64,000 nucleotides of DNA from Epithemia pelagica (lineage: Eukaryota > Protista > Bacillariophyta). The notes beneath the pieces are model-generated. The model was not told the DNA's origin, made no database searches, and saw only the letters and a program-made list of their open reading frames with translations. Of this stretch, positions 1-64,000 are shown piece after piece. How positions within the stretch are numbered: position 1 is the stretch's first letter; each line of letters opens with the position of its first letter. Location of the stretch: positions 868,001 to 932,000 of the forward strand of contig OX337230.1 in NCBI GenBank assembly GCA_946965045.2, written 5' to 3'. The translations under genes and the position numbers were made by a program.

Positions 1-678
1 AATGCTGGCTCGAAACCAAGTGTGTCTTGATGCCCATTAACGAACCAAAGGCCTAAGTGCAGCTCAAGGAGAGCAAGAGAGACAGACGTTTGTACGCATG
101 AGCTTTTTGCATTGCATGTGTCATTGTTATCCATTTCAAGAAAGAACATTCACTCGATGAGATACGCACCAACAGGGGGTACTCCCTTTAATTTAGGTAA
201 ATAGCCGACTGAAAGTAGCAAACGAAGGAACCTAACTGTAGCTCCCATATGATAAAGTTCAGAACTGTTAGCCATACTGCCCATCCGATGGGATGCACGT
301 ACAAATTCCAAACACAAAGTTCCATTCAGTGAACCATGGAGGATTCGCATGTATCGAATCAGATACCAGTCCTTGATAATAGAGTACGTAGGGTCCATTG
401 GTTCCCCTGTCCCAAATCCCATCCAAACGATACGACGCAATTATTGATCGATTTTCAAGCTGTCTCGTCAAGAGATTCATTGAAGAAGGCAAAGGTCTAT
501 TCTCTGTGCTCCTCCGCTAACTAAAGAATCAATAGTTACCTATACCTCCGAAGATGGAACAAAGGGAGATACGGACAACTAACCTCCCTACCGGATAGCA
601 AAGTAGGAGTACCTAGCAAAAACGCCCCACCAACGCGATTCATCTTCCAAAGTCGATCATTCAAAAACGGAAGAGACG

Positions 679-3600
679 ATGGCGGAGACAAATGCCGTGG
701 TATCATCCGCAAAAGAAGGATCCAAAGAATCTCTTACCATTGAAACGAAACATGATGAGTGTGCAGAAGCTAGCTGCATGAGCTCACCAGTGCAGAGAGA
801 CCCACAATCCTCCAATGCGGACGACAACAATGATCCAAGTGCAAAACCGGATTTCCCGGAAACGGTAAATTCGGATTCCATCACATCCGCCGTCGCCATT
901 CCATTGAGTGAACAAGAAACAACCTTGGTTCCGGAACAAGCAGTATCAAAGGGCAACAGCAAATCAAAATCTCCCAAACGAAAGTCTAGACTGGTAACAA
1001 GGAGTTCCAAACGCGTTCGTCCAAAGCATTCGGATCAACCAGCCGCAGAGAAGAAAGTAACGCTCCACGACATCACCGCTGCAGGATCCACTGCAGCAAC
1101 ACTACAAGCCATATCTTCTCAAGACACTTCTTCTCTGTCACTGTTGCGTTATGTTTCCGGTACCCAAGGCGATGGCACATCGGAGGGCGTGAACGGCTCC
1201 GCGTTGGCGGTGGGAGAGAAAACCCTGGTGGCACAAGACAGATTAACAGAAGCCACGGTGGGTCTTGAGGCGAATTCAGAAACTGAAAAGGATGGTTTCG
1301 GAAACTCGGATACGGTTCCTTTACAACAGTCATTCAAAGACCCTGTATCCTCAGACAACGATGTTGAAGGTCCAGCAGCTGCACCAAAACATGATCTGGC
1401 CGAAGGGAAGGATTCGTTAATAGAAGAAATGCCACCTCTGTCTCAAAGTGGCGAAGAAGAATCAGAAACTCCTGGTCGGAAAGGCGTTTCAGACTCGCTG
1501 AAGCATCATCATCATGCGAGCAGCAAGATAAAATCACCCGATACTTCGGATGAGAAGCCTGAGAAAGAAGAGCAGAAGATCGACGACAGTGAGGGGAAAG
1601 AGGTGAAGGAAACTGAACAATCAGCAGATAATAAGTCTTCCATCAATCTTTCTGGTGAGAAAGGAAGGCAGCTTGTTGCTTCTTCGCAGGACAAGGGTCA
1701 AATAAATGAGCGCCATTACATTGCCGGCTCACATTTCTTTTTGTACCGTTCCATGGAGGATTATCGAATAGCGGAATGCCAGTACTGCGGTCACTTGTTC
1801 CGATTCTGTACCGAGGAATCTTTGTTGAAAAGTATCTCTCGTCTGCCTCTTCATCTAACAAGAGACTGTACATGCTGCCCTGATTCTCTGAAGATGAAAT
1901 TGTTGAGGCTTGATAAACAGAAGAGGCATCAGTATCCTATCAGTGTCACTGAATTTACGAGCCAAGTTTGGAATCTTCCGGCACCTGTCCTTTCTTTAGA
2001 TGAGATGATGAGAAAGGAGAGGATATCAACGTCCATGACATCGAAGCGCCAATCCGGTAGCCGAAAAGCGGACAAAAACTTGGTATCACCACATTTTTCA
2101 CGCAGGCGATCGAAAGCCAATCCTATTGCTTCAGTGAACGATGATGTTTGGGTCCATTCGGAACCAAACGTCTTGGACGAGGAACACAAGCCTTCAAGGA
2201 ACAAGTCCAAAACGGGACGCCGTTCAACCGACAAAGTGACGAAAGTCATCCACAATACAAGAAACGCAACAAGACGGAAAGGTGTGAGCGCAACAGAGGT
2301 TATGAAAGGGAATCACTCCGCTCCTTCTTCACAGTCGCTGCCCGCCCATACTGCTGCTTCTTCTGAGACTGATGCAATATCCGCGACCAATGCTAACACG
2401 GAGGACGGGACAGAGGTTGTGGAAGGGGATCACTCGTCTCTTCCCATACAGTTACAGCTCTCCCAAACTGCTTCTGCTACTTCTTCTAAAACTGATGCTG
2501 CACAAAACATGATTCCCGAGACAAATTCTAGCAAAGACGACGGAACAAAGGTTGTTAGAGAGGATCGCTCCGCTCCTCCTCCACAGTCACAGCCCGCCCA
2601 AACTGATACGGCTGCTTCTAAAATTGTTGCAACGCAACACATTTTACCTGCGATAAATTCTTGCACAGAGGACGGAACAGAGGTTGTTAAAGGGGATCGC
2701 TCCGCTCCTCCTCCACAGTCACAGCCCGCCCAAACTGATACGGCTGCTTCTAAACCTGTTGCAACACAAAACATTATATCCGTGACAAATGCTACCACTG
2801 AGAAAGGAACAGAGGTCGTGACGGTGGAGCACTCCGCTCCTCCCTCGCATTCACAGGCCAACCAAATTGCCGATGCTTCTAACAATAATACAACACGAAA
2901 CATTGTATACGTGGCGAATGCTTACGCTGAGGACGGTGCAGAGGCTGCGGAAGGGGATCCCTTCGCTCCTCCGCTACTGTCACAGGCCACACAAGCTGAT
3001 GCAACGCAAAATGTGATACCCTTGTCCAATGCTAACGGAGCGAACGAAACAGAGGTTGTGAAAGGCGATCGCTCCGTTCCTTCGCCACAAGCTCCCCGAA
3101 TTGCTAATGCAACGCACAAGATGATTCCCGTGTCCAATTCTTATACTGAGGACGGGGATGATCAGGAGAAAGTCATTGGGAAAGTCTCTGCCAAAATTGG
3201 TGCAAATTCTGCCGACACGGAGAATGGGCATGGACTGGCCAGGTCTGCGGTGTATAATAGGAAAGCGAGGCCGGTGGGCAAAAACAACCAAAAAAGTCTG
3301 CCAAAAGTTAAGCCTGGCGAGATGCGGAATCGACCGCGACGGGTCTCAGCCGCGGGATCCTCACAACCCAACAAAGCGGATAAGGATAGGAACGACGAAA
3401 AATCATCAACGCGGTCTGTGAAAAAATCGAGAAAGGAGCGCGTGTCATCTCAGTCCTCTAAACGCATTCGAAGAAGCGTTCAGGGGATTGACTTTAGCGA
3501 AGAAAATGATGAGAGCGTTGACAATTCTCATGTTCGAAAACGCCCGCGACGGAGTGCTGCTGCTGCCGCTGTTGCCCTGATTGGGTTGTCTCTAACCGAG

Positions 3601-6600
3601 AATAACATCTCTGAAACCTACAGAGCAGACAGGGATGAAGCAGAAGAAGGCCAGAATAGAAAACCTTCTCGGGATGCTGGTTCCCGCCCTTCGCCTGATG
3701 AAGCGGCGAAAGAGAATGAAGATGAACATTGGAGGATAATTGATGATGGTTCAGCGCCTTTACTTGAGGTTTACGAAGTTATGTCGAGATACGGTCGTGA
3801 GAAGATGAAAGAGGCTTGTGCACGGAAGGGAAAGCCGTATAGGGCGAGCAGAATTGTCAAAATCTTCGATGAACTGGAAAAATGCATCGACAACGGACAT
3901 CATATCGATATTTTGACGTCTGTGCTAGAGCGTATCCGTGGGAGAAAGAGTATCTATTCGATTTCTGATTATTTCACGGACCTGATAGCTCGAGCCGAGA
4001 ACATGATACGACATCCCGATGCTCCAATTGACACTACACATAGCCAGGTACCCAAGATCCGTCTACATTCAGATGAGAGCAGCACCTACATTGAAGAGAC
4101 GGCGTTCTTGTACCACGATCCCATAACTTGTGCCGAAGCGTGGAACAGCCCTGAAGAAGGCACAGACCACCCCTCTGTCTTACCTCCAGCGCCCGATATT
4201 TATGGTTGTTTTGAAGCAGATTCTGAAGACAAACACTACTCTTTCAAGTATCATTTCGAGGAGGAACAACGAGTTCTCCTTTGTGACTTCAGTGGCCTAG
4301 CTTATGATCAGTTATCAACTCGCGATTTAAAGTTCTTTGCAAGCATGCTTGAACGCGATGATATCACTGTCGTCTCGGAAGGACTCGTCGATCCTGACAT
4401 ACTTGACCAAGACATGTGGGATTTAAAGGTAAGTTTACATGGTCTTGAATGGGCTCCTGCTGATTCGTACCAGTTTCTGAATTTGTTGAATGACCTGTCT
4501 TTTTCTGCTAAGTTTTTCGGAAATGCATTGAAATGTCGAAAACACCACAAGTTCAAAAGATTCGTAAAAAGTGCGCATCACCCCGCAGAATACTCAGAAA
4601 CTGATCATATGTTGGAAGGCAACATTGGAACTTTTATCAAATATTTGAGAGCCAATCATAATATTGTCAATTCAGATCAGGAAGGACCTTCGTCAACTTT
4701 CGAGTTTCGACAATCGGATGGAAATGACGTAAGTATTGATGTCCAGAAAGATGTGGTCTACATGATCGATGTCGATCTTCCACGGCTTCTTCCGAAACAT
4801 CACGTTGACTTTGTTAACAATTTCAAGATAAAGGAAATTCTTCCCGGAGGAAAATTGTGTATGATGAACAGTGTGAGTTGACTAGATTTCGGAGGCCACA
4901 ACATCGAACGCCCTTTCATCATTCTCACGTTGCGTTGTCGCAGCTTCCAGTCTCAGCGCGACCATTCATGGGCCCAAATCTCTATGTTACTCCTGGTGGA
5001 GCGTACACACATTTCCACCAAGACGGAAATGGAACCGTCGACTCCGGACACTACTGCTTAAGTGGGTACAATGAGGTCGTGATGTTACGAAGATTACCGG
5101 AGCGGCACAAAGCCGAAGCAGCTCGCCTTCTCCCCAATCGTGGTTGCTACGATGCTCTCTACAAGTTCCCGCACGAGAATGGACAGGTACGCTTTCTGGA
5201 TTACGAGCAGTGATTGTCATGTTGTGTGTGATGAATTTGTGTTGTCTTACCTCTTCTTCTCATGTAACAGAAACCGGATTGGCCGTCATCGGAAACCATT
5301 GCAGCTTGGAAAGCAATGTGGTACGCTCGAAAGTTGCGCTTAATTATCTTGTGAACTCTGTACACTTACTTCGTTTTCATTTATTCTTTTCGTGAGGAAG
5401 TTACTACCCTTCTGTTTTCATCCTCAAACCTGGACAGCATGTTCATATAAACAAAGGACGCCTTCATGCTTTTCGAAAAATGACAGTGGATACACTTCCC
5501 GAGAATGATTGTCATTTCGAACTCCGAAAGAAGTTACTTGGTAAACATAAGATGCATAAGCCTCCAATTTGCATTAGTGTCGCATGGGATTGGCAGTTCT
5601 CTGGTGTTAATGCTGAAAGCATTAACAGGGAGGTGACATCTTGTTTGGAATGTCAAGCATTGGTCGATCAACGACGCGATCTAAAATGTCTCGCGATCCC
5701 CAAGGCTTCTATTCTTGCTCATGGATACATGAGTCGAGCGCTTTGGCAAACACAACGTATGCAAACGAAGTCGTTTTTACCTGCAAATGTTTCAGGGGCA
5801 AAAGCAGGGTTAATCGACAGACATGCCTTTCTGTCGGGGATTTCCCCCTCTCTTGTCCATATTCTTGAGCAGAATATATCATTTATCGATATGGCTATGA
5901 AGAAGATTACTACGAATACTCCGGCAAATTCGTTACATGGGATTATAAACATTGCTCCCTTCAATGATACAGAAGCAAATCCCTTGACATCGGCAATAGA
6001 TCCCGACGGTAATGATTACTTTTGCACGCTCTGTAGCAAGGAACTTGAAAACGTGTATTTGCACTGTGATGGTTGTGAACAGTTGCTGCACAAGGATTTC
6101 AATATCTGCATGGAATGCTATCAAGGTGGATATTGGAGGGCTACTGTTGACATGCAGAACAGAGGGTTTCAGCATCCCATTGACAGGACGAGTTGTATGA
6201 ACCACATCGGCGATGTTCAGAACAATCGTGGGATCTCACCGTGTAATTGCATAGGGGGCAGTCCCTGTCGCATATGTAACCTTTGCACTGGTAAGTCACC
6301 TCCTTCTTCCACATTATGTATGTTTTCGATAAACTTACAAGCAGCGATCTTGTAGCATGCAGCTGTATCTGTCATCGCTCTATGACCCTACACCGACGCT
6401 TCTACGGCCTTGATGAATTGAAAGATCTGTTGACATGGGTGAAATCACATATGACGACGGAGTCAGTGAAATACGGATACCTGACCAAGCCGAGATTACG
6501 CGTGGCTGCGGATCGGTTTGGAGTGGGTCACAAAGAGAAAATGTCACTGTTTGCCATGCCTCAGCATTTCCCCGGTAAACAGAACGTCACACAGCAATCT

Positions 6601-7206
6601 GAGTGTCACCAGGCAATAGTTTTGCCTGCATCTGCCGTAGAGCAAGTTGACGAATCCAATGATGAGACTTTGCGCCATGGTGTCTCAGTGCACTTTCCCA
6701 CTAGCGAGTCGAATGAACTGGCACACATGTCGGCAAATACGGAAGATGGTAAATCAGAAGGTGTGGCTAATTTTTCTCAATTGCAACGTCCTACTGGCGA
6801 GTCGAATCAACCGGCCCATGTGTCGGTGACGATTGAAGATGTAAACAAGAACGACGACGTGGCTAAATTGGCACCTTCCAAACCCGTCATCGACAATGAT
6901 ACGAACATGGATAACCATGAGCGACATGTATGTGATGCGAACAGAAACGCAGACCATGAAATGCAGCTGGCCAACTCAGTTGCAGCCGCTCCGACCGAAA
7001 GGGCAGTTCTTCAAGCTCCATGCGAGATGCGTACTGAAACATTGCTCGCTTCAGCCATCGAGGATGAGGGAACCACGGTCAACTATTGTGAAACTGAGAA
7101 TGTCCTGAGCAAAATTGGACCTATCCCCCATGGTGAACGCAGCGAAAGGTCAAATAACGACCAATCGGATGAAGTTGAAGAGGGGAATGTCGGGGTGATT
7201 GTTTAG
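679..7206 (+). CDS. Large JmjC-domain protein (putative Fe(II)/2OG dioxygenase or demethylase) with C-terminal Cys-rich/ZZ-like zinc-binding region; ~2075 aa, 5 exons (679-4872, 4944-5186, 5271-5320, 5401-6290, 6356-7206)
   Basis: ORFs 679..4881, 4857..5213, 5480..6355 and 6316..7206 join in frame through GT-AG introns (donors gtgagt 4873, gtacgc 5187, gtacgc 5321, gtaagt 6291). Spliced protein has YVTPGGAYTHFHQDG (HxD) and LKPGQHVHINKGRLHAFRK (distal His) plus SVAWD, then CTLC..CDGC..CMEC and CNC..CRICNLCTACSCICH clusters. Confidence 0.85.
2260..3160 (+). repeat. Degenerate ~132-bp (44-aa) coding tandem repeat, about 7-8 units, in the disordered N-terminal half of the JmjC gene
   Basis: An identical ~61-bp block (ggatcgctccgctcctcctccacagtcacagcccgcccaaactgatacggctgcttctaaa) occurs at 2562 and 2694 (period 132). 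The protein repeats xNxxTEDGTEVVxGDxSAPP. Confidence 0.85.
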
Positions 7207-7513
7207 TTTCTGCACCCTTGTAATCGTGCCTGTTAGATGTTAGATGACCGATCAAAAAGCTTTGAACTATGGACCAGCTAGCTCTACTAGAGGAGTATAC
7301 CTCTTGCTCTCTCTGTGTTTGCTGGATAGACTTTTGAATAAAGCGACTAAGTTCGGACGACAGACAGACTCAATAACTGCGACCGTGTGCGGTTCACACG
7401 ATGTGTCAGCCCTTTTTTCGCCCTTTTTTTCGCTTTTCACTCCAAAAACCGAAATCGTCCGATCGGTATGTGTTTGAGTCAACAAACACTGAGCCTGTAC
7501 AAAGCAATTGACA

Positions 7514-10500
7514 ATGGGAGTCCAAGGTTGGAACTGGCTGCTTGAAAAGGAGGGATTTCTTCCTGAGCGGAGAGGGAAGAGAGTCAGCAGGTGTTCCATT
7601 TGGCGCGATGAGTCCGCCATGAAATCGACCACGTTTGCATCGCGCGTAACCGTGATTCCTGACGGGTCGGAACTTCACGTGGGTAAGTGCATTCATCAGG
7701 TCTAATTCATGAGTCCGCCGCTTCTCATGTGGGTTCTTTTGACCATTATGATGGAATGAATTATTTGATGTGAAGATGGCAATGGTTTGGCATTTGCGTT
7801 GCATCACGTTGCCTATGCACGTCATATCACACAGGTACTAGAGGGGAAACGAAATGGCAAGATGCGTAACCATGGCAACGCCGTTGGTGCAAAGTCTTTG
7901 AAGAAAATATTATCAACCATTTCGACGAGACAAGCTTGTCGATTGCTGCCCAACTTCATGCCAATGCATATCTTATCAGAGGTTACTCGTGAGTTCATAT
8001 CGCAGCTGAAGGACAGACATCACATGAAACTAGTGGGTAAGTTCGACAACCTTTTGCTTTCCAGGAACTATTGAGTGCATTCTTCTCATCAATATCTCGT
8101 GGTTCGCTTTCTCAAGTCTATTGGGATGGAGATGCGCGTCGCGTCTTCAAGGCTGCCACAGACGAGAAACGTCAAGAGCACCATCCGGAAGAGTGGTCCA
8201 ACCTGCAATTGTATTGTATGAATGGGGTCTTTCCAGCAGTGACCACGTCTTTTGAATTGGAGTCTGCCTTCCCCAAAAGCCGATTCTTCATCACCGAGAT
8301 ATTAGAAACTCTGCAGAAATATGGTGTTCGTCAGGTTCGTTGTGACGAAGAGGCCGATGCAGCAATAGCTCAAGCTGTCTCTGGACAGCGAAACGCCTAC
8401 ATTGTAGGTGAAGACTCTGATTTTTGTTTCTTTCCGTCGGTCAACTACATTCCATTGAGCACATTAGATGCTGGAAGCATGGACGTTGTCACAGCCGTTG
8501 TTTTGAGAAGAGATGAACTAGCCCAGGAGCTTGATCTCCCAGACGAATCCTCTATGATTGAATTGGCCATCTTAATGGGAAACGACTATATTAACCCTAA
8601 AACTGCATCTCTCAATTTGTTTGATGTGGAAGAACGGAGTGCTCCCATAGACTTTCTCAAAAACCAAGGGACTGGCTATCGAGTGACAAGCATGGCGGAG
8701 GACACGGAGGAAGCTTTGTCTTTTGTTCGAGCATTGTACGAGTTGAAACCACTGGACGATTTTGAGCTTGATGATGCTCAAAACGAAAGTAACATGGTGG
8801 ACGATGACGATGATGACGACGACGATGATGAATTAGCGATGGACATTGTTGCTGACGAAAATGACAATAGTACGAAAGCGTATCGGCCAACTGTTCCTCG
8901 CTCCATGCCCGTGAAATTATTGACTGTCGACTTTCGAGTCGATCGGTCACTGAAGGATGCAGTGATTCGCTGTCTTCAGGCCTACGTGGATATGACGGAA
9001 TCCAGAGAGGATGCGATGTTAACTCAAGAGCACTTGGATGTTTTTAAAGCAATGCCGTTTCCTATTGCTGAAACGCATGGATCGTCCCCGAAAGATGAGA
9101 CGGTCGATGCGGCCTGGCGACCATGCTGGTCTGATGTCCCGGCAGCCTATCTCATTGAGAAGATGATCGCCATGTCGATGGATCAAAAGTCACTTGTAGC
9201 ACATGCGGCATTGCCGTCTTCAATTTTCAATCAACTTTCGTTCATGGAAAAAATGAATGAGATTCATGAATCCAAGAGGAAAGCGGACGAACCCGAAGAA
9301 GAACAGATATTTTCGCCACCTGAAGGGGAGTTCGATATGGGAGAACACCATAGACTACCGATTGATGATCACGAAGATGAAATCTTGGAGTCGATTGCGA
9401 GGAATCGAGTAACCATCATACAGGGAGAGACTGGATGCGGGAAGTCCTCTCGTATACCTGTCATGCTTCTGAATGCGCCTCCACCTGACCCAAAGCTTTC
9501 CCAAGTAAAAATGTTCATTTCTCAGGTATGTAGTTTGGCTAAGAAGAGTTTTCACAGAAATGTCTCTCACTGAAAAGAAATGCTTCATAGCCAAGACGGA
9601 TTGCGGCTAAGGGTTTGGTTGAAAGAGTTCGTTCAGTTGAACCCGAGCTGGGCAAAGTGTTTGCTCTCAGATTGGGTCATGGATTACGAGAGTACGAGTC
9701 GGACGAAACACGGGCATGGTTCTGTACAACTGGGTATCTGTACGTGGACTCAAATATTTCGAGGCTGATTCCTATTACTGTCTTCTCACCTTTTCGATAT
9801 CGGCTTTTGTAGAGTGCGTCTCGTCGCGAACCATCCGGAAAGATTCAATGATGTGTCCCACCTTATCATGTAAGTTGTGAATCCGCCATCAGCAAAAGTT
9901 GTGATGTTGTCGCTTACAAGTTTGCTACATAGCGACGAGATTCACGATCGAGGGGTTGATCTCGATCTGCTTTGTTTACTCTGTCGACGCTTGCTTCGAG
10001 TCAATTTACATTTGAGGCTCATTCTCATGTCAGCAACTCTTGCTGCTGCACTTTATCAAGAATATTTCGATGTGGCTGAGCCTCCAATCCAAGTTGGTGC
10101 ACGACGATTCCCTGTCAGGGAAGTCTATCTGGAAGATATGCTCGAGGGGAATGTAGTCTCGCTCAATCAGAAAGCGCAGAAGACTGTCCGCAGTATAATG
10201 GTGTCATGTGACAAAATGCAGGCGAAGTCTTCCCCTCAAAGAGGCTACGTTGAAGATCTCCAGTCCCTCACCACAAACATTGTCGCGTCGATCGGGAAGG
10301 GCGGAACATCCATTTTAGTTTTCGTCCCTGGTATGAATGAAATCATTTCAATCATCGAACAAATTGGTGAGCTTTTCATCCCAGGACTCAATTTCACGAC
10401 TATTCCAGTTCACAGTGATATTCCTTTCGAGGACCAACTTGCTGTTTTCTCTAAAACTAAACTGGATGAATGTCGGGTGATCGTCGCAACCAACAGCGCC

Positions 10501-13500
10501 GAGTCGTCTGTGACATTACCCGCGCTCGATCATGTCATCGATCTGGGTCTTCAGAGACAGATTATTTACAACGACGCTTCTCACCGACAGCTGCTTACTC
10601 TCACATGGATATCAAGGGCCAGTGCGACGCAGCGGGCGGGCCGAACTGGACGCATAAGAAATGGAAACGTCTACCGACTCTTCACTCGTGAGTGCTACGA
10701 AAACCAAATGAAGAAGTTTGAACCAGGAGAAATGTTGCGCATTCCCTTGGATACCGTGATATTGACATTGAAAGGCATTCTGCCTAACGAGGAGTCTGCC
10801 ACAAAGGTTCTTCTTGAATGCCTGGAACCTCCAAACGGCACAACAATAGAAAGATCGCTCATTAGTCTGCACGATTCTCGCTTTATCACAAGTCCCGACG
10901 ATGAAGGCGAAATCACAACATTGGGGACGTTTGTCTCCTCTCTTGGAACTGATTTGTCTCTTGGAGCTCTTATTGGCCTCGGTATCCAGTTTGGAGTTGG
11001 TCCAGAAGCAATTCAGCTTGCTGGGGCTCTCAGTTTTGGGACGAAGCCTCCATGGATCATAAGCAATAAGTTGCTTCATGGAGCAAAAGAATTCTACAAC
11101 GTATCCGCGGAGACGTTTGTTTCCAGATGCCACTTTGGGAGCAATGGGTTTTCCGAACCCTTTGCAATCATGAACCTCATCTGGGATTATCGCGAGGCTG
11201 AGAAGAAGCAGGGCTGGTGCTGGAAATACAGAGTATCGCACCAACGAGTACAACAACTCTCTTCAAGTTGTTTCGACTTGCAACGGCGAGTGGCAAACCT
11301 CTTTAACATTCGTCCGGAGTTTCTGGATATGGAGTCCCCTCCTCGCTCCATGGTACCGGCAAAACTTGCAATTCTACGAGTAATCCAAGTGTGGGTATTT
11401 AACGATACCATGATAGAATGGACACCGGAGAAACTTCCTAAGGAGAATGAAGCCAACGAGTATGTTGTCCCGCTTTTGTCGAAAAGCAATCAAATCAGTG
11501 TTGAACATTTCGATGGGATTCTGAAGAAAGAGAGACATCCTTTTGAAATCCGACTAATTAGGACCGTTGAACAGGTCGGGTTGGTCAAGCCTAGTCAAGA
11601 AATGGATGATTCACTGAGTGGGGTACTTGATGAGCGACTCGTGTCTTATGCAATTGAGCAAGGACTAGCTATTGTCTGTTATCGATCCAAGAAAGTTTGC
11701 ATTGGTTTCGTAAGCACCCAAGTGCCTTTGTCAGAAGTTTCTGGCGTCGAAGCCATTTTGGCGCAACGACTTTCGTACATGGGAACAGTTGGAGGACGAC
11801 CGGTGTCGGGGAAAGTTCGTGGATTATCAGAGCGGGCATGCGGGAGGTGGAAGCTTGTTGGGATAGACGGGAATCAAGATGGACTTCACAGCTTCAGGTT
11901 CTATTCCTCGAGTGAGTTGGGAAGTGGAAAGACTCTCAAATCACTCGATCGAGATCTCCTTCGAGCAATGGAAGTTTGCCAAGCAAAGAGTATATTTTTC
12001 CGTCTGACATTGGCAAAGGGCAAAAGTCAATCGTGCTCTTTCTCGATGTTCCTAAACGGGAAAGATGCCGAAGCCATCTCTTCAAGGGATCTAAAAGACA
12101 TTTTCGCTTCTTTGGACGAAATTAATCCAAAAACAAGCGAAGTTATCCGTCGCCAGGAACTTGTTTTCCCGATCACTGATTCCGGTCCATGGAACCCGAC
12201 GAATGCCAAGAAGAACGGCGACAGCAGCAAGTGGTCGCGGCCTCTCGTCCAATGCATCCCAGAAGGAGCTCACGTACTGCATGCTTTGGCTTCAGCGTCT
12301 AGAAGAGGGCATTATGTGTTGCTTGGACCTGTGTCAAGTGATGACGATGGATCTCAGAAGGAAGGGGAGGAGGAAGAGGAGGAAGAAGAATTCTTGGAAC
12401 TACACTTGGACCGAGAGCAATTTGGTTCTTGGGGAAAGATTCCCCAGGGATCTGTTGTGTTTCTTCCTGATTTGTCTGTTCCAGCTACAGCGATACCCTT
12501 AAATGGAAAGTCTCCATTACAATGTTGCTGCGCCAATACGTTGGACATTCGTGGGGGTTCAGTGCGAGTCGAGGGCCTCACAATGTTACCACCAGGGCGT
12601 GCGTTTTCCTTTTTCTCCCGCCTTTGCTTTGGACTCGAACCAGAGAGGGAAGATTGGACTCCTTCTTTCGCTTCGTTGGGAGTTGATGGAGGTGACATTC
12701 CAGATGAAGACCATGATGATTTTCTGCAGCGTTGCTTGAAAGCAACAAATCTCAACGAGAGATCAGTCGAACTGGGTGAAGAGCTTGTTTGTGACCCATC
12801 ATTTGTGGTGGATTTGCTTGATGTATTCGATGGTCTCCAGGGCTGTGAAGCTAGACCATGGCCGAATCTCAAAAAGAACCCTTTCACAGAATCAAACTTG
12901 AGAAAAGGCAGAGAAAGAAGCCGTTCCGTTCCACGTGCGACGAGGAATAATGGGAAATCTTCTGCACAAGATATATCCTCGCCGCAAGTTGTTCCGGCCA
13001 CTTCGAAACCGACGATCTCGAACAGTTCGAATGGGAGATCTCCAAATCGCTCACTCCTGCGTTCAGAATCGCAAACAAGCGATTTCGCTCGAACGGAATT
13101 GAACCAGGCGGCTCATCCCGCACCCAATCGGCAGTCGTCCAGAGTTTCCAGATTGGCTACAAGCGACGCTGAACAAGTGTCATGGCCTTCGAATATGTCC
13201 AAGTTGTTTGTTACAGATCTGGAAAAAGGCCAAGCAGTCGGAACAGACGTGTTGGCCTCTCCCAACATTCTTGCACTTGTTCTTAAAACGTACATGAACA
13301 AGACTCCTAATTTCAAGTTCCAGGGACCAAACTCAAATTGGGAACTTATACGAATAATGGATGGTGCATCCGAATACTTCCAGGCAAATTTCCAAGCCCT
13401 CGAATTATGTCCGCTGGTCAACAAGGAAGCGGACGGAACCCTTCCAGAATGGATCAAACAACGATGGAAACCTACTGCCCTCTTGGATGTTCTTGATTGC

Positions 13501-13770
13501 GTTCCGAACATGTTTTGTACGGATTTGCTCACTGGTTCGTTTGAAGGTAAGGGTGGCGTGTTCTTTCAATCCATCGAAACTGCGATTCGCATGGAATCTG
13601 CAATGTGGTTGGAAGGACAGTTTCGTGTGGACTCGAAGCATTGGTTCCAGATGTCGATTGACGATATGGTTGGCTTGTTGCAACGAGACGCGGGTAAAAA
13701 GCCCTCCGGCAAATCGAAAAAAGGAAGAGGAAATCGTCAAATGAAAGGGGCTCCCAAGAAAGGGAATTGA
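7514..13770 (+). CDS. Fusion protein: N-terminal FEN1/XPG/Asteroid-like PIN nuclease plus DEAH (DEIH)-box helicase with HA2 region and long C-terminal extension; ~1960 aa, 6 exons (7514-7682, 7776-8036, 8117-9525, 9591-9739, 9813-9869, 9933-13770)
   Basis: Start MGVQG. Splicing rebuilds LHVDGNG and VVYWDG; EEAD, EDSDF and LMGNDY follow. Helicase motifs: GETGCGKS (same ORF as the nuclease), QPRRIAA, IIDEIHDR, MSAT, LVFVPG, TNSAESSVTLP, QRAGRTGR. Exon lengths sum to 5883 nt = 1961 codons. Confidence 0.88.
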
Positions 13771-14303
13771 GGAGGAGACAAGATGATCAGAAAGAAAACG
13801 GTTATGGTATAGGACCTCCAACGTGACGATGTTAAATTAGAAATCACGTCGACACCTTTCCGTTGTTATCTCCTTCTATTTTCATTGGCGTTTCGACAGA
13901 CAGTCTCATTCAACCTTACAGAAGGATGGCACAAAGTGTCAATCGAAACGTATGACCATGATAAATACATCCGCTACATAGTGTTAGAGTCTCATCCAGC
14001 TCATCGAATGGATAAGCATCTTCTCCAAAGTTTGGGTAAGCATCGTTCTTGGTGAATGGTCGAGTTGTCAGTCTCTTGGAAGTGACTTGGTTGAAAGACA
14101 CCACAACCACAACGCCTGAGAACACAAACATGCACCGAGCCATTTGTTAACACGCTGGGGATCAAGGCGTGGAGCAGTAATCTTTGCAGTGATATTCCAT
14201 TCTGAGACATGTGTCGTGGTCGTTGCGACCATTTACAACATAATGCTCTTGGTCCACCTCAAGCCAAACTGTTACACAGGTTGGCGATCCACTTCCACAT
14301 CGT

Positions 14304-16079
14304 TTACTCGGACGACTGGTCCGTGGTACTGACAAGCAATGGTGTCGTCCCGGTGCCTGTGGCTCCGTCTGGTTTGTGGTCGATTCCTCCTCCTTCCTTG
14401 TCTACAAAGACATGAAAGAGGGGTGGTTGAGGAATTTCATGATCCGATGCCAAATCGACAATCCAACATCCTTGCAAGGTAAGTAATCCCGTAGCCAAGG
14501 GCAAACAATGGACCTTGACGACAGTCGATCCGCCTTGACCGGCCAGGGTACCCAAACTCACAAAACTGGGACCACAAATGGTCAATTCCGTCATTTCCGA
14601 CAGGCGGAATTGCAACTGCAAGGTCAAGGCTTGTGCGGCATGATTGACGACATAAAATTGAACCTCTGTTGGTTCATGACATGTCATGCGACGAGGGGGG
14701 TGAATGGGATCAACAGTCACCGGGAGAGGCGAAGCCAATAAGGAATGAGCCGCCGACAAGGACGAGGCCGAAGATCGATGAGGCGTTCCTCCTCGACCAC
14801 TTCGTTGGACGGCTGCCAAGGCAGCGACATCCACAGACAAACCGGATCGATGCACAACAAAATTTTGCGGTAGTGGTTTGGACTCTTTGCGCAAACGCGA
14901 GGATGGTGGCAATATGGATCCACCCGTCGGCCACGGAACAGCAATGGCTGGACATGAAATGGTCGGCGAGGCAATCCGTCCTTGTTCACCCATGCTTTTG
15001 CGCCAGGTAAAGACAGCCGTCCCCAATTTATCCCCTGCTGCCAAACCCTTGTCCGAATTGGTTTGTACCAAAAACAAATAACGCACCACCGATCCAGGCG
15101 TCATCCAGCCCGATGCATCCAACAATTGCGTCGCAGACAAGTCTTGTTGTTGTTGTTGCACGGCGGAGGCATTCTCCGCGGTCGTCGTCTTCGTTGTTGC
15201 GGAAGAAGATGAGGATACCAGAAAGGGTGCCGTCGGACCAATTTGTTTGGCGACGAGGCCTTCTGTGGGGACAAAGGTAGCATCGGTCACCACCATGGGC
15301 GACCACGAAGTTCCTGCCGCCGTGGCACCTGCAGCATTGCTGTTCGCATTTGTGTTGTTGCCGGAGGAGGGTACTTGATATTCGACGGTAATCGAAAGCC
15401 AACAGGCTTGATCTCCAGCCCGCAAAGCAACCGTCCGAAGGGACAAGGGATTGACAACTTGAAAGCGATAAAATTTACGAAAGGTTTTGATTCCTCCTTC
15501 CACCGACGCATAACTGACTTCAATCCGTAAAATGTGTTGTCCAGCTTCTTCAATGGCATGTGACACAATCGTGTCCACCACAGCTCCCACTGGTACATCG
15601 ACACCACCACTCCCACCACTGGCTGCGGCTTCCAATGGCGAAGGCAATTGAAATCGTTGACTGGGTGTTTGCAAATGCGCCGATACGGACAATCGACGAA
15701 TTGTCACACTACGACTCACATTCAAGACGCCCAAATAGGCCGTAAAGGTTTCTCCTACCAATACTTGGAGGGAATCGGGCAAACACATGGCATTGTGCAA
15801 CAAGGGTTGACCGTTCAAGGGGCCACCACTGCTGGGCATGTGCAATTCCGGACTTTGCAATCGCATCACACGCAAGGTGGGAACGGACGACGAAGATTCG
15901 GTACTCGCAGTTGCTCCTGCCGCTGTCGAAGTCCCCATGGGAGATGGGGGTGGCACCGATGCAGCCAACGAGGCATCCATGGTCGAAAGGGTGGATGACG
16001 ATGAGGCAGGAGACTGGGGCATACTTTTATTCATGGCACGGTTCATAGCAGACGATGGTGCTGGTCGTTGCGACGACAT
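14304..16079 (-). CDS. TRAPPC13: Trafficking protein particle complex subunit 13 (DUF974)
   Basis: LRVMRLQSP, LPDSL..VGETF..YLGVLN, LQTPSQR, GQHILRIEVSY and FRKFYRFQVVNPL match TRAPPC13-type motifs. Single 591-aa ORF from ATG 16079. Confidence 0.88.
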   Translation of the reverse strand: MSSQRPAPSSAMNRAMNKSMPQSPASSSSTLSTMDASLAASVPPPSPMGTSTAAGATASTESSSSVPTLRVMRLQSPELHMPSSGGPLNGQPLLHNAMCLPDSLQVLVGETFTAYLGVLNVSRSVTIRRLSVSAHLQTPSQRFQLPSPLEAAASGGSGGVDVPVGAVVDTIVSHAIEEAGQHILRIEVSYASVEGGIKTFRKFYRFQVVNPLSLRTVALRAGDQACWLSITVEYQVPSSGNNTNANSNAAGATAAGTSWSPMVVTDATFVPTEGLVAKQIGPTAPFLVSSSSSATTKTTTAENASAVQQQQQDLSATQLLDASGWMTPGSVVRYLFLVQTNSDKGLAAGDKLGTAVFTWRKSMGEQGRIASPTISCPAIAVPWPTGGSILPPSSRLRKESKPLPQNFVVHRSGLSVDVAALAAVQRSGRGGTPHRSSASSLSAAHSLLASPLPVTVDPIHPPRRMTCHEPTEVQFYVVNHAAQALTLQLQFRLSEMTELTICGPSFVSLGTLAGQGGSTVVKVHCLPLATGLLTLQGCWIVDLASDHEIPQPPLFHVFVDKEGGGIDHKPDGATGTGTTPLLVSTTDQSSE

Positions 16080-16399
16080 TGTACAGACTTGTGTTTTCTC
16101 GGATCACTGTGGACCGTTGCGCTTGTTCTTGTTCCTGTTCCTGTCCAGCAATGTCTACCAGAAAGGATTGGCTGTTGCCTGTCTGTGGCATTGTTCAAAG
16201 AGTTTTCAGAAAAGTTCCTATCAACCGATAAAGGAGATTTTTTGTGTCCGATTGCCTTTCTGGGACAGTCTCATCGTTATATAAGATGTCCTACGAAGCA
16301 CAAATTTTCCCAACACTTTCTCCGATTCGAAAACTCCTTAATGTGTTGGAAGGATAGCAACCTTTTAGCTACTCCTATCGGATTTCTCCCTAGAGACTA

Positions 16400-18332
16400 C
16401 TCCCTCTGGACCGTATTTGTGGAACGCGCGACCAACGAGTAAAATTAGTCGCCTTAATACATCACGTAGACCCTGGTACAAACCTACGGGGAACTGGCCG
16501 GCTCATTCGGAGTCGAATTTTAGAGATGAACATACCACGAGACACGTGCCTAAAACTCATCCTAGTCTTCAACACCAACTCCCCATCGGTATGAACGCTC
16601 ATTTGTCTCCCTCCACCAGCCACACAAAACAAACAACACGAACAAACAAACCCTTCCTAATATCAAATGCTGTCCTATGGTGACAATCAATGGCCGTAGC
16701 CCCTGGCCGCCTCCTGTCTCACTTGGAGGTCGGCCAGGTATTCAATAGATATACTAGTGTCATTAGGAGTCTATATGCAAATTGTTGTTTGAAGGATGTG
16801 AGTAGGCATCGGTCACCTCCAGAACAAGGGGGAGCTCTCCTCTCCTTTCAAGTGCTTCCTTGCTCATATGGGGAATTGCATAATCATTGCCACCCTCCTG
16901 CTCAATAATGCAATTGAAACAAGATTGTAATGTCAGCCAGGTATGATTCAGTTTTTCTCTTGGGTATTCCTCGTAGGCTTTTTGAACTCCTTCAATCAAC
17001 AGCTTCTCATCCGATCCAACAATCAAACTATAGCTTTGGATTGCTCGAAAGAAACCCAAGTCGCATATATTAGTGTCTGGGCTGTTGGCTGCCTGTGTGT
17101 AGAACTCTGCATTGATTCCTTTCTCTTTCATTGCCTTGAGAAACTCAACAAAATGTGGATCATTCTCCTCAATGTGGCTTTTTGCACCGTCTTGTTGAAG
17201 TCTGATTTTCCTTCTGTTCCTGTCCCCTTCAGGCCACTTACATAGAATAGCTTCCATCAATTCTTCCATCAGTAGGTCCCTGTACACCTTTCTTGTGATT
17301 GTCTGGTTTTTCCACACGCGGGTGCCCTTTGGCCTGTTCACGGAAGAGCGTTGCGCCGGAACCCACTTTCCAACAGGCCAAATGCCAAGCTTTCCATCCC
17401 ACCAAGCATTCATAGAAGGCACAAAACGAGGTCGGGCGACAGCACATAGGAACATTACCTTGGTGATGTGTGATTTGTGTTTACATGACCGGTATGGCTT
17501 TGGTTCATCATCCGTTAGCAAGAAACGCTGTCCATCGCGCGACACATGAAACCATTTTTCGTCCAAATGAATCAAATCCATCATATCCTGGTACTCACCG
17601 GGCTTAGTCTTACTGATAAAAGAAGTTGCCATGAGGTATCTGGACAGCTTGTTTGTTTCTGTGAGGTATGGACGCAATGAGTTGGTGTGAGACTTCAGAA
17701 TGCCTCTTTCTTTCCATCGTTGCACAGTTCCCTTGCCAACATCCAACTCGGCGGAGAGTTTTCTCTGTGTTGTTCGACGAAGTAGAGGGATTGATTTAAC
17801 GGCCTCCCTAACGATCGGAGACAAATAGATACGCTTTCGTCCGCGCCTGCAAGCCTTGGATCGCATTTCTGGTGAGTTAATTACGCCCGACACACGAGTC
17901 AGCTTGGCACGCGCCCAAAGTTTACTTATAGCGGATCTGTGAACACCAAATTTTTTGGCGACATCTGAAATGGCACCATGAGGAAGCTTGCCATTTTTAG
18001 CCACGGCCAGGAGAAGCACCATGGCACGTCCACGGTCTTGGGGACGCATTTCCCTTCTCTTTGGACCCCCCTGGGCCTCCCCTAGAAGGGCTGGGTCTTG
18101 AAAGGAGTCAGGGGGCATGAACCGGTACGGCAAAGTTCGACAAGTTTTTTTGGTGTGCTTTAGTTCCCTCGTATGGCTCCAGAAATGAGAGATCGAACAT
18201 ACAAATTATACATGGAAATGTAGGTCTTGGAAAGACTGACCGATCTATACAATTTTTAGTATAAACGGACATAAGCCCGTAAAATTACAGTATTTTTTTT
18301 CAATTCGCGACACAATTTCGGTCCAGAGGGAG
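16400..18332 (-). mobile_element. Full-length Tc1/mariner DNA transposon (plant/stramenopile mariner-like, DD39D-related), 1933 bp
   Basis: Left TIR ctccctctggaccgtatttgtg (16400); reverse complement of the right end ctccctctggaccgaaattgtg (ends 18332). The first 14 bp are perfect and 20/22 match. TA on both sides (16398-99, 18333-34). The CTCCCTC terminus is typical of Stowaway/DD39D elements. Confidence 0.95.
16763..18118 (-). CDS. Mariner-like transposase, 451 aa, uninterrupted, DD42D spacing
   Basis: N-terminal HTH-like region; IHLDEKWF, KVMFLCAVARPR, WDGKLGIWP, LQQDGAKSH..NSPDTNICDLGFF. First in-frame ATG is at 18118 (the ORF track starts at an upstream TTG). Confidence 0.95.
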   Translation of the reverse strand: MPPDSFQDPALLGEAQGGPKRREMRPQDRGRAMVLLLAVAKNGKLPHGAISDVAKKFGVHRSAISKLWARAKLTRVSGVINSPEMRSKACRRGRKRIYLSPIVREAVKSIPLLRRTTQRKLSAELDVGKGTVQRWKERGILKSHTNSLRPYLTETNKLSRYLMATSFISKTKPGEYQDMMDLIHLDEKWFHVSRDGQRFLLTDDEPKPYRSCKHKSHITKVMFLCAVARPRFVPSMNAWWDGKLGIWPVGKWVPAQRSSVNRPKGTRVWKNQTITRKVYRDLLMEELMEAILCKWPEGDRNRRKIRLQQDGAKSHIEENDPHFVEFLKAMKEKGINAEFYTQAANSPDTNICDLGFFRAIQSYSLIVGSDEKLLIEGVQKAYEEYPREKLNHTWLTLQSCFNCIIEQEGGNDYAIPHMSKEALERRGELPLVLEVTDAYSHPSNNNLHIDS

Positions 18333-18829
18333 TACTAGGAGTACCTAGAGAGAGATGTTTATTTTTTATCCTTTCTCGAGAAAGATTCTGAGCTTATCAA
18401 AGAGGAATGGTATGAGGAATATTGACGTTGCGACTCTGGACGTGCCCTCTAAGAAGAGCTCGAGTAATGAATGGACCATATTACTCTCCATCCTTGTTGT
18501 CCTTGATTCAACGACTCTTCCAGGGGAATCCCACGAGTTTGGACCAAGGCGCTGAGAACGATCCTACGTCGTTGCATTTGGCCTATCGAATCGAACCGGT
18601 TCAACAAGAACAATGTGAGAAATAAGAGAAGAAGCCAATCAAGCCCGAAGGAAACACTTTATCCCATTTACTTGTCGTCAAAGAAGGCACAGGAATATTC
18701 TCCAACAGGTCGACCCTTACGGAACCGAAAAAAAGACAATGGAACCTTCTCTTTTTTCCAAGAGGGTTCTGGGAGCTTCAAGTCCAGCTAAGAAGTTCCT
18801 TGGACACGGATCACATCATCAACTCTTCT

Positions 18830-19511
18830 CTACACAACGGGTGGCATTTCCGTTTCTTGCTGCGACTGCAGGCCGCCACGAGGGGTATCTTCTTCCCATC
18901 GATGGAGCTGGAAACGAGCCAGCACTAGACCCGCAATCGTAGACCATACACACGCCCCAACTACAGCCGGCATGGAATCACCTTTGGCATGTTGGTCGTC
19001 GTCGTCGTAGTCGTCGTCGTTGAGGGTGAAGGTCAACAATAACCAAGGTATAAGCACGAAACCAGCAGCCCCCACTAGAAATTGCAAAATCGCATAAGTC
19101 CAGAAGTCTTCCAGTTCTTCTTTCACCAGACAAAGCGTGCAAAAATAAACGACTTTTTTCTGTTTTCTGTAGACTAACGCCTCCTCTTCGTTTTCCTCAT
19201 CGACTACCTGGTATTCGTACTCAAAGTAGTGAGTTTGTCGAGTTTCAACAAAGCAGCAGAACAGAAATTTTCTGCTTCTACGAAGGAAATGCCAGACCAA
19301 GCCACGCCAGAATGAGTCACTGTCAATGTGGATCTCATGCTTGGTGACAAAGCCAGTGCAGTCAAGACTACCCTCCCGAGAATATTGTTGTAAAATGTCA
19401 TATTGCCGCCTTGCGCCGAGAGCCTTTTTGAAAACAATGTAAGCACACGCCACCTGAATGAAGTAAGCGACCAAGTGACCAAAAAAACGCCAACAGGAGG
19501 GCAAGGAGCAT
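18830..19511 (-). pseudogene. Hypothetical membrane protein (~226 aa) with an apparent +1 frameshift in a T7 run (pseudogene or sequencing error)
   Basis: ORF 18830..19504 has no upstream in-frame ATG and is closed by TGA at 19511-13. ATG 19511 reads MLLALLLAFF and joins GHLVAYFIQ... if the A7 run at 19481-19487 were A6. Several hydrophobic segments follow. Confidence 0.5.
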
Positions 19512-20909
19512 CACTCCTCGAAAGTAAAGTAGCGCAAGTGGCCAGCAAAATGGGAGGGCCAACGTAACCAAGGATCGTTTGCAAGCGTCGACCTACTTCA
19601 CCGCAAGTTGGTGACGCAAAAGACGAAGACATGAATGAGAGTTCTCTAAGGGCAACGAAGATAAAAATGTGAAGATGATTCAGAGAAACTCGTAAAGCTG
19701 ATTCACTGTCGTCGGAGAGCGTGTACGGGAAGCAGCCGCCTCTGTTCGTAGATCACGGTATGAGAATGACGGTGACAACGTCGACAGGCACAGACTCGAC
19801 GATACATGAAGGATAAGGTGCAGACGAGCCAAAACATCATTATTTGGATATATTTGGTATCCTCTTCAAGCGCGACTGGGGATCACGAGTAAATCTGTAT
19901 CCACGACTCGCTTCAGTTGGATACCACCGGGACGTTTACTCGATCTATGCCCTGGGATCATAGCTTCGCCTGCAACGCCACCTGTACGGCGCGGTACACT
20001 TACCGACCACTCAACAATTCAAGAACGTCTCAATCCCACCAACCACCGAGTGCCGAGCCTGTCCACGACCGAGCCAGCTACGCCAATACCGTAATTCTCC
20101 GTTAAGGCCTGCGGAGGCATAAATGACGTATGTAAGTGGACATGCGCCTGGCATCAAATACTTACCACTCCCATGGCTTATTTGTTTCTGAAGTCATTTA
20201 ATACCTAGTAGACTCGCATAGACGGGATAAATAGAATTGGCGAAGACATTGGCGTGTTTGCGATCGAGAGTTGAGACGGACCTTTAATTGAGTTATGTCG
20301 TAGGCGCACGCCAAAGCCGTTCGAGCACACCTGCTCGCCTCTACTATGGACCATCGTCGAGACGGGCCGGCCAGTAGAGCGTTCGGTTGCTGTTTCGGCT
20401 GTCTCTGCTTTCCTGATGTGAATTTGTTTCCACAAACCACCCAACGACACACAATCATCGCCGTCCTTGGCATATATCCGTTGCGTGTGAACTCGTAGGT
20501 GTCCGTCCCTTTTCCCATTTCTGGAGGTATCGGGACATTTCGTTGTCGTTACAATAGTTTGGAAGGATCGTTGTGGTAAGGACACATGGTTCCTTTCAGC
20601 AAAAGAGGGGAGGGTGGTGTTTGTGGAGAGACGTTGTGTTGTTGGCGATCGCGACGACAGGCCGACTCGAGTTTCCGTGAACCTACCGTGGTCGGCACAA
20701 CTCGATGCTTGCATGGATTTCCACCAATTCACATTCAACGATATGATATGTAGTTTGAGGATTGAATACAATTCACAGCCCGCAACCACCAATACCCTCC
20801 CTCTCTTGATGATTGATCATTTTTGAACCCACCAAATCATTGCAACTCACGCTTCGCTTGTCATTGACCTATTTTGATAACACGTCAGACATTCAGGTCT
20901 TTAGATATC

Positions 20910-22811
20910 ATGGATCCTTTGCAACAGGTTGAATCTGCCCCACGGGCACCAGCGAAAAAGATGTCGTCTCTCCGAAAATGGGGACCGGCCATGATTGCCG
21001 TTCTCTTGGTCATTGCTTTCAATGCCGCCATGTTCCGCAATGGTACTCCTGCTTTGAGTGACCGCTCTATGCGCAAACTCCAATTGGCACAAGAACGAAT
21101 TGCTGCTGTCGAAGCTATGGAGGACAGTGGATACGATATCAGTGGAGGCTTTGGAAAGCGAAACCTTTCCGAAGAAGAGGGTGGTGTCATGGAATACACC
21201 AGACGTCGTCACCGTTATTTGGGAGATTACACACATCAAGACAAGTCTAAATTGTTCACTCTTTTTGGAAAAATCTCCACTTCCCTCATCTACTTTGCTT
21301 TCTGGGTTTTCCTCATGTTCCCTAACTGGTTCTGGCCCATTGGACGTCCAGGAATTGCTTTGGGAGGTGGTTTGACGATGGTTGTCTGGCGTTTTATTTT
21401 GCGCGAGTTTGACCAAGGTCCCTACTTTAACGCGGAACGTGTCATTATTATGGAACCTCTTTTCTTGTTGTTCGGTCTCATGCTTACAACCATCTACATT
21501 GAAAAAATGGAGACTGGTGGTTTGTTTGACAAGCTCCGAGAATCCTTGGATGACCCCGTGAACTGGAAGCGTTCTGCCAAGATTATGGCCATGTCCACAG
21601 TTGGATCTGCTGCCGTCATGAACGATTCTGTGGTGCTTATTTTTTCGGGTGTTGTCGTCGATCTCTGTGTGCGACACAAGGTGGCCAACTCCCTTCCCTA
21701 CCTCTTGTCTCTTGCCACCACGGCCAACATTGGTTCGGCTTTGACCATGACCGGTAACCCCCAAAACATTTTGATTGTGTCCTTGGCCTATGATGACATT
21801 GGCTGGATGGAGTTCGCCGTGAACATGATCTTGCCCACTTTGGCCGCTTCTTTGTTGAACGGCTTCATGATGTTCCTCTACTATGGTGCTGAATTGTTCC
21901 CTGGATCCTCTGGCTTATTCGAAAACATGGGAATCATGTTTGCCGGAAACCGCACTCCTGAAATGTTGGCTCAAGAGCACGCCTTCTATGCCCGACAAGC
22001 GGCCGCCAAAGAAGGACAAGAAGACCAGGTCCATGGCTGGTCGATCTGGTCCAAGATTCAAGCTCTTATTGTGCTTTTGTTCCTTTTCTTTTTCGCCCTT
22101 GGTTACGATGTCTGCGTCGTCTCTATCTGCGCTGGTGTCGTTCTCATGGTTATTGCTTCCTACAAGCGTCAGCACTTTGACCCCAAACCCATCAATGTCC
22201 AATACGACGAAGATGGCAACCCTCTTCCACCGAAGAAGACCTATGACATGGAGGGTAACGAGATTGAACCTGAAGATGAAGAACTTGTCACGGAATCCGA
22301 GACCACTCTTACCGAGGTTGATTACGGTCTTTTGATGCTTTTCATTGGACAGTTCCTCTTGATTGGATCCTTTGATGATACTGGTGTACCTCAAGCGTTC
22401 TTCAACTTGACCATGGGTGGATGCGCCGACCAAATGGCTGAGGGTGCCTGCGTCTACTGGTTTGTCATGATTGTCACCGTCTTGTCAAATCTTGCCTCCA
22501 ATGTGCCTGTGTGCCAGATGCTTGCCGCTACATTCCCCTTTGCCACTCCCTACGAATGGTTGCAAGTGTCCTTTTCGGCCACTATTGCTGGTAACTTGAC
22601 CATGCTTGGTTCGGCTGCCAACATGATTGTCGCCTTCCAAGCCGCCAAGGTCGGAGACCGTACATTCACATCGGAACGTCATGCCCCCTTTGGAATTCCC
22701 TCCACCTTGGGATGCCTATATCTTGGAACCTTTTTGTTGGCCACTTGGCACATTTCCCCCGAATGTTCTGTCAAGCTTGGTGACTGCGACGAACAAAATG
22801 CGGAGATGTAG
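20910..22811 (+). CDS. Lsi2-like (ArsB/NhaD/CitMHS superfamily) transporter, candidate silicon efflux transporter
   Basis: PIGRPGIALGG, LLFGLML, MNDSVVL, LPYLLSLATTANIGSALTMTGNPQNILI, SNLASNVP and AGNLTMLGSAANMIV are motifs of plant Lsi2 and ArsB-type permeases; more than 10 hydrophobic segments. Confidence 0.85.
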   Translation: MDPLQQVESAPRAPAKKMSSLRKWGPAMIAVLLVIAFNAAMFRNGTPALSDRSMRKLQLAQERIAAVEAMEDSGYDISGGFGKRNLSEEEGGVMEYTRRRHRYLGDYTHQDKSKLFTLFGKISTSLIYFAFWVFLMFPNWFWPIGRPGIALGGGLTMVVWRFILREFDQGPYFNAERVIIMEPLFLLFGLMLTTIYIEKMETGGLFDKLRESLDDPVNWKRSAKIMAMSTVGSAAVMNDSVVLIFSGVVVDLCVRHKVANSLPYLLSLATTANIGSALTMTGNPQNILIVSLAYDDIGWMEFAVNMILPTLAASLLNGFMMFLYYGAELFPGSSGLFENMGIMFAGNRTPEMLAQEHAFYARQAAAKEGQEDQVHGWSIWSKIQALIVLLFLFFFALGYDVCVVSICAGVVLMVIASYKRQHFDPKPINVQYDEDGNPLPPKKTYDMEGNEIEPEDEELVTESETTLTEVDYGLLMLFIGQFLLIGSFDDTGVPQAFFNLTMGGCADQMAEGACVYWFVMIVTVLSNLASNVPVCQMLAATFPFATPYEWLQVSFSATIAGNLTMLGSAANMIVAFQAAKVGDRTFTSERHAPFGIPSTLGCLYLGTFLLATWHISPECSVKLGDCDEQNAEM

Positions 22812-23314
22812 AAACGCGAACTATACAGCACTCATATTACTTCACGCCTTGGACTACCTTTATATTCTGCATGTCTCTCCTACTATTAAAACATTAATCA
22901 TGATTGGACTCTTTTGGTCTCATACGTTTCTTGTTGTCATTCGACTGCAGAGCTTTCGGAGCGTAGACAGGGATGGCATTACAATTACACGTCAAATATC
23001 GGCATCAAATCGCAAGCTACATGTAGCTACCATCCGAAGTTCGCTGAACCATGTCTGTTCATTTTTGTGGATTGCCCTTGCTTCAGTTTGCTTCTAATCT
23101 ACTGCAACAATCTTGATACAATTGCCTCTGGTGGGTAGTAAGAGGAAGGCAAGTGTATTCAATAGCACTGCACTTGGCAAGTAGCGGTTCTTGTGATGGA
23201 CATCAATAAGACTACATCGAAAGAACTTGAGTGACAAGCTACTGTCCGCCCATATGGATTGGGGCACTTTCTGCTTCGAAAATGGTGTTATCAATCATGG
23301 TAAGGTATCCATAC

Positions 23315-23415
23315 GTGACTGAGCACCATTGGTTGCATTGCATTTTTTCGGAACCAAGAAGGATAGTGACTGAGCACCATTGGTTGCATTACATTATTTC
23401 GGAACCAAGAAGGAT
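23315..23415. repeat. Two-copy 51-bp tandem repeat, intergenic
   Basis: gtgactgagcaccattggttgcatt(g/a)catt(t/a)tttcggaaccaagaaggat at 23315 and 23366. Confidence 0.9.
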
Positions 23416-24521
23416 TTCTCACTGTTGTCACGACAAACCGAAACACTTGGGTTTATTCGTGGCATTTGATGATGGCATGACATGGAATTCGTGAGGCCTC
23501 GAGGTCGTTCTTGCGAAATCCTCCATGGCCTTTCTCACTTCTCACTTTTGGCCAATCGTTCCGAATGCTTTCGATCCACTTCCGATTGCCGATTTTGACG
23601 AAAGAGTTCCCGTTTCTTCGTTCTTCCGAAACAACATGATTGTTGGTTGGCAGAGTGTGGGGTTGGGGTTTGCGACTTGCGATGGCGCGAATGACTGCAC
23701 CTTTTGTCGGAAGCGCGAGTTCCAAGTTCCAATGGAAGTGAGTCGCGTGACACGAACGTGATCCTCCGCGCAGTCACATGCACATGCCGCGCGTGCACGA
23801 GCCTTCCACTTCCCGTCTCTACCCACGTTCGCTTCGGAGCATTGGTACAGTATGCACTTGGTCTTGGTCTCTAGGTTGTAGGGCTTCGCCGGCCGACCCT
23901 CCACTGTTCGTCGCATTTTTTGAAGTGCTGAACTCGTCTGATTTGCATCTATCGACGATGGTGATTGGTGATACCGCGGGATGTAGTTCTCCAATCGCGA
24001 ACACTTTGCACAGCTGTATTCAGATGATAGTCGTCCATAATCTCCTCGAAAGTGTTCGCGATTGCACTGTTTTTGCCATCTTCCGCTCAAGTAGTAGCCT
24101 CCAACAACTCCGATCATGATCATCGCTGTCGGCTTTCGACACTGTCGGATTTGTGCTATCTCATGAGAATAGAAATACTCCTACTCCTACGTAGCTCTCT
24201 CTAGTAGAAGACAACAGAAGACGATGATCGATGATCCAGATCATGAGTATGTGCTTAGATTTTAATGCGATAGCCTCTTCATACTACCTAGTAGACTAGC
24301 GATTGATATGCACTGCATCGTGCGCCATAGGGATTGCGTTGTCCCAACGTTGTTGTGCGTGCTTCCACAATGCCGTACACCAATGGATGGGTCATCGGTG
24401 GTGGGTATGGACAGGTTGTGTGTTGTGCCTGATAATGGGGATGACTGTGAGTGAGTGGATTTCAAAATCTAAAGTCGTCCAGGCAGAAGAGGTGGAGTGT
24501 TGTCATCCCTGAACGGTCAGC

Positions 24522-25101
24522 ACGGTCAACATGGACTGTGGAGAAGGAGTGGTTCGACCCACACTGCGTAGCCCACACCAAACCAGTCAAAATCATCCAC
24601 GACATAAATCGAGTTGCGTTGGCCAACAATGTCGTGGCTTGATAAAACTCGAGGCGTTTCGGATCCAATAAGGATGCCGCATTGTTGACCACAGGACGCG
24701 TCGTCACGTGAGGCGACACCAACAAGCGAGCTCGTTCCTTGACTCGTTCTAGGTAGTAGGGCGCGAGTCAGGGGAGTGCGTTGCATAGGTTTGCCAACGA
24801 CTTCGAATCTCCGCTCCACAGATTTGGAAATGTACTGGGGCCCAATCATGGCATAGAAATCCTCCACGAAATCACATGACAGTGCATTGTGCATCGGAAA
24901 AGCACAATGGAGGCGACAGCAGTGGTTGGTGAGAGGATGATTTTGATCCGCCCGTAGTGTTCGAGTTTGCATCCGCGGCGGCCAAAGGATTCCATCGCAG
25001 TTCGCAGTACAGGGCAAAAATAAAAACCGGTACGGTTTCCCTTTGTATCGAGGAATTACTAGGAACGGTCGACATGGACTGTGGAGAAGGAGTGCTTCGA
25101 C
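24522..25101. repeat. Pair of 37-bp direct repeats (35/37 identical), 543 bp apart
   Basis: acggtc(a/g)acatggactgtggagaaggagtg(g/c)ttcgac at 24522-24558 and 25065-25101. Confidence 0.85.
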
Positions 25102-26532
25102 TGGGTTTGTCTCAATTGTTGTGGTTGTTGTTGTATTCTGGCTTGTTGTCTCCAGGGCAGTCGTCCTGGAAAAAAAGGGATGAGAATTCGACACAGATAC
25201 TAATGCAAAGAATAAACCATAGAATGTAGGCTTACCAGTGCTCTACACTAGCCAAAACAGCCTCTGTTTCCTCGTTTGTTCGTTGATTGTTGTTTGCCAT
25301 CGTGCCAAACAGAGCTGTTTTTGAGTGGTAAGCTATCTAAAGCTGTATTTCCCCACTACACCAGCACTCCATATCGCTTTGATTACAAATGAAGAAGTAC
25401 CAGGTGGTGAGAAAGTGAAATAGACAAATAACAATGTAAACGGAGCAGCACAAGCAAAATGGCAAAAAAACACATAGCATCTCCGATGAATGACTTCATC
25501 TCTACCAATCCTTCAATTTTTCGCACGAAACTCACACATCGTATTTAATGCTTACTTGTTTCGACACTCAAGAGGCTTCGACCTCTATCAGATGAACGGC
25601 GGCATCAAAAACAGAGTGTTATGGTGCGGTGGTGATTTTCCAATTTATAACTTTAACCCTAGTGAAAAATAAAACGTGCAATGACCAGCCCTTAATAGGT
25701 TATGATGCTTCGAGAGAAGTGAAAAATACTACTAAAGTACAAAATCGGGGTTTACTGTACCCCCCAACGAACGTGACCATTCTTTTCAAATCGGGCGCTT
25801 CGGATTTGTTGCCAACAGCGCACAACACAACGCATGTCCATTCTACTTTCTGGTCTAGAGTACTTCCAATGAGTGATGCATACAATACGGCGACGTATGG
25901 CGCACGCGAGCCATTCTTTCGGGTTGTCTGTTCTCGGCGATAAATGTCAATCAACGGACGCCGGATCTTTCCTCCCAATGACAAAAAACTCGAACATACA
26001 TTAGATAATAGTGCTGGCGCGCTTCCGTTGGCGCATCTCCTTATCTAAATTACAAAATTTGTTTGGAACGATCGCCGCTATCCGGTGCTCCGTACTCTCT
26101 GCAGGAGTGTGGACAGATAGAGAGCGACAGTTGACCAACAGATGCTGGAGTGACGGTCTTCCAAACTGAGTGTGCTTGTGTGGCGCCACACAAGCACGTG
26201 AAGCAAAATCCTTCCCACCACACGCAGTTTGCTCGTGGCGCCGGCCGTCGATTCATCCCACCACAGTAGAAAACCCCCCAGTCATCGATCCAAAGTGAAC
26301 AAAAAGAAACACTTCCAAGAAGTGTATGGAGAGAGGTAAAGTCGTGGTTGCGATCGGAAGTTCCAGACAAGTCCGGTGTGCTTTTTCATTTGCATCGCAT
26401 TGCTCTTTTCTACCAAGGACATTGGGAAGACCGAGCAAAAGCTGCAACAAACCTTCTCAAAGTTTGAACTGATAAGAGAAGCCTACCTACCTTCCAAGTT
26501 GTGTCGTGTGTGTTTGTTGTGCCGAATCCAAG

Positions 26533-28410
26533 ATGACGATGAAATTGCGATTGCGTCGGTTGTTGGGAGGGAAGAGTCGATTTCGAAAGGGTGCGTATGT
26601 TGAAGATGTACCTGATGCTGCCGAAGTATCGAGTGCATCGTCGGGTATCGCGTCCCACGATGAAGATTACTCCATGTATTACGACGATCCCTACGCCGAT
26701 GTACGAGACAAAATGGATCGTTTGGCGGAACGCGATCGCGCACGATATGCAACCCACACGCAACCACACAAACACTCTGAGATTAATATCCCATCTCTCT
26801 CTGCTTACTCTGTGTACATGGGGTACGCACTCATGATCATCTGGGGCCACATTCATGACTTCTGTGCCTTCCTCTTTTCCAGAGGACGGTATGTTCGCAA
26901 AGCTTCGGGTCTTCCAGGTGATAACCCAAAGTTGTTTGCACCTCTCCTCAAGAGTTGGGAGCACTTTTACACGAGGCGTCTGTACACGCGAGTGCAAGAT
27001 TGTTTCAATCGTCCCATCTCGTCCAATCCAGGAGCTCACATTGACGTACTGGAACGTGTGAGTGACGATGGCCAAAAGTCATTAAAACTGCTTGGATCTT
27101 TGAGCAATCTTGATACGGATGAGCAACGACAAGAATACCTACAAGGAGAACATTATCTCAAGACTGAAGATGGATCAGCTGCAAGGCACTGCCTCAATCT
27201 TGGTTCGTACAACTACCTCGGTTTTGCCGATGATTGGAGTGCGACTTGTGGAACAGATGTAAGGGGTTCTTTGAGAGATTTTGGTGTGAGTATGGCTGGT
27301 TGCCGTTCCGAAAGTGGTACCACCAAACTTCACCGTGAGCTTGAGGAAACCGTAGCAAGATTTTTGGGCAAGGAAGACGCGATTTGTCTGAACATGGGCT
27401 TTAACACAAACGCCACTACCATTCCTGCTTTGGTAGAACGTGGTGATCTGCTCATTTCCGATGAATTGAATCATACAAGTATTGTGAGTGGCGCCCGTGC
27501 CTCTGGAGCAGCCATTCGGATTTTCCGACACAACGATACAGAACACCTGGAAGAAATTCTACGTCAAGCGATTGTCAAAGGTCGCCCACGAACTCGTCGC
27601 CCATGGAACAAGATTTTGGTCATTGTCGAAGGTATTTACTCCATGGAAGGAGAATACTGTGATTTGACCAATGTTGTTCGCGTTTGCAAAAAGTACGGTG
27701 CCTATGTGTACTTGGACGAGGCACATTCGATTGGTGCCATGGGAGCGACTGGACGAGGAATCACTGAGTACTGTGGGGTTGATACAGCAGACGTGGATAT
27801 CATGATGGGAACCTTTACCAAGAGTTTTGGTGGAATGGGAGGATACATTGCCGCCTCCAAGGAAGTGGTTTCGTTCCTAAGAAAGAAATGTGCTGGTGCT
27901 ACCAGTCACAATTCGCTTTCACCCGTTGTTTGCCAACAGTGCCTAAGTGCCTTCAAGGTAAGATTAGTAACGGGCTCTGGAGTCGTGTTTGATACCCTTG
28001 TTCCTGTATCTGACAGTTGCTGTATTGCTTGACAGGTAATAATGGGAGAAGATGGAACAAACATTGGAAGGCATAAGCTGCAATCTCTTCGAGATAACAG
28101 CAATTACTTCCGTATGAAGTTGCAAGAAATGGGACTTCTTGTCATGGGGCACTACGATTCTCCGATCATGCCCGTCATGTTATTTCATGCTACCAAGATC
28201 TCTGCCTTTTCACGAGAATGTTTCAAACGAGGCCTCGCTGTTGTTGTGGTCGGTTTCCCTGCAGTACCCTTGCTAATGTCTCGTGCACGATTTTGTATCT
28301 CGGCGGCTCACACACGTGACGACCTGGATCGTGCGTTGGCGGAAATTGAAGAGGTTGCCGATGTGGTGAACCTTCGCTATGCTGACAACAAGAAAGCGCT
28401 CGAACTCTAG
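26533..28410 (+). CDS. SPT2: Serine palmitoyltransferase catalytic subunit (LCB2/SPT2), 2 exons, intron 27958-28035
   Basis: CLNLGSYNYLGFAD, SDELNHTSIVSGARASGA, VEGIYSMEG, DEAHSIG, PLP-lysine motif GTFTKSFG, and C-terminal VVVVGFPAVPLLMSRARFCISAAHT. The intron reads AFK|gtaaga...gacag|VIMG. Confidence 0.93.
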
Positions 28411-29079
28411 ATCATCGTGCAACCATGGCTTCTGAAATATACCACCATTAACACCAATGTGCATTATTCACAACGAATTCCGACATGCTGTAACTATTAT
28501 GCACTCGCAAGCATCAACTATACTCTATGTGATAATCGTTCAAAAGCACCACTACACCTTCTCATCGATGATAGTGTAGACTTCGGCTTGTGCAGTTCAT
28601 TCGGCCTGACCTTGACGGGCAGTACTACAAAACCTTTTGTCCTATGTGCCGCGTGACTGACCCTGCTTATGCTTATCCTTTCATAAATTTTCGCGCCAGC
28701 CTATCCTGAAGGGCTTAGTAAGAGAGATGTCGCTCGTCCGTTACGGCTATAAATCGCAGATGGATGTTCTCATTGCCCGGGAACTTTGAGAAGGTGGGGC
28801 AATGGATCTTCTCCGCGCTCGCCGCCAAAGAATTCTTGACACCACCTTTCAATCTCTCTAGCGGAATCCGGAATCATCTCTCTTTGTAATGTAGAAGCCA
28901 TACTGTATGTGCCTCATCTTACGCACATTTTCCTTGTAAATCTTGCACATCAATCGAGAGAGAGCGAGAATCCATTGATCGTCGAAGTCGTGAAAGTCAA
29001 GAGAAAGAGACGGGAGGGACTAGAGAAGACCATCGGTTTGTTTGGTGTGTGTCTTTCCAAGAACTACAACATTGAGATC

Positions 29080-30030
29080 ATGAAATTGAATGTTTCATCT
29101 GGACCAGAACTATCTGTGGGAGACGAGGAGCCCTCTTACAGTAGTACTATGATGGTGATGACAGCCACGAACAAGGCAAGAACGTCCGAACACGCGCATG
29201 TTCGATCCACAGACCTGCAAGACAGTAGTATAACGACTCCGACCGAGACTGGATCAATTTCGGAGGATGAAAGTTTGGGATGGCTGGGAGGAATCACTGC
29301 GGATTTCAAAACGTTGGCCTGTACTCTCAAAGAGACGGCCGGTGGAGTTGCGAATTTTGTGCAACGTTCGGCCATGGCTGTGGCGTCGGAGATTGCGCAT
29401 CTGGAAGAAGAGGAACTGGCAAGTCAATTGGAACGAAGCAACTTTGAACATCAATATGATGAAAACATTACTCTTCACCTGCCATGGGAAGTGCTATGCG
29501 GAGATCACTACGAAGAAGATGAGGTGCTCAAGGAAAAAATCCATGCGCTCAGTACCAAAGAGGAAACCTTTCTACGGCCCTATTCGGCCAAGGATGTCAA
29601 TGAAGATGTTGTCGTTGCAGGAGAATTGGAAGAGGATGCGACGAGGCCTGTCATACGACCTCCCTTCGTTTTGGACGAACCGCGGATCCAACTCGTTCGT
29701 CGAATCCTGGATCTCGACGAGAAACTAGCCACCATGCATGCCAGATTGTCGGGTCGCAGTGACGTGAAAGAAGCTGTCTTTTGGCAAAACTACTTTTTCA
29801 ACTGTGAATTAACCAGAGAAGAATACTTTGTTCTTTTGCCACCACCGTCAAATCCCATTGCACAATTGGAATCGTTCGATGACGTCGACGATGATAACGA
29901 AGAAGCAGAAGAAGAGGAAGGCGAAAAGGAAAAAGAGGGCTCCTTTGTGGAAATTCCGAGCCCTCCAGCCAGTCAACGAAGTGTTGGGTCTTTGGTTGTC
30001 ATCAACCCAGATATACCGCACATGCCTTAG
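29080..30030 (+). CDS. BSD-domain protein
   Basis: LPWE, then LATMHARLSGRSDVKEAVFWQNYF (BSD signature FWxNYF); acidic C-terminal tail. First plausible ATG is 29080. Confidence 0.75.
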   Translation: MKLNVSSGPELSVGDEEPSYSSTMMVMTATNKARTSEHAHVRSTDLQDSSITTPTETGSISEDESLGWLGGITADFKTLACTLKETAGGVANFVQRSAMAVASEIAHLEEEELASQLERSNFEHQYDENITLHLPWEVLCGDHYEEDEVLKEKIHALSTKEETFLRPYSAKDVNEDVVVAGELEEDATRPVIRPPFVLDEPRIQLVRRILDLDEKLATMHARLSGRSDVKEAVFWQNYFFNCELTREEYFVLLPPPSNPIAQLESFDDVDDDNEEAEEEEGEKEKEGSFVEIPSPPASQRSVGSLVVINPDIPHMP

Positions 30031-30603
30031 ACTTGGGGAACTAGATGAGCAACTATGCACGCAGAGCAGTCAACACAACATGTTATGTATGTCCATACAA
30101 TGTGCCCGCCCCTTGAGGGTTGTGAACGTACAAGTGAAATTTATTGGATTCATGTCTCTCTTCTTTTTGCCATTTCGATCCTGTTAACAACAACAAGTGC
30201 GCTGAGAAACCTTGGTACTAGTCCTTTCATAAAGTAAATGAAACGTAGATGCGAATTATCTATACGAATTAATGCCGACAAGAAGCGGCTCTTAGCTGGC
30301 CTTTTAAGCAAATCGATGAGGGAAGATGATCACTTCGAAGTTTCAAGGACAAAAATAACAATAAACAAAGCTCTCTATTACGAATTACCAAACTTGAAAC
30401 GAACTATCTACTCGTATGAGACCATTATCTTCAAGCTGGTTTTGGAAATTGCATCAACAGCCCATGTTAAGTCCTGCTGGAGCTCGTTCTATATTCATCA
30501 CCCACTTTAGTGAGGAGCAGTCTCCTCACGGTCGGTCGGTTGGGTATGCACATTATGATTCGACCACATATCTGCGTCAACACACGAACTGGTGTGTTAT
30601 TTA

Positions 30604-33243
30604 CTACGTGATACTCATGAGTTCACGCATGAGCAGTTCGTCCTCCTTTTTGACAAAGCGTCCCTTGACACGCAATCGACTTTCGGCAAAGTTTTTGCGA
30701 ACATCGTACTTGACCCCCTGCGTCCAAACACGATGTTTGCGTTTCTCCATAAACCGTTCCAGACGTGCCTTTCGACTTTCGGGAGAATAGGCACCCACCC
30801 ATCCATCCGGTCGTTCGACTTGCATTAATCCATGGCTATCCTTACTGGTCTTGAAGAGATTGGAATCGGTAGGAGAATGCGGTCGCCCGCAACCAGTGAC
30901 ATGCTCATCATCTTCGTCTTTTTGTTGTTGCTGTTGGTCCTTCTTCTTGCTGGACTGCGATTGCAATTTCTTTGATTCACTCTTTTTCTTATCCATCTTT
31001 TTGGGTTCATGTTTTTGTTTCTCCTTCTTTTTCTTGTCCGCTTCCAAACTTGTGGTGATACCACTTGCTGTTGGTGTCGTGGTCTGTGTCGTGGCCATAA
31101 GAGGTTTCCGGCCGGCAATTTGAATCCCTGTTCCAACCATGGATGGGGCTGTTGCCGTGGGAGCATTTTGGGCATTCGGATGGTGTGGAGAAACTCCACC
31201 GTGATGATGCGGAGAGATTTGTTGGACCCAGTGTCCATATTGCAAAAGTGCCGTGGGTGTCGAGTTGGTGGTTCCATGAGAGTGTGCATCAGATCCAACA
31301 ATGCCCGAAGCAGCATACTGTGTCGCGTTCAGGGGTTGCGGTTGTTGTCGTGGATCATTGATCAATGCCGAAAACAGTGAGTTGGAGCGATTTCGTCGTT
31401 CGTACTCCGTCATTTGGTGCACCTCGGCTGGAGAACCGGCCGCTGTTGGATCTGCATACGATGGATGCGGGGGATTCAAATGGTGATGATGATGATGTGG
31501 ATTCGGATGATGGCCGCTGCTGTTGAGATGGTGTTGCAGATTGAAGTGTGTTTGATCTGAAACAAAGTCTCCTGCAAAATCCAATTCACCAATTCCATCA
31601 TCGTCGTAGTGTTGAGGATAGTGGTGTTGATGTGGCGAAGAAGCAGTAGTTGTTTTGGAGGGCTGATGTTGCTGTCCAAGTCCGTAGTGTTGGTGCATCA
31701 ATTTGCGAGCGCCGGTAGTGCCATGCTGTGGCTGCATTGGTATTGGTTGAGAAAGGGACTGGCTACCTTGGCCAGAGAAATTGTCCGTTGCACCTATTTG
31801 CTGAGGATGAATGGCGCCCATGTGTTGTTGTGGTTGTTGATGTGTGACATTGTCATCGACGGTCAAGAAATCAAAGTCCAATTCTCCCAGAATGTCAAGG
31901 TCCTTGGGAAGTCGATGCTGCAGCGCTCCGCTCTGAATCATTTCTTCCAAGATAGAAGGATCTCCGGCTTCGTAACGATCCAAGGCACGTTGCATTTCTT
32001 CATCTCCAATAATAAACAAGTCGTTCAAAATACCCTTGGTTTGTCGATCCAACAACCCCTTTTCTTCCAGATAATCTGAAGCGGATCGCAGTTTCCCCGA
32101 CACACTGCCCGACCGCGGTCGTTTTCCAAAATGTGCCACTTCAAAAGAAGAGGCAACAGGAGGCGTATGGGAAACGCCATGTGGATGGCCGCCCATGTTG
32201 GGATGTGGATTGAGAACGGAGGAGAGAAAGGCCGAACCAGAACTACCATACGAACAGGGTTGTTGAGGTTGTTGCTGTTGTTGTGAATTATGTTGCGGTG
32301 GTGGTTGAGGAATCTTTTGAACTGCCGTTGGTGTTGATGCAAGATCCACCTTTTTCTCATCATGAACAATTCCTACAACCATGGGAGGCAGATTGGAAGT
32401 GACCGCATTTGATCCATGGGGCAAAGTTGCGGATAACGATTGGTTTCCATTGTCTTTCTTCAAATCACTACCGTCTCGCTTGTTGTTATTTTCATCCTCA
32501 TCCTGGTCACTGTCATGATCGAGTGTCGAAGATTCGGGTCCAAAAGCTTCCAGCAATACTCCCCGATCAGATTCCGTCAATTCCATGGCGCCAATGTCTC
32601 GGCTGTTGCTTTGTAATGTGCCAGTGGATGCAGCTCCTCCAGCAGTAGATCGATTCGATTGGGGACCAAAGGCTTCGAGAATGACTCCTCGTTCCGACTC
32701 AGTAAAGCCTACACTGTTAGCGGAGCGACTAGAGGGTTGTGCCGTTCCAAACATGGCATCGACTAACACGCCTCGTTCAGACTCGGTAAAGTCCTCCAAA
32801 GATCGATTGGATTGCGTCACGGAAATATCCATTGTGAGAGCTGTGTCATCGGTCGATCGATGAGTTTCCGTCACCATGTGTGCCACAGTTCGACCCGATT
32901 CGGTCACTGAGAAATCAATGTCCAAATTGCTGTTGTTGTTATTGTTTGTTGTCGATCGTTCCGACATCATCATATTTTCATCAGCCATTTCCCGTTCAAA
33001 GTTGGCAAAGAATCGAGATTTTGCCTCGTTCATCATGATGGGCTCTGGATTCTGCGTAGAAATGATTGCCTCAAGCCTTGATGGGTGAACAATCTCTCTT
33101 ATTCCCAAATGTTGCTTTGCTTCGTCCTTGCGTTGAAGCAATTGTGCGATGCTCTCGAGTGTTTGCGACGTTACGGCGTCTGAAAGAAACTGAAATGGCC
33201 AATGGGGGTTCTCAAATTCTGACTTCTGAACAAAGGGGCGCAA
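30604..33243 (-). CDS. CCT-motif protein (CONSTANS/CO-like/TOC1-type C-terminal motif), Q/H-rich; true start uncertain (first in-frame ATG 33036)
   Basis: C-terminal VGAYSPESRKARLERFMEKRKHRVWTQGVKYDVRKNFAESRLRVKGRFVKK is a canonical CCT motif. Confidence 0.85.
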   Translation of the reverse strand: MRPFVQKSEFENPHWPFQFLSDAVTSQTLESIAQLLQRKDEAKQHLGIREIVHPSRLEAIISTQNPEPIMMNEAKSRFFANFEREMADENMMMSERSTTNNNNNSNLDIDFSVTESGRTVAHMVTETHRSTDDTALTMDISVTQSNRSLEDFTESERGVLVDAMFGTAQPSSRSANSVGFTESERGVILEAFGPQSNRSTAGGAASTGTLQSNSRDIGAMELTESDRGVLLEAFGPESSTLDHDSDQDEDENNNKRDGSDLKKDNGNQSLSATLPHGSNAVTSNLPPMVVGIVHDEKKVDLASTPTAVQKIPQPPPQHNSQQQQQPQQPCSYGSSGSAFLSSVLNPHPNMGGHPHGVSHTPPVASSFEVAHFGKRPRSGSVSGKLRSASDYLEEKGLLDRQTKGILNDLFIIGDEEMQRALDRYEAGDPSILEEMIQSGALQHRLPKDLDILGELDFDFLTVDDNVTHQQPQQHMGAIHPQQIGATDNFSGQGSQSLSQPIPMQPQHGTTGARKLMHQHYGLGQQHQPSKTTTASSPHQHHYPQHYDDDGIGELDFAGDFVSDQTHFNLQHHLNSSGHHPNPHHHHHHLNPPHPSYADPTAAGSPAEVHQMTEYERRNRSNSLFSALINDPRQQPQPLNATQYAASGIVGSDAHSHGTTNSTPTALLQYGHWVQQISPHHHGGVSPHHPNAQNAPTATAPSMVGTGIQIAGRKPLMATTQTTTPTASGITTSLEADKKKKEKQKHEPKKMDKKKSESKKLQSQSSKKKDQQQQQKDEDDEHVTGCGRPHSPTDSNLFKTSKDSHGLMQVERPDGWVGAYSPESRKARLERFMEKRKHRVWTQGVKYDVRKNFAESRLRVKGRFVKKEDELLMRELMSIT

Positions 33244-33998
33244 TGGAACAAAGGAATTTTATGTGATTTTGTGTCCGCAACTGCTACATCATGGTGCGAG
33301 ACAAAACTATCCGCTGTAAAACAATGGGGGGAAAGACGCGCGAGACATCACGAGAATCACGAAAGACACAACGAACAAAAAACGGCGAGGAAAATTCTCC
33401 GAAACGCGAACTTCGTCTTCGGGAAATCTTCGTCGATTTTCAAGCATTTCTCGAAATGTCAAGGCCACAATCCCCAGCCGATACACAAAGCGTCACTCAT
33501 TTTACCTCATTACAGATATGAGAAGGTCTCGTTAGAGCGTAGCGTTGCTATCCTTCCCCTGTTCCAACTAGCGATGGAAGCCAACTCCTCTAGGAGTACC
33601 GTAGGTATCGGTAGGAGGAGAATGTTCAGAAGGCATCAAAGAAAGGCAATGAATACGGAAACGAATGGAATCAAGGTGCAAGATTGCTATTGATCTCCAT
33701 GTCTACCTAGATTGTAACGATCTTAGGACACGGGATTTCAAGGCATGGTCTTCTTCGAGGCTCCAGAGATTCGTCAGAACATGTCTTCGGATATGGCAAT
33801 GTCTCGCAACTTGCATCTAGGGACGAGAGTACTCGTTCGAAGTCATCCTTTACAGAAAAGATTTTGTATTTCTGATCGACGGAAATGGAACGACTCTGTG
33901 GAACCATCGGCGGGTAGTTTGGTCCAGACAATCTAACCAGGAGGACTCGGCAACAAGATTTAGTAATGATGGCCGTATTCATCCTCGGATGCAATCTC

Positions 33999-35134
33999 TC
34001 ATAACTTCCATACGAACTCATCAAACACTCGTTTGCCCATTTCGACACCCAAAAATAAGGCAGCGTTGGCGGGGAACGCTCGAACCAAGGTTGGTCCAAG
34101 TCCTGCATACAATCCAGCAATCCCTCGTTGATTGGCAATTCGCAAAAGTTCCGGAATGTAGCTACCCACGACATGGGTATCGTACCGACTTTGTATATTA
34201 GTTTTGGGTACATCAAAGGGCATGGCCAAGAACCAGCCACCCATACCCGCAAAGCCACCCGAAATAAAGTAGTTGAGCTCGTCCGGCATCCATGGAGCAT
34301 ATGTGCGAAACAAGTGACAACTAAGCTCGTAGCCTCCAAAAAAGACGGCATAGAAGGAGACATCTCGAGCCAACTGAGCATCCAAACCAACAAAGTAGGA
34401 CTTCCACCCTTGTTTCCGAACCATTTCTTTCATGATTTGATGCGCCGATGCATTGGAACCCAACACCACTTGCAGTTTGGCCTTGACAATTTCACTGGGC
34501 AACAACACCACGGCTGCAGCGACACCTGTGATTGCCCCCATTGCAAACGGTTTCAACACCGTCTCAAGTCTCTGCTGTTGTACGGATATTGTTGTGTCAG
34601 TCGGGTCGCGGGAAAATGCTCGTTTCAAGGCTTCATTCACAGGAAATGCCACGGCATTTTCAGCCGCCATGCCCAAGACGGTTGGTATAGCACCCTTTTT
34701 TTAACAAAGGGAGAATGAACACAGTGATATTAGTTACATTCAGACACTGTTCGATACGATAGATCCTACGCCACCCGTTGGTCTCACCTTCCAAAAGGCC
34801 GATATACCTTCATTTCTCAATATGAGCATGGTCGACGACATGACTCCACTGAATTGGGATGGGTAGGCTTGCATTCGAACCTGCCAAACACGTGAACAAA
34901 GTGCGTGCTCCATGTGAGAGATTGCTCGACAGGAACGAGAACCACACTGCATCAAAGAATGCAAGGGCCCACACATTTGGCAACTATACGGACCTTGACG
35001 GTATCGAACGGCTGTCCTGTGTAACAGCAACAAATGCTTCCGAGGGTCGCGGAGAATACATCGCGGGTTATGGCCCGAGGATCGGATATACTTTTGTTCG
35101 TCGCGGTGCCCGTTGTGGCCGAGACGTCCGACAT
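33999..35134 (-). CDS. Mitochondrial carrier (SLC25; ornithine/carnitine/basic amino-acid carrier-like), 3 exons, introns 34881-34993 and 34695-34787
   Basis: Three carrier signature repeats: PFDTVKVRMQ, PSEIVKAKLQ, PFDVPKTNIQ. G-L-Y-A-G-L-G-P-T-L-V-R-A-F-P-A-N-A at the end. Both introns are GT-AG in phase 0. Confidence 0.9.
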
Positions 35135-35962
35135 GGTCAAACCAGAATACTAGATGGGCAGTAGGGCGTTGGAATTTGATATTCTGCCCTTTTCTCACAA
35201 CCTGGGGTGGTCAGTGAAAAGGGATTGCGAAGGAATCTAAGTTAACAATGGAGTTGGTTGATCCTGCTTGTCTTTTGACAATCTTCAGTCTTCACCAGTG
35301 GACTCCGTTGCGCGCCGACCTGTTACAGTAAGAACATCATGGTCCTTGATCTACGTGTGTTGGAACGACGAAGTCGCCTTGAAGATCGGCCATGCCCCGA
35401 ATTATTTGGTCTTGATGACGGGTGACTGACTCCCGGAAGGGTCGTATTCGTGACTTGATAAAGAGATTTGATTGGCTCCCAGCAAATCCGTGGCATCCAT
35501 CGCTGACATCAGCGAGCCTCGTCCATCACCCCCACCTCATTTACTACTCCCTAGCTTCTCTGATTATTATTCCTAGCTTCAATCATTAATTTGTTGCTAA
35601 TATTCTTCCTCTGGATCCATTGGAAACGATAAAAAGTCGCTGTGACCCATGAATCTTGTGGGCACACACACCAAAGCAACAGCCACCCATTGTGTGTTGT
35701 TGCGTTGATTGTCGTTGTGTCTATTCGCTGCTGACTTTGTTGTTTCGAGAGGGCTTCGTGTTGTGGTCTGTGTACGCCGAGACGTAATCTTTTCTCTTGT
35801 TGTTCTGACAACAACAACAGAAACATTCCGAAGAACACACAACATAGGGGCGGCGGTATTGGTTCCATTGGAACGACATCTACATACTACTTCTTCATTA
35901 CTTCCACAGGTTTTTGATTCCTTTGATTCACCTCGAATCTACGACAGAACGAAAGATACAAA

Positions 35963-36487
35963 ATGTCTTCAATGATGCGAATGGTGACTCTTCTTCTTCT
36001 GCTGGCGGCTTCCGTGTCGGCCTTGGCTCCTCGCGCGACCTTTTCGGTGTTGGGCCGAACCAACGTTGGTTCGGTGGCCCCCGTGACAAGACCGCAAGGG
36101 AAGGCCTATTTGTTGGAGCGTGAGGTCCTGACTGCGGCCGCTCCGTCGACATTGGAACGTGGTCCGGCCGTCTTGGAACCTCCCCAAACGGAAACTCGTC
36201 GCAGTACGGAAACCGACGAGCCAGTCAAGGATCGAAAGGGCATGGGACACGAGGCCTGGGAAGTTCGAATCTACAACGATGGTTTGAATACCCGCGAACA
36301 TGTCGCTCGGTCGTTGGTGCAGGTCACGGGCATGTCGGAAATGAGTGCCTACCAAACCATGATGCAAGCACATCAAAATGGAATTGCCGTAGTGGGACGA
36401 TGGGTCTACGAAGTGGCGGAAATGTACCACGATGCCCTCCGTCAAAATGGTATTATTTGCGATATCGTGCCGGTGGAGGAGGAATAA
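35963..36487 (+). CDS. clpS: Plastid-targeted ClpS-like N-degron adaptor
   Basis: Signal peptide ending VSA-LAP (ASAFAP-like bipartite presequence); ClpS core WEVRIYNDGLNTREHVARSLVQVTGMS..AYQTMMQAHQNGIAVV. Confidence 0.85.
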   Translation: MSSMMRMVTLLLLLAASVSALAPRATFSVLGRTNVGSVAPVTRPQGKAYLLEREVLTAAAPSTLERGPAVLEPPQTETRRSTETDEPVKDRKGMGHEAWEVRIYNDGLNTREHVARSLVQVTGMSEMSAYQTMMQAHQNGIAVVGRWVYEVAEMYHDALRQNGIICDIVPVEEE

Positions 36488-36709
36488 ACGACCACAGCGT
36501 TTTATTCTCATGCTTCAGTTCGTGGAAACTGAGAAACACGTTGAAAACGCCAACACCATCGACTGATCCAAACAATCGAAACGATGTCGTTTCCATTTCA
36601 TTTCTATACATTTAGACTGCTTTCTCGTGGATGGGAAAGAGGGTAAACTTTACCAATTAGTGTACTGCTAGAACAACATTATCATTCCAGTATATCCCCT
36701 AGAGATTGT

Positions 36710-37837
36710 CTACTGGGGCAATAACGAGAGGAGGATTCGAACGAGGTGATTGCGACTCGTGGGGTGTTGAAAAATGTGATTGTCTTGAAGCATGGTCAAG
36801 GAACTACCGGAAAAGGAAGACGACGACGATTGCCAACGTTCTGGATGGGGACAAAAGCCGGCATCGTACGTTCCATGAACCACGTGAATGTTATTGGTAC
36901 CGATTGGTTCGGGTGGATTCACCACTCGCAGTGCCGCGTCTGTATGGTACGGTGCCCCCGAATACCGACACAGGGACGAAATCAAGGCCGTCGTGGGTGC
37001 CACCAACAAACAGGGAATGCATCCACTGTCGCTATTGGGAATGGCGGTAGGATGCTCTTGGTGTGCCTCAGAACTCGTCTGTGTGGATGGACGCGACGAC
37101 GACAACAACCCTTGAGCCGCCAGTTCGGCACCCACGGCACCTCCCCAACTAAAGCCCAGGACCAAGGATATGGGATACCGTTCCAAGAGGGTTTGACACA
37201 GACGGACATTGACTTGCAGGGACCGTCGCACGACGTGTGCGACGAGCAGGCGCCCTCCCAGGACTGCCACCAACAAGGACAGTCCGAGACTCGGCACAAG
37301 AGTAACGAGCGAGTTTCGGAACGGACCACAGGCCAGGTGCAGGGTCCACCCGACCAACAACGTGTACAGGGTCGCCCACACGGCAAAGTGGGGATTGAAA
37401 CACCAATGGGCCGTGACAGGAGGCATATCTAAGGCTGGTTCCAAAATGCAAACAACATCACGGCTGCCCAGACATGCCGGAGTGCTCATGGCTGTCGCAG
37501 TGGATGGTTCAGTTCGTCGATTCGTTTTGAAATGATGACGAATGGCATGTTTGAGATAGCCAAGTGGACCAGGAGACCATCCATTGAGAATTAACACATA
37601 GAACGTGGGTTCGTCATGCAAGGATGATGCTTCACCCGTGTGGTTTGGGAGGTGCTGTGGATGATTCCCCAGTAGTAGTGCTTCTCCAGTTAAGTTTTCA
37701 GCGTCTTGTGGTTGAATCAAGTTCTCTGTCGCGGATGTAGTGGTCCATGGAGTGGTTTCTGCAAGACTTGTGGGTCCATATGGTTGTTGCTGTTGAGGTG
37801 ATTGTTGTGGAACGATATGGCCACGGCGAGACGCCAT
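36710..37837 (-). CDS. Hypothetical membrane-associated alpha/beta-hydrolase-like protein
   Basis: GFSWGG nucleophile elbow, later HGTYD and DNH (possible Ser-Asp-His triad), with two hydrophobic segments before the elbow. ATG 37837. Confidence 0.6.
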   Translation of the reverse strand: MASRRGHIVPQQSPQQQQPYGPTSLAETTPWTTTSATENLIQPQDAENLTGEALLLGNHPQHLPNHTGEASSLHDEPTFYVLILNGWSPGPLGYLKHAIRHHFKTNRRTEPSTATAMSTPACLGSRDVVCILEPALDMPPVTAHWCFNPHFAVWATLYTLLVGWTLHLACGPFRNSLVTLVPSLGLSLLVAVLGGRLLVAHVVRRSLQVNVRLCQTLLERYPISLVLGFSWGGAVGAELAAQGLLSSSRPSTQTSSEAHQEHPTAIPNSDSGCIPCLLVAPTTALISSLCRYSGAPYHTDAALRVVNPPEPIGTNNIHVVHGTYDAGFCPHPERWQSSSSSFSGSSLTMLQDNHIFQHPTSRNHLVRILLSLLPQ

Positions 37838-37889
37838 GGTTTGGATTTCATTTCTGTTGGAAGCAGATTTTACTTTTGGATATTTCAAA

Positions 37890-38044
37890 CATTTAAATTA
37901 AACTTTGAACATCACTTTTAAAAACTTTCGTGACACATCATCTCGTACCTAGGCAAATTGCCAATCGAAAGGAAGAAGAAACATAGGAGTAAATTAAAAT
38001 CCAACAAAAAACAAATCTTGTATTTCCGATAGGATCCCATGTCC
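37890..38044 (+). repeat. Degenerate direct copy of the 39367-39539 segment (cyclophilin promoter through ATG-TCC)
   Basis: Shared blocks, in the same order: catttaaattaaactttgaac, ttttaaaaactt(t/g)cgtgacacat, aattgccaat, gaagaaaca, ttgtatttccga, ccatgtcc. Confidence 0.85.
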
Positions 38045-38264
38045 GGTGAACAAGTAAATTCCGACTCTTTCTACGCCACCAGCTTGTCTGATTCTAGTAA
38101 ACCCTTTCCTTCTGTAGTAATTTACATTTTGGAGCTGTTCAATGAAGCTTTATAGGTTGTTTGAGGGGGGTTGGAGTCTCAATGCAGATCACTCGATTCA
38201 TGCTTCGTTAGACCTCCTTCAATTTTGTGAATAATGGCAAAAAGGTGGCATTGCAACCGAATCT

Positions 38265-39173
38265 TCATGTTGGTTTCACAATGAACCACGAAGGATTTCT
38301 AGTATTGGTGATGACAAGATCATAATCCATGCCATCCTTTGCCAGACTTTCACGCGAGAAATTTTCTTTTGTCTGATGCAGCCGAAGTCTTTGGTTATTG
38401 ACTTCCATCATCCATTCTTGTACTGCCTTCACAACTCCATTCTGATTGGCCACCCGAGTGCCTTTCGGCTTTCCGTGAGCAACGCCAAACTCGGTATATT
38501 CGATACACTTGGGAACGGCGTTACAACCCATACACGGCAAATTTTTCTCTCCATAGTTGCAGTAATCATGTCCCGCCAATACTCCACCCTTTTTGACCTT
38601 CTTCCAGAAGAGAGGAATCTCCTTCTTCACTCCGTTATAGCTGTGATCTCCGTCGAGATAAATGAAATCATACGATTCGTCTGGCAGTTGATCCAGCAAG
38701 GAATTATCGAGCGACATCTTTGTATGAAAGACATGTTTGACACCCTGTAACAGCCCCTCCTTGCTCCAAGTTCCCTCTCCAGTCGTTGGAGAGTAACGTC
38801 TCTTAAGGTTCTCGTTAGGGAATGGCTCGACCATTGTCCATTCAAAATTCGAAATGGATTTGAGATCCTTGAGAAAATGTTCCGAGAATCTTCCATCTGC
38901 CACTCCAACCTCAATGCCTCTGCGGAAGCCGCCATCTCGAAATAGTCGCGTAAAGTACGCTCGATTCGGGTTGGCTTCCATGTGGGTAACTATTTGCGCT
39001 TCGGACCACACGCTTGGAGCGTTTGTACCGTTTTGCGATTCTGGGTTTGTCCGAAATTTCCATTGATGATGTACTTCTGGCACATTTGCAAGTACGCCAT
39101 AGATGATGATACAAAACAAAATGTTCCTTGGTGACACACCGCACCATCGTGAACTGGTTTGGTTCAAGCTCAT
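38265..39173 (-). CDS. Class I SAM-dependent methyltransferase (Methyltransf_24-like) with N-terminal signal anchor
   Basis: GIEVGVADG (motif I) and DFIYLDGDHSYNGVKKEIPLFWKKVKKGGVLAGHDY; hydrophobic ILFCIIIYGVLA near the N-terminus. Confidence 0.85.
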   Translation of the reverse strand: MSLNQTSSRWCGVSPRNILFCIIIYGVLANVPEVHHQWKFRTNPESQNGTNAPSVWSEAQIVTHMEANPNRAYFTRLFRDGGFRRGIEVGVADGRFSEHFLKDLKSISNFEWTMVEPFPNENLKRRYSPTTGEGTWSKEGLLQGVKHVFHTKMSLDNSLLDQLPDESYDFIYLDGDHSYNGVKKEIPLFWKKVKKGGVLAGHDYCNYGEKNLPCMGCNAVPKCIEYTEFGVAHGKPKGTRVANQNGVVKAVQEWMMEVNNQRLRLHQTKENFSRESLAKDGMDYDLVITNTRNPSWFIVKPT

Positions 39174-39533
39174 TCTGGTGAGTACACGCAATGAACGAAT
39201 CTGGACTATTCAAATCAATTGTTCATCAATCGTCACTGTGGATTGTGGAGGGCACAAAGACAAAGAGGTCAACAGGAACAATGCGATTTGCGATTCGAAC
39301 TTCGACCAACTCCATTTTTGCTGACGTCACTATAGAGATCAAAGTAGAAACATTAATCATCCTTCTCATTTAAATTAAACTTTGAACTTTGAACATCAAT
39401 TTTAAAAACTTGCGTGACACATGTCGTCATCGGCCTCTCATCATTTCACTCTTCACTCCTCTTCTCGGCCAATTGCCAATATCCAAAAAGAGGAGAAGAA
39501 ACAAACATATCTTTTGTATTTCCGAGAGATACC

Positions 39534-40934
39534 ATGTCCTCTTCGCAACAACATCCACCATCCATTACGGCGGAGAATGCCTCGTATTGTTATTTGGATG
39601 TGGATGTGAACCATCATCGATCTCATTTGGCCTTAATGGCGGCCTTTGTGCATGCGACCGATACCCGCTACGGATTTTCCAGTCCCGACTTGCGAGCCTT
39701 GGGAGGATCGGAATGGTCTCGTGTTGGACAAGCCTTGGCGACGGATTTTGAATGGAAGGACAAGGCCCTTGATGAAGCAGCCAAAGCGGGTAGCACGAAT
39801 GTGGCCAGTGTCGTTGTCAAGGCACCCACGACATGCTCCGGAACACGGATTGTCCTTCAATTGGATTGGGAAACAGCACCCTTGGCGTGTGAAAATTTTG
39901 CCACATTGTGTTCCAATGGTGGCGGAGATCGAAGTTTTGAGCAACCACCAGCTGGATCCAACACTAATAGCAGCAACAAGATCAAACTATCCACTCCGCC
40001 TCCGGCTCCCATTGGCGAATCGGGCAAACCCTTGACCTATCGGGGATCCGTCATTCATCGTGTCGTGCCAGGCTTTGTGATACAGGGAGGAGACTTTGTC
40101 TTTGGCAATGGGAGTGGAGGTGAATGTGTCTTTGATAAGAAAAAGACGTTCAAGGATGAACGAGCCGGTTTGCTGAAAAAGCACAATCAACGAGGACTCT
40201 TGTCCATGGGCAACAGTGGCAAAAATTCCAATACCAGTCAATTCTTTATCACGCTCGGCCAAACCTTGCCACAATGCGATGGCAAGCATGTCATTTTTGG
40301 CAAGGTTGTGTCCGGACATGACATTGTCGACGCCATTGAAGCCTTGTATACCAACAACAAGGAGGGAGGAACGGATGCATCCTCCTCCACTACTACTTCT
40401 TTGGTGATTAGCGACTGTGGCATTTGGACGCCGTTGCACACTCCGGCCGCAGGCTACTGGTACGATCAACCCGATCCCGAGTCCTACAGTGGGAGCACGC
40501 CGCTGTTTGTGGTTCGTCCTCGAGTGACCATTGTGGCACCCACCCGGACCGTCGTGCAAAAATTTCAACACGTCTTGTCCGGTACAACCACCGTCGTGGC
40601 CACCCTGGTCACCCATCAGGACGAATCCGACAACGACGATGACGACGGCGCATCATCCTTGTCGTCGTCGATTGGCAGACGATTGCAAACCTTGTTGCAA
40701 GACTTTGGCACGGATGTCATTGTCGTGGCACCCGCCAGCAAGGCCGTGGTACTACAAGAATTGACGACCTTGCCCGACTCGTGGACGCAACATCAACCCA
40801 CCATTACCTTGGATCAAGTCTTGCTCGAAGCCAAACCGGTCGAGGCATTGGACGTTGTTCGGAAACAATCCTGGTTTACCCACAAAAACACCAATCCTGT
40901 CGCATGGTCTCACATGGATGGAGTTGTTCCATAA
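39534..40934 (+). CDS. Cyclophilin-type peptidyl-prolyl isomerase with insertions and an unassigned C-terminal domain
   Basis: CYLDV, APLACENFATLC, YRGSVIHRVVPGFVIQGGDF, FKDE, GLLSMGNSGKNSNTSQFFITL, DGKHVIFGKVVSG. Confidence 0.9.
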   Translation: MSSSQQHPPSITAENASYCYLDVDVNHHRSHLALMAAFVHATDTRYGFSSPDLRALGGSEWSRVGQALATDFEWKDKALDEAAKAGSTNVASVVVKAPTTCSGTRIVLQLDWETAPLACENFATLCSNGGGDRSFEQPPAGSNTNSSNKIKLSTPPPAPIGESGKPLTYRGSVIHRVVPGFVIQGGDFVFGNGSGGECVFDKKKTFKDERAGLLKKHNQRGLLSMGNSGKNSNTSQFFITLGQTLPQCDGKHVIFGKVVSGHDIVDAIEALYTNNKEGGTDASSSTTTSLVISDCGIWTPLHTPAAGYWYDQPDPESYSGSTPLFVVRPRVTIVAPTRTVVQKFQHVLSGTTTVVATLVTHQDESDNDDDDGASSLSSSIGRRLQTLLQDFGTDVIVVAPASKAVVLQELTTLPDSWTQHQPTITLDQVLLEAKPVEALDVVRKQSWFTHKNTNPVAWSHMDGVVP

Positions 40935-41148
40935 AAACACCTTTGTTGGACTGGAACAACAAGTCTCGTGTTTGCCTACCTACGTACCACACCTACAGCT
41001 ATACTTCGTGGTTCGAGAAAACGAAGAAATGATTACATGCTAGGAGTACTGAATAAAAAGTTTGCACGTAATGGCACCTCCATGAGGAGTGGCATAACCA
41101 ATCTCTCATCCACGGTGGTTCCTCTATCACTCGGTGAATGCTCGGTCG

Positions 41149-42737
41149 CTACGAGCCTTGTACGTCAATCAGATCTTCGTCTTCCATGTCTGTGATCAAT
41201 CCACCAGGAAACGCCGAATAATTTCAACAACAACAAGAAGAAGAAACAACGCTGGCGTGAGACACGGACACGCGTCACCCAACCCTTTTGTCTCTGTACA
41301 CGTACCATAGTGTTTGGGAGTCTGGTCCAACCGCAAGCGTTGTCCATCAAATTCCAAGTGAATCGACGTGTTGCTCATACCGACTGTTTGTCGGACCGTG
41401 TCCAGCAAGTGCGTCAAGGGTTGATTCAATCCATGTTGGACCGTGTGTTTGGCCCCCGAAGAGACTAGTCGAACGACCAAGGCCATGGGTTTGCCCCATT
41501 GGTTGTTGTTGTTGTTGCTGTTGGCCGATGGTTGAGAGGAAGATTGCGAGGATTGTTGACTCCAACTCTGGGACAAGATGAATTTGGCTTGAATCTGGGC
41601 ATTGGGGCCAGGAATTTGGTACCAATTCAAGGTTCGTGTCGGTTGCAAGGTTTGGCTTCCATATTTAAAGGTGGCCAGTATCGTCTTTGGCGGTTTGGTC
41701 GTTGGCTTTTTGGGCGGTTGCACCAAATTCAAGGCTTGTACCAATCGTTGGTTCAGAATGGCAAAGGTCTCATCGCCCCGCATCGCCGCACGAACGGTAA
41801 CGGTGCGTGGTCCTTGACTGCCATCCACGACATGGAGTTCTGTGGCCACCTGGAGTTGAACGACGCGAAAGGGATCCTGGTGGGAGGACGACGACGTGAC
41901 GTGTCCTTGTGCCAAGAATTGTTGATGCAAGGCTCGAGCTTCGACATCTTCGGCATGATAGGCCTGCGCTTGTTGCAATTGCCGGTGGGCTTCCCGTGCC
42001 TTGGCCAGCTCTACCAAGGCCGACGGATCCATACCAGCGGCTGCGACGAGTTCATGGGGTGGTACATTGGACTTGCCTTGTTCCTCGTCGTCCGAGGAAA
42101 GACCGTAGTCGTCATCATCGTCAATAATCTCCAAGGGTTTGGGTAGACGGTCCGTCAGTGGAGAGTCTGTCAAATCAATCGAGACTTGCTTGGCCTGTGT
42201 CGCTGGTGGCGGCTTGGTGGACGACGGTTGGGTAGCTTTGATTTGTTCCATAGATCGTGTCACTCTCTTTGTTGTAGTTGTTGTCGATTTGTTGTGGGTA
42301 TTGTTTTTATTTTCCTTGTCTCGACGAACAAAGTTCTTCAAGTCCCCCAGATCCATGTCTTCGTCGTCGTCGTCATCGCTATCATTCTTATTCTGTTCCG
42401 CCTGCAACGCCTGGCGTCGTTGTTGGGCTTCCATCCGTTTGTTGTCATTGAGAATGGCTTGATGTTCCAATTGCGCCATGCGACAGTCCAAATTGGTGGC
42501 GGCCTTGCGACCTCGTTTCCGCGACGAGGCATGCACCAAAACCTGGACATCGTCCTCATCGTCATCGTCGTCGTCATTATTACAGGCAGTTGGATGGACG
42601 GATTGGGGCGTGGCCTGCAATCGTCGTTTCAGAGCACTTTGCGAAGAACACGTCTTGCTCGCTTGAGCCATTAAATTTCCAATATCGGAATCGTCCGAGT
42701 CACACGAAGACGCATCGTCCTCGTCCAGCGTTGTCAT
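41149..42737 (-). CDS. Rad60/Esc2/NIP45-like protein with C-terminal SUMO-like domains; intron 41190-41305
   Basis: Splicing gives FDGQRLRLDQTPKHY-DMEDEDLIDV, the Rad60 SLD2 signature. The acidic disordered N-terminus has SIM-like DDVQVLV, VSIDLTD and LEIIDDDD. Confidence 0.75.
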
Positions 42738-43090
42738 TCTGCTCTGGTCGGTTGGTCGGGTTCTAGAGACAACTTTGCACGCAACTGTTTTGCTTCCTTG
42801 TCTGGATCCAAGTCTCTTAAAGTCTCTTGTGTCCGAACACGCTGCAAGATACAGACACCTCAAGACCTCATGTAGATATTGCAGTTCTCAAATGAAACAA
42901 GTGCTCGTTCGTTTGCGGTTCGTTTCAGTCCACGACAACAACATCAAACCATTCCTCCGTCCGGCGGGGCGCGATAGGGATTCGCGCCATTATTGCTGGT
43001 GCACATCTATGGCACGCGCTCGGACGAAGATTCGAATATCTAGGGCATCGCGCCGGGGGATGCACCGTATTTCTTCACCACTTTTTCTCG

Positions 43091-43414
43091 ATGGCATCGT
43101 TGTCAACAAACGTCATCCAGACGAAATCCACAAGAAACAAGAACAGAAGGAGAGGAGGAGGAGACGTGGATGGACGACTGGTTTGCCCTATACAGGATTC
43201 TGGGACATTCAGAAGAGAGACGGTAGTTCTCGACTTGCCAATTACAATGGAAAACTTACGAGCTTGCCAAGTGGATGGACCACCGATTCTGACACAATCA
43301 CAAGTTCTCGACATGCCAATTGCAAAGGAAACTTGGGAGCTTGCCAAATCTGGCGCGCTCACAACTCCAATCAAGAAACAAGAAGCCTTATTATACTCTT
43401 ACGGACTGTGGTAA
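43091..43414 (+). CDS. Possible short or decayed gene of unknown function
   Basis: 107-aa ATG-initiated ORF with protein-like composition, divergent from the Rad60-like gene. A downstream stop-interrupted frame (MARPLLSGG..HV*VQGFGGRYSDKRNPAMVVAIG) also looks coding. No recognised motif. Confidence 0.25.
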   Translation: MASLSTNVIQTKSTRNKNRRRGGGDVDGRLVCPIQDSGTFRRETVVLDLPITMENLRACQVDGPPILTQSQVLDMPIAKETWELAKSGALTTPIKKQEALLYSYGLW

Positions 43415-43686
43415 CTTTCATGGCTCGCCCTCTTCTCTCTGGTGGAGTAGAGGGAAACTCCACAAACCAAAAGGACGACGATGAAAACTACTTGGAAGGT
43501 GGAGGACCACACGTATAGGTCCAAGGATTCGGCGGTCGCTACAGTGACAAGAGGAACCCAGCTATGGTCGTGGCTATTGGTGTATACTATGTCTCCCACC
43601 CATTACGTGTCTGAAACACCATGATGACTTTCGAGAATGGTTCATTTGTTCTTGTTGTTGTTGAGGACTACCTAGTACTGGTTTTA

Positions 43687-44343
43687 CTACTCACACATTC
43701 CGGCCAAACATTGGCACAAACACCAACACAGTCCACCAAGTGCTGTGCAACAGCATTCCCCCATGCTTTCACAACAGGATTCGTCACACGCCAGACAACA
43801 TGCCATGGTCGTCCAACAACAACATTCGTCCATGCAGTGTTTGGGAGTGGCAGAATTTGTCGTCGTGCCCTTATTGGTGTGGTTTTGATTTCCCGTGCTG
43901 GTGGCCAGCACAATGCCGGCCGTGGCGGCCGTACCAACTGCAACTGCAGCTGCTACCTTTTGTTGTTCCCCACCACCTCGATTCATTTTTGTTGTGAGAG
44001 AGGGAGCTACAGGTAGTCTCGTGGTGGTGAGGCTGTCTTCCATAGTGTCGGGTGGCGAGGAGGATTGGGGCAGTGGCAATTGAATGGCATTTGAAATCAC
44101 TGGATCATTACGATTATTCTGGTCGGTGGTGGTGGTCGTGATTGTCTCGTCTTCGTGAGCGACTACGGGAATGCCCCGAGCTTGGAACAGTGATGGTTCC
44201 GTGCTTCCGAGTGGAGACAGGGGTGTGGCTGGTACCAATACGGGTGGACGGCTGTCCATCGACGCCTCCTCGTCTTGTGGTTCCACAGCAGTCTCTGGCG
44301 GCTGTTTGGGTAACACAATAGTAGTACCATGTGGGATCGTCAT
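43687..44343 (-). CDS. Cys-rich-tail (CYSTM-like) small protein, paralog B (218 aa)
   Basis: Pro/Thr-rich N-part, AATAGIV, then CMDECCCWTTMACCLACDESCCESMGECCCTALGGLCWCLCQCLAGMCE. The probable start MTIP parallels MTII of paralog A. Confidence 0.6.
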   Translation of the reverse strand: MTIPHGTTIVLPKQPPETAVEPQDEEASMDSRPPVLVPATPLSPLGSTEPSLFQARGIPVVAHEDETITTTTTDQNNRNDPVISNAIQLPLPQSSSPPDTMEDSLTTTRLPVAPSLTTKMNRGGGEQQKVAAAVAVGTAATAGIVLATSTGNQNHTNKGTTTNSATPKHCMDECCCWTTMACCLACDESCCESMGECCCTALGGLCWCLCQCLAGMCE

Positions 44344-45006
44344 GGTGGTCTCTCGGTCTCTGCACGTGTTGTTCCCTCTCCACGACCAAATGTTGTGTGT
44401 CTGTGGATGCCATGATCCATGGAGAATCACAGCACCTCTATTATTCGATTGGCACGATTCCAACTGAATCTTGCTCCTTGTCAGTCGCACAGCGCGAGAC
44501 GAGACGTGCATCCGAGGCGGGACTAGACTACCAAATCTACCTTCTGGAAATCTAGGAGTATGTGCTTTTTCGTCTCGCGACGCACCAAAAAGCACCGCTG
44601 ATGCTGAACGTTGATGGTATAGGTGGTGGTTGTTCATGATTCTGGAGAATGGCACCATGCAACGTCTTGAACCAGCGGCATCCATCAAGTCGATTTCGAA
44701 ACTACGCGGCCTACCACAAGAAACGACGGAAGATATCGCAAAAGACTTTTGGATTCTGCAAGAGAAAAAAGCGGTTAACGGAAACTCAAACATGGGTGGT
44801 AACAACCAAAAGGATTGTATCATCCACACCAAGAGCTCGAGACACAAAAGGGCGGGTGGCAATAGCATGATTCGTTCGAAACAAAGAATACCACAATCCG
44901 TTACCCGAAAACATCCAATCATTATACTAATACTACATACAAACCAGAACCAACAACCAAACTTGCATCTTGCTGTTGAGTGGAATGGATACTCCCATGA
45001 AACGAT

Positions 45007-45696
45007 TCATCCCACAGCGGCCAAGCATTCGCAACAACAACACAGAACGACACCCACTGCATGAAACAGGCATTGTCCACATTCCGCCACACCCGCACAA
45101 CAGGCCACCGTACTACAGGCATCGTTGCAGCAGGTCGACGACGCCGACGACTGGACCCGTGGATGTGACGGTGGTGGGACCGCCACCGCTGCAACCAATC
45201 CGGCCGTTGCGGCACCTCCGGCTGCCATTCCAACAACTCCAGCTCCACGATGCGGCATGACCATGGGACGAGTGGGTGTCACAATTTGGTCTGGTTCTTT
45301 GGATGCATCGACAGAGATTTCAGATAAACGGGCTGTTTCTTGCAGAGAACCATCCCCAATTATGGCATTGTCGGCTGAACTCGGATTTGTCTGGAACATG
45401 GTGCTGGTGGTGGGTGCTGGTGGTTCGACTGGAATGACCTGCGCTTCTGGAATGGGGCAAGTCGTAGTAGTAGTAGTAGTACTATCAGGCATCTCCTCGC
45501 GGTGTGCTTCCATGGTTCCGAGTGGTACGACGACGGGGGTTGCAGTGGCCCACACATTGGTGGTGGTGAATAACAAGGGGTCGTTGTCGGTGTTGTTGTC
45601 CACTGGAGGAGTCGTCGTCGATTCGGTGGTGCTCCATTCTTCCCTCAATTCATGGTTCGATGACGATCCAAAAGTATTTGTCTCGATAATTGTCAT
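45007..45696 (-). CDS. Cys-rich-tail (CYSTM-like) small protein, paralog A (229 aa)
   Basis: Thr/Pro-rich N-part, AATAGLV, then CCNDACSTVACCAGVAECGQCLFHAVGVVLCCCCECLAAVG. Confidence 0.65.
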   Translation of the reverse strand: MTIIETNTFGSSSNHELREEWSTTESTTTPPVDNNTDNDPLLFTTTNVWATATPVVVPLGTMEAHREEMPDSTTTTTTTCPIPEAQVIPVEPPAPTTSTMFQTNPSSADNAIIGDGSLQETARLSEISVDASKEPDQIVTPTRPMVMPHRGAGVVGMAAGGAATAGLVAAVAVPPPSHPRVQSSASSTCCNDACSTVACCAGVAECGQCLFHAVGVVLCCCCECLAAVG

Positions 45697-45915
45697 GGCG
45701 TGTTGTTGTGGTGGTAGTCGTTCGCCTTGTCCTTGTGTGTGGTCACTGTTAAAGGCTCTATAAACGGCTTTGACCAGGCTGCGGATAAGACCCCCAGAAA
45801 GGACCGAAGTGCGATCTTCATTAGCTATGTAGTCGCGTTTCGCATGGGTTCCATTTCCGCCGCCGTGGGATCATTTTGGTATCTTTCTGTTCGGACTTTG
45901 GAGTTATCGTTGGTG

Positions 45916-45917
<2 letters not shown>

Positions 45918-45996
<79 letters not shown>
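45918..45996. repeat. (TC)n microsatellite, ~39 units, inside a probable intron (45913-46013)
   Basis: Perfect TC run preceded by donor gtgagt (45913) and followed by ..ctcttcag|cag (46013/46016). Confidence 0.95.
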
Positions 45997-45999
<3 letters not shown>

Positions 46000-46055
46000 C
46001 TCCCTCTCTTCAGCAGCGTTCGAATCCTAACTGGTTTGAGCAAGTCATAGTCACC

Positions 46056-48101
46056 ATGTGGAGTTGTCACCGGAGGACGATCCAACGATCGTTCTCGTCG
46101 GCGGCGATCTCTGGTTGTGGTCGATCAACCATACGTACAAGAACCACCAGCATGATGACCTCGACCTTTTGTGCAATGAGGACGACACGACCAATGGTGG
46201 TGCAACTACAACCGATTTTTGCCGTACCCAACCGATCCGCTCTCTACGAGTTTTCCACCCATACCACCAAACGAACAAGCAACAAGGACAAGAACGAAAC
46301 CGAACCAGAACCCGACGAAAATCCGTGGAGGATGCAGCAGGATGAACCCTTGCACAAACAAGAACCCGAAAAGGTCAAGAGCGGTCGTCAATTGTTTCGA
46401 GATCTTCCGGTGCATGCCGAAATTTTGGAACATATTCAAGAGATTGGGGTGGGTCGACAACCCAGTCAAAACAAACGCACCAAATTCAATGCCTTGATTT
46501 CCGATCAAGCTACTGGCGATCGTCGACGACGAGCCAAAGTAGTCGGTGGATTGGGATCGGTGGGAATGCCCCCTCGACCGACGGCACCCCTGGGACGAGA
46601 CAAGCGTCCCGGTGGACCACCACCGTTGGAATCCTCCTCCTCTTCGCAACAGCAGCAGCAACAACAACAAAAGCAAGCCGCCATATCCGAAGCCTTTAAG
46701 CCACCTCGTCCCTTTGGCTCCCGATCCTTTCCGGTACGTGTCGTGGGAGAATTGGCCGATCCCAATCAACCCTTGCCCTTGTTTTTGGATCGGATTCCGC
46801 AAAGCAAATTGCCGCAAGTCGCACTCTGTGGACGATCCAATGTGGGCAAAAGTACCTTGCTCAACTTGCTCTTGTACAGCAATGTCGCCCAAGAACAAGC
46901 GCGGGCTCGTCGAAAGGCCCTCGAGGATTTGCAAAACAAGAAAAAGCGTCGCCGTCGTCACAAGGATGCCTTGTTTCAATTGCCCAAGGGTGTCAAGGCC
47001 ACGACCTCGGACAAACCGGGTGAAACACGACACATTACCTTTTATCAATTGGGAGCGCCCCATCCCACCCTCGCCAAACAAGATTTGCGCATGTTGCTAG
47101 TGGATTTGCCCGGTTATGGCTTTGCCTTTGCCAAATCGCACGAAAAGATTTTATTTCAAGAATTGATGCGTCGCTACTTGACGGGCGATTTGCCCAATCA
47201 AAACAAGACGACCTTGAAACGAATTTTATTCTTGGTCGATGCGCGACATGGCTTTTTACAAGCCGATCGAGAGTTTTTGGATATGATTCAAAGTACCTTG
47301 GTGGCACATGCCACGGCCGCCGTTCAAGCGAACAGTGAAACGGAAATTTTACAAGCCATGGTGGACAACGAATATCGAGAAGATGATGACAACAACAATG
47401 GGAGTTATTTGATGGGTGATGAGGACGATGGGTACGAGCAAGAGGAGGATGGAGATGATTATGAGGAGCAGGAGGAGGGGGAAGAAGAAGAAGGAGAAAC
47501 GGAAGAAGGTTGGGATGGCGAGTTCGTTCCAAAAAGAGGTCGAGCCAAGTCCCGAAACAACAACAACAAGAAGCACTTGTCGTCGTCCCGAAACGAGCGG
47601 CTCCGACAAGAACGCCAAAAGGAAAATCGTCTGAAGAAGCAACAACATCGCAAAATCTTGCAGCAATATCAATTGCCACCCATTCAGTTGGTCTTGACCA
47701 AATGCGATTTGGTCAGTCAAACCGATTTGGCCCGTCGTGTCGTTCAAGTCCGGACCCAACTGTCTCAAGCCTTGGTTCGAGAACCCACCGAAGTCTTGCC
47801 GGTCATGCTCGTAAGTTCACGAACCAACAATGGTGTTTTGGAATTGCAGAAACAATTGGCACAATTGGCCGAAGCCATTGATCCCATTCCACCGCCATCG
47901 GTTCAAAATCAATGGCATGCCCAACCTAGTACCTTGCCCAAAGTTATCACACCGGATGAAAAACGCAAGGCCGATCGCAAAAAACGCAAACAACAAAAAT
48001 CGGCACGTCAAAAGGCCCGCAAACAAAAGGAGCAATTGCTAGAAGTTCCGCACGGTCGAACGGGACGTGGTATACGAAATCGGGTCAAACGATGGATGTA
48101 G
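46056..48101 (+). CDS. engB: EngB/YihA (YsxC)-family GTPase, probably mitochondrion-targeted, with long insertions
   Basis: G1 GRSNVGKS, G2 SDKPGETR, G3 DLPGYG, LVDARHG, G4 TKCD, SSRT. The N-terminus is Arg/Ser/Thr-rich and lacks acidic residues, like a presequence. Confidence 0.88.
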   Translation: MWSCHRRTIQRSFSSAAISGCGRSTIRTRTTSMMTSTFCAMRTTRPMVVQLQPIFAVPNRSALYEFSTHTTKRTSNKDKNETEPEPDENPWRMQQDEPLHKQEPEKVKSGRQLFRDLPVHAEILEHIQEIGVGRQPSQNKRTKFNALISDQATGDRRRRAKVVGGLGSVGMPPRPTAPLGRDKRPGGPPPLESSSSSQQQQQQQQKQAAISEAFKPPRPFGSRSFPVRVVGELADPNQPLPLFLDRIPQSKLPQVALCGRSNVGKSTLLNLLLYSNVAQEQARARRKALEDLQNKKKRRRRHKDALFQLPKGVKATTSDKPGETRHITFYQLGAPHPTLAKQDLRMLLVDLPGYGFAFAKSHEKILFQELMRRYLTGDLPNQNKTTLKRILFLVDARHGFLQADREFLDMIQSTLVAHATAAVQANSETEILQAMVDNEYREDDDNNNGSYLMGDEDDGYEQEEDGDDYEEQEEGEEEEGETEEGWDGEFVPKRGRAKSRNNNNKKHLSSSRNERLRQERQKENRLKKQQHRKILQQYQLPPIQLVLTKCDLVSQTDLARRVVQVRTQLSQALVREPTEVLPVMLVSSRTNNGVLELQKQLAQLAEAIDPIPPPSVQNQWHAQPSTLPKVITPDEKRKADRKKRKQQKSARQKARKQKEQLLEVPHGRTGRGIRNRVKRWM

Positions 48102-48582
48102 CAGTAGTGTACTTTGTGACCGAGAAAACGATTGGAATTTACTCTTCTACTCCTAACTACCTACCTATCTACCGAGATACTCACAGAGTCCTGGTATCCA
48201 AAGAAAAGGCTTTCTATAACGATATGGTTATGGTTCAGGACATTTGTGATTCGGGGTTTTAGAGTCCATTTGCAGGTCGAACCTCATTCTTCTGCCTAGA
48301 GGAGTAGGTAGTTGTAGAGAGACTGGAGTGCCCCTCTCTAGCTAGAGCTATTAGCGGCCCTTGCCCTTTTATGTAGGAGTATAGATAGTTTTCCCCGTAC
48401 ACATTTCAGCGTGCCGGTCCGCGTGCAAGACCAAACTGCAATCTTCCGCGGAGAATACATAGAGCAGATGTAGGAAAGACATACGTGAGAACGATCTACC
48501 AAAGATACCACCCCCAAGGTTGCCGTCTCTCTGTTCTCACAAAATCAGAAACCAGCAAATCCAAACAACAACTTCCAACAAC

Positions 48583-49452
48583 ATGTCGACTACTTTTGAA
48601 ACCTCCAGTGCTTCCTTCCAACCAGAAAAAACCGCAAAGGACACTATTGCATCCTCTTCATCGCGCGACGCAACAGCAGATCTCGTTGAAAACATTCGAA
48701 ACTTCTTATCGCTCTTTGATGGGTCTGAGTTTGTTCATGACAAATTGTATGCAGCGTTTGAGAAGGTGTTTGACAAGGATGTAAGCGTGACGACTTTTAA
48801 ACCTACAAGTACAGTTGAAGAACATCGACACGACGAGAACAGAGTCACCCTTGACTTTCAGACCTTCTACGAGCAAGTTATTTCAGCATATGCTAAGATG
48901 CGCGTCCGAATCGAAGATGTATTGATTCATGTGCCAGGCGAGGGAGCGGTTGAATACTCTTTCTGCGGGAACCAAAAAGGACATGGAGTCACCGTTCATA
49001 TTTCCGCACGCACGCTGAATGGAAAGATTATTCGCACCGAACAAAAAAGAAATTCGTATGCTGCTATTGAGAATTTCAAGCATCTGGTGAGCCTTTACGA
49101 TGGTTCCAAGTCGTACAACCGCCATGAATGTTACACTGCATTTACCGCAGCATTTAACAAAGACGTTGTTGCCCTTTCATACATCGCCGGAACGGGGATT
49201 GATGATTTGGGTGACGCTTCCAAACGCACTACTTTTAACTTTGAGGAGATGTTTGAGAACTTATCCAGGTGGGCGGAGATGATCGATGGCCCTGTTCGAG
49301 CTGTTTATGTCAAGGCTCTTGAAGAAGGCATGTTTGAATACTCGTTACAGGGAAGTTATAAAGGACGTCTATTGACGACTCAAAGCAAGGCATCGACACA
49401 TAATGGAAAGATTGTGTACATTGAGACAAAGACAATCGAACAAGACTCTTAA
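48583..49452 (+). CDS. Orphan 289-aa protein with two internal ~130-aa repeats (possible NTF2/SnoaL-like fold), copy 1
   Basis: ATG after a CAA-rich leader. Halves align: NFLSLFDGS/HLVSLYDGS, AFEKVFDKD/AFTAAFNKD, EGAVEYSF/EGMFEYSL, NGKIIRTE/NGKIVYIE. Confidence 0.8.
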   Translation: MSTTFETSSASFQPEKTAKDTIASSSSRDATADLVENIRNFLSLFDGSEFVHDKLYAAFEKVFDKDVSVTTFKPTSTVEEHRHDENRVTLDFQTFYEQVISAYAKMRVRIEDVLIHVPGEGAVEYSFCGNQKGHGVTVHISARTLNGKIIRTEQKRNSYAAIENFKHLVSLYDGSKSYNRHECYTAFTAAFNKDVVALSYIAGTGIDDLGDASKRTTFNFEEMFENLSRWAEMIDGPVRAVYVKALEEGMFEYSLQGSYKGRLLTTQSKASTHNGKIVYIETKTIEQDS

Positions 49453-50077
49453 GAAGAATGCCCGATAAAATTAATAAGACGACCTAGCAGATTCAGGCAA
49501 TACATGAGTACAATAGTTTGCCGTCCATGAGGGACGAAGCAAATCGTATTTCTCTTAGGCACAAACATTGCCATTCGCCTCTACTCCTCATTTTCTGCGG
49601 AGTCATTGTTTTTTCTAGATAGGTAGTTCGTAACTCGTAACTCCCTGAAACCACTTTGGGGTAGCAATTAGCAATTGTTGAGTTTGACATTCTGTTTGTT
49701 AACTACCTAGACGATTCTTTGTTGGTTGGTTCTTCAGTTTGTTTGGTATTGTACGGTCCTTTTTAGACCCATTCCGTTTAGACCGTTTTGCCAAACACAA
49801 TGCGTCGGCCCATCTACGTAGCTAGATACCAACTCTATCTACCTCTACTAGAGCTATCGCAAGGGGTCCTTTTACTCTGCGCATAACATATTCCCCTGCA
49901 AGATTCTCTTCGCCGTGTTCTATGCAATATCCCGGTCCGCGTGCAAGACCAAACTTCACCAGTTTGCCAGAATACATAGAGCAGATGCAGGAAAGACATC
50001 CGCGAGAACGATCTACCTCGAAGTCTTGCTCTCACAAAATCAGAAACTAGCAAATCCAAACAACAACTTCCAACAAC

Positions 50078-50947
50078 ATGTCGACTACTTTTGAAACCTC
50101 CAGTGCTTCCTTCCAACCAGAAAAAACCGCAAAGGACACTATTGCATCCTCTTCATCGCGCGACGCAACAGCAGATCTCGTTGAAAACATTCGAAACTTC
50201 TTATCGCTCTTTGATGGGTCTGAGTTTGTTCATGACAAATTGTATGCAGCGTTTGAGAAGGTGTTTGACAAGGATGTAAGCGTGACGACTTTTAAACCTA
50301 CAAGTACAGTTGAAGAACATCGACACAACGAGAACAGAGTCACCCTTGACTTTCAGACCTTCTACGAGCAAGTTATTTCAGCATATGCTAAGATGCGCGT
50401 CCGAATCGAAGATGTATTGATTCATGTGCCAGGCGAGGGAGCGGTTGAATACTCTTTCTGCGGGAACCAAAAAGGACATGGAGTCACCGTTCATATTTCC
50501 GCACGCACGCTGAATGGAAAGATTATTCGCACCGAACAAAAAAGAAATTCGTATGCTGCTATTGAGAATTTCAAGCATCTGGTGAGCCTTTACGATGGTT
50601 CCAAGTCGTACAACCGCCATGAATGTTACACTGCATTTACCGCAGCATTTAACAAAGACGCTGTTGCCCTTTCATACATCGCCGGAACGGGGATTGATGA
50701 TTTGGGTGACGCTTCCAAACGCACTACTTTTAACTTTGAGGAGATGTTTGAGAACTTATCCAGGTGGGCGGAGATGATCGATGGCCCTGTTCGAGCTGTT
50801 TATGTCAAGGCTCTTGAAGAAGGCATGTTTGAATACTCGTTACAGGGAAGTTATAAAGGACGTCTATTGACGACTCAAAGCAAGGCATCGACACATAATG
50901 GAAAGATTGTGTACATTGAGACAAAGACAATCGAACAAGACTCTTAA
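50078..50947 (+). CDS. Orphan 289-aa two-repeat protein, copy 2
   Basis: Near-identical to copy 1, offset 1495 bp. Confidence 0.8.
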   Translation: MSTTFETSSASFQPEKTAKDTIASSSSRDATADLVENIRNFLSLFDGSEFVHDKLYAAFEKVFDKDVSVTTFKPTSTVEEHRHNENRVTLDFQTFYEQVISAYAKMRVRIEDVLIHVPGEGAVEYSFCGNQKGHGVTVHISARTLNGKIIRTEQKRNSYAAIENFKHLVSLYDGSKSYNRHECYTAFTAAFNKDAVALSYIAGTGIDDLGDASKRTTFNFEEMFENLSRWAEMIDGPVRAVYVKALEEGMFEYSLQGSYKGRLLTTQSKASTHNGKIVYIETKTIEQDS

Positions 50948-51572
50948 GAAGAATGCCCGATAAAATTAATAAGACGACCTAGCAGATTCAGGCAATACAT
51001 GAGTACAATAGTTTGCCGTCCATGAGGGACGAAGCAAATCGTATTTCTCTTAGGCACAAACATTGCCATTCGCCTCTACTCCTCATTTTCTGCGGAGTCA
51101 TTGTTTTTTCTAGATAGGTAGTTCGTAACTCGTAACTCCCTGAAACCACTTTGGGGTAGCAATTAGCAATTGTTGAGTTTGACATTCTGTTTGTTAACTA
51201 CCTAGACGATTCTTTGTTGGTTGGTTCTTCAGTTTGTTTGGTATTGTACGGTCCTTTTTAGACCCATTCCGTTTAGACCGTTTTGCCAAACACAATGCGT
51301 CGGCCCATCTACGTAGCTAGATACCAACTCTATCTACCTCTACTAGAGCTGTCGCAAGGGGTCCTTTTACTCTGCGCATAACATATTCCCCTGCAAGATT
51401 CTCTTCGCCGTGTTCTATGCAATATCCCGGTCCGCGTGCAAGACCAAACTTCACCAGTTTGCCAGAATACATAGAGCAGATGCAGGAAAGACATCCGCGA
51501 GAACGATCTACCTCGAAGTCTTGCTCTCACAAATTCAGAAACCAGCAAATCCAAACAACAACTTCCAACAAC

Positions 51573-52442
51573 ATGTCGACTACTTTTGAAACCTCCAGTG
51601 CATCCTTCCAACCGGAAAAAACCGCAAAGGACACTATTGCATCCTCTTCATCGCGCGACGCAACAGCAGATCTCGTTGAAAACATTCGAAACTTCTTATC
51701 GCTCTTTGATGGGTCTGAGTTTGTTCATGACAAATTGTATGCAGCGTTTGAGAAGGTGTTTGACAAGGATGTAAGCGTGACGACTTTTAAACCTACAAGT
51801 ACAGTTGAAGAACATCGACACAACGAGAACAGAGTCACCCTTGACTTTCAGACCTTCTACGAGCAAGTTATTTCAGCATATGCTAAGATGCGCGTCCGAA
51901 TCGAAGATGTATTGATTCATGTGCCAGGCGAGGGAGCGGTTGAATACTCTTTCTGCGGGAACCAAAAAGGACATGGAGTCACCGTTCATATTTCCGCACG
52001 CACGCTGAATGGAAAGATTATTCGCACCGAACAAAAAAGAAATTCGTATGCTGCTATTGAGAATTTCAAGCATCTGGTGAGCCTTTACGATGGTTCCAAG
52101 TCGTACAACCGCCATGAATGTTACACTGCATTTACCGCAGCATTTAACAAAGACGTTCTTGCCCTTTCATACATCGCCGGAACGGGGATTGATGATTTGG
52201 GTGACGCTTCCAAACGCACTACTTTTAACTTTGAGGAGATGTTTGAGAACTTATCCAGGTGGGCGGAGATGATCGATGGCCCTGTTCGAGCTGTTTATGT
52301 CAAGGCTCTTGAAGAAGGCATGTTTGAATACTCGTTACAGGGAAGTTATAAAGGACGTCTATTGACGACTCAAAGCAAGGCATCGACACATAATGGAAAG
52401 ATTGTGTACATTGAGACAAAGACAATCGAACAAGACTCTTAA
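51573..52442 (+). CDS. Orphan 289-aa two-repeat protein, copy 3
   Basis: Near-identical to copies 1 and 2, offset a further 1495 bp. Confidence 0.8.
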   Translation: MSTTFETSSASFQPEKTAKDTIASSSSRDATADLVENIRNFLSLFDGSEFVHDKLYAAFEKVFDKDVSVTTFKPTSTVEEHRHNENRVTLDFQTFYEQVISAYAKMRVRIEDVLIHVPGEGAVEYSFCGNQKGHGVTVHISARTLNGKIIRTEQKRNSYAAIENFKHLVSLYDGSKSYNRHECYTAFTAAFNKDVLALSYIAGTGIDDLGDASKRTTFNFEEMFENLSRWAEMIDGPVRAVYVKALEEGMFEYSLQGSYKGRLLTTQSKASTHNGKIVYIETKTIEQDS

Positions 52443-52713
52443 GAAGAATGCCCGATAAAATTAATAAGGTCACCTTGCAGCTACAGGCAATACATGAGTA
52501 CAATAGTTTGCCGTCCATGAGGGACGAAGCAATTTGGATTCCTCTGAGGAACAAACATTGTCATTCTCCTCCAATCCTCAGTTTTTTGTGGAGTCAACAT
52601 TCGTAACTAAAACTACTTTGGTCGTAGCAATTGCTGAGCTTGACATTCTATTTGTTAATTGGTTGCTTCTTGGGATTGTTTGGTTTCGGATTGTCTGGTT
52701 CTGTATGGTCATT

Positions 52714-55623
52714 TCACACCCATCCCTTTTTGACCGTTTTGCCAAACACAATGCGTTGCAACGTGAGCCAGAATCCAATCAATACCACCACGACAATGGT
52801 CAACATGACTCGATTAAAACTTTCGGGCAACAAATCAAATCCACGAGAGGGTGAGGTCCGGGCATAAAAAATGTCGGGTCCACCAAAGGCCAAAATCAAG
52901 GTTTGGGATTCCAAATCGGTGGGCGCACTGGCAATGGATTGGACACCTTCGACCGTTTGTGTGTACGACAAGGAATTGTAGGACACCATGGGAATCAATT
53001 CGGAATATTGCCGTAGCCCTTCCTTTTGTTCCGAATCCTTGACTTGTCCCATGGGGCGACGAGGTTCCAACATGCGACGATCGACCATGTAGACTTGTCC
53101 ATCGACGCAGGGCATAATCAATCGTTTGCCACTAATGCCACTTCGTGTGGCTGTCACACCCAAGGTGGTAATGGGTTTGACGACACTGTATGTTTTGGCC
53201 AAAACAAAGGGTTTGGTTTCACGAGCATTCCAGCTCGAAAATTCCTTCAATTGATCGGGTGAGGTGAAGGCCGTCAAGCCATTTTGGTCCACTTGTCCTT
53301 CGTAAAGTGACAAGACACCAATTTCGGAACGACGTGTGCGTTCGTTCAAAAAGGAATAAATGATCCAATTTTCCGAAAACAAGACACTGGGTTGAACAAC
53401 AGGGTGATGAATGGCTGCATTGCTGTGACTGGCCCGATACAAGACTCGACCGGATACCGAATCCACCACATTGACAAACAAATTGGGTGTGGCAGAAAAG
53501 GTACCGGAAGATGACGACGCCGAGGATTCGGCGTCGGATGGAGGTGCTGTATTGCTTACACCCGTGGGCTTGCGCTTGGGCTTGGCCTGTTGCTGCTGCT
53601 GAACAGAGGTTCCAATGCCGGCCGCACGTTCCAAGGCTTGCGTAAAGGCATCTGCGTCCGGTTCCTCCTCGGAATCTGGCGTCTCGGCAGTTGTGATAAT
53701 GACCACCAAATGGGGATTCATATATTTCAGCAACAAGGATTGATCCCCCAAAACATGACACGGCGATTGAATAACTTCCTCTCGATTGGGGTAGGCGACC
53801 CGCACAATGGTTTCATCCGGAAACTGTGTCACACCCGCAACCTCGGCCACCATACGGTCCTGGAGTTCAAGACGATAGGACTCCAATCGTGACGATACTT
53901 CGTCCGATTGAAATCCATGAGCAAACCATCCATTCTTCTTGTCGGATGCCGCCGCCATGGAAGTTAATGCCTTGTTGTCATCCCCCGCGGTGGTTGGAAT
54001 CATTTGCGTCGACAAGGACGTAGACGATGCATCTTTAAACAACAGCAAGGCTCCTTGACGACACGACGACGATGATGACGAGGTGGCAATGGGTACCATC
54101 TGCACAATGGGACTGGATATTTGCACCGATCCTTGATCTTGTACTTGTCCGGTTGCTCCATCCAAACACAACCACGAAATCAAATGACTCGACTCGTCAG
54201 TCTCGGACGATGAGACAATCAAAACATCCCGCGAATGGGCCTTGCCATTAATGCCACGGACATGTTTGCCCGCATTGGGCGCTCCATGGACAATGCGATG
54301 CCATTGCGCCGACACGGGCAAATTGTATCGATACTTGAACAAGGTATCATCATGAGAGCTGGAGGCCGGTCCTCCCAAGGCCAAGGGCAATCCATAGACA
54401 CGATGGGACGTTTGGGACACCAAAACGGCCACCTTGTCAAAACCAAATCCCATGGCCGTTCCACTATTCAACGACAAATTGTCGTCGGTTCCAAACTGAA
54501 CCAGACTGGAAACCACGTCTTGCAATCTCTGCCAATGCATGTTCCATCGCGAGGACGCCGATAAAATCACTGTCGAATCGGTTGTACTTTCTTGTTTGGT
54601 GGGGACAAAATGACTGGCATCCACCAAGACGCCACCTGTCAGAGAGGCCAATCCTTCTTCGGTCCTCCATTCGATGGTACCCACCAATCCGGAGTTTGTC
54701 TTGTCTTTTGATAGGGTGACAAACAGAGTCGTTTCTCGTTTGGTGGTCACCATCAAGGATACCTCATCCTTGGTACACTTGACAAGGCCCAAACCCGTCA
54801 CGATCGAGCCCTCGTCCTGCTTCGAGTTCAGGGGTATCTCCACAGGGACGGTCGACTCTCCTTTTGTGGCTTGCAACGTCAAGGAAGCACCCGTTTCCTC
54901 CTGATCTTTGGAAATAGCCAACGTCCATCCCATGGCTGCACACGTTACTTGCGACTGGACTTCTTCCTGCCTGGGTCTATCATCGACTTGAATTTCTGCT
55001 TGTTCGTCGTTTTCCTCAGTGGTGGCAGCCATCACCTCACCTGTCTGGGCATGGACCGTCGCCACAATCATAGCGGAAGAAGAAGAAGGAGTGACTTGCA
55101 CCACTTGGACCATTGGAGCACCATCCTCCTCCTCCTTGTCCACGACTACCAAACGCAGGACTGTCTCCGAATCCACCGTAATCAAGGATGACAAGCGTGT
55201 TTCCCAATCCAAGGCTCCCTCGCGAGCATTCCAGGCTCGTACCACTGCGGTCGAATCCAAGGTTACCGCTCGATCCGCGCCAAGGTTGACCATGGCATGA
55301 CCGACATGGCTGTTGCGGTTGGAACTCGAACAAACGGATCGACGCCAGACCAAGGCACCCGAAGTGACATTTCTCAAGGCCATGCGACAGGACGACGATG
55401 AAGAAGCAGAAAGGGTCGAGGTAGCATCCGAGGACAAGATCAAACTGTCTTCGTCCTCCTCATTCTTCACAGGAAGAACAAATTTGGGTGATCCATGACC
55501 TGTGGTAGAAATCAAACAATCTAATTGACCTGCTTCTTCCTCCAACAAGGCAAGAACCACCGAAGAAGGATGGAGAAACCAGAATGAGAGCAGGAATCCT
55601 ATTGGAAGGAATGCTTGCCGCAT
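52714..55623 (-). CDS. EMC1: ER membrane protein complex subunit 1
   Basis: Signal peptide and PQQ-like beta-propeller N-region (GALVWRR, GALDWETRL). The C-terminal DUF1620 region has LLLKYMNPHL, NVVDSVSGRVL, SENWIIYSF, LESQTLILAFGGPDIFYARTSPSRGFDLL and one C-terminal TM helix. Confidence 0.92.
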   Translation of the reverse strand: MRQAFLPIGFLLSFWFLHPSSVVLALLEEEAGQLDCLISTTGHGSPKFVLPVKNEEDEDSLILSSDATSTLSASSSSSCRMALRNVTSGALVWRRSVCSSSNRNSHVGHAMVNLGADRAVTLDSTAVVRAWNAREGALDWETRLSSLITVDSETVLRLVVVDKEEEDGAPMVQVVQVTPSSSSAMIVATVHAQTGEVMAATTEENDEQAEIQVDDRPRQEEVQSQVTCAAMGWTLAISKDQEETGASLTLQATKGESTVPVEIPLNSKQDEGSIVTGLGLVKCTKDEVSLMVTTKRETTLFVTLSKDKTNSGLVGTIEWRTEEGLASLTGGVLVDASHFVPTKQESTTDSTVILSASSRWNMHWQRLQDVVSSLVQFGTDDNLSLNSGTAMGFGFDKVAVLVSQTSHRVYGLPLALGGPASSSHDDTLFKYRYNLPVSAQWHRIVHGAPNAGKHVRGINGKAHSRDVLIVSSSETDESSHLISWLCLDGATGQVQDQGSVQISSPIVQMVPIATSSSSSSCRQGALLLFKDASSTSLSTQMIPTTAGDDNKALTSMAAASDKKNGWFAHGFQSDEVSSRLESYRLELQDRMVAEVAGVTQFPDETIVRVAYPNREEVIQSPCHVLGDQSLLLKYMNPHLVVIITTAETPDSEEEPDADAFTQALERAAGIGTSVQQQQQAKPKRKPTGVSNTAPPSDAESSASSSSGTFSATPNLFVNVVDSVSGRVLYRASHSNAAIHHPVVQPSVLFSENWIIYSFLNERTRRSEIGVLSLYEGQVDQNGLTAFTSPDQLKEFSSWNARETKPFVLAKTYSVVKPITTLGVTATRSGISGKRLIMPCVDGQVYMVDRRMLEPRRPMGQVKDSEQKEGLRQYSELIPMVSYNSLSYTQTVEGVQSIASAPTDLESQTLILAFGGPDIFYARTSPSRGFDLLPESFNRVMLTIVVVVLIGFWLTLQRIVFGKTVKKGWV

Positions 55624-56021
55624 GGTGGATGTGCTTTCCGTCGGCTTGATTTAATGTCTCGTGAAGACTAAACGGTGATTCACTTCTCTTCGACTCTTCG
55701 AGTTTACAGAGACGATCCTTATTCCCACTAGATCCTCAGCTCAGAGTAATAAGAGGTGCCTGGCCTGTGCCGTCGCTTTGTTGCTCGATTTGCTGCAGCG
55801 CCATGGATGTGTGTGAAAATCAAAGATCCTTAGCGTTAACGGATCATGGTAAAATCATTAGACTCAAAAGGTCTAAATGTTCAAAACGCTCGGGATATGT
55901 TGGTAAGTTGCATCGCGTTTAAGTCGCTTAAACAGAGAAGTGCGGATGCAGGTTTGCATCCCCAAAGTCCCAGCATCCATCCATCGAATGAGCCACCGTC
56001 ACATCACAGCGCGTCTCAGAG

Positions 56022-56049
56022 TTGCCAATTGCCAATTGCCAATTGCCAA
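56022..56049. promoter_or_regulatory. (TTGCCAA)x4 tandem, containing CCAAT cores, in the EMC1/ASCC2 divergent promoter
   Basis: gTTGCCAATTGCCAATTGCCAATTGCCAAa about 100 bp upstream of ATG 56146. The regulatory role is inferred only. Confidence 0.4.
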
Positions 56050-56145
56050 ACCTATTATTGCAACACCCACAAGCCAAAGCAACCATAACTCCCTGGATAA
56101 ATCACAGTACAGTAATAGATTGCCCATTCAGCGCCCTTTGGTTCT

Positions 56146-58083
56146 ATGGCATCCGACGGCGAAGAGGATGCCTTGCAAAAGGCCGCCGCGGCCAGCGTGA
56201 CGCAACTGTTAGATTCCTGGAACAGTCCGACAAGAACAAAGGGGAACGGGACGACCAAAACGAGAGATGGTCACAACAATGGGAACCCGCCGCTGTCTTG
56301 TTCAACCTCTTTGGAATGGTATCGAATTGGATTGGTCCTGGCAGCTCTCGAACAACAACAAGTGAACGACATTGGCAAGAAGGAGGCGATTCACGCGGTG
56401 CGACAACGCTACTACAAAGTTCTTTCCTTACTTCCTATCGAGACACGATCCAGGTGCCTGTCCCAGCTGATGGAAGGTCTCCTCCAATTGTTGAAACAAC
56501 AACAGCAAGGAGGAGATGCCACATTCATGGCCAAAGATGTGCTTCCCGCCATGTCGGCACTGACGGCACTCGTGCAACTTTCACCACCACTTGCAGACTC
56601 CACGTCTGATAACAGTGAAATCACTCCTCCTTGGGTCATGCTTGAATCCACGCCAACCCTGACGCTTGTACAAGCTCTGGTAAGCATGGTAGACAACACT
56701 ACTGGCAGTACCAGTGTTTTAATTGCCACCACAATTCCCCATTTGTTGGCCAGTCTCTTGCAATGTACCATTGTACTCCTATCTGACGACAATGACGTTG
56801 TTCCGCAAACCAATGACGATACTACGGAGGGCGGTCTGTCCTTGGCCATTTCCATGATTCAACAATTGATCGATGAACCAGGTCTCTGGCAAACGGTGCA
56901 AACTCGTCTGGATCACATTTGGAATTCACAAAGTGTGCGGCCCAACAACAACTGGCAACAAGTATTAATACAGCAGGCTTCCCAACATGACGCCACGCAA
57001 CGCGATTACCTAGCCTCGCTTCTTTCGTCATCGGAATTGTTGTCTGGAGAAGAAGAATTGACCTGGCAACATCCCCAAACTCCAGGGAACCAAAAAGCCA
57101 CCAAAACTACTACGAACAAGGACAAGAATCGTCCATACGATCCCATGGAACAACTCATTCATCAAGTTTCTACCATATTGCCCGATTTGGGCCATGGTTA
57201 TATCGAATTGGCCTTGGCCTTGCATCGCAACAATGTGGAAGAAACTCTGGCAGCCTTGTTCTTGATCCAAGACGATCCCCAAACGGCACAACGACAAGTA
57301 CCGGCACAATTGTTAGTGGCCGATCCCTCCTTGCCACGAGCGACACGGCGATCTACAGACACTGTTCTCGACGACGATGACGACAAGAACAGTCAAGACA
57401 AGCAACTCATCAAGGCCTCCATTTTGGCCGCCGAACAACAAGCTGCCGACCAAGCCACCTTGGTCGATCGTGTCCTCACGACTTCCAACAACAACAACAA
57501 CACGACCCGAGATGAATACAATGACGATTACGACGATCAATGGGATGCCTCGGAAGGCACCAGTGCAGTCGTTTACAGTCAACAAGATTATGCCGCCATT
57601 CAAACCTACAATCGTGTTTATCGAGATATGGAAGCCGAAGACAACTTTTGGAAAGATATGCGCAATACCAATCATTTGGTTTCCACCCAAAACAATAACA
57701 AGGCGAAACCAAAGGAGAAGGACGACGAGCAAACGTCAGAGAACAAGAAATATCGTGGACCCGACAAGGGACGTGGAGGACGCATACCTGCATCCAACAA
57801 TCCGAGTGCAGGCCGGAGCGGTGGTCGAGGAAAAGGACGAGGAGGAGGTGGTGGCGGTGGCAGAGGAAAAGGTCGAGGAGGAGGACAACAAGGAGAACAA
57901 CAGAACAAGAAGGCAGATTCAGGAGCAACCAACAACCAGGACGCTTCTCCTGTTGCGTCGACACAAACATCGAGTGCAGATTCATCGTCTTCCAATCAGC
58001 CGCACAATGCGAGACACAAGGAACGAAAGTTGGCCAATCGACGAGACCAACAGAAAAAGGCCATGTACAATCGCAGTGGATAA
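56146..58083 (+). CDS. ASCC2: CUE-domain protein, ASCC2/Cue3-like
   Basis: CUE-like IHQVSTILPDLGHGYIELALALHRNNVEETLAAL, then EYNDDYDDQWD, an RGG/G-rich stretch and basic ARHKERKLANRR. This order matches ASCC2. Confidence 0.65.
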   Translation: MASDGEEDALQKAAAASVTQLLDSWNSPTRTKGNGTTKTRDGHNNGNPPLSCSTSLEWYRIGLVLAALEQQQVNDIGKKEAIHAVRQRYYKVLSLLPIETRSRCLSQLMEGLLQLLKQQQQGGDATFMAKDVLPAMSALTALVQLSPPLADSTSDNSEITPPWVMLESTPTLTLVQALVSMVDNTTGSTSVLIATTIPHLLASLLQCTIVLLSDDNDVVPQTNDDTTEGGLSLAISMIQQLIDEPGLWQTVQTRLDHIWNSQSVRPNNNWQQVLIQQASQHDATQRDYLASLLSSSELLSGEEELTWQHPQTPGNQKATKTTTNKDKNRPYDPMEQLIHQVSTILPDLGHGYIELALALHRNNVEETLAALFLIQDDPQTAQRQVPAQLLVADPSLPRATRRSTDTVLDDDDDKNSQDKQLIKASILAAEQQAADQATLVDRVLTTSNNNNNTTRDEYNDDYDDQWDASEGTSAVVYSQQDYAAIQTYNRVYRDMEAEDNFWKDMRNTNHLVSTQNNNKAKPKEKDDEQTSENKKYRGPDKGRGGRIPASNNPSAGRSGGRGKGRGGGGGGGRGKGRGGGQQGEQQNKKADSGATNNQDASPVASTQTSSADSSSSNQPHNARHKERKLANRRDQQKKAMYNRSG

Positions 58084-58770
58084 ACTGCAGTCATTTCGAT
58101 GCGTTGTGTGTCGTGGAAACGAGAAGATGTATCGTGGTGACGAAGCAAATTTTGCACTTCATTTTTCTACGGTGCCTGTTTGAAACCTTCCTGCAAAATG
58201 CGAACAGCCAACGCACTGCGCATAACGAATCGATTTGGAATGAGGATGTGATGTACAACACAATGATGAGTTCTTCCTCAGATATCGATCTAGCTAAAGA
58301 ACCTCTTTGCGGTTACCACTCTTTGTTCTGTGCAAGCAGACACACGGAACCGAATGCCAGTAGCGCCATCGAATAACCCTGACTGTTTACTCCACATTCT
58401 TTGTTAGGTATTTAGTGTCATGGGCGTGATAAGCAATAAGCAGATTGTCCTGATTGGGTATAGGTGCAGGATTGCAGAGATGACGAATATGTTTTCGTGA
58501 GAGATGGATAGAGTGTGAACAACAATGAAGGTGCGATATCGCTTCACATTCGTTTTATCCAATTACAGGATCGATACTGTTTCTTCTTTGAAGCGAAATA
58601 CAATCAGTATACGTCGAGAATGGTAGAGTACAATACTGATAATTAGAGGTACTACATTTACAATTTCATTGGGTGGATTTTGAATAATAGTAACATCGTT
58701 GCTTACTTTGCAAGTCGCTGGTGTGGACTGCGCGAGGAGAGCCCGATGGACTGGCATACCAGAGTTAATC

Positions 58771-61700
58771 TTAAACTGGCGATGATCCGGACATCTGTCG
58801 CAATACGGGAGCGTCTTCTGGTTCCAATGCTTCTGGCTCTAACGCTTCTGGTTCTAGCGCCAGTCGTTCTGCTTCAAACGACTCCATGGGCGATGGTGGA
58901 TCAAAAGATTCTACAGGATCAGGTGGCTGTTCGTCCACGAACACTTCTCTCGAAGGGACAGGAACAATTGCTTGTTGGTATTCTTCAAATGACGGACCAT
59001 GTTCCGTGCTTACAATGGCCATAGATTCCGCAACAGCGCCCTCTGGATCTTCACTCCTTCTTGTTTCAAGCGCATCTTCGTCGATTATTTCGTTGACAGA
59101 TTCAGCATCACTCGTAGGTGAAGAGGGGACCTCATCATCAAAGAAATGACGTTTTGTCACCCCGATCTCAACCTCAGGCACGACAGACTCTGTCTCAGCA
59201 GAGCCTGGTACGTACGGATGAGATGGGAGATCTTCATCGAATGTAGGAGTTGTTGTATGTGCACGGTCATGCTCATGTTCAGACTCCAATCGCATTGGTT
59301 CGTCGCAATGGGACATCTCTTCATCGTCATAGAAAACCGATTCTTTAGATTTTGAAGAAAGGAGCACCACGGTCTCAGGACTTCCTGGGAGTCCTGTATC
59401 ATACCGATCGTTATCATCATTTGATTCTTCTTTTTCTTCATCCACCGACGCAACCCTTGTAGCAGCAAGTGGGAATGCACGCTCACTTTCTGGTGCCGCC
59501 AGTTCCTTCATCACTCTTAGTTCGTTCGTGTTCTGGCGATCAATGTCCCGTGAAAGCTGCTGAACCACGTCAAGGTCACGGGAGTTCTGCTCCTCAAGAA
59601 CCATTGTTAGTTGGCTCACAAACTCGTCGTGGCCAAAATCGATGGGATCCCGAGAATTTGCTACTAACAGAGGAGACGAAACTGGATCTTCCCCAAGAGC
59701 AGAAGCTTGTGGTTGGTGAGTAGGGAGGGACTGGTCTCGCAAGGACATGAAAGTGATTTCTGACTCTATTGTCATCGGAGAATAAGCTTGGGTATGACCA
59801 GAATCGAAAGGACCTTCTTCTCGGTCATCTTGAGTGTCAATATGGGTTCCACGAGAACCGAAATTGAAAAAGTGTTCATCCTCAAATACATCCTCACTAT
59901 TCACACGACCCTCGCCTGAATCAGTATCAGAATGAGTTCTTGAACCTGTACCATATGTCGCACCAAACCCAGCAGGATATAGCGTATGAGGGGCCATTTG
60001 TTTCTCGTCCTCTTCCGTCCCTTCATACTCTTCCCATTCGTGCTTGAATCTGCTGATATAGGCTAGATATTCCTCATGTTCATCGACGAACATGTTTTCA
60101 ATTTCCTCGTCTTCGCTATAGATTTCGTCTTCTGCTTGTTCGAATTGCCATGAGGCTCGGAGTGTTACCAAGCACATCGTCGACAATCCCAGCAAGAGGA
60201 AGAATATCAAGGCCCATGCCAATGCTTGTGCCACATCTGTGCACATGGTGTCCTCGATAGATTCGACGTACAACGGATACACCCGATCACATGTAAGGGA
60301 TCCAGACAAGCTTTCCAAGGCCCTCCGAATGTTGGTAAGAAACATGGCCATCTTTCTCGAGTCAGAAATGAATTTTTCGATAGTAGATGTTTCTGTTTCA
60401 CAGACAGAAGCCAACAAACTTTGTTCCACTGCATCGATTTCTGCCAATTTCTCCCAAACCACATTGATTGATTCCTGGACTGCATTTTCAACGGATTGTA
60501 AACGAAGCGTTGGGTCTGGACCACCGTTTGCACATTCGCCCGTCAAAGAGGCCGTGTATGTGAAGAGTGCTTCACTAGGCTCGATCTCGAACACTTCAAG
60601 CACTGACATGATTGTATCCCGGGGTGTCCCATCTTGCGTCCCACCATTGCATGCATCGTCCGCAATTACAACTGTAACAGCTCCAGCAATAGCAATGACA
60701 CATGCCGAAGCTGTACAAAATAGAAGGATAGGAAGTACGACATACGACATTCCCTTTCGGAAGTTTTCGCTTGTTTTACGCTTCATCGCATGAATGACTC
60801 CATATATCATGACCACAGCAGCGCTGACAATGCCCAACAGAAGGAATGGCAACACCCACACATATGTTTTGATTTCGCTTTGAGTTGATTCAGCATATTT
60901 GTATAGTTTCTTGAATCTGGAGGTAAATCTCTCAGCTCCACGTGTTTCTGACGAAGCCAAATCTTGAGTCTCGTTCAACTCGTCCAAAATAAGGTTGTGC
61001 ATCTCGCGAAGACTGACTTTTGCGAATTGGAGAGCGTTTCGCTCCTCTTCTGTCAATTCCGGGGCCAGGATTGTCTCGTTGCCTGTATTCTGACAAATTT
61101 CGGTGAATTCTGTTGGTGTTTCTTCCGAGATCAACGCTGCAGCCTCCAAGGATGAAGTACTAGTTGTCAGAGCATTGTTCAGCTCACCAATGATTTCGTC
61201 GGCTGTTAGAACCAATGCATCTGAGTCGTGGGTCGTTGTCTTGAGTGGCTCAACGACAAGGATTATAGTGGGTGGCACGCAAAGAATTGTGATCACTGCG
61301 AAGAAAAGAAAGCATATCCGTGTCCTTTTCTCACGATTCGAAAGATACGATTTATCTTGGTACGAGTCTGCATAGTTTTCCATTTCGTCTGATGGTATTG
61401 GTTCATTGTCACCATTCTCAATGTCCCGTCGACTTTCGTATTCTTTGGTCACTGCCTCCTCCGACATATGGAAAGGGAATCCTGCTGCACATCCAGCCGA
61501 TTTTCCTGCGCATCGAAGAATCAACAAGATACTCGCCCAGAGAAAGAAGGCCATTCCTATACTTCCACCCACAGCTATCAGACCTTCTCTGTATTCCACA
61601 TGCTCCTCGCTCTCCACATCGACATATCTCGCGAAGTCATTTGAATATTGGAAGCGCGGTATATCGAACAATGGCCGAAGCTCATTTAAGATTGCGGGCT

Positions 61701-61833
61701 GTTAGAAAAGAGGACAAAAAAAACGAGGACAATCATGATGTCAACATGTAATGAGCTCCCATAGGATGGATCAATGAATTTGGAGTCCGCTGCTCGTCCA
61801 GGTACGTACGGAACTGTATTCTTCAGACGACAT
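58771..61833 (-). CDS. Multi-pass membrane protein with Tweety/prominin-like 5-TM topology and long acidic C-tail; 8-codon first exon (61810-61833), intron 61699-61809
   Basis: MSSEEYSS|gtacgt...ctaacag|PAILNELRPLFDIPRF joins the 966-aa ORF in phase 0. There are five hydrophobic segments with two large Cys-containing loops, and (LEPEA)x3 near the C-end. Confidence 0.65.
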
Positions 61834-62619
61834 GGCCGCATCGAAAATTATATGACCTTCAAGACCTGTGATGAAGAAGGAAAGAATGGGTGGAGATGAA
61901 GAACTCTTGGAGTCTCTTATTAATCGAGCTGACTCTTGAGATTACCTTCCTTCCTGGTTCTCTTCTAATTTGGCGATTCTCGAATCGTTGGAAAAAATGT
62001 GAGTTACCAAGGCCGTGAATTGTGCGCGCGTGGGGAGTGGCAGAAGTTTGGGCACGGGATCGCAGATGACATCACTTCCCATCACGACTCTCCATAAACC
62101 TGATTTATTATAGGAATTTATGTAGGTACTGCCTCTGAGAACGCTGGGAAAGTAAATTCTCCCCCATCACGCGGAACTACTCGTGGCTTGACTCGGAAAC
62201 GATATAAACAGCTACTCCTGCCTACTCCAAATTATCCATTCAATCTAACCAGCCCCAAACAAGCAACGAAGAGCAGCGAGACGTCAACCAAACCTTAGTA
62301 GCCTTGGAGGCTCCGAGGCATTGTATCTTATTCAGTGTGAGAGGTGAGAGATTCCACTCAATATCGGAGTCATTTTCATCTATTCGAAATACACCTAGTT
62401 GCGTACAAGTCGGTATATTGAGCGCCGCGAACTTCCTAGGTAGTCCAATTCCAAAACTTAAGTCTTTTTCGGATCGCATGGGTCGAGCTACATCAGAGAA
62501 GGTGCGCTTTCTTGACGTGAACTGGCGTCTACGAAGATCAGATGTCCTGTGGCCAGTTCCATGCGATCCTAGCACTCCTGTTATGCTACAGATGTGCGTG
62601 AACAAAAGTTAAGACTCGC

Positions 62620-64000
62620 TTACATGTCATTTTCTTGATTGTTCTGCTGATTCTGTGAAGGGTCAGAACGCATGGGCGAAAGTTGATTCATACCATTACC
62701 CATAAAGGCGGCATTGAACATTTGTTGAAACGCTTGTGGGGTTGGTGCCATGTTCGGCATGACCATTCCGCCCGTATTTGCAGCGGCCATGCTTGCCAGA
62801 AATGCCGGGTTTGGCGCAAACATTGCCGGATTCATAAAAGCCGTCGGCATTGGAACCCCCATCCCCATAACATTAGGATTCGCCATGCCCATCCCCATGA
62901 ACATTTGCTGCTGTTGTCGAAATTGTTCTTCAGCAGGGTTTGCTACCGTTTCCGGTTTTGGTTTCTGATCAGCATCAAACAACAATTTTCGCATCTCTGG
63001 CGCCCGTTGTCGAAGTGCTTGGCTTGTCTTTTCACGAGCTGCATCATCCCCAATTTCCAACCACATGCCTGACTTTTCATCTTTCTTCAAGAACCTTCCA
63101 TTTGCTTCTCGAATCGACCGGACGATGGCACGAGAAATGGCGGGTTTGTCATTTTTTCGTGCCTTCAAGTAGGCACGACGATTCTTGTTTATTAGCTCAC
63201 GAAAGTTTCGGTTCCCTGGGTGTACATTTGTCCCTCCACCGCGGCCACTCAAGACATCATTTTCCCCAAACGTTGTGATTCCTTCGTCTCCCGGCGGAAT
63301 GGTGGGCAAATCTTTGTTTTCAGAGTTGCTGGATCCATACATTGCAGTGCCCTGTTGCGGCGCCAGTTGAGGCGATCCTGCTTGAGCAAACGCTTCAGTC
63401 GAGGTTTGGTCCACGGCAGGAACTTCCGTCGTATTCATACCATCAGCCATTGGGTTTAGTGCAACATCGGAAACTGCGGTTGTCGTGCCAGCACCCGTGA
63501 AGGCAGGTGGTGTCATTTCTTCCGACCCATTTGGAGCAGCTGCTTCGTTATTCTCAATCGAAGGAAGCCTGGCGAAAGTGCTTTCCTCTTTCGGCAAAAA
63601 TGTAGCTGGACTTTGCTCGCTGCCCTGCTGGTTCATACCATCAAATGCATCCACGTTATCGGTGGAAACAGCGTTTACCGCATTCGTCAGTGGTCGTGTT
63701 GTGTGGTCGGTAACTTGGTTCTCTGTAGCCGAATGCAGAAGTTCTTGATCATTCCCCTTTCCTTGAACATATTCGGTGGGACACTCTGCGAGTTCATGCT
63801 TGACGACAGGTTCTTGCTGATCCGTGCCTACTAGAGGCACGGGGATTGCGGTGTTAGGAACTGGAGGAATTTCTGGATTGGCTGTTGTTGTCACCGGAGC
63901 AGAGGCGTCAATCTTGACAGTATCTTGAGTGGGGGAAAGAATGGGTGTTTCATCCGGTATGCCATGTGGTACAGGAACAACCAGTTCCGTGTCAATTTTG
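62620..64000 (-). CDS. DUF6824-domain protein (diatom-expanded putative transcription regulator), 5'-truncated by the window edge
   Basis: NDVLSGRGGGTNVHPGNRNFRELI..AIVRSIREANGRFLKK..WLEIGDDAAREKTSQALRQ; Met/Gln/Asn-rich C-terminus. The frame stays open from 63894 to 64000. Confidence 0.85.
   Translation of the reverse strand, partial: KIDTELVVPVPHGIPDETPILSPTQDTVKIDASAPVTTTANPEIPPVPNTAIPVPLVGTDQQEPVVKHELAECPTEYVQGKGNDQELLHSATENQVTDHTTRPLTNAVNAVSTDNVDAFDGMNQQGSEQSPATFLPKEESTFARLPSIENNEAAAPNGSEEMTPPAFTGAGTTTAVSDVALNPMADGMNTTEVPAVDQTSTEAFAQAGSPQLAPQQGTAMYGSSNSENKDLPTIPPGDEGITTFGENDVLSGRGGGTNVHPGNRNFRELINKNRRAYLKARKNDKPAISRAIVRSIREANGRFLKKDEKSGMWLEIGDDAAREKTSQALRQRAPEMRKLLFDADQKPKPETVANPAEEQFRQQQQMFMGMGMANPNVMGMGVPMPTAFMNPAMFAPNPAFLASMAAANTGGMVMPNMAPTPQAFQQMFNAAFMGNGMNQLSPMRSDPSQNQQNNQENDM

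What the first reader, a model, noticed from the sequence alone, without database searches (positions are those of the whole stretch)
7514..13770. Single-polypeptide FEN1/XPG/Asteroid-type nuclease fused to a Spindle-E/TDRD9-like DEAH helicase
Seen: the ORF track hides the N-terminus. Exons 7514-7682 and 7776-8036 splice to give MGVQG...LHVDGNG...VVYWDG. Acidic residues matching all seven FEN1-family catalytic positions appear (VDG, WDG, EAD x2, DSD x2, GND), as does the helical-arch K...R pair (FKAATDEKR). The nuclease runs without stop or intron into Walker A GETGCGKS within ORF 8071-9573, so the fusion is not a gene-model artefact. Helicase motifs I-VI are intact and ~800 aa of unassigned C-terminal sequence follow. 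Established: FEN/XPG PIN domains are metal-dependent 5' structure-specific nucleases and DEAH/RHA helicases translocate 3'->5'. From recall, motif V AESSVTxP is typical of TDRD9/Spindle-E and plant DExH8 rather than DHX36/57 (AETSIT). Inference: a coupled unwind-and-cut machine for small-RNA-guided transposon silencing, R-loop or G4 processing, or RNA decay. I know of no characterised protein with this architecture.
Basis: partly seen in the sequence, partly recalled or inferred. Interest (0 to 1): 0.82.

Follow-up and report, generated by a model that had tools for sequence, protein, structure and literature searches.

The report
Conserved FEN-type nuclease fused to DEAH helicase
This diatom gene really does encode one 1960-residue protein that joins a flap-endonuclease-type cutting domain to a DEAH/RHA unwinding motor; the same uncharacterised fusion is conserved, catalytic residues intact, in other stramenopile algae, chytrid fungi and a choanoflagellate.

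Summary
A six-exon gene (7514-13770, + strand) encodes 1960 aa. Contigs of run X4 carry all five modelled introns removed at exactly the predicted GT..AG sites. The N-terminal ~345 aa are a FEN/XPG-superfamily nuclease by profile (FEN-1, E 3e-10) and by fold (ortholog model pLDDT 89.5; Foldseek to FEN1, E 4e-9). All seven acidic positions and the arch Lys/Arg are present, and eight of these nine sites are near-invariant in 187 relatives (D57 is D in 125 and unaligned in 62). One exon carries six of the seven acidic positions and Walker A. Helicase motifs I-VI are intact.

The fusion is not diatom-specific. It also occurs in pelagophytes, chrysophytes, Spizellomyces, a record filed as Batrachochytrium salamandrivorans, and the choanoflagellate Diaphanoeca. 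The helicases of these fusions form one clade (SH-aLRT 100).

The "Spindle-E/TDRD9-like" label is not supported as membership. There is no Tudor domain, and scores tie with DHX36, DHX29 and DHX9.

The C-terminal ~800 aa match no known family. They hold one module conserved across the family and, as a weak lead only, a terminal dsRBD-like fold.

No paper on this architecture was found. The unwind-and-cut mechanism is inferred, not shown. I rate it a new variant of a known kind (helicase-nuclease fusions), interest about 0.62.

The parts
7514..13770 (+). Whole coding region: six exons (7514-7682, 7776-8036, 8117-9525, 9591-9739, 9813-9869, 9933-13770), 1960 aa, stop at 13768-13770.
   Evidence: Model built. 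All five introns are seen removed in contigs of run X4.
7514..8721 (+). FEN/XPG-superfamily nuclease domain, aa 1 to about 345, spread over exons 1-3 and starting at Met1-Gly2 as in FEN1.
   Evidence: Pfam XPG_I_2 31.3 bits (cut-off 24.2) on exon 3. Family profile against PDB: FEN-1 1b43 E 3.3e-10, then Rad2, EXO1, GEN1 and XPG. Ortholog model pLDDT 89.5; Foldseek to FEN1 5um9 E 3.9e-9.
7682..7777 (+). Codon of catalytic Asp57 (LHVDG), split by intron 1: g at 7682, at at 7776-7777.
   Evidence: The splice is seen in X4. D57 is invariant in alignment A1.
8125..8172 (+). Asp147 of YWDG, then arch residues Lys155 and Arg162 (FKAATDEKR).
   Evidence: These align to the VFDG...K...R segment of FEN-1. 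Among 187 relatives, D is kept in 184, K in 184 and R in 186.
8350..8421 (+). Glu222 and Asp224 (EEAD), and Asp243 and Asp245 (EDSDF).
   Evidence: These align to SEGE/MEAE and QDYD/DDSD of FEN-1 and Rad2. Each is kept in 185-187 of 187 relatives.
8581..8583 (+). Asp299 of the MGNDY motif (helix-two-turn-helix region).
   Evidence: Aligns to GTDY/GSDY of FEN-1 and Rad2. Kept in 186 of 187 relatives.
8722..9348 (+). Linker, aa about 346-554, with a poly-Asp run (aa about 371-380) and a conserved helical segment before the helicase.
   Evidence: Translation and family alignment.
9349..11427 (+). DEAH/RHA helicase core with winged-helix and ratchet region, aa about 555-1180. Walker A at 9424-9447, DEIH at 9934-9945, SAT at 10030-10038, motif V at 10489-10521, motif VI at 10630-10653.
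   Evidence: Pfam Helicase_C 52.7 bits. DEAD is found in orthologs. PDB hits: DHX9, Spindle-E, DHX29, MLE, DHX36. The ortholog aligns to Prp43 through residue 642, the end of the ratchet.
11545..12177 (+). Confidently modelled alpha/beta region, aa about 1220-1430, ferredoxin-like. Detectable only in diatom relatives.
   Evidence: AF2 model blocks at pLDDT 84-94. Only weak matches by VIA-align (Z <= 5.8). Not found in distant family members.
12250..12687 (+). C-terminal module conserved across the family, aa about 1455-1600 (PEGA..LAS..RR ... CCAN.L...GG..V.G...LPP), fold unknown.
   Evidence: Invariant columns in A2. This is the only part of the C-terminal profile that also hits chrysophyte, pelagophyte and Spizellomyces members. 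No OB-fold similarity (hhalign probability 0.3%).
12925..13167 (+). Low-complexity, predicted disordered Ser/Arg/Asn-rich linker, aa about 1680-1760.
   Evidence: pLDDT 29-36.
13240..13707 (+). Terminal domain, aa about 1785-1940, with the motif RMEsAmWLEgQF. Possibly dsRBD-like. Seen so far only in relatives that align with the window's pennate-type C-terminus; the two centric rows shown lack the motif.
   Evidence: VIA-align hits: HYL1 3adg Z 5.0, rmsd 2.1, 68 of 72 residues; also DRB3, DRB4, DCL4 and Dus2 dsRBDs at Z 4.4-5.1. No sequence support. Alignment A3.
13690..13767 (+). Lys/Arg/Gly-rich tail. Reading it as a nuclear localisation signal is inference only.
   Evidence: Translation.

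Best explanation
The locus is an expressed six-exon gene of a diatom related to Epithemia. It encodes a 1960-aa member of an old, patchily distributed and so far unstudied eukaryotic protein family. In this family a catalytically intact FEN/XPG-superfamily 5' nuclease forms the N-terminus of a DEAH/RHA (DEIH-type) helicase, and a family-specific C-terminal module follows.

Shown: the architecture, its presence in spliced contigs, the intact active-site residues of both enzymes, and conservation of the fusion across distant eukaryotes.

Inferred from the known behaviour of the two enzyme classes: the helicase loads on a 3' single-stranded tail and moves 3'->5' along one strand. This peels the complementary strand from its 5' end. 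That freed 5' flap threads under the helical arch of the tethered nuclease and is cut at or near the junction, so unwinding and cutting are coupled in cis. The most likely substrates are RNA:DNA hybrids (R-loops), structured flaps, or duplex RNA in the nucleus. Whether it acts on RNA or DNA is unknown.

The confidence of 0.7 blends about 0.95 for identity and architecture with about 0.4 for the coupled mechanism.
For: Gene and transcript:
- The frame and the GT..AG introns come.
- Run X4 contigs have all five introns spliced out. Overlapping contigs run from the nuclease motifs (7862-8676) through the helicase to beyond 13300.

Nuclease:
- Pfam XPG_I_2 scores above its cut-off.
- The family profile hits FEN-1, Rad2, EXO1, GEN1 and XPG at E 3e-10 to 1e-7, with catalytic columns aligned.
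- The ortholog model has pLDDT 89.5 and pTM 0.89, and matches FEN1, EXO1, XPG and Rad2 over about 330-390 columns at probability 1.00.
- Eight of the nine active-site and arch positions are kept in 184-187 of 187 relatives. The first Asp is D in 125 and unaligned in 62.

Helicase:
- Motifs I-VI are intact.
- Best PDB matches are DHX9, Spindle-E, DHX29, MLE and DHX36.

Fusion conserved:
- More than 100 cluster representatives carry both domains. These include ORFs marked complete from MMETSP transcriptomes.
- Named sources outside diatoms are Aureococcus, Paraphysomonas, Dinobryon, Mallomonas, Diaphanoeca, Spizellomyces SPPG_08391 and a record filed as Batrachochytrium salamandrivorans.
- The 28 helicase domains sampled form one clade with SH-aLRT 100.

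The mechanism rests on established knowledge. DEAH/RHA helicases translocate 3'->5'. FEN-family nucleases thread 5' ends or flaps through the arch.
Against: - There are no biochemical, genetic or localisation data for any family member, and I found no paper.
- The relative geometry of the nuclease and helicase was not modelled, so coupling in cis is only a plausible reading. The two activities could act on different substrates or at different steps.
- The canonical OB fold of DEAH/RHA helicases, which helps form the nucleic-acid tunnel, was not detected. The helicase may therefore work somewhat differently from Prp43, DHX36 or MLE.
- No single X4 contig bridges 8647-8693, where the assembly graph breaks in all runs. 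A shorter internal isoform cannot be excluded from contigs alone.
- The dsRBD-like assignment, which would favour A-form duplex substrates, is weak (Z about 5) and has no sequence support.
- X4's kind is not on record; I take it for RNA only because of its spliced contigs.
Confidence: 0.7

Rival explanations
1. Small-RNA or transposon-silencing factor. On this reading the protein is a Spindle-E/TDRD9-type helicase working with Argonaute proteins, and the nuclease trims or degrades target or precursor RNAs.
For: Motif V AESSVTLP matches Spindle-E AESSITVP rather than DHX36 or DHX29. Spindle-E is among the top PDB hits. Automatic annotation calls the Seminavis members 'spindle-E'. There is a weak dsRBD-like terminal fold.
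Against: No Tudor domain or other piRNA-pathway module is found. The Spindle-E score ties with DHX36, DHX29 and DHX9. The family is a separate long-stemmed clade. From recall, not tested here, PIWI-clade silencing is not described in diatoms or chytrids.
Confidence: 0.15
2. DNA-repair or replication enzyme acting purely on DNA. Examples would be flap, gap, G-quadruplex or stalled-fork processing, analogous to Dna2, FEN1 with a helicase partner, or ASTE1.
For: The nuclease domain is closest to the DNA-acting FEN1, EXO1, XPG, Rad2 and GEN1 and to the XPG_I/XPG_I_2 families, not to XRN. From established knowledge, DHX36- and DHX9-type helicases also unwind DNA G4 and R-loops. The basic C-terminal tail is compatible with nuclear localisation (inference).
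Against: DEAH/RHA helicases are mainly RNA-dependent enzymes. No PCNA-interaction motif or other repair module was looked for or found. This rival overlaps the best explanation and differs only in substrate.
Confidence: 0.25
3. Pseudo-nuclease. On this reading the FEN-like domain has lost catalysis and serves only as a nucleic-acid- or protein-binding module of an RNA helicase, as in Mkt1.
For: Some FEN-superfamily members are non-catalytic (Mkt1, named in the literature hits). Pfam scores for the domain are low (20-31 bits).
Against: All seven carboxylates and the arch K/R are present. Eight of these nine positions are kept in 184-187 of 187 relatives spanning stramenopiles, chytrids and a choanoflagellate. 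That pattern is expected only under selection for catalysis.
Confidence: 0.05
4. Gene-model artefact: two neighbouring genes, a nuclease and a helicase, wrongly merged.
For: Prokaryote-style gene callers split the locus. P0001 is exon 6 alone, and many relatives of 500-1100 aa are on record.
Against: Six of the seven catalytic positions of the nuclease and Walker A lie in one uninterrupted exon. Spliced contigs tile the whole gene. Transcriptome-derived ORFs marked complete and reference-genome models in distant taxa have the same fusion.
Confidence: 0.02

Closest known systems
FEN1 / EXO1 / XPG (Rad2) / GEN1, the FEN-like group of PIN-domain nucleases
   Same: The fold is the same over the whole 340-380-residue domain (Foldseek probability 1.00, TM about 0.5-0.57). 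The start is MG.xG. All seven carboxylates, the arch Lys/Arg and the GxDY helix-two-turn-helix motif align.
   Different: Sequence identity is only 12-16%. The domain is fused to a helicase. There is an extra insertion of about 60 residues between strand 1 and the WDG strand. No PCNA-binding tail was identified. Substrate is unknown.
Asteroid / ASTE1 (Pfam XPG_I_2, PF12813)
   Same: The window's exon 3 scores above the XPG_I_2 gathering cut-off (31.3 against 24.2). Both are divergent stand-alone branches of the FEN-like group.
   Different: Only 10 of 30 family members match XPG_I_2, while 13 of 30 match XPG_I. I know of no helicase on Asteroid proteins (recall), and the PIN-superfamily survey records no such fusion. 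The family is better seen as its own branch.
DHX36, DHX9/MLE, DHX29 and Spindle-E/TDRD9 (DEIH-type DEAH/RHA helicases)
   Same: Walker A is GETGCGK, motif II is DEIH, and motifs I-VI are intact. There is winged-helix and ratchet similarity. These are the best PDB sequence matches at 120-131 bits for the window and 183-200 bits for the ortholog. Motif V is as in Spindle-E.
   Different: The family forms a separate clade on a long stem. It has no Tudor domain, no N-terminal dsRBDs, no DHX36-specific motif, no Pfam HA2 or OB hit, and about 800 unrelated C-terminal residues.
Helicase-nuclease fusions of other classes: Dna2, WRN, Cas3, archaeal Hef, AddAB/RecBCD, bacterial PhoH2 (PIN + PhoH)
   Same: The design principle is shared: a motor that exposes single strands tethered to a nuclease that cuts them. 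PhoH2 is recorded as a PIN-domain RNase plus RNA helicase (PMC5499597).
   Different: The domain families differ in every case. Examples are PD-(D/E)XK with SF1B, DnaQ exonuclease with RecQ, HD with Cas3-type SF2, XPF with Hef-type SF2, and VapC-type PIN with PhoH. None combines a FEN-type arch nuclease with a DEAH/RHA motor.

Membership tests
FEN/XPG (Rad2) superfamily nucleases | XPG_N plus XPG_I fold (PIN-like core with helical arch and helix-two-turn-helix) | tested here: met
   Profile against PDB: FEN-1 E 3.3e-10. Ortholog model matched to FEN1, EXO1, XPG and Rad2 at Foldseek E 3.9e-9 and probability 1.00. Pfam XPG_N and XPG_I are found in relatives.
FEN/XPG (Rad2) superfamily nucleases | Seven conserved active-site carboxylates | tested here: met
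   D57, D147, E222, D224, D243, D245 and D299 are present. Six align to the catalytic columns of FEN-1 and Rad2. Those six are kept in 184-187 of 187 relatives; D57 is D in 125 and unaligned in 62.
FEN/XPG (Rad2) superfamily nucleases | Arch Lys and Arg (FEN1 K93 and R100) | tested here: met
   K155 and R162 align to the K...R of FEN-1. The model has a long helix right after the WDG strand. K is kept in 184 and R in 186 of 187 relatives.
FEN/XPG (Rad2) superfamily nucleases | Metal-dependent 5' flap or 5' exonuclease activity | not testable with these tools
   Needs an enzyme assay.
Asteroid (XPG_I_2, PF12813) | Specific match to PF12813 rather than to XPG_I | tested here: inconclusive
   The window's exon 3 scores 31.3 bits on XPG_I_2 (cut-off 24.2) and 19.9 on XPG_I. 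Across 30 members, 10 match XPG_I_2 and 13 match XPG_I.
DEAH/RHA helicases | Motifs I, Ia, Ib, II (DExH), III, IV, V and VI | tested here: met
   GETGCGKS, SQPRRIAA, TTGYL, DEIH, SAT, LVFVPG, TNSAESSVTLP and QRAGRTGR are read from the translation. Pfam finds DEAD and Helicase_C.
DEAH/RHA helicases | Winged-helix plus ratchet (HA2) after RecA2 | tested here: inconclusive
   There is no Pfam HA2_N or HA2_C hit. However, phmmer alignments of the ortholog run through Prp43 residue 642, Spindle-E residue 717 and the DHX36 ratchet start.
DEAH/RHA helicases | C-terminal OB fold (OB_NTP_bind) | tested here: not met
   There is no Pfam hit. hhalign of an OB alignment from 8 reference helicases against the C-terminal family alignment gives probability 0.3%. 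No OB match came from the fold searches. A very divergent OB is not excluded.
Spindle-E / TDRD9 | Tudor domain C-terminal to the helicase | tested here: not met
   No Tudor family is found at E<=1 in the window pieces or at E<=0.01 in orthologs.
Spindle-E / TDRD9 | Helicase core groups specifically with Spindle-E/TDRD9 | tested here: inconclusive
   Scores tie: Spindle-E 127.5, DHX36 131.3, DHX29 127.9 bits. No TDRD9 row was available for the tree. Motif V agrees with Spindle-E.
Splicing DEAH helicases (Prp2/16/22/43) | Closest similarity to Prp-type cores, plus HA2 and OB | tested here: not met
   Prp43, DHX15, DHX8, DHX16 and Prp16 score lower than DHX36, DHX29, Spindle-E and DHX9 (102-114 against 120-131 bits; about 130-172 against 183-200). 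HA2 and OB are not detected. No Prp rows were available for the tree.
dsRBD-containing proteins | alpha-beta-beta-beta-alpha dsRBD fold and sequence signature in the terminal domain | tested here: inconclusive
   Several dsRBDs match aa about 1785-1940 at Z 4.4-5.1, the best being HYL1 with rmsd 2.1 over 68 residues. This is below the tool's noise guide of Z 8. There is no profile hit to PDB or Pfam.

The most novel reading that the evidence does not exclude
The family may be an ancestral eukaryotic 'unwind-and-clip' enzyme. A DEAH/RHA motor would feed the displaced 5' strand of R-loops, RNA duplexes or flaps directly into a tethered FEN-type active site. That would be a mode of nucleic-acid surveillance that was lost in animals, plants and higher fungi and therefore never studied. 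Its family-specific C-terminal module would be a new fold that replaces the canonical OB domain.
Probability: 0.3. Interest if true: 0.78.

Novelty: new variant of a known kind. Interest (0 to 1): 0.62.

Why it matters
Helicase-nuclease fusions such as Dna2, WRN, Cas3, RecBCD/AddAB and Dicer have each defined a pathway of genome or RNA maintenance. This is a combination of FEN-type arch nuclease and DEAH/RHA motor that I found described nowhere.

It is large, its active sites are conserved, and it is retained across lineages as distant as diatoms, chrysophytes, pelagophytes, chytrids and choanoflagellates. It is absent from the usual model organisms, which explains why it has been overlooked.

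It gives a concrete, testable candidate for R-loop, flap or structured-RNA processing in ecologically dominant algae. Transformable diatoms such as Phaeodactylum and Thalassiosira make knockouts feasible.

It also offers a natural system for asking how a 3'->5' motor and a 5' nuclease are coupled, and it carries about 800 residues of unassigned structure.

Tried and rejected
1. OB fold hidden in the conserved C-terminal module. By eye the motif pattern looked OB-like. hhalign of an OB_NTP_bind alignment (8 reference helicases, coordinates) against the C-terminal family alignment gave probability 0.3%, so I rejected it.

2. Fold searches with the 776-residue C-terminal model. Foldseek against PDB found nothing at E<=0.001. 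The Atlas search gave TM <= 0.23. VIA-align wide gave only generic ferredoxin-like matches (Z <= 5.8) and the weak dsRBD lead.

3. Sequence support for the dsRBD lead. The profile of the terminal domain had no hit against PDB at E<=10 and no Pfam family.

4. Giant-virus origin. A scan of IMG/VR with patterns from the nuclease alignment found no relative.

5. Word-index search from the Aureococcus nuclease region. It returned only five close relatives.

6. Literature. Five full-text searches and a reading of the PIN-superfamily classification (PMC5499597) found no mention of this fusion.

7. Earlier scan notes. Nothing relevant came up by place or by words.

8. The window's own spliced full-length protein has no single reference. 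It was analysed only in scripts and as exon pieces. The Epithemia ortholog P0002 stood in for the N-terminal fold; it is 66% identical over aa 1-380.

9. Many relatives of 500-1100 aa were not interpreted as true short forms. They come from short contigs and prokaryote-style gene calls that stop at introns.


Full report
**The gene.** The region reads as a eukaryotic gene with short introns. From the sequence and scripted translation I built a six-exon model: 7514-7682, 7776-8036, 8117-9525, 9591-9739, 9813-9869 and 9933-13770. All five introns are GT..AG and 63-93 nt long. The product is one open frame of 1960 aa. The ATG at 7514 is the first in frame after a stop. It opens with MGVQG, the start typical of FEN-family nucleases.

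**Transcript evidence.** Four public runs of one study hold this DNA. When their contigs were laid on 7350-13300, three runs kept the introns. The fourth, X4, showed all five introns removed at exactly the modelled sites.
- X4 contigs cover 7862-8035 + 8116-8676, which holds the nuclease motifs.
- They also cover 8647-9523 + 9589-9739 + 9813-9869 + 9933 to beyond 13300, which holds the linker, helicase and C-terminus.
- The two sets overlap by 30 nt at a point where the assembly graphs of all runs break.
- No single contig bridges that point, so contigs alone do not exclude an additional internal isoform.
- X4's kind is not on record; I read it as RNA only because of its spliced contigs.

Exon 3 is one uninterrupted frame that carries YWDG, the arch K/R, EAD, DSD, GND and Walker A. 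The fusion therefore does not depend on any splice.

**The nuclease.**
- Pfam places exon 3 in XPG_I_2 above its cut-off (31.3 against 24.2 bits) and in XPG_I just below.
- An alignment of 30 family N-termini (A1) searched against PDB sequences hits FEN-1 (E 3.3e-10), Rad2, human FEN1, EXO1, GEN1 and XPG.
- In that alignment the family's WDG, K...R, EAD, DSD and GNDY columns fall on the catalytic and arch residues of those enzymes.
- The AlphaFold model of the Epithemia ortholog's first 380 residues is confident (pLDDT 89.5, pTM 0.89). That ortholog is 66% identical to the window protein there.
- The model matches FEN1, EXO1, XPG and Rad2 over essentially the whole domain (Foldseek E 3.9e-9, probability 1.00).
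- In 187 relatives with a complete domain, eight of the nine active-site and arch positions are kept in 184-187. The first Asp (D57) is D in 125 and unaligned in the other 62.

This argues strongly against a pseudo-nuclease. Family members match XPG_I (13 of 30) and XPG_I_2 (10 of 30) about equally weakly. The domain is therefore a separate branch of the FEN-like group rather than a clear Asteroid member.

**The helicase.** Motifs I-VI can be read directly: GETGCGKS, SQPRRIAA, TTGYL, DEIH, SAT, TNSAESSVTLP and QRAGRTGR.
- By sequence, the best solved relatives of the ortholog are DHX9 (200.6 bits), Spindle-E (199.1), DHX29 (198.2), MLE (185) and DHX36 (183). Splicing DEAH proteins score about 130-172.
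- For the window's exon 6 the order is DHX36 131, DHX29 128, Spindle-E 127.5, MLE 122 and DHX9 120, against 102-114 for splicing DEAH proteins.
- The overall scores tie, and there is no Tudor domain.
- In a maximum-likelihood tree of 47 helicase cores, the 28 fusion-family rows form one clade (SH-aLRT 100, stem length 1.35). That clade is sister to a DHX36 / DHX57-like / DHX30 / plant dsRBD-helicase clade, together with two long-branch proteins that lack the nuclease. The tree is rooted on HrpA.
- No TDRD9, DHX29 or Prp-type rows were available, so placement relative to those is untested.
- Alignments run through the winged-helix and ratchet regions. Pfam HA2 and OB are not detected, and an explicit profile-profile test for an OB fold was negative.

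**Distribution.**
- The word-index search with exon 6 found many diatom proteins of 1.9-2.1 kaa with an MG.xG start and a Walker A at about residue 550-700. Pfam confirmed nuclease plus helicase in several of them. Some are ORFs marked complete from MMETSP transcriptomes.
- The exhaustive profile search with the nuclease alignment gave 149 representatives at E<=1e-30.
- Named members outside diatoms are Aureococcus (pelagophyte), Paraphysomonas, Dinobryon and Mallomonas (chrysophytes), the choanoflagellate Diaphanoeca grandis, and a record filed as Batrachochytrium salamandrivorans. Chrysoparadoxa appears only as an N-terminally truncated, helicase-only hit.
- Pfam or the family profile confirms both domains in these members.
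- The reference-genome protein SPPG_08391 of the chytrid Spizellomyces punctatus also has the nuclease (120 bits, residues 1-474) ahead of the helicase. This makes contamination an unlikely explanation for the chytrid occurrence.
- The family is therefore old and patchily retained. I did not test vertical descent with losses against transfer.
- No relative was found in IMG/VR viral contigs.

**The C-terminal half.** Pfam finds nothing there. The AlphaFold model of aa 1185-1960, built with 22 homologs, has mean pLDDT 69. It resolves into these parts:
- A confident alpha/beta region at about aa 1220-1430.
- A moderately confident module at about aa 1455-1600.
- A disordered linker at about aa 1680-1760.
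- A terminal domain at about aa 1785-1940, followed by a basic tail.

Foldseek and Atlas searches gave nothing useful. The exhaustive aligner gave only generic ferredoxin-like matches for the first region. For the terminal domain it gave a cluster of dsRBD matches at Z 4.4-5.1, the best being HYL1 with rmsd 2.1 over 68 residues. That is below the tool's noise guide and has no sequence support. I report it as a lead only.

A profile of the C-terminal region detects only the 1455-1600 module in chrysophyte, pelagophyte and chytrid members. That module is therefore part of the family's core, while the rest is specific to particular lineages. The terminal-domain motif was found in 19 stored relatives. 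The two centric rows displayed (Thalassiosira, Cyclotella) lack it, and Cyclotella ends in a Cys-rich segment instead.

**How it most likely works.**
- Shown: one polypeptide with two intact catalytic centres, conserved together over very long evolutionary distances.
- Inferred from what is established for the two enzyme classes: a DEAH/RHA motor loaded on a 3' tail moves 3'->5' and peels the partner strand from its 5' end. A FEN-type nuclease acts on exactly such 5' ends or flaps by threading them under its arch.
- A tethered pair would therefore unwind and clip in one pass.
- Substrates could be R-loop RNA, flaps, G4-adjacent duplexes or dsRNA. The basic tail and the weak dsRBD lead hint at nuclear, A-form duplex substrates, but this is speculation.
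- I rate the identity and architecture at about 0.95 and the coupled mechanism at about 0.4.

**Comparison and novelty.** The nuclease passes the membership tests for the FEN/XPG superfamily. The helicase passes for DEAH/RHA except for the OB fold. Membership of Spindle-E/TDRD9 fails on the Tudor domain. Helicase-nuclease fusions are a known kind (Dna2, WRN, Cas3, Hef, PhoH2), but none combines these two families. Neither the PIN-superfamily survey (PMC5499597) nor five literature searches mention this one. The sequences already sit in public databases under automatic names, so the novelty lies in recognising the family and its function, not in discovering the sequence. I rate it a new variant of a known kind, interest about 0.62.

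**Limits.**
- The window's spliced full-length protein has no single reference. It was handled in scripts and as exon pieces, and the ortholog P0002 stood in for the N-terminal fold.

Noticed in passing
window 14304-16079 (-): A 591-aa ORF is a TRAPPC13 homolog (TRAPPC13_N 103.8 bits, TRAPPC13_C 42.1 bits). It is convergent with the nuclease-helicase gene. The X4 contig that covers the helicase runs about 2.8 kb past 13300 and probably into this gene. That suggests close or overlapping 3' ends; an unstranded assembly does not show a single transcript.
   Followed up: partly
window 6316-7206 (+): A 296-aa ORF lies directly upstream and matches no Pfam family. It is acidic and Asn-rich. Whether it is a real gene is unknown.
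   Followed up: partly
window 7936/8617 and 8647-8693: A 130-nt contig joins 7936 to 8617 with CGTAAC between them. It is present in the intron-keeping runs X1 and X3 and in the spliced run X4, so it is not a splice. Contigs of all runs break at 8647-8693. This is probably a short repeat or a graph artefact.
   Followed up: no
window 7682/7776-7777: The codon of the first catalytic aspartate (D57) is split by intron 1. An ORF-only view therefore hides both the N-terminus and one active-site residue.
   Followed up: yes
P0303 (Spizellomyces SPPG_08391), and the C-termini of P0065 and P0031: C-terminal additions differ between lineages. Spizellomyces carries C2H2 zinc fingers. Cyclotella P0065 ends in a Cys-rich, zinc-finger-like segment where the window has its terminal dsRBD-like domain, and Thalassiosira P0031 also lacks that terminal motif.
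   Followed up: partly
P0176 (Nitzschia sp. Nitz4, 2982 aa): The nuclease profile matches at residues 2299-2604 of a 2982-aa model that has a LYAR zinc finger and no helicase Pfam hit. This may be a mis-merged gene model or a different architecture.
   Followed up: no
P0013 and P0028 (Seminavis robusta): Seminavis has two paralogs of 2002 aa each, both auto-named 'spindle-E'. They do not pair as sisters in the helicase tree, which suggests an older duplication within pennate diatoms.
   Followed up: no
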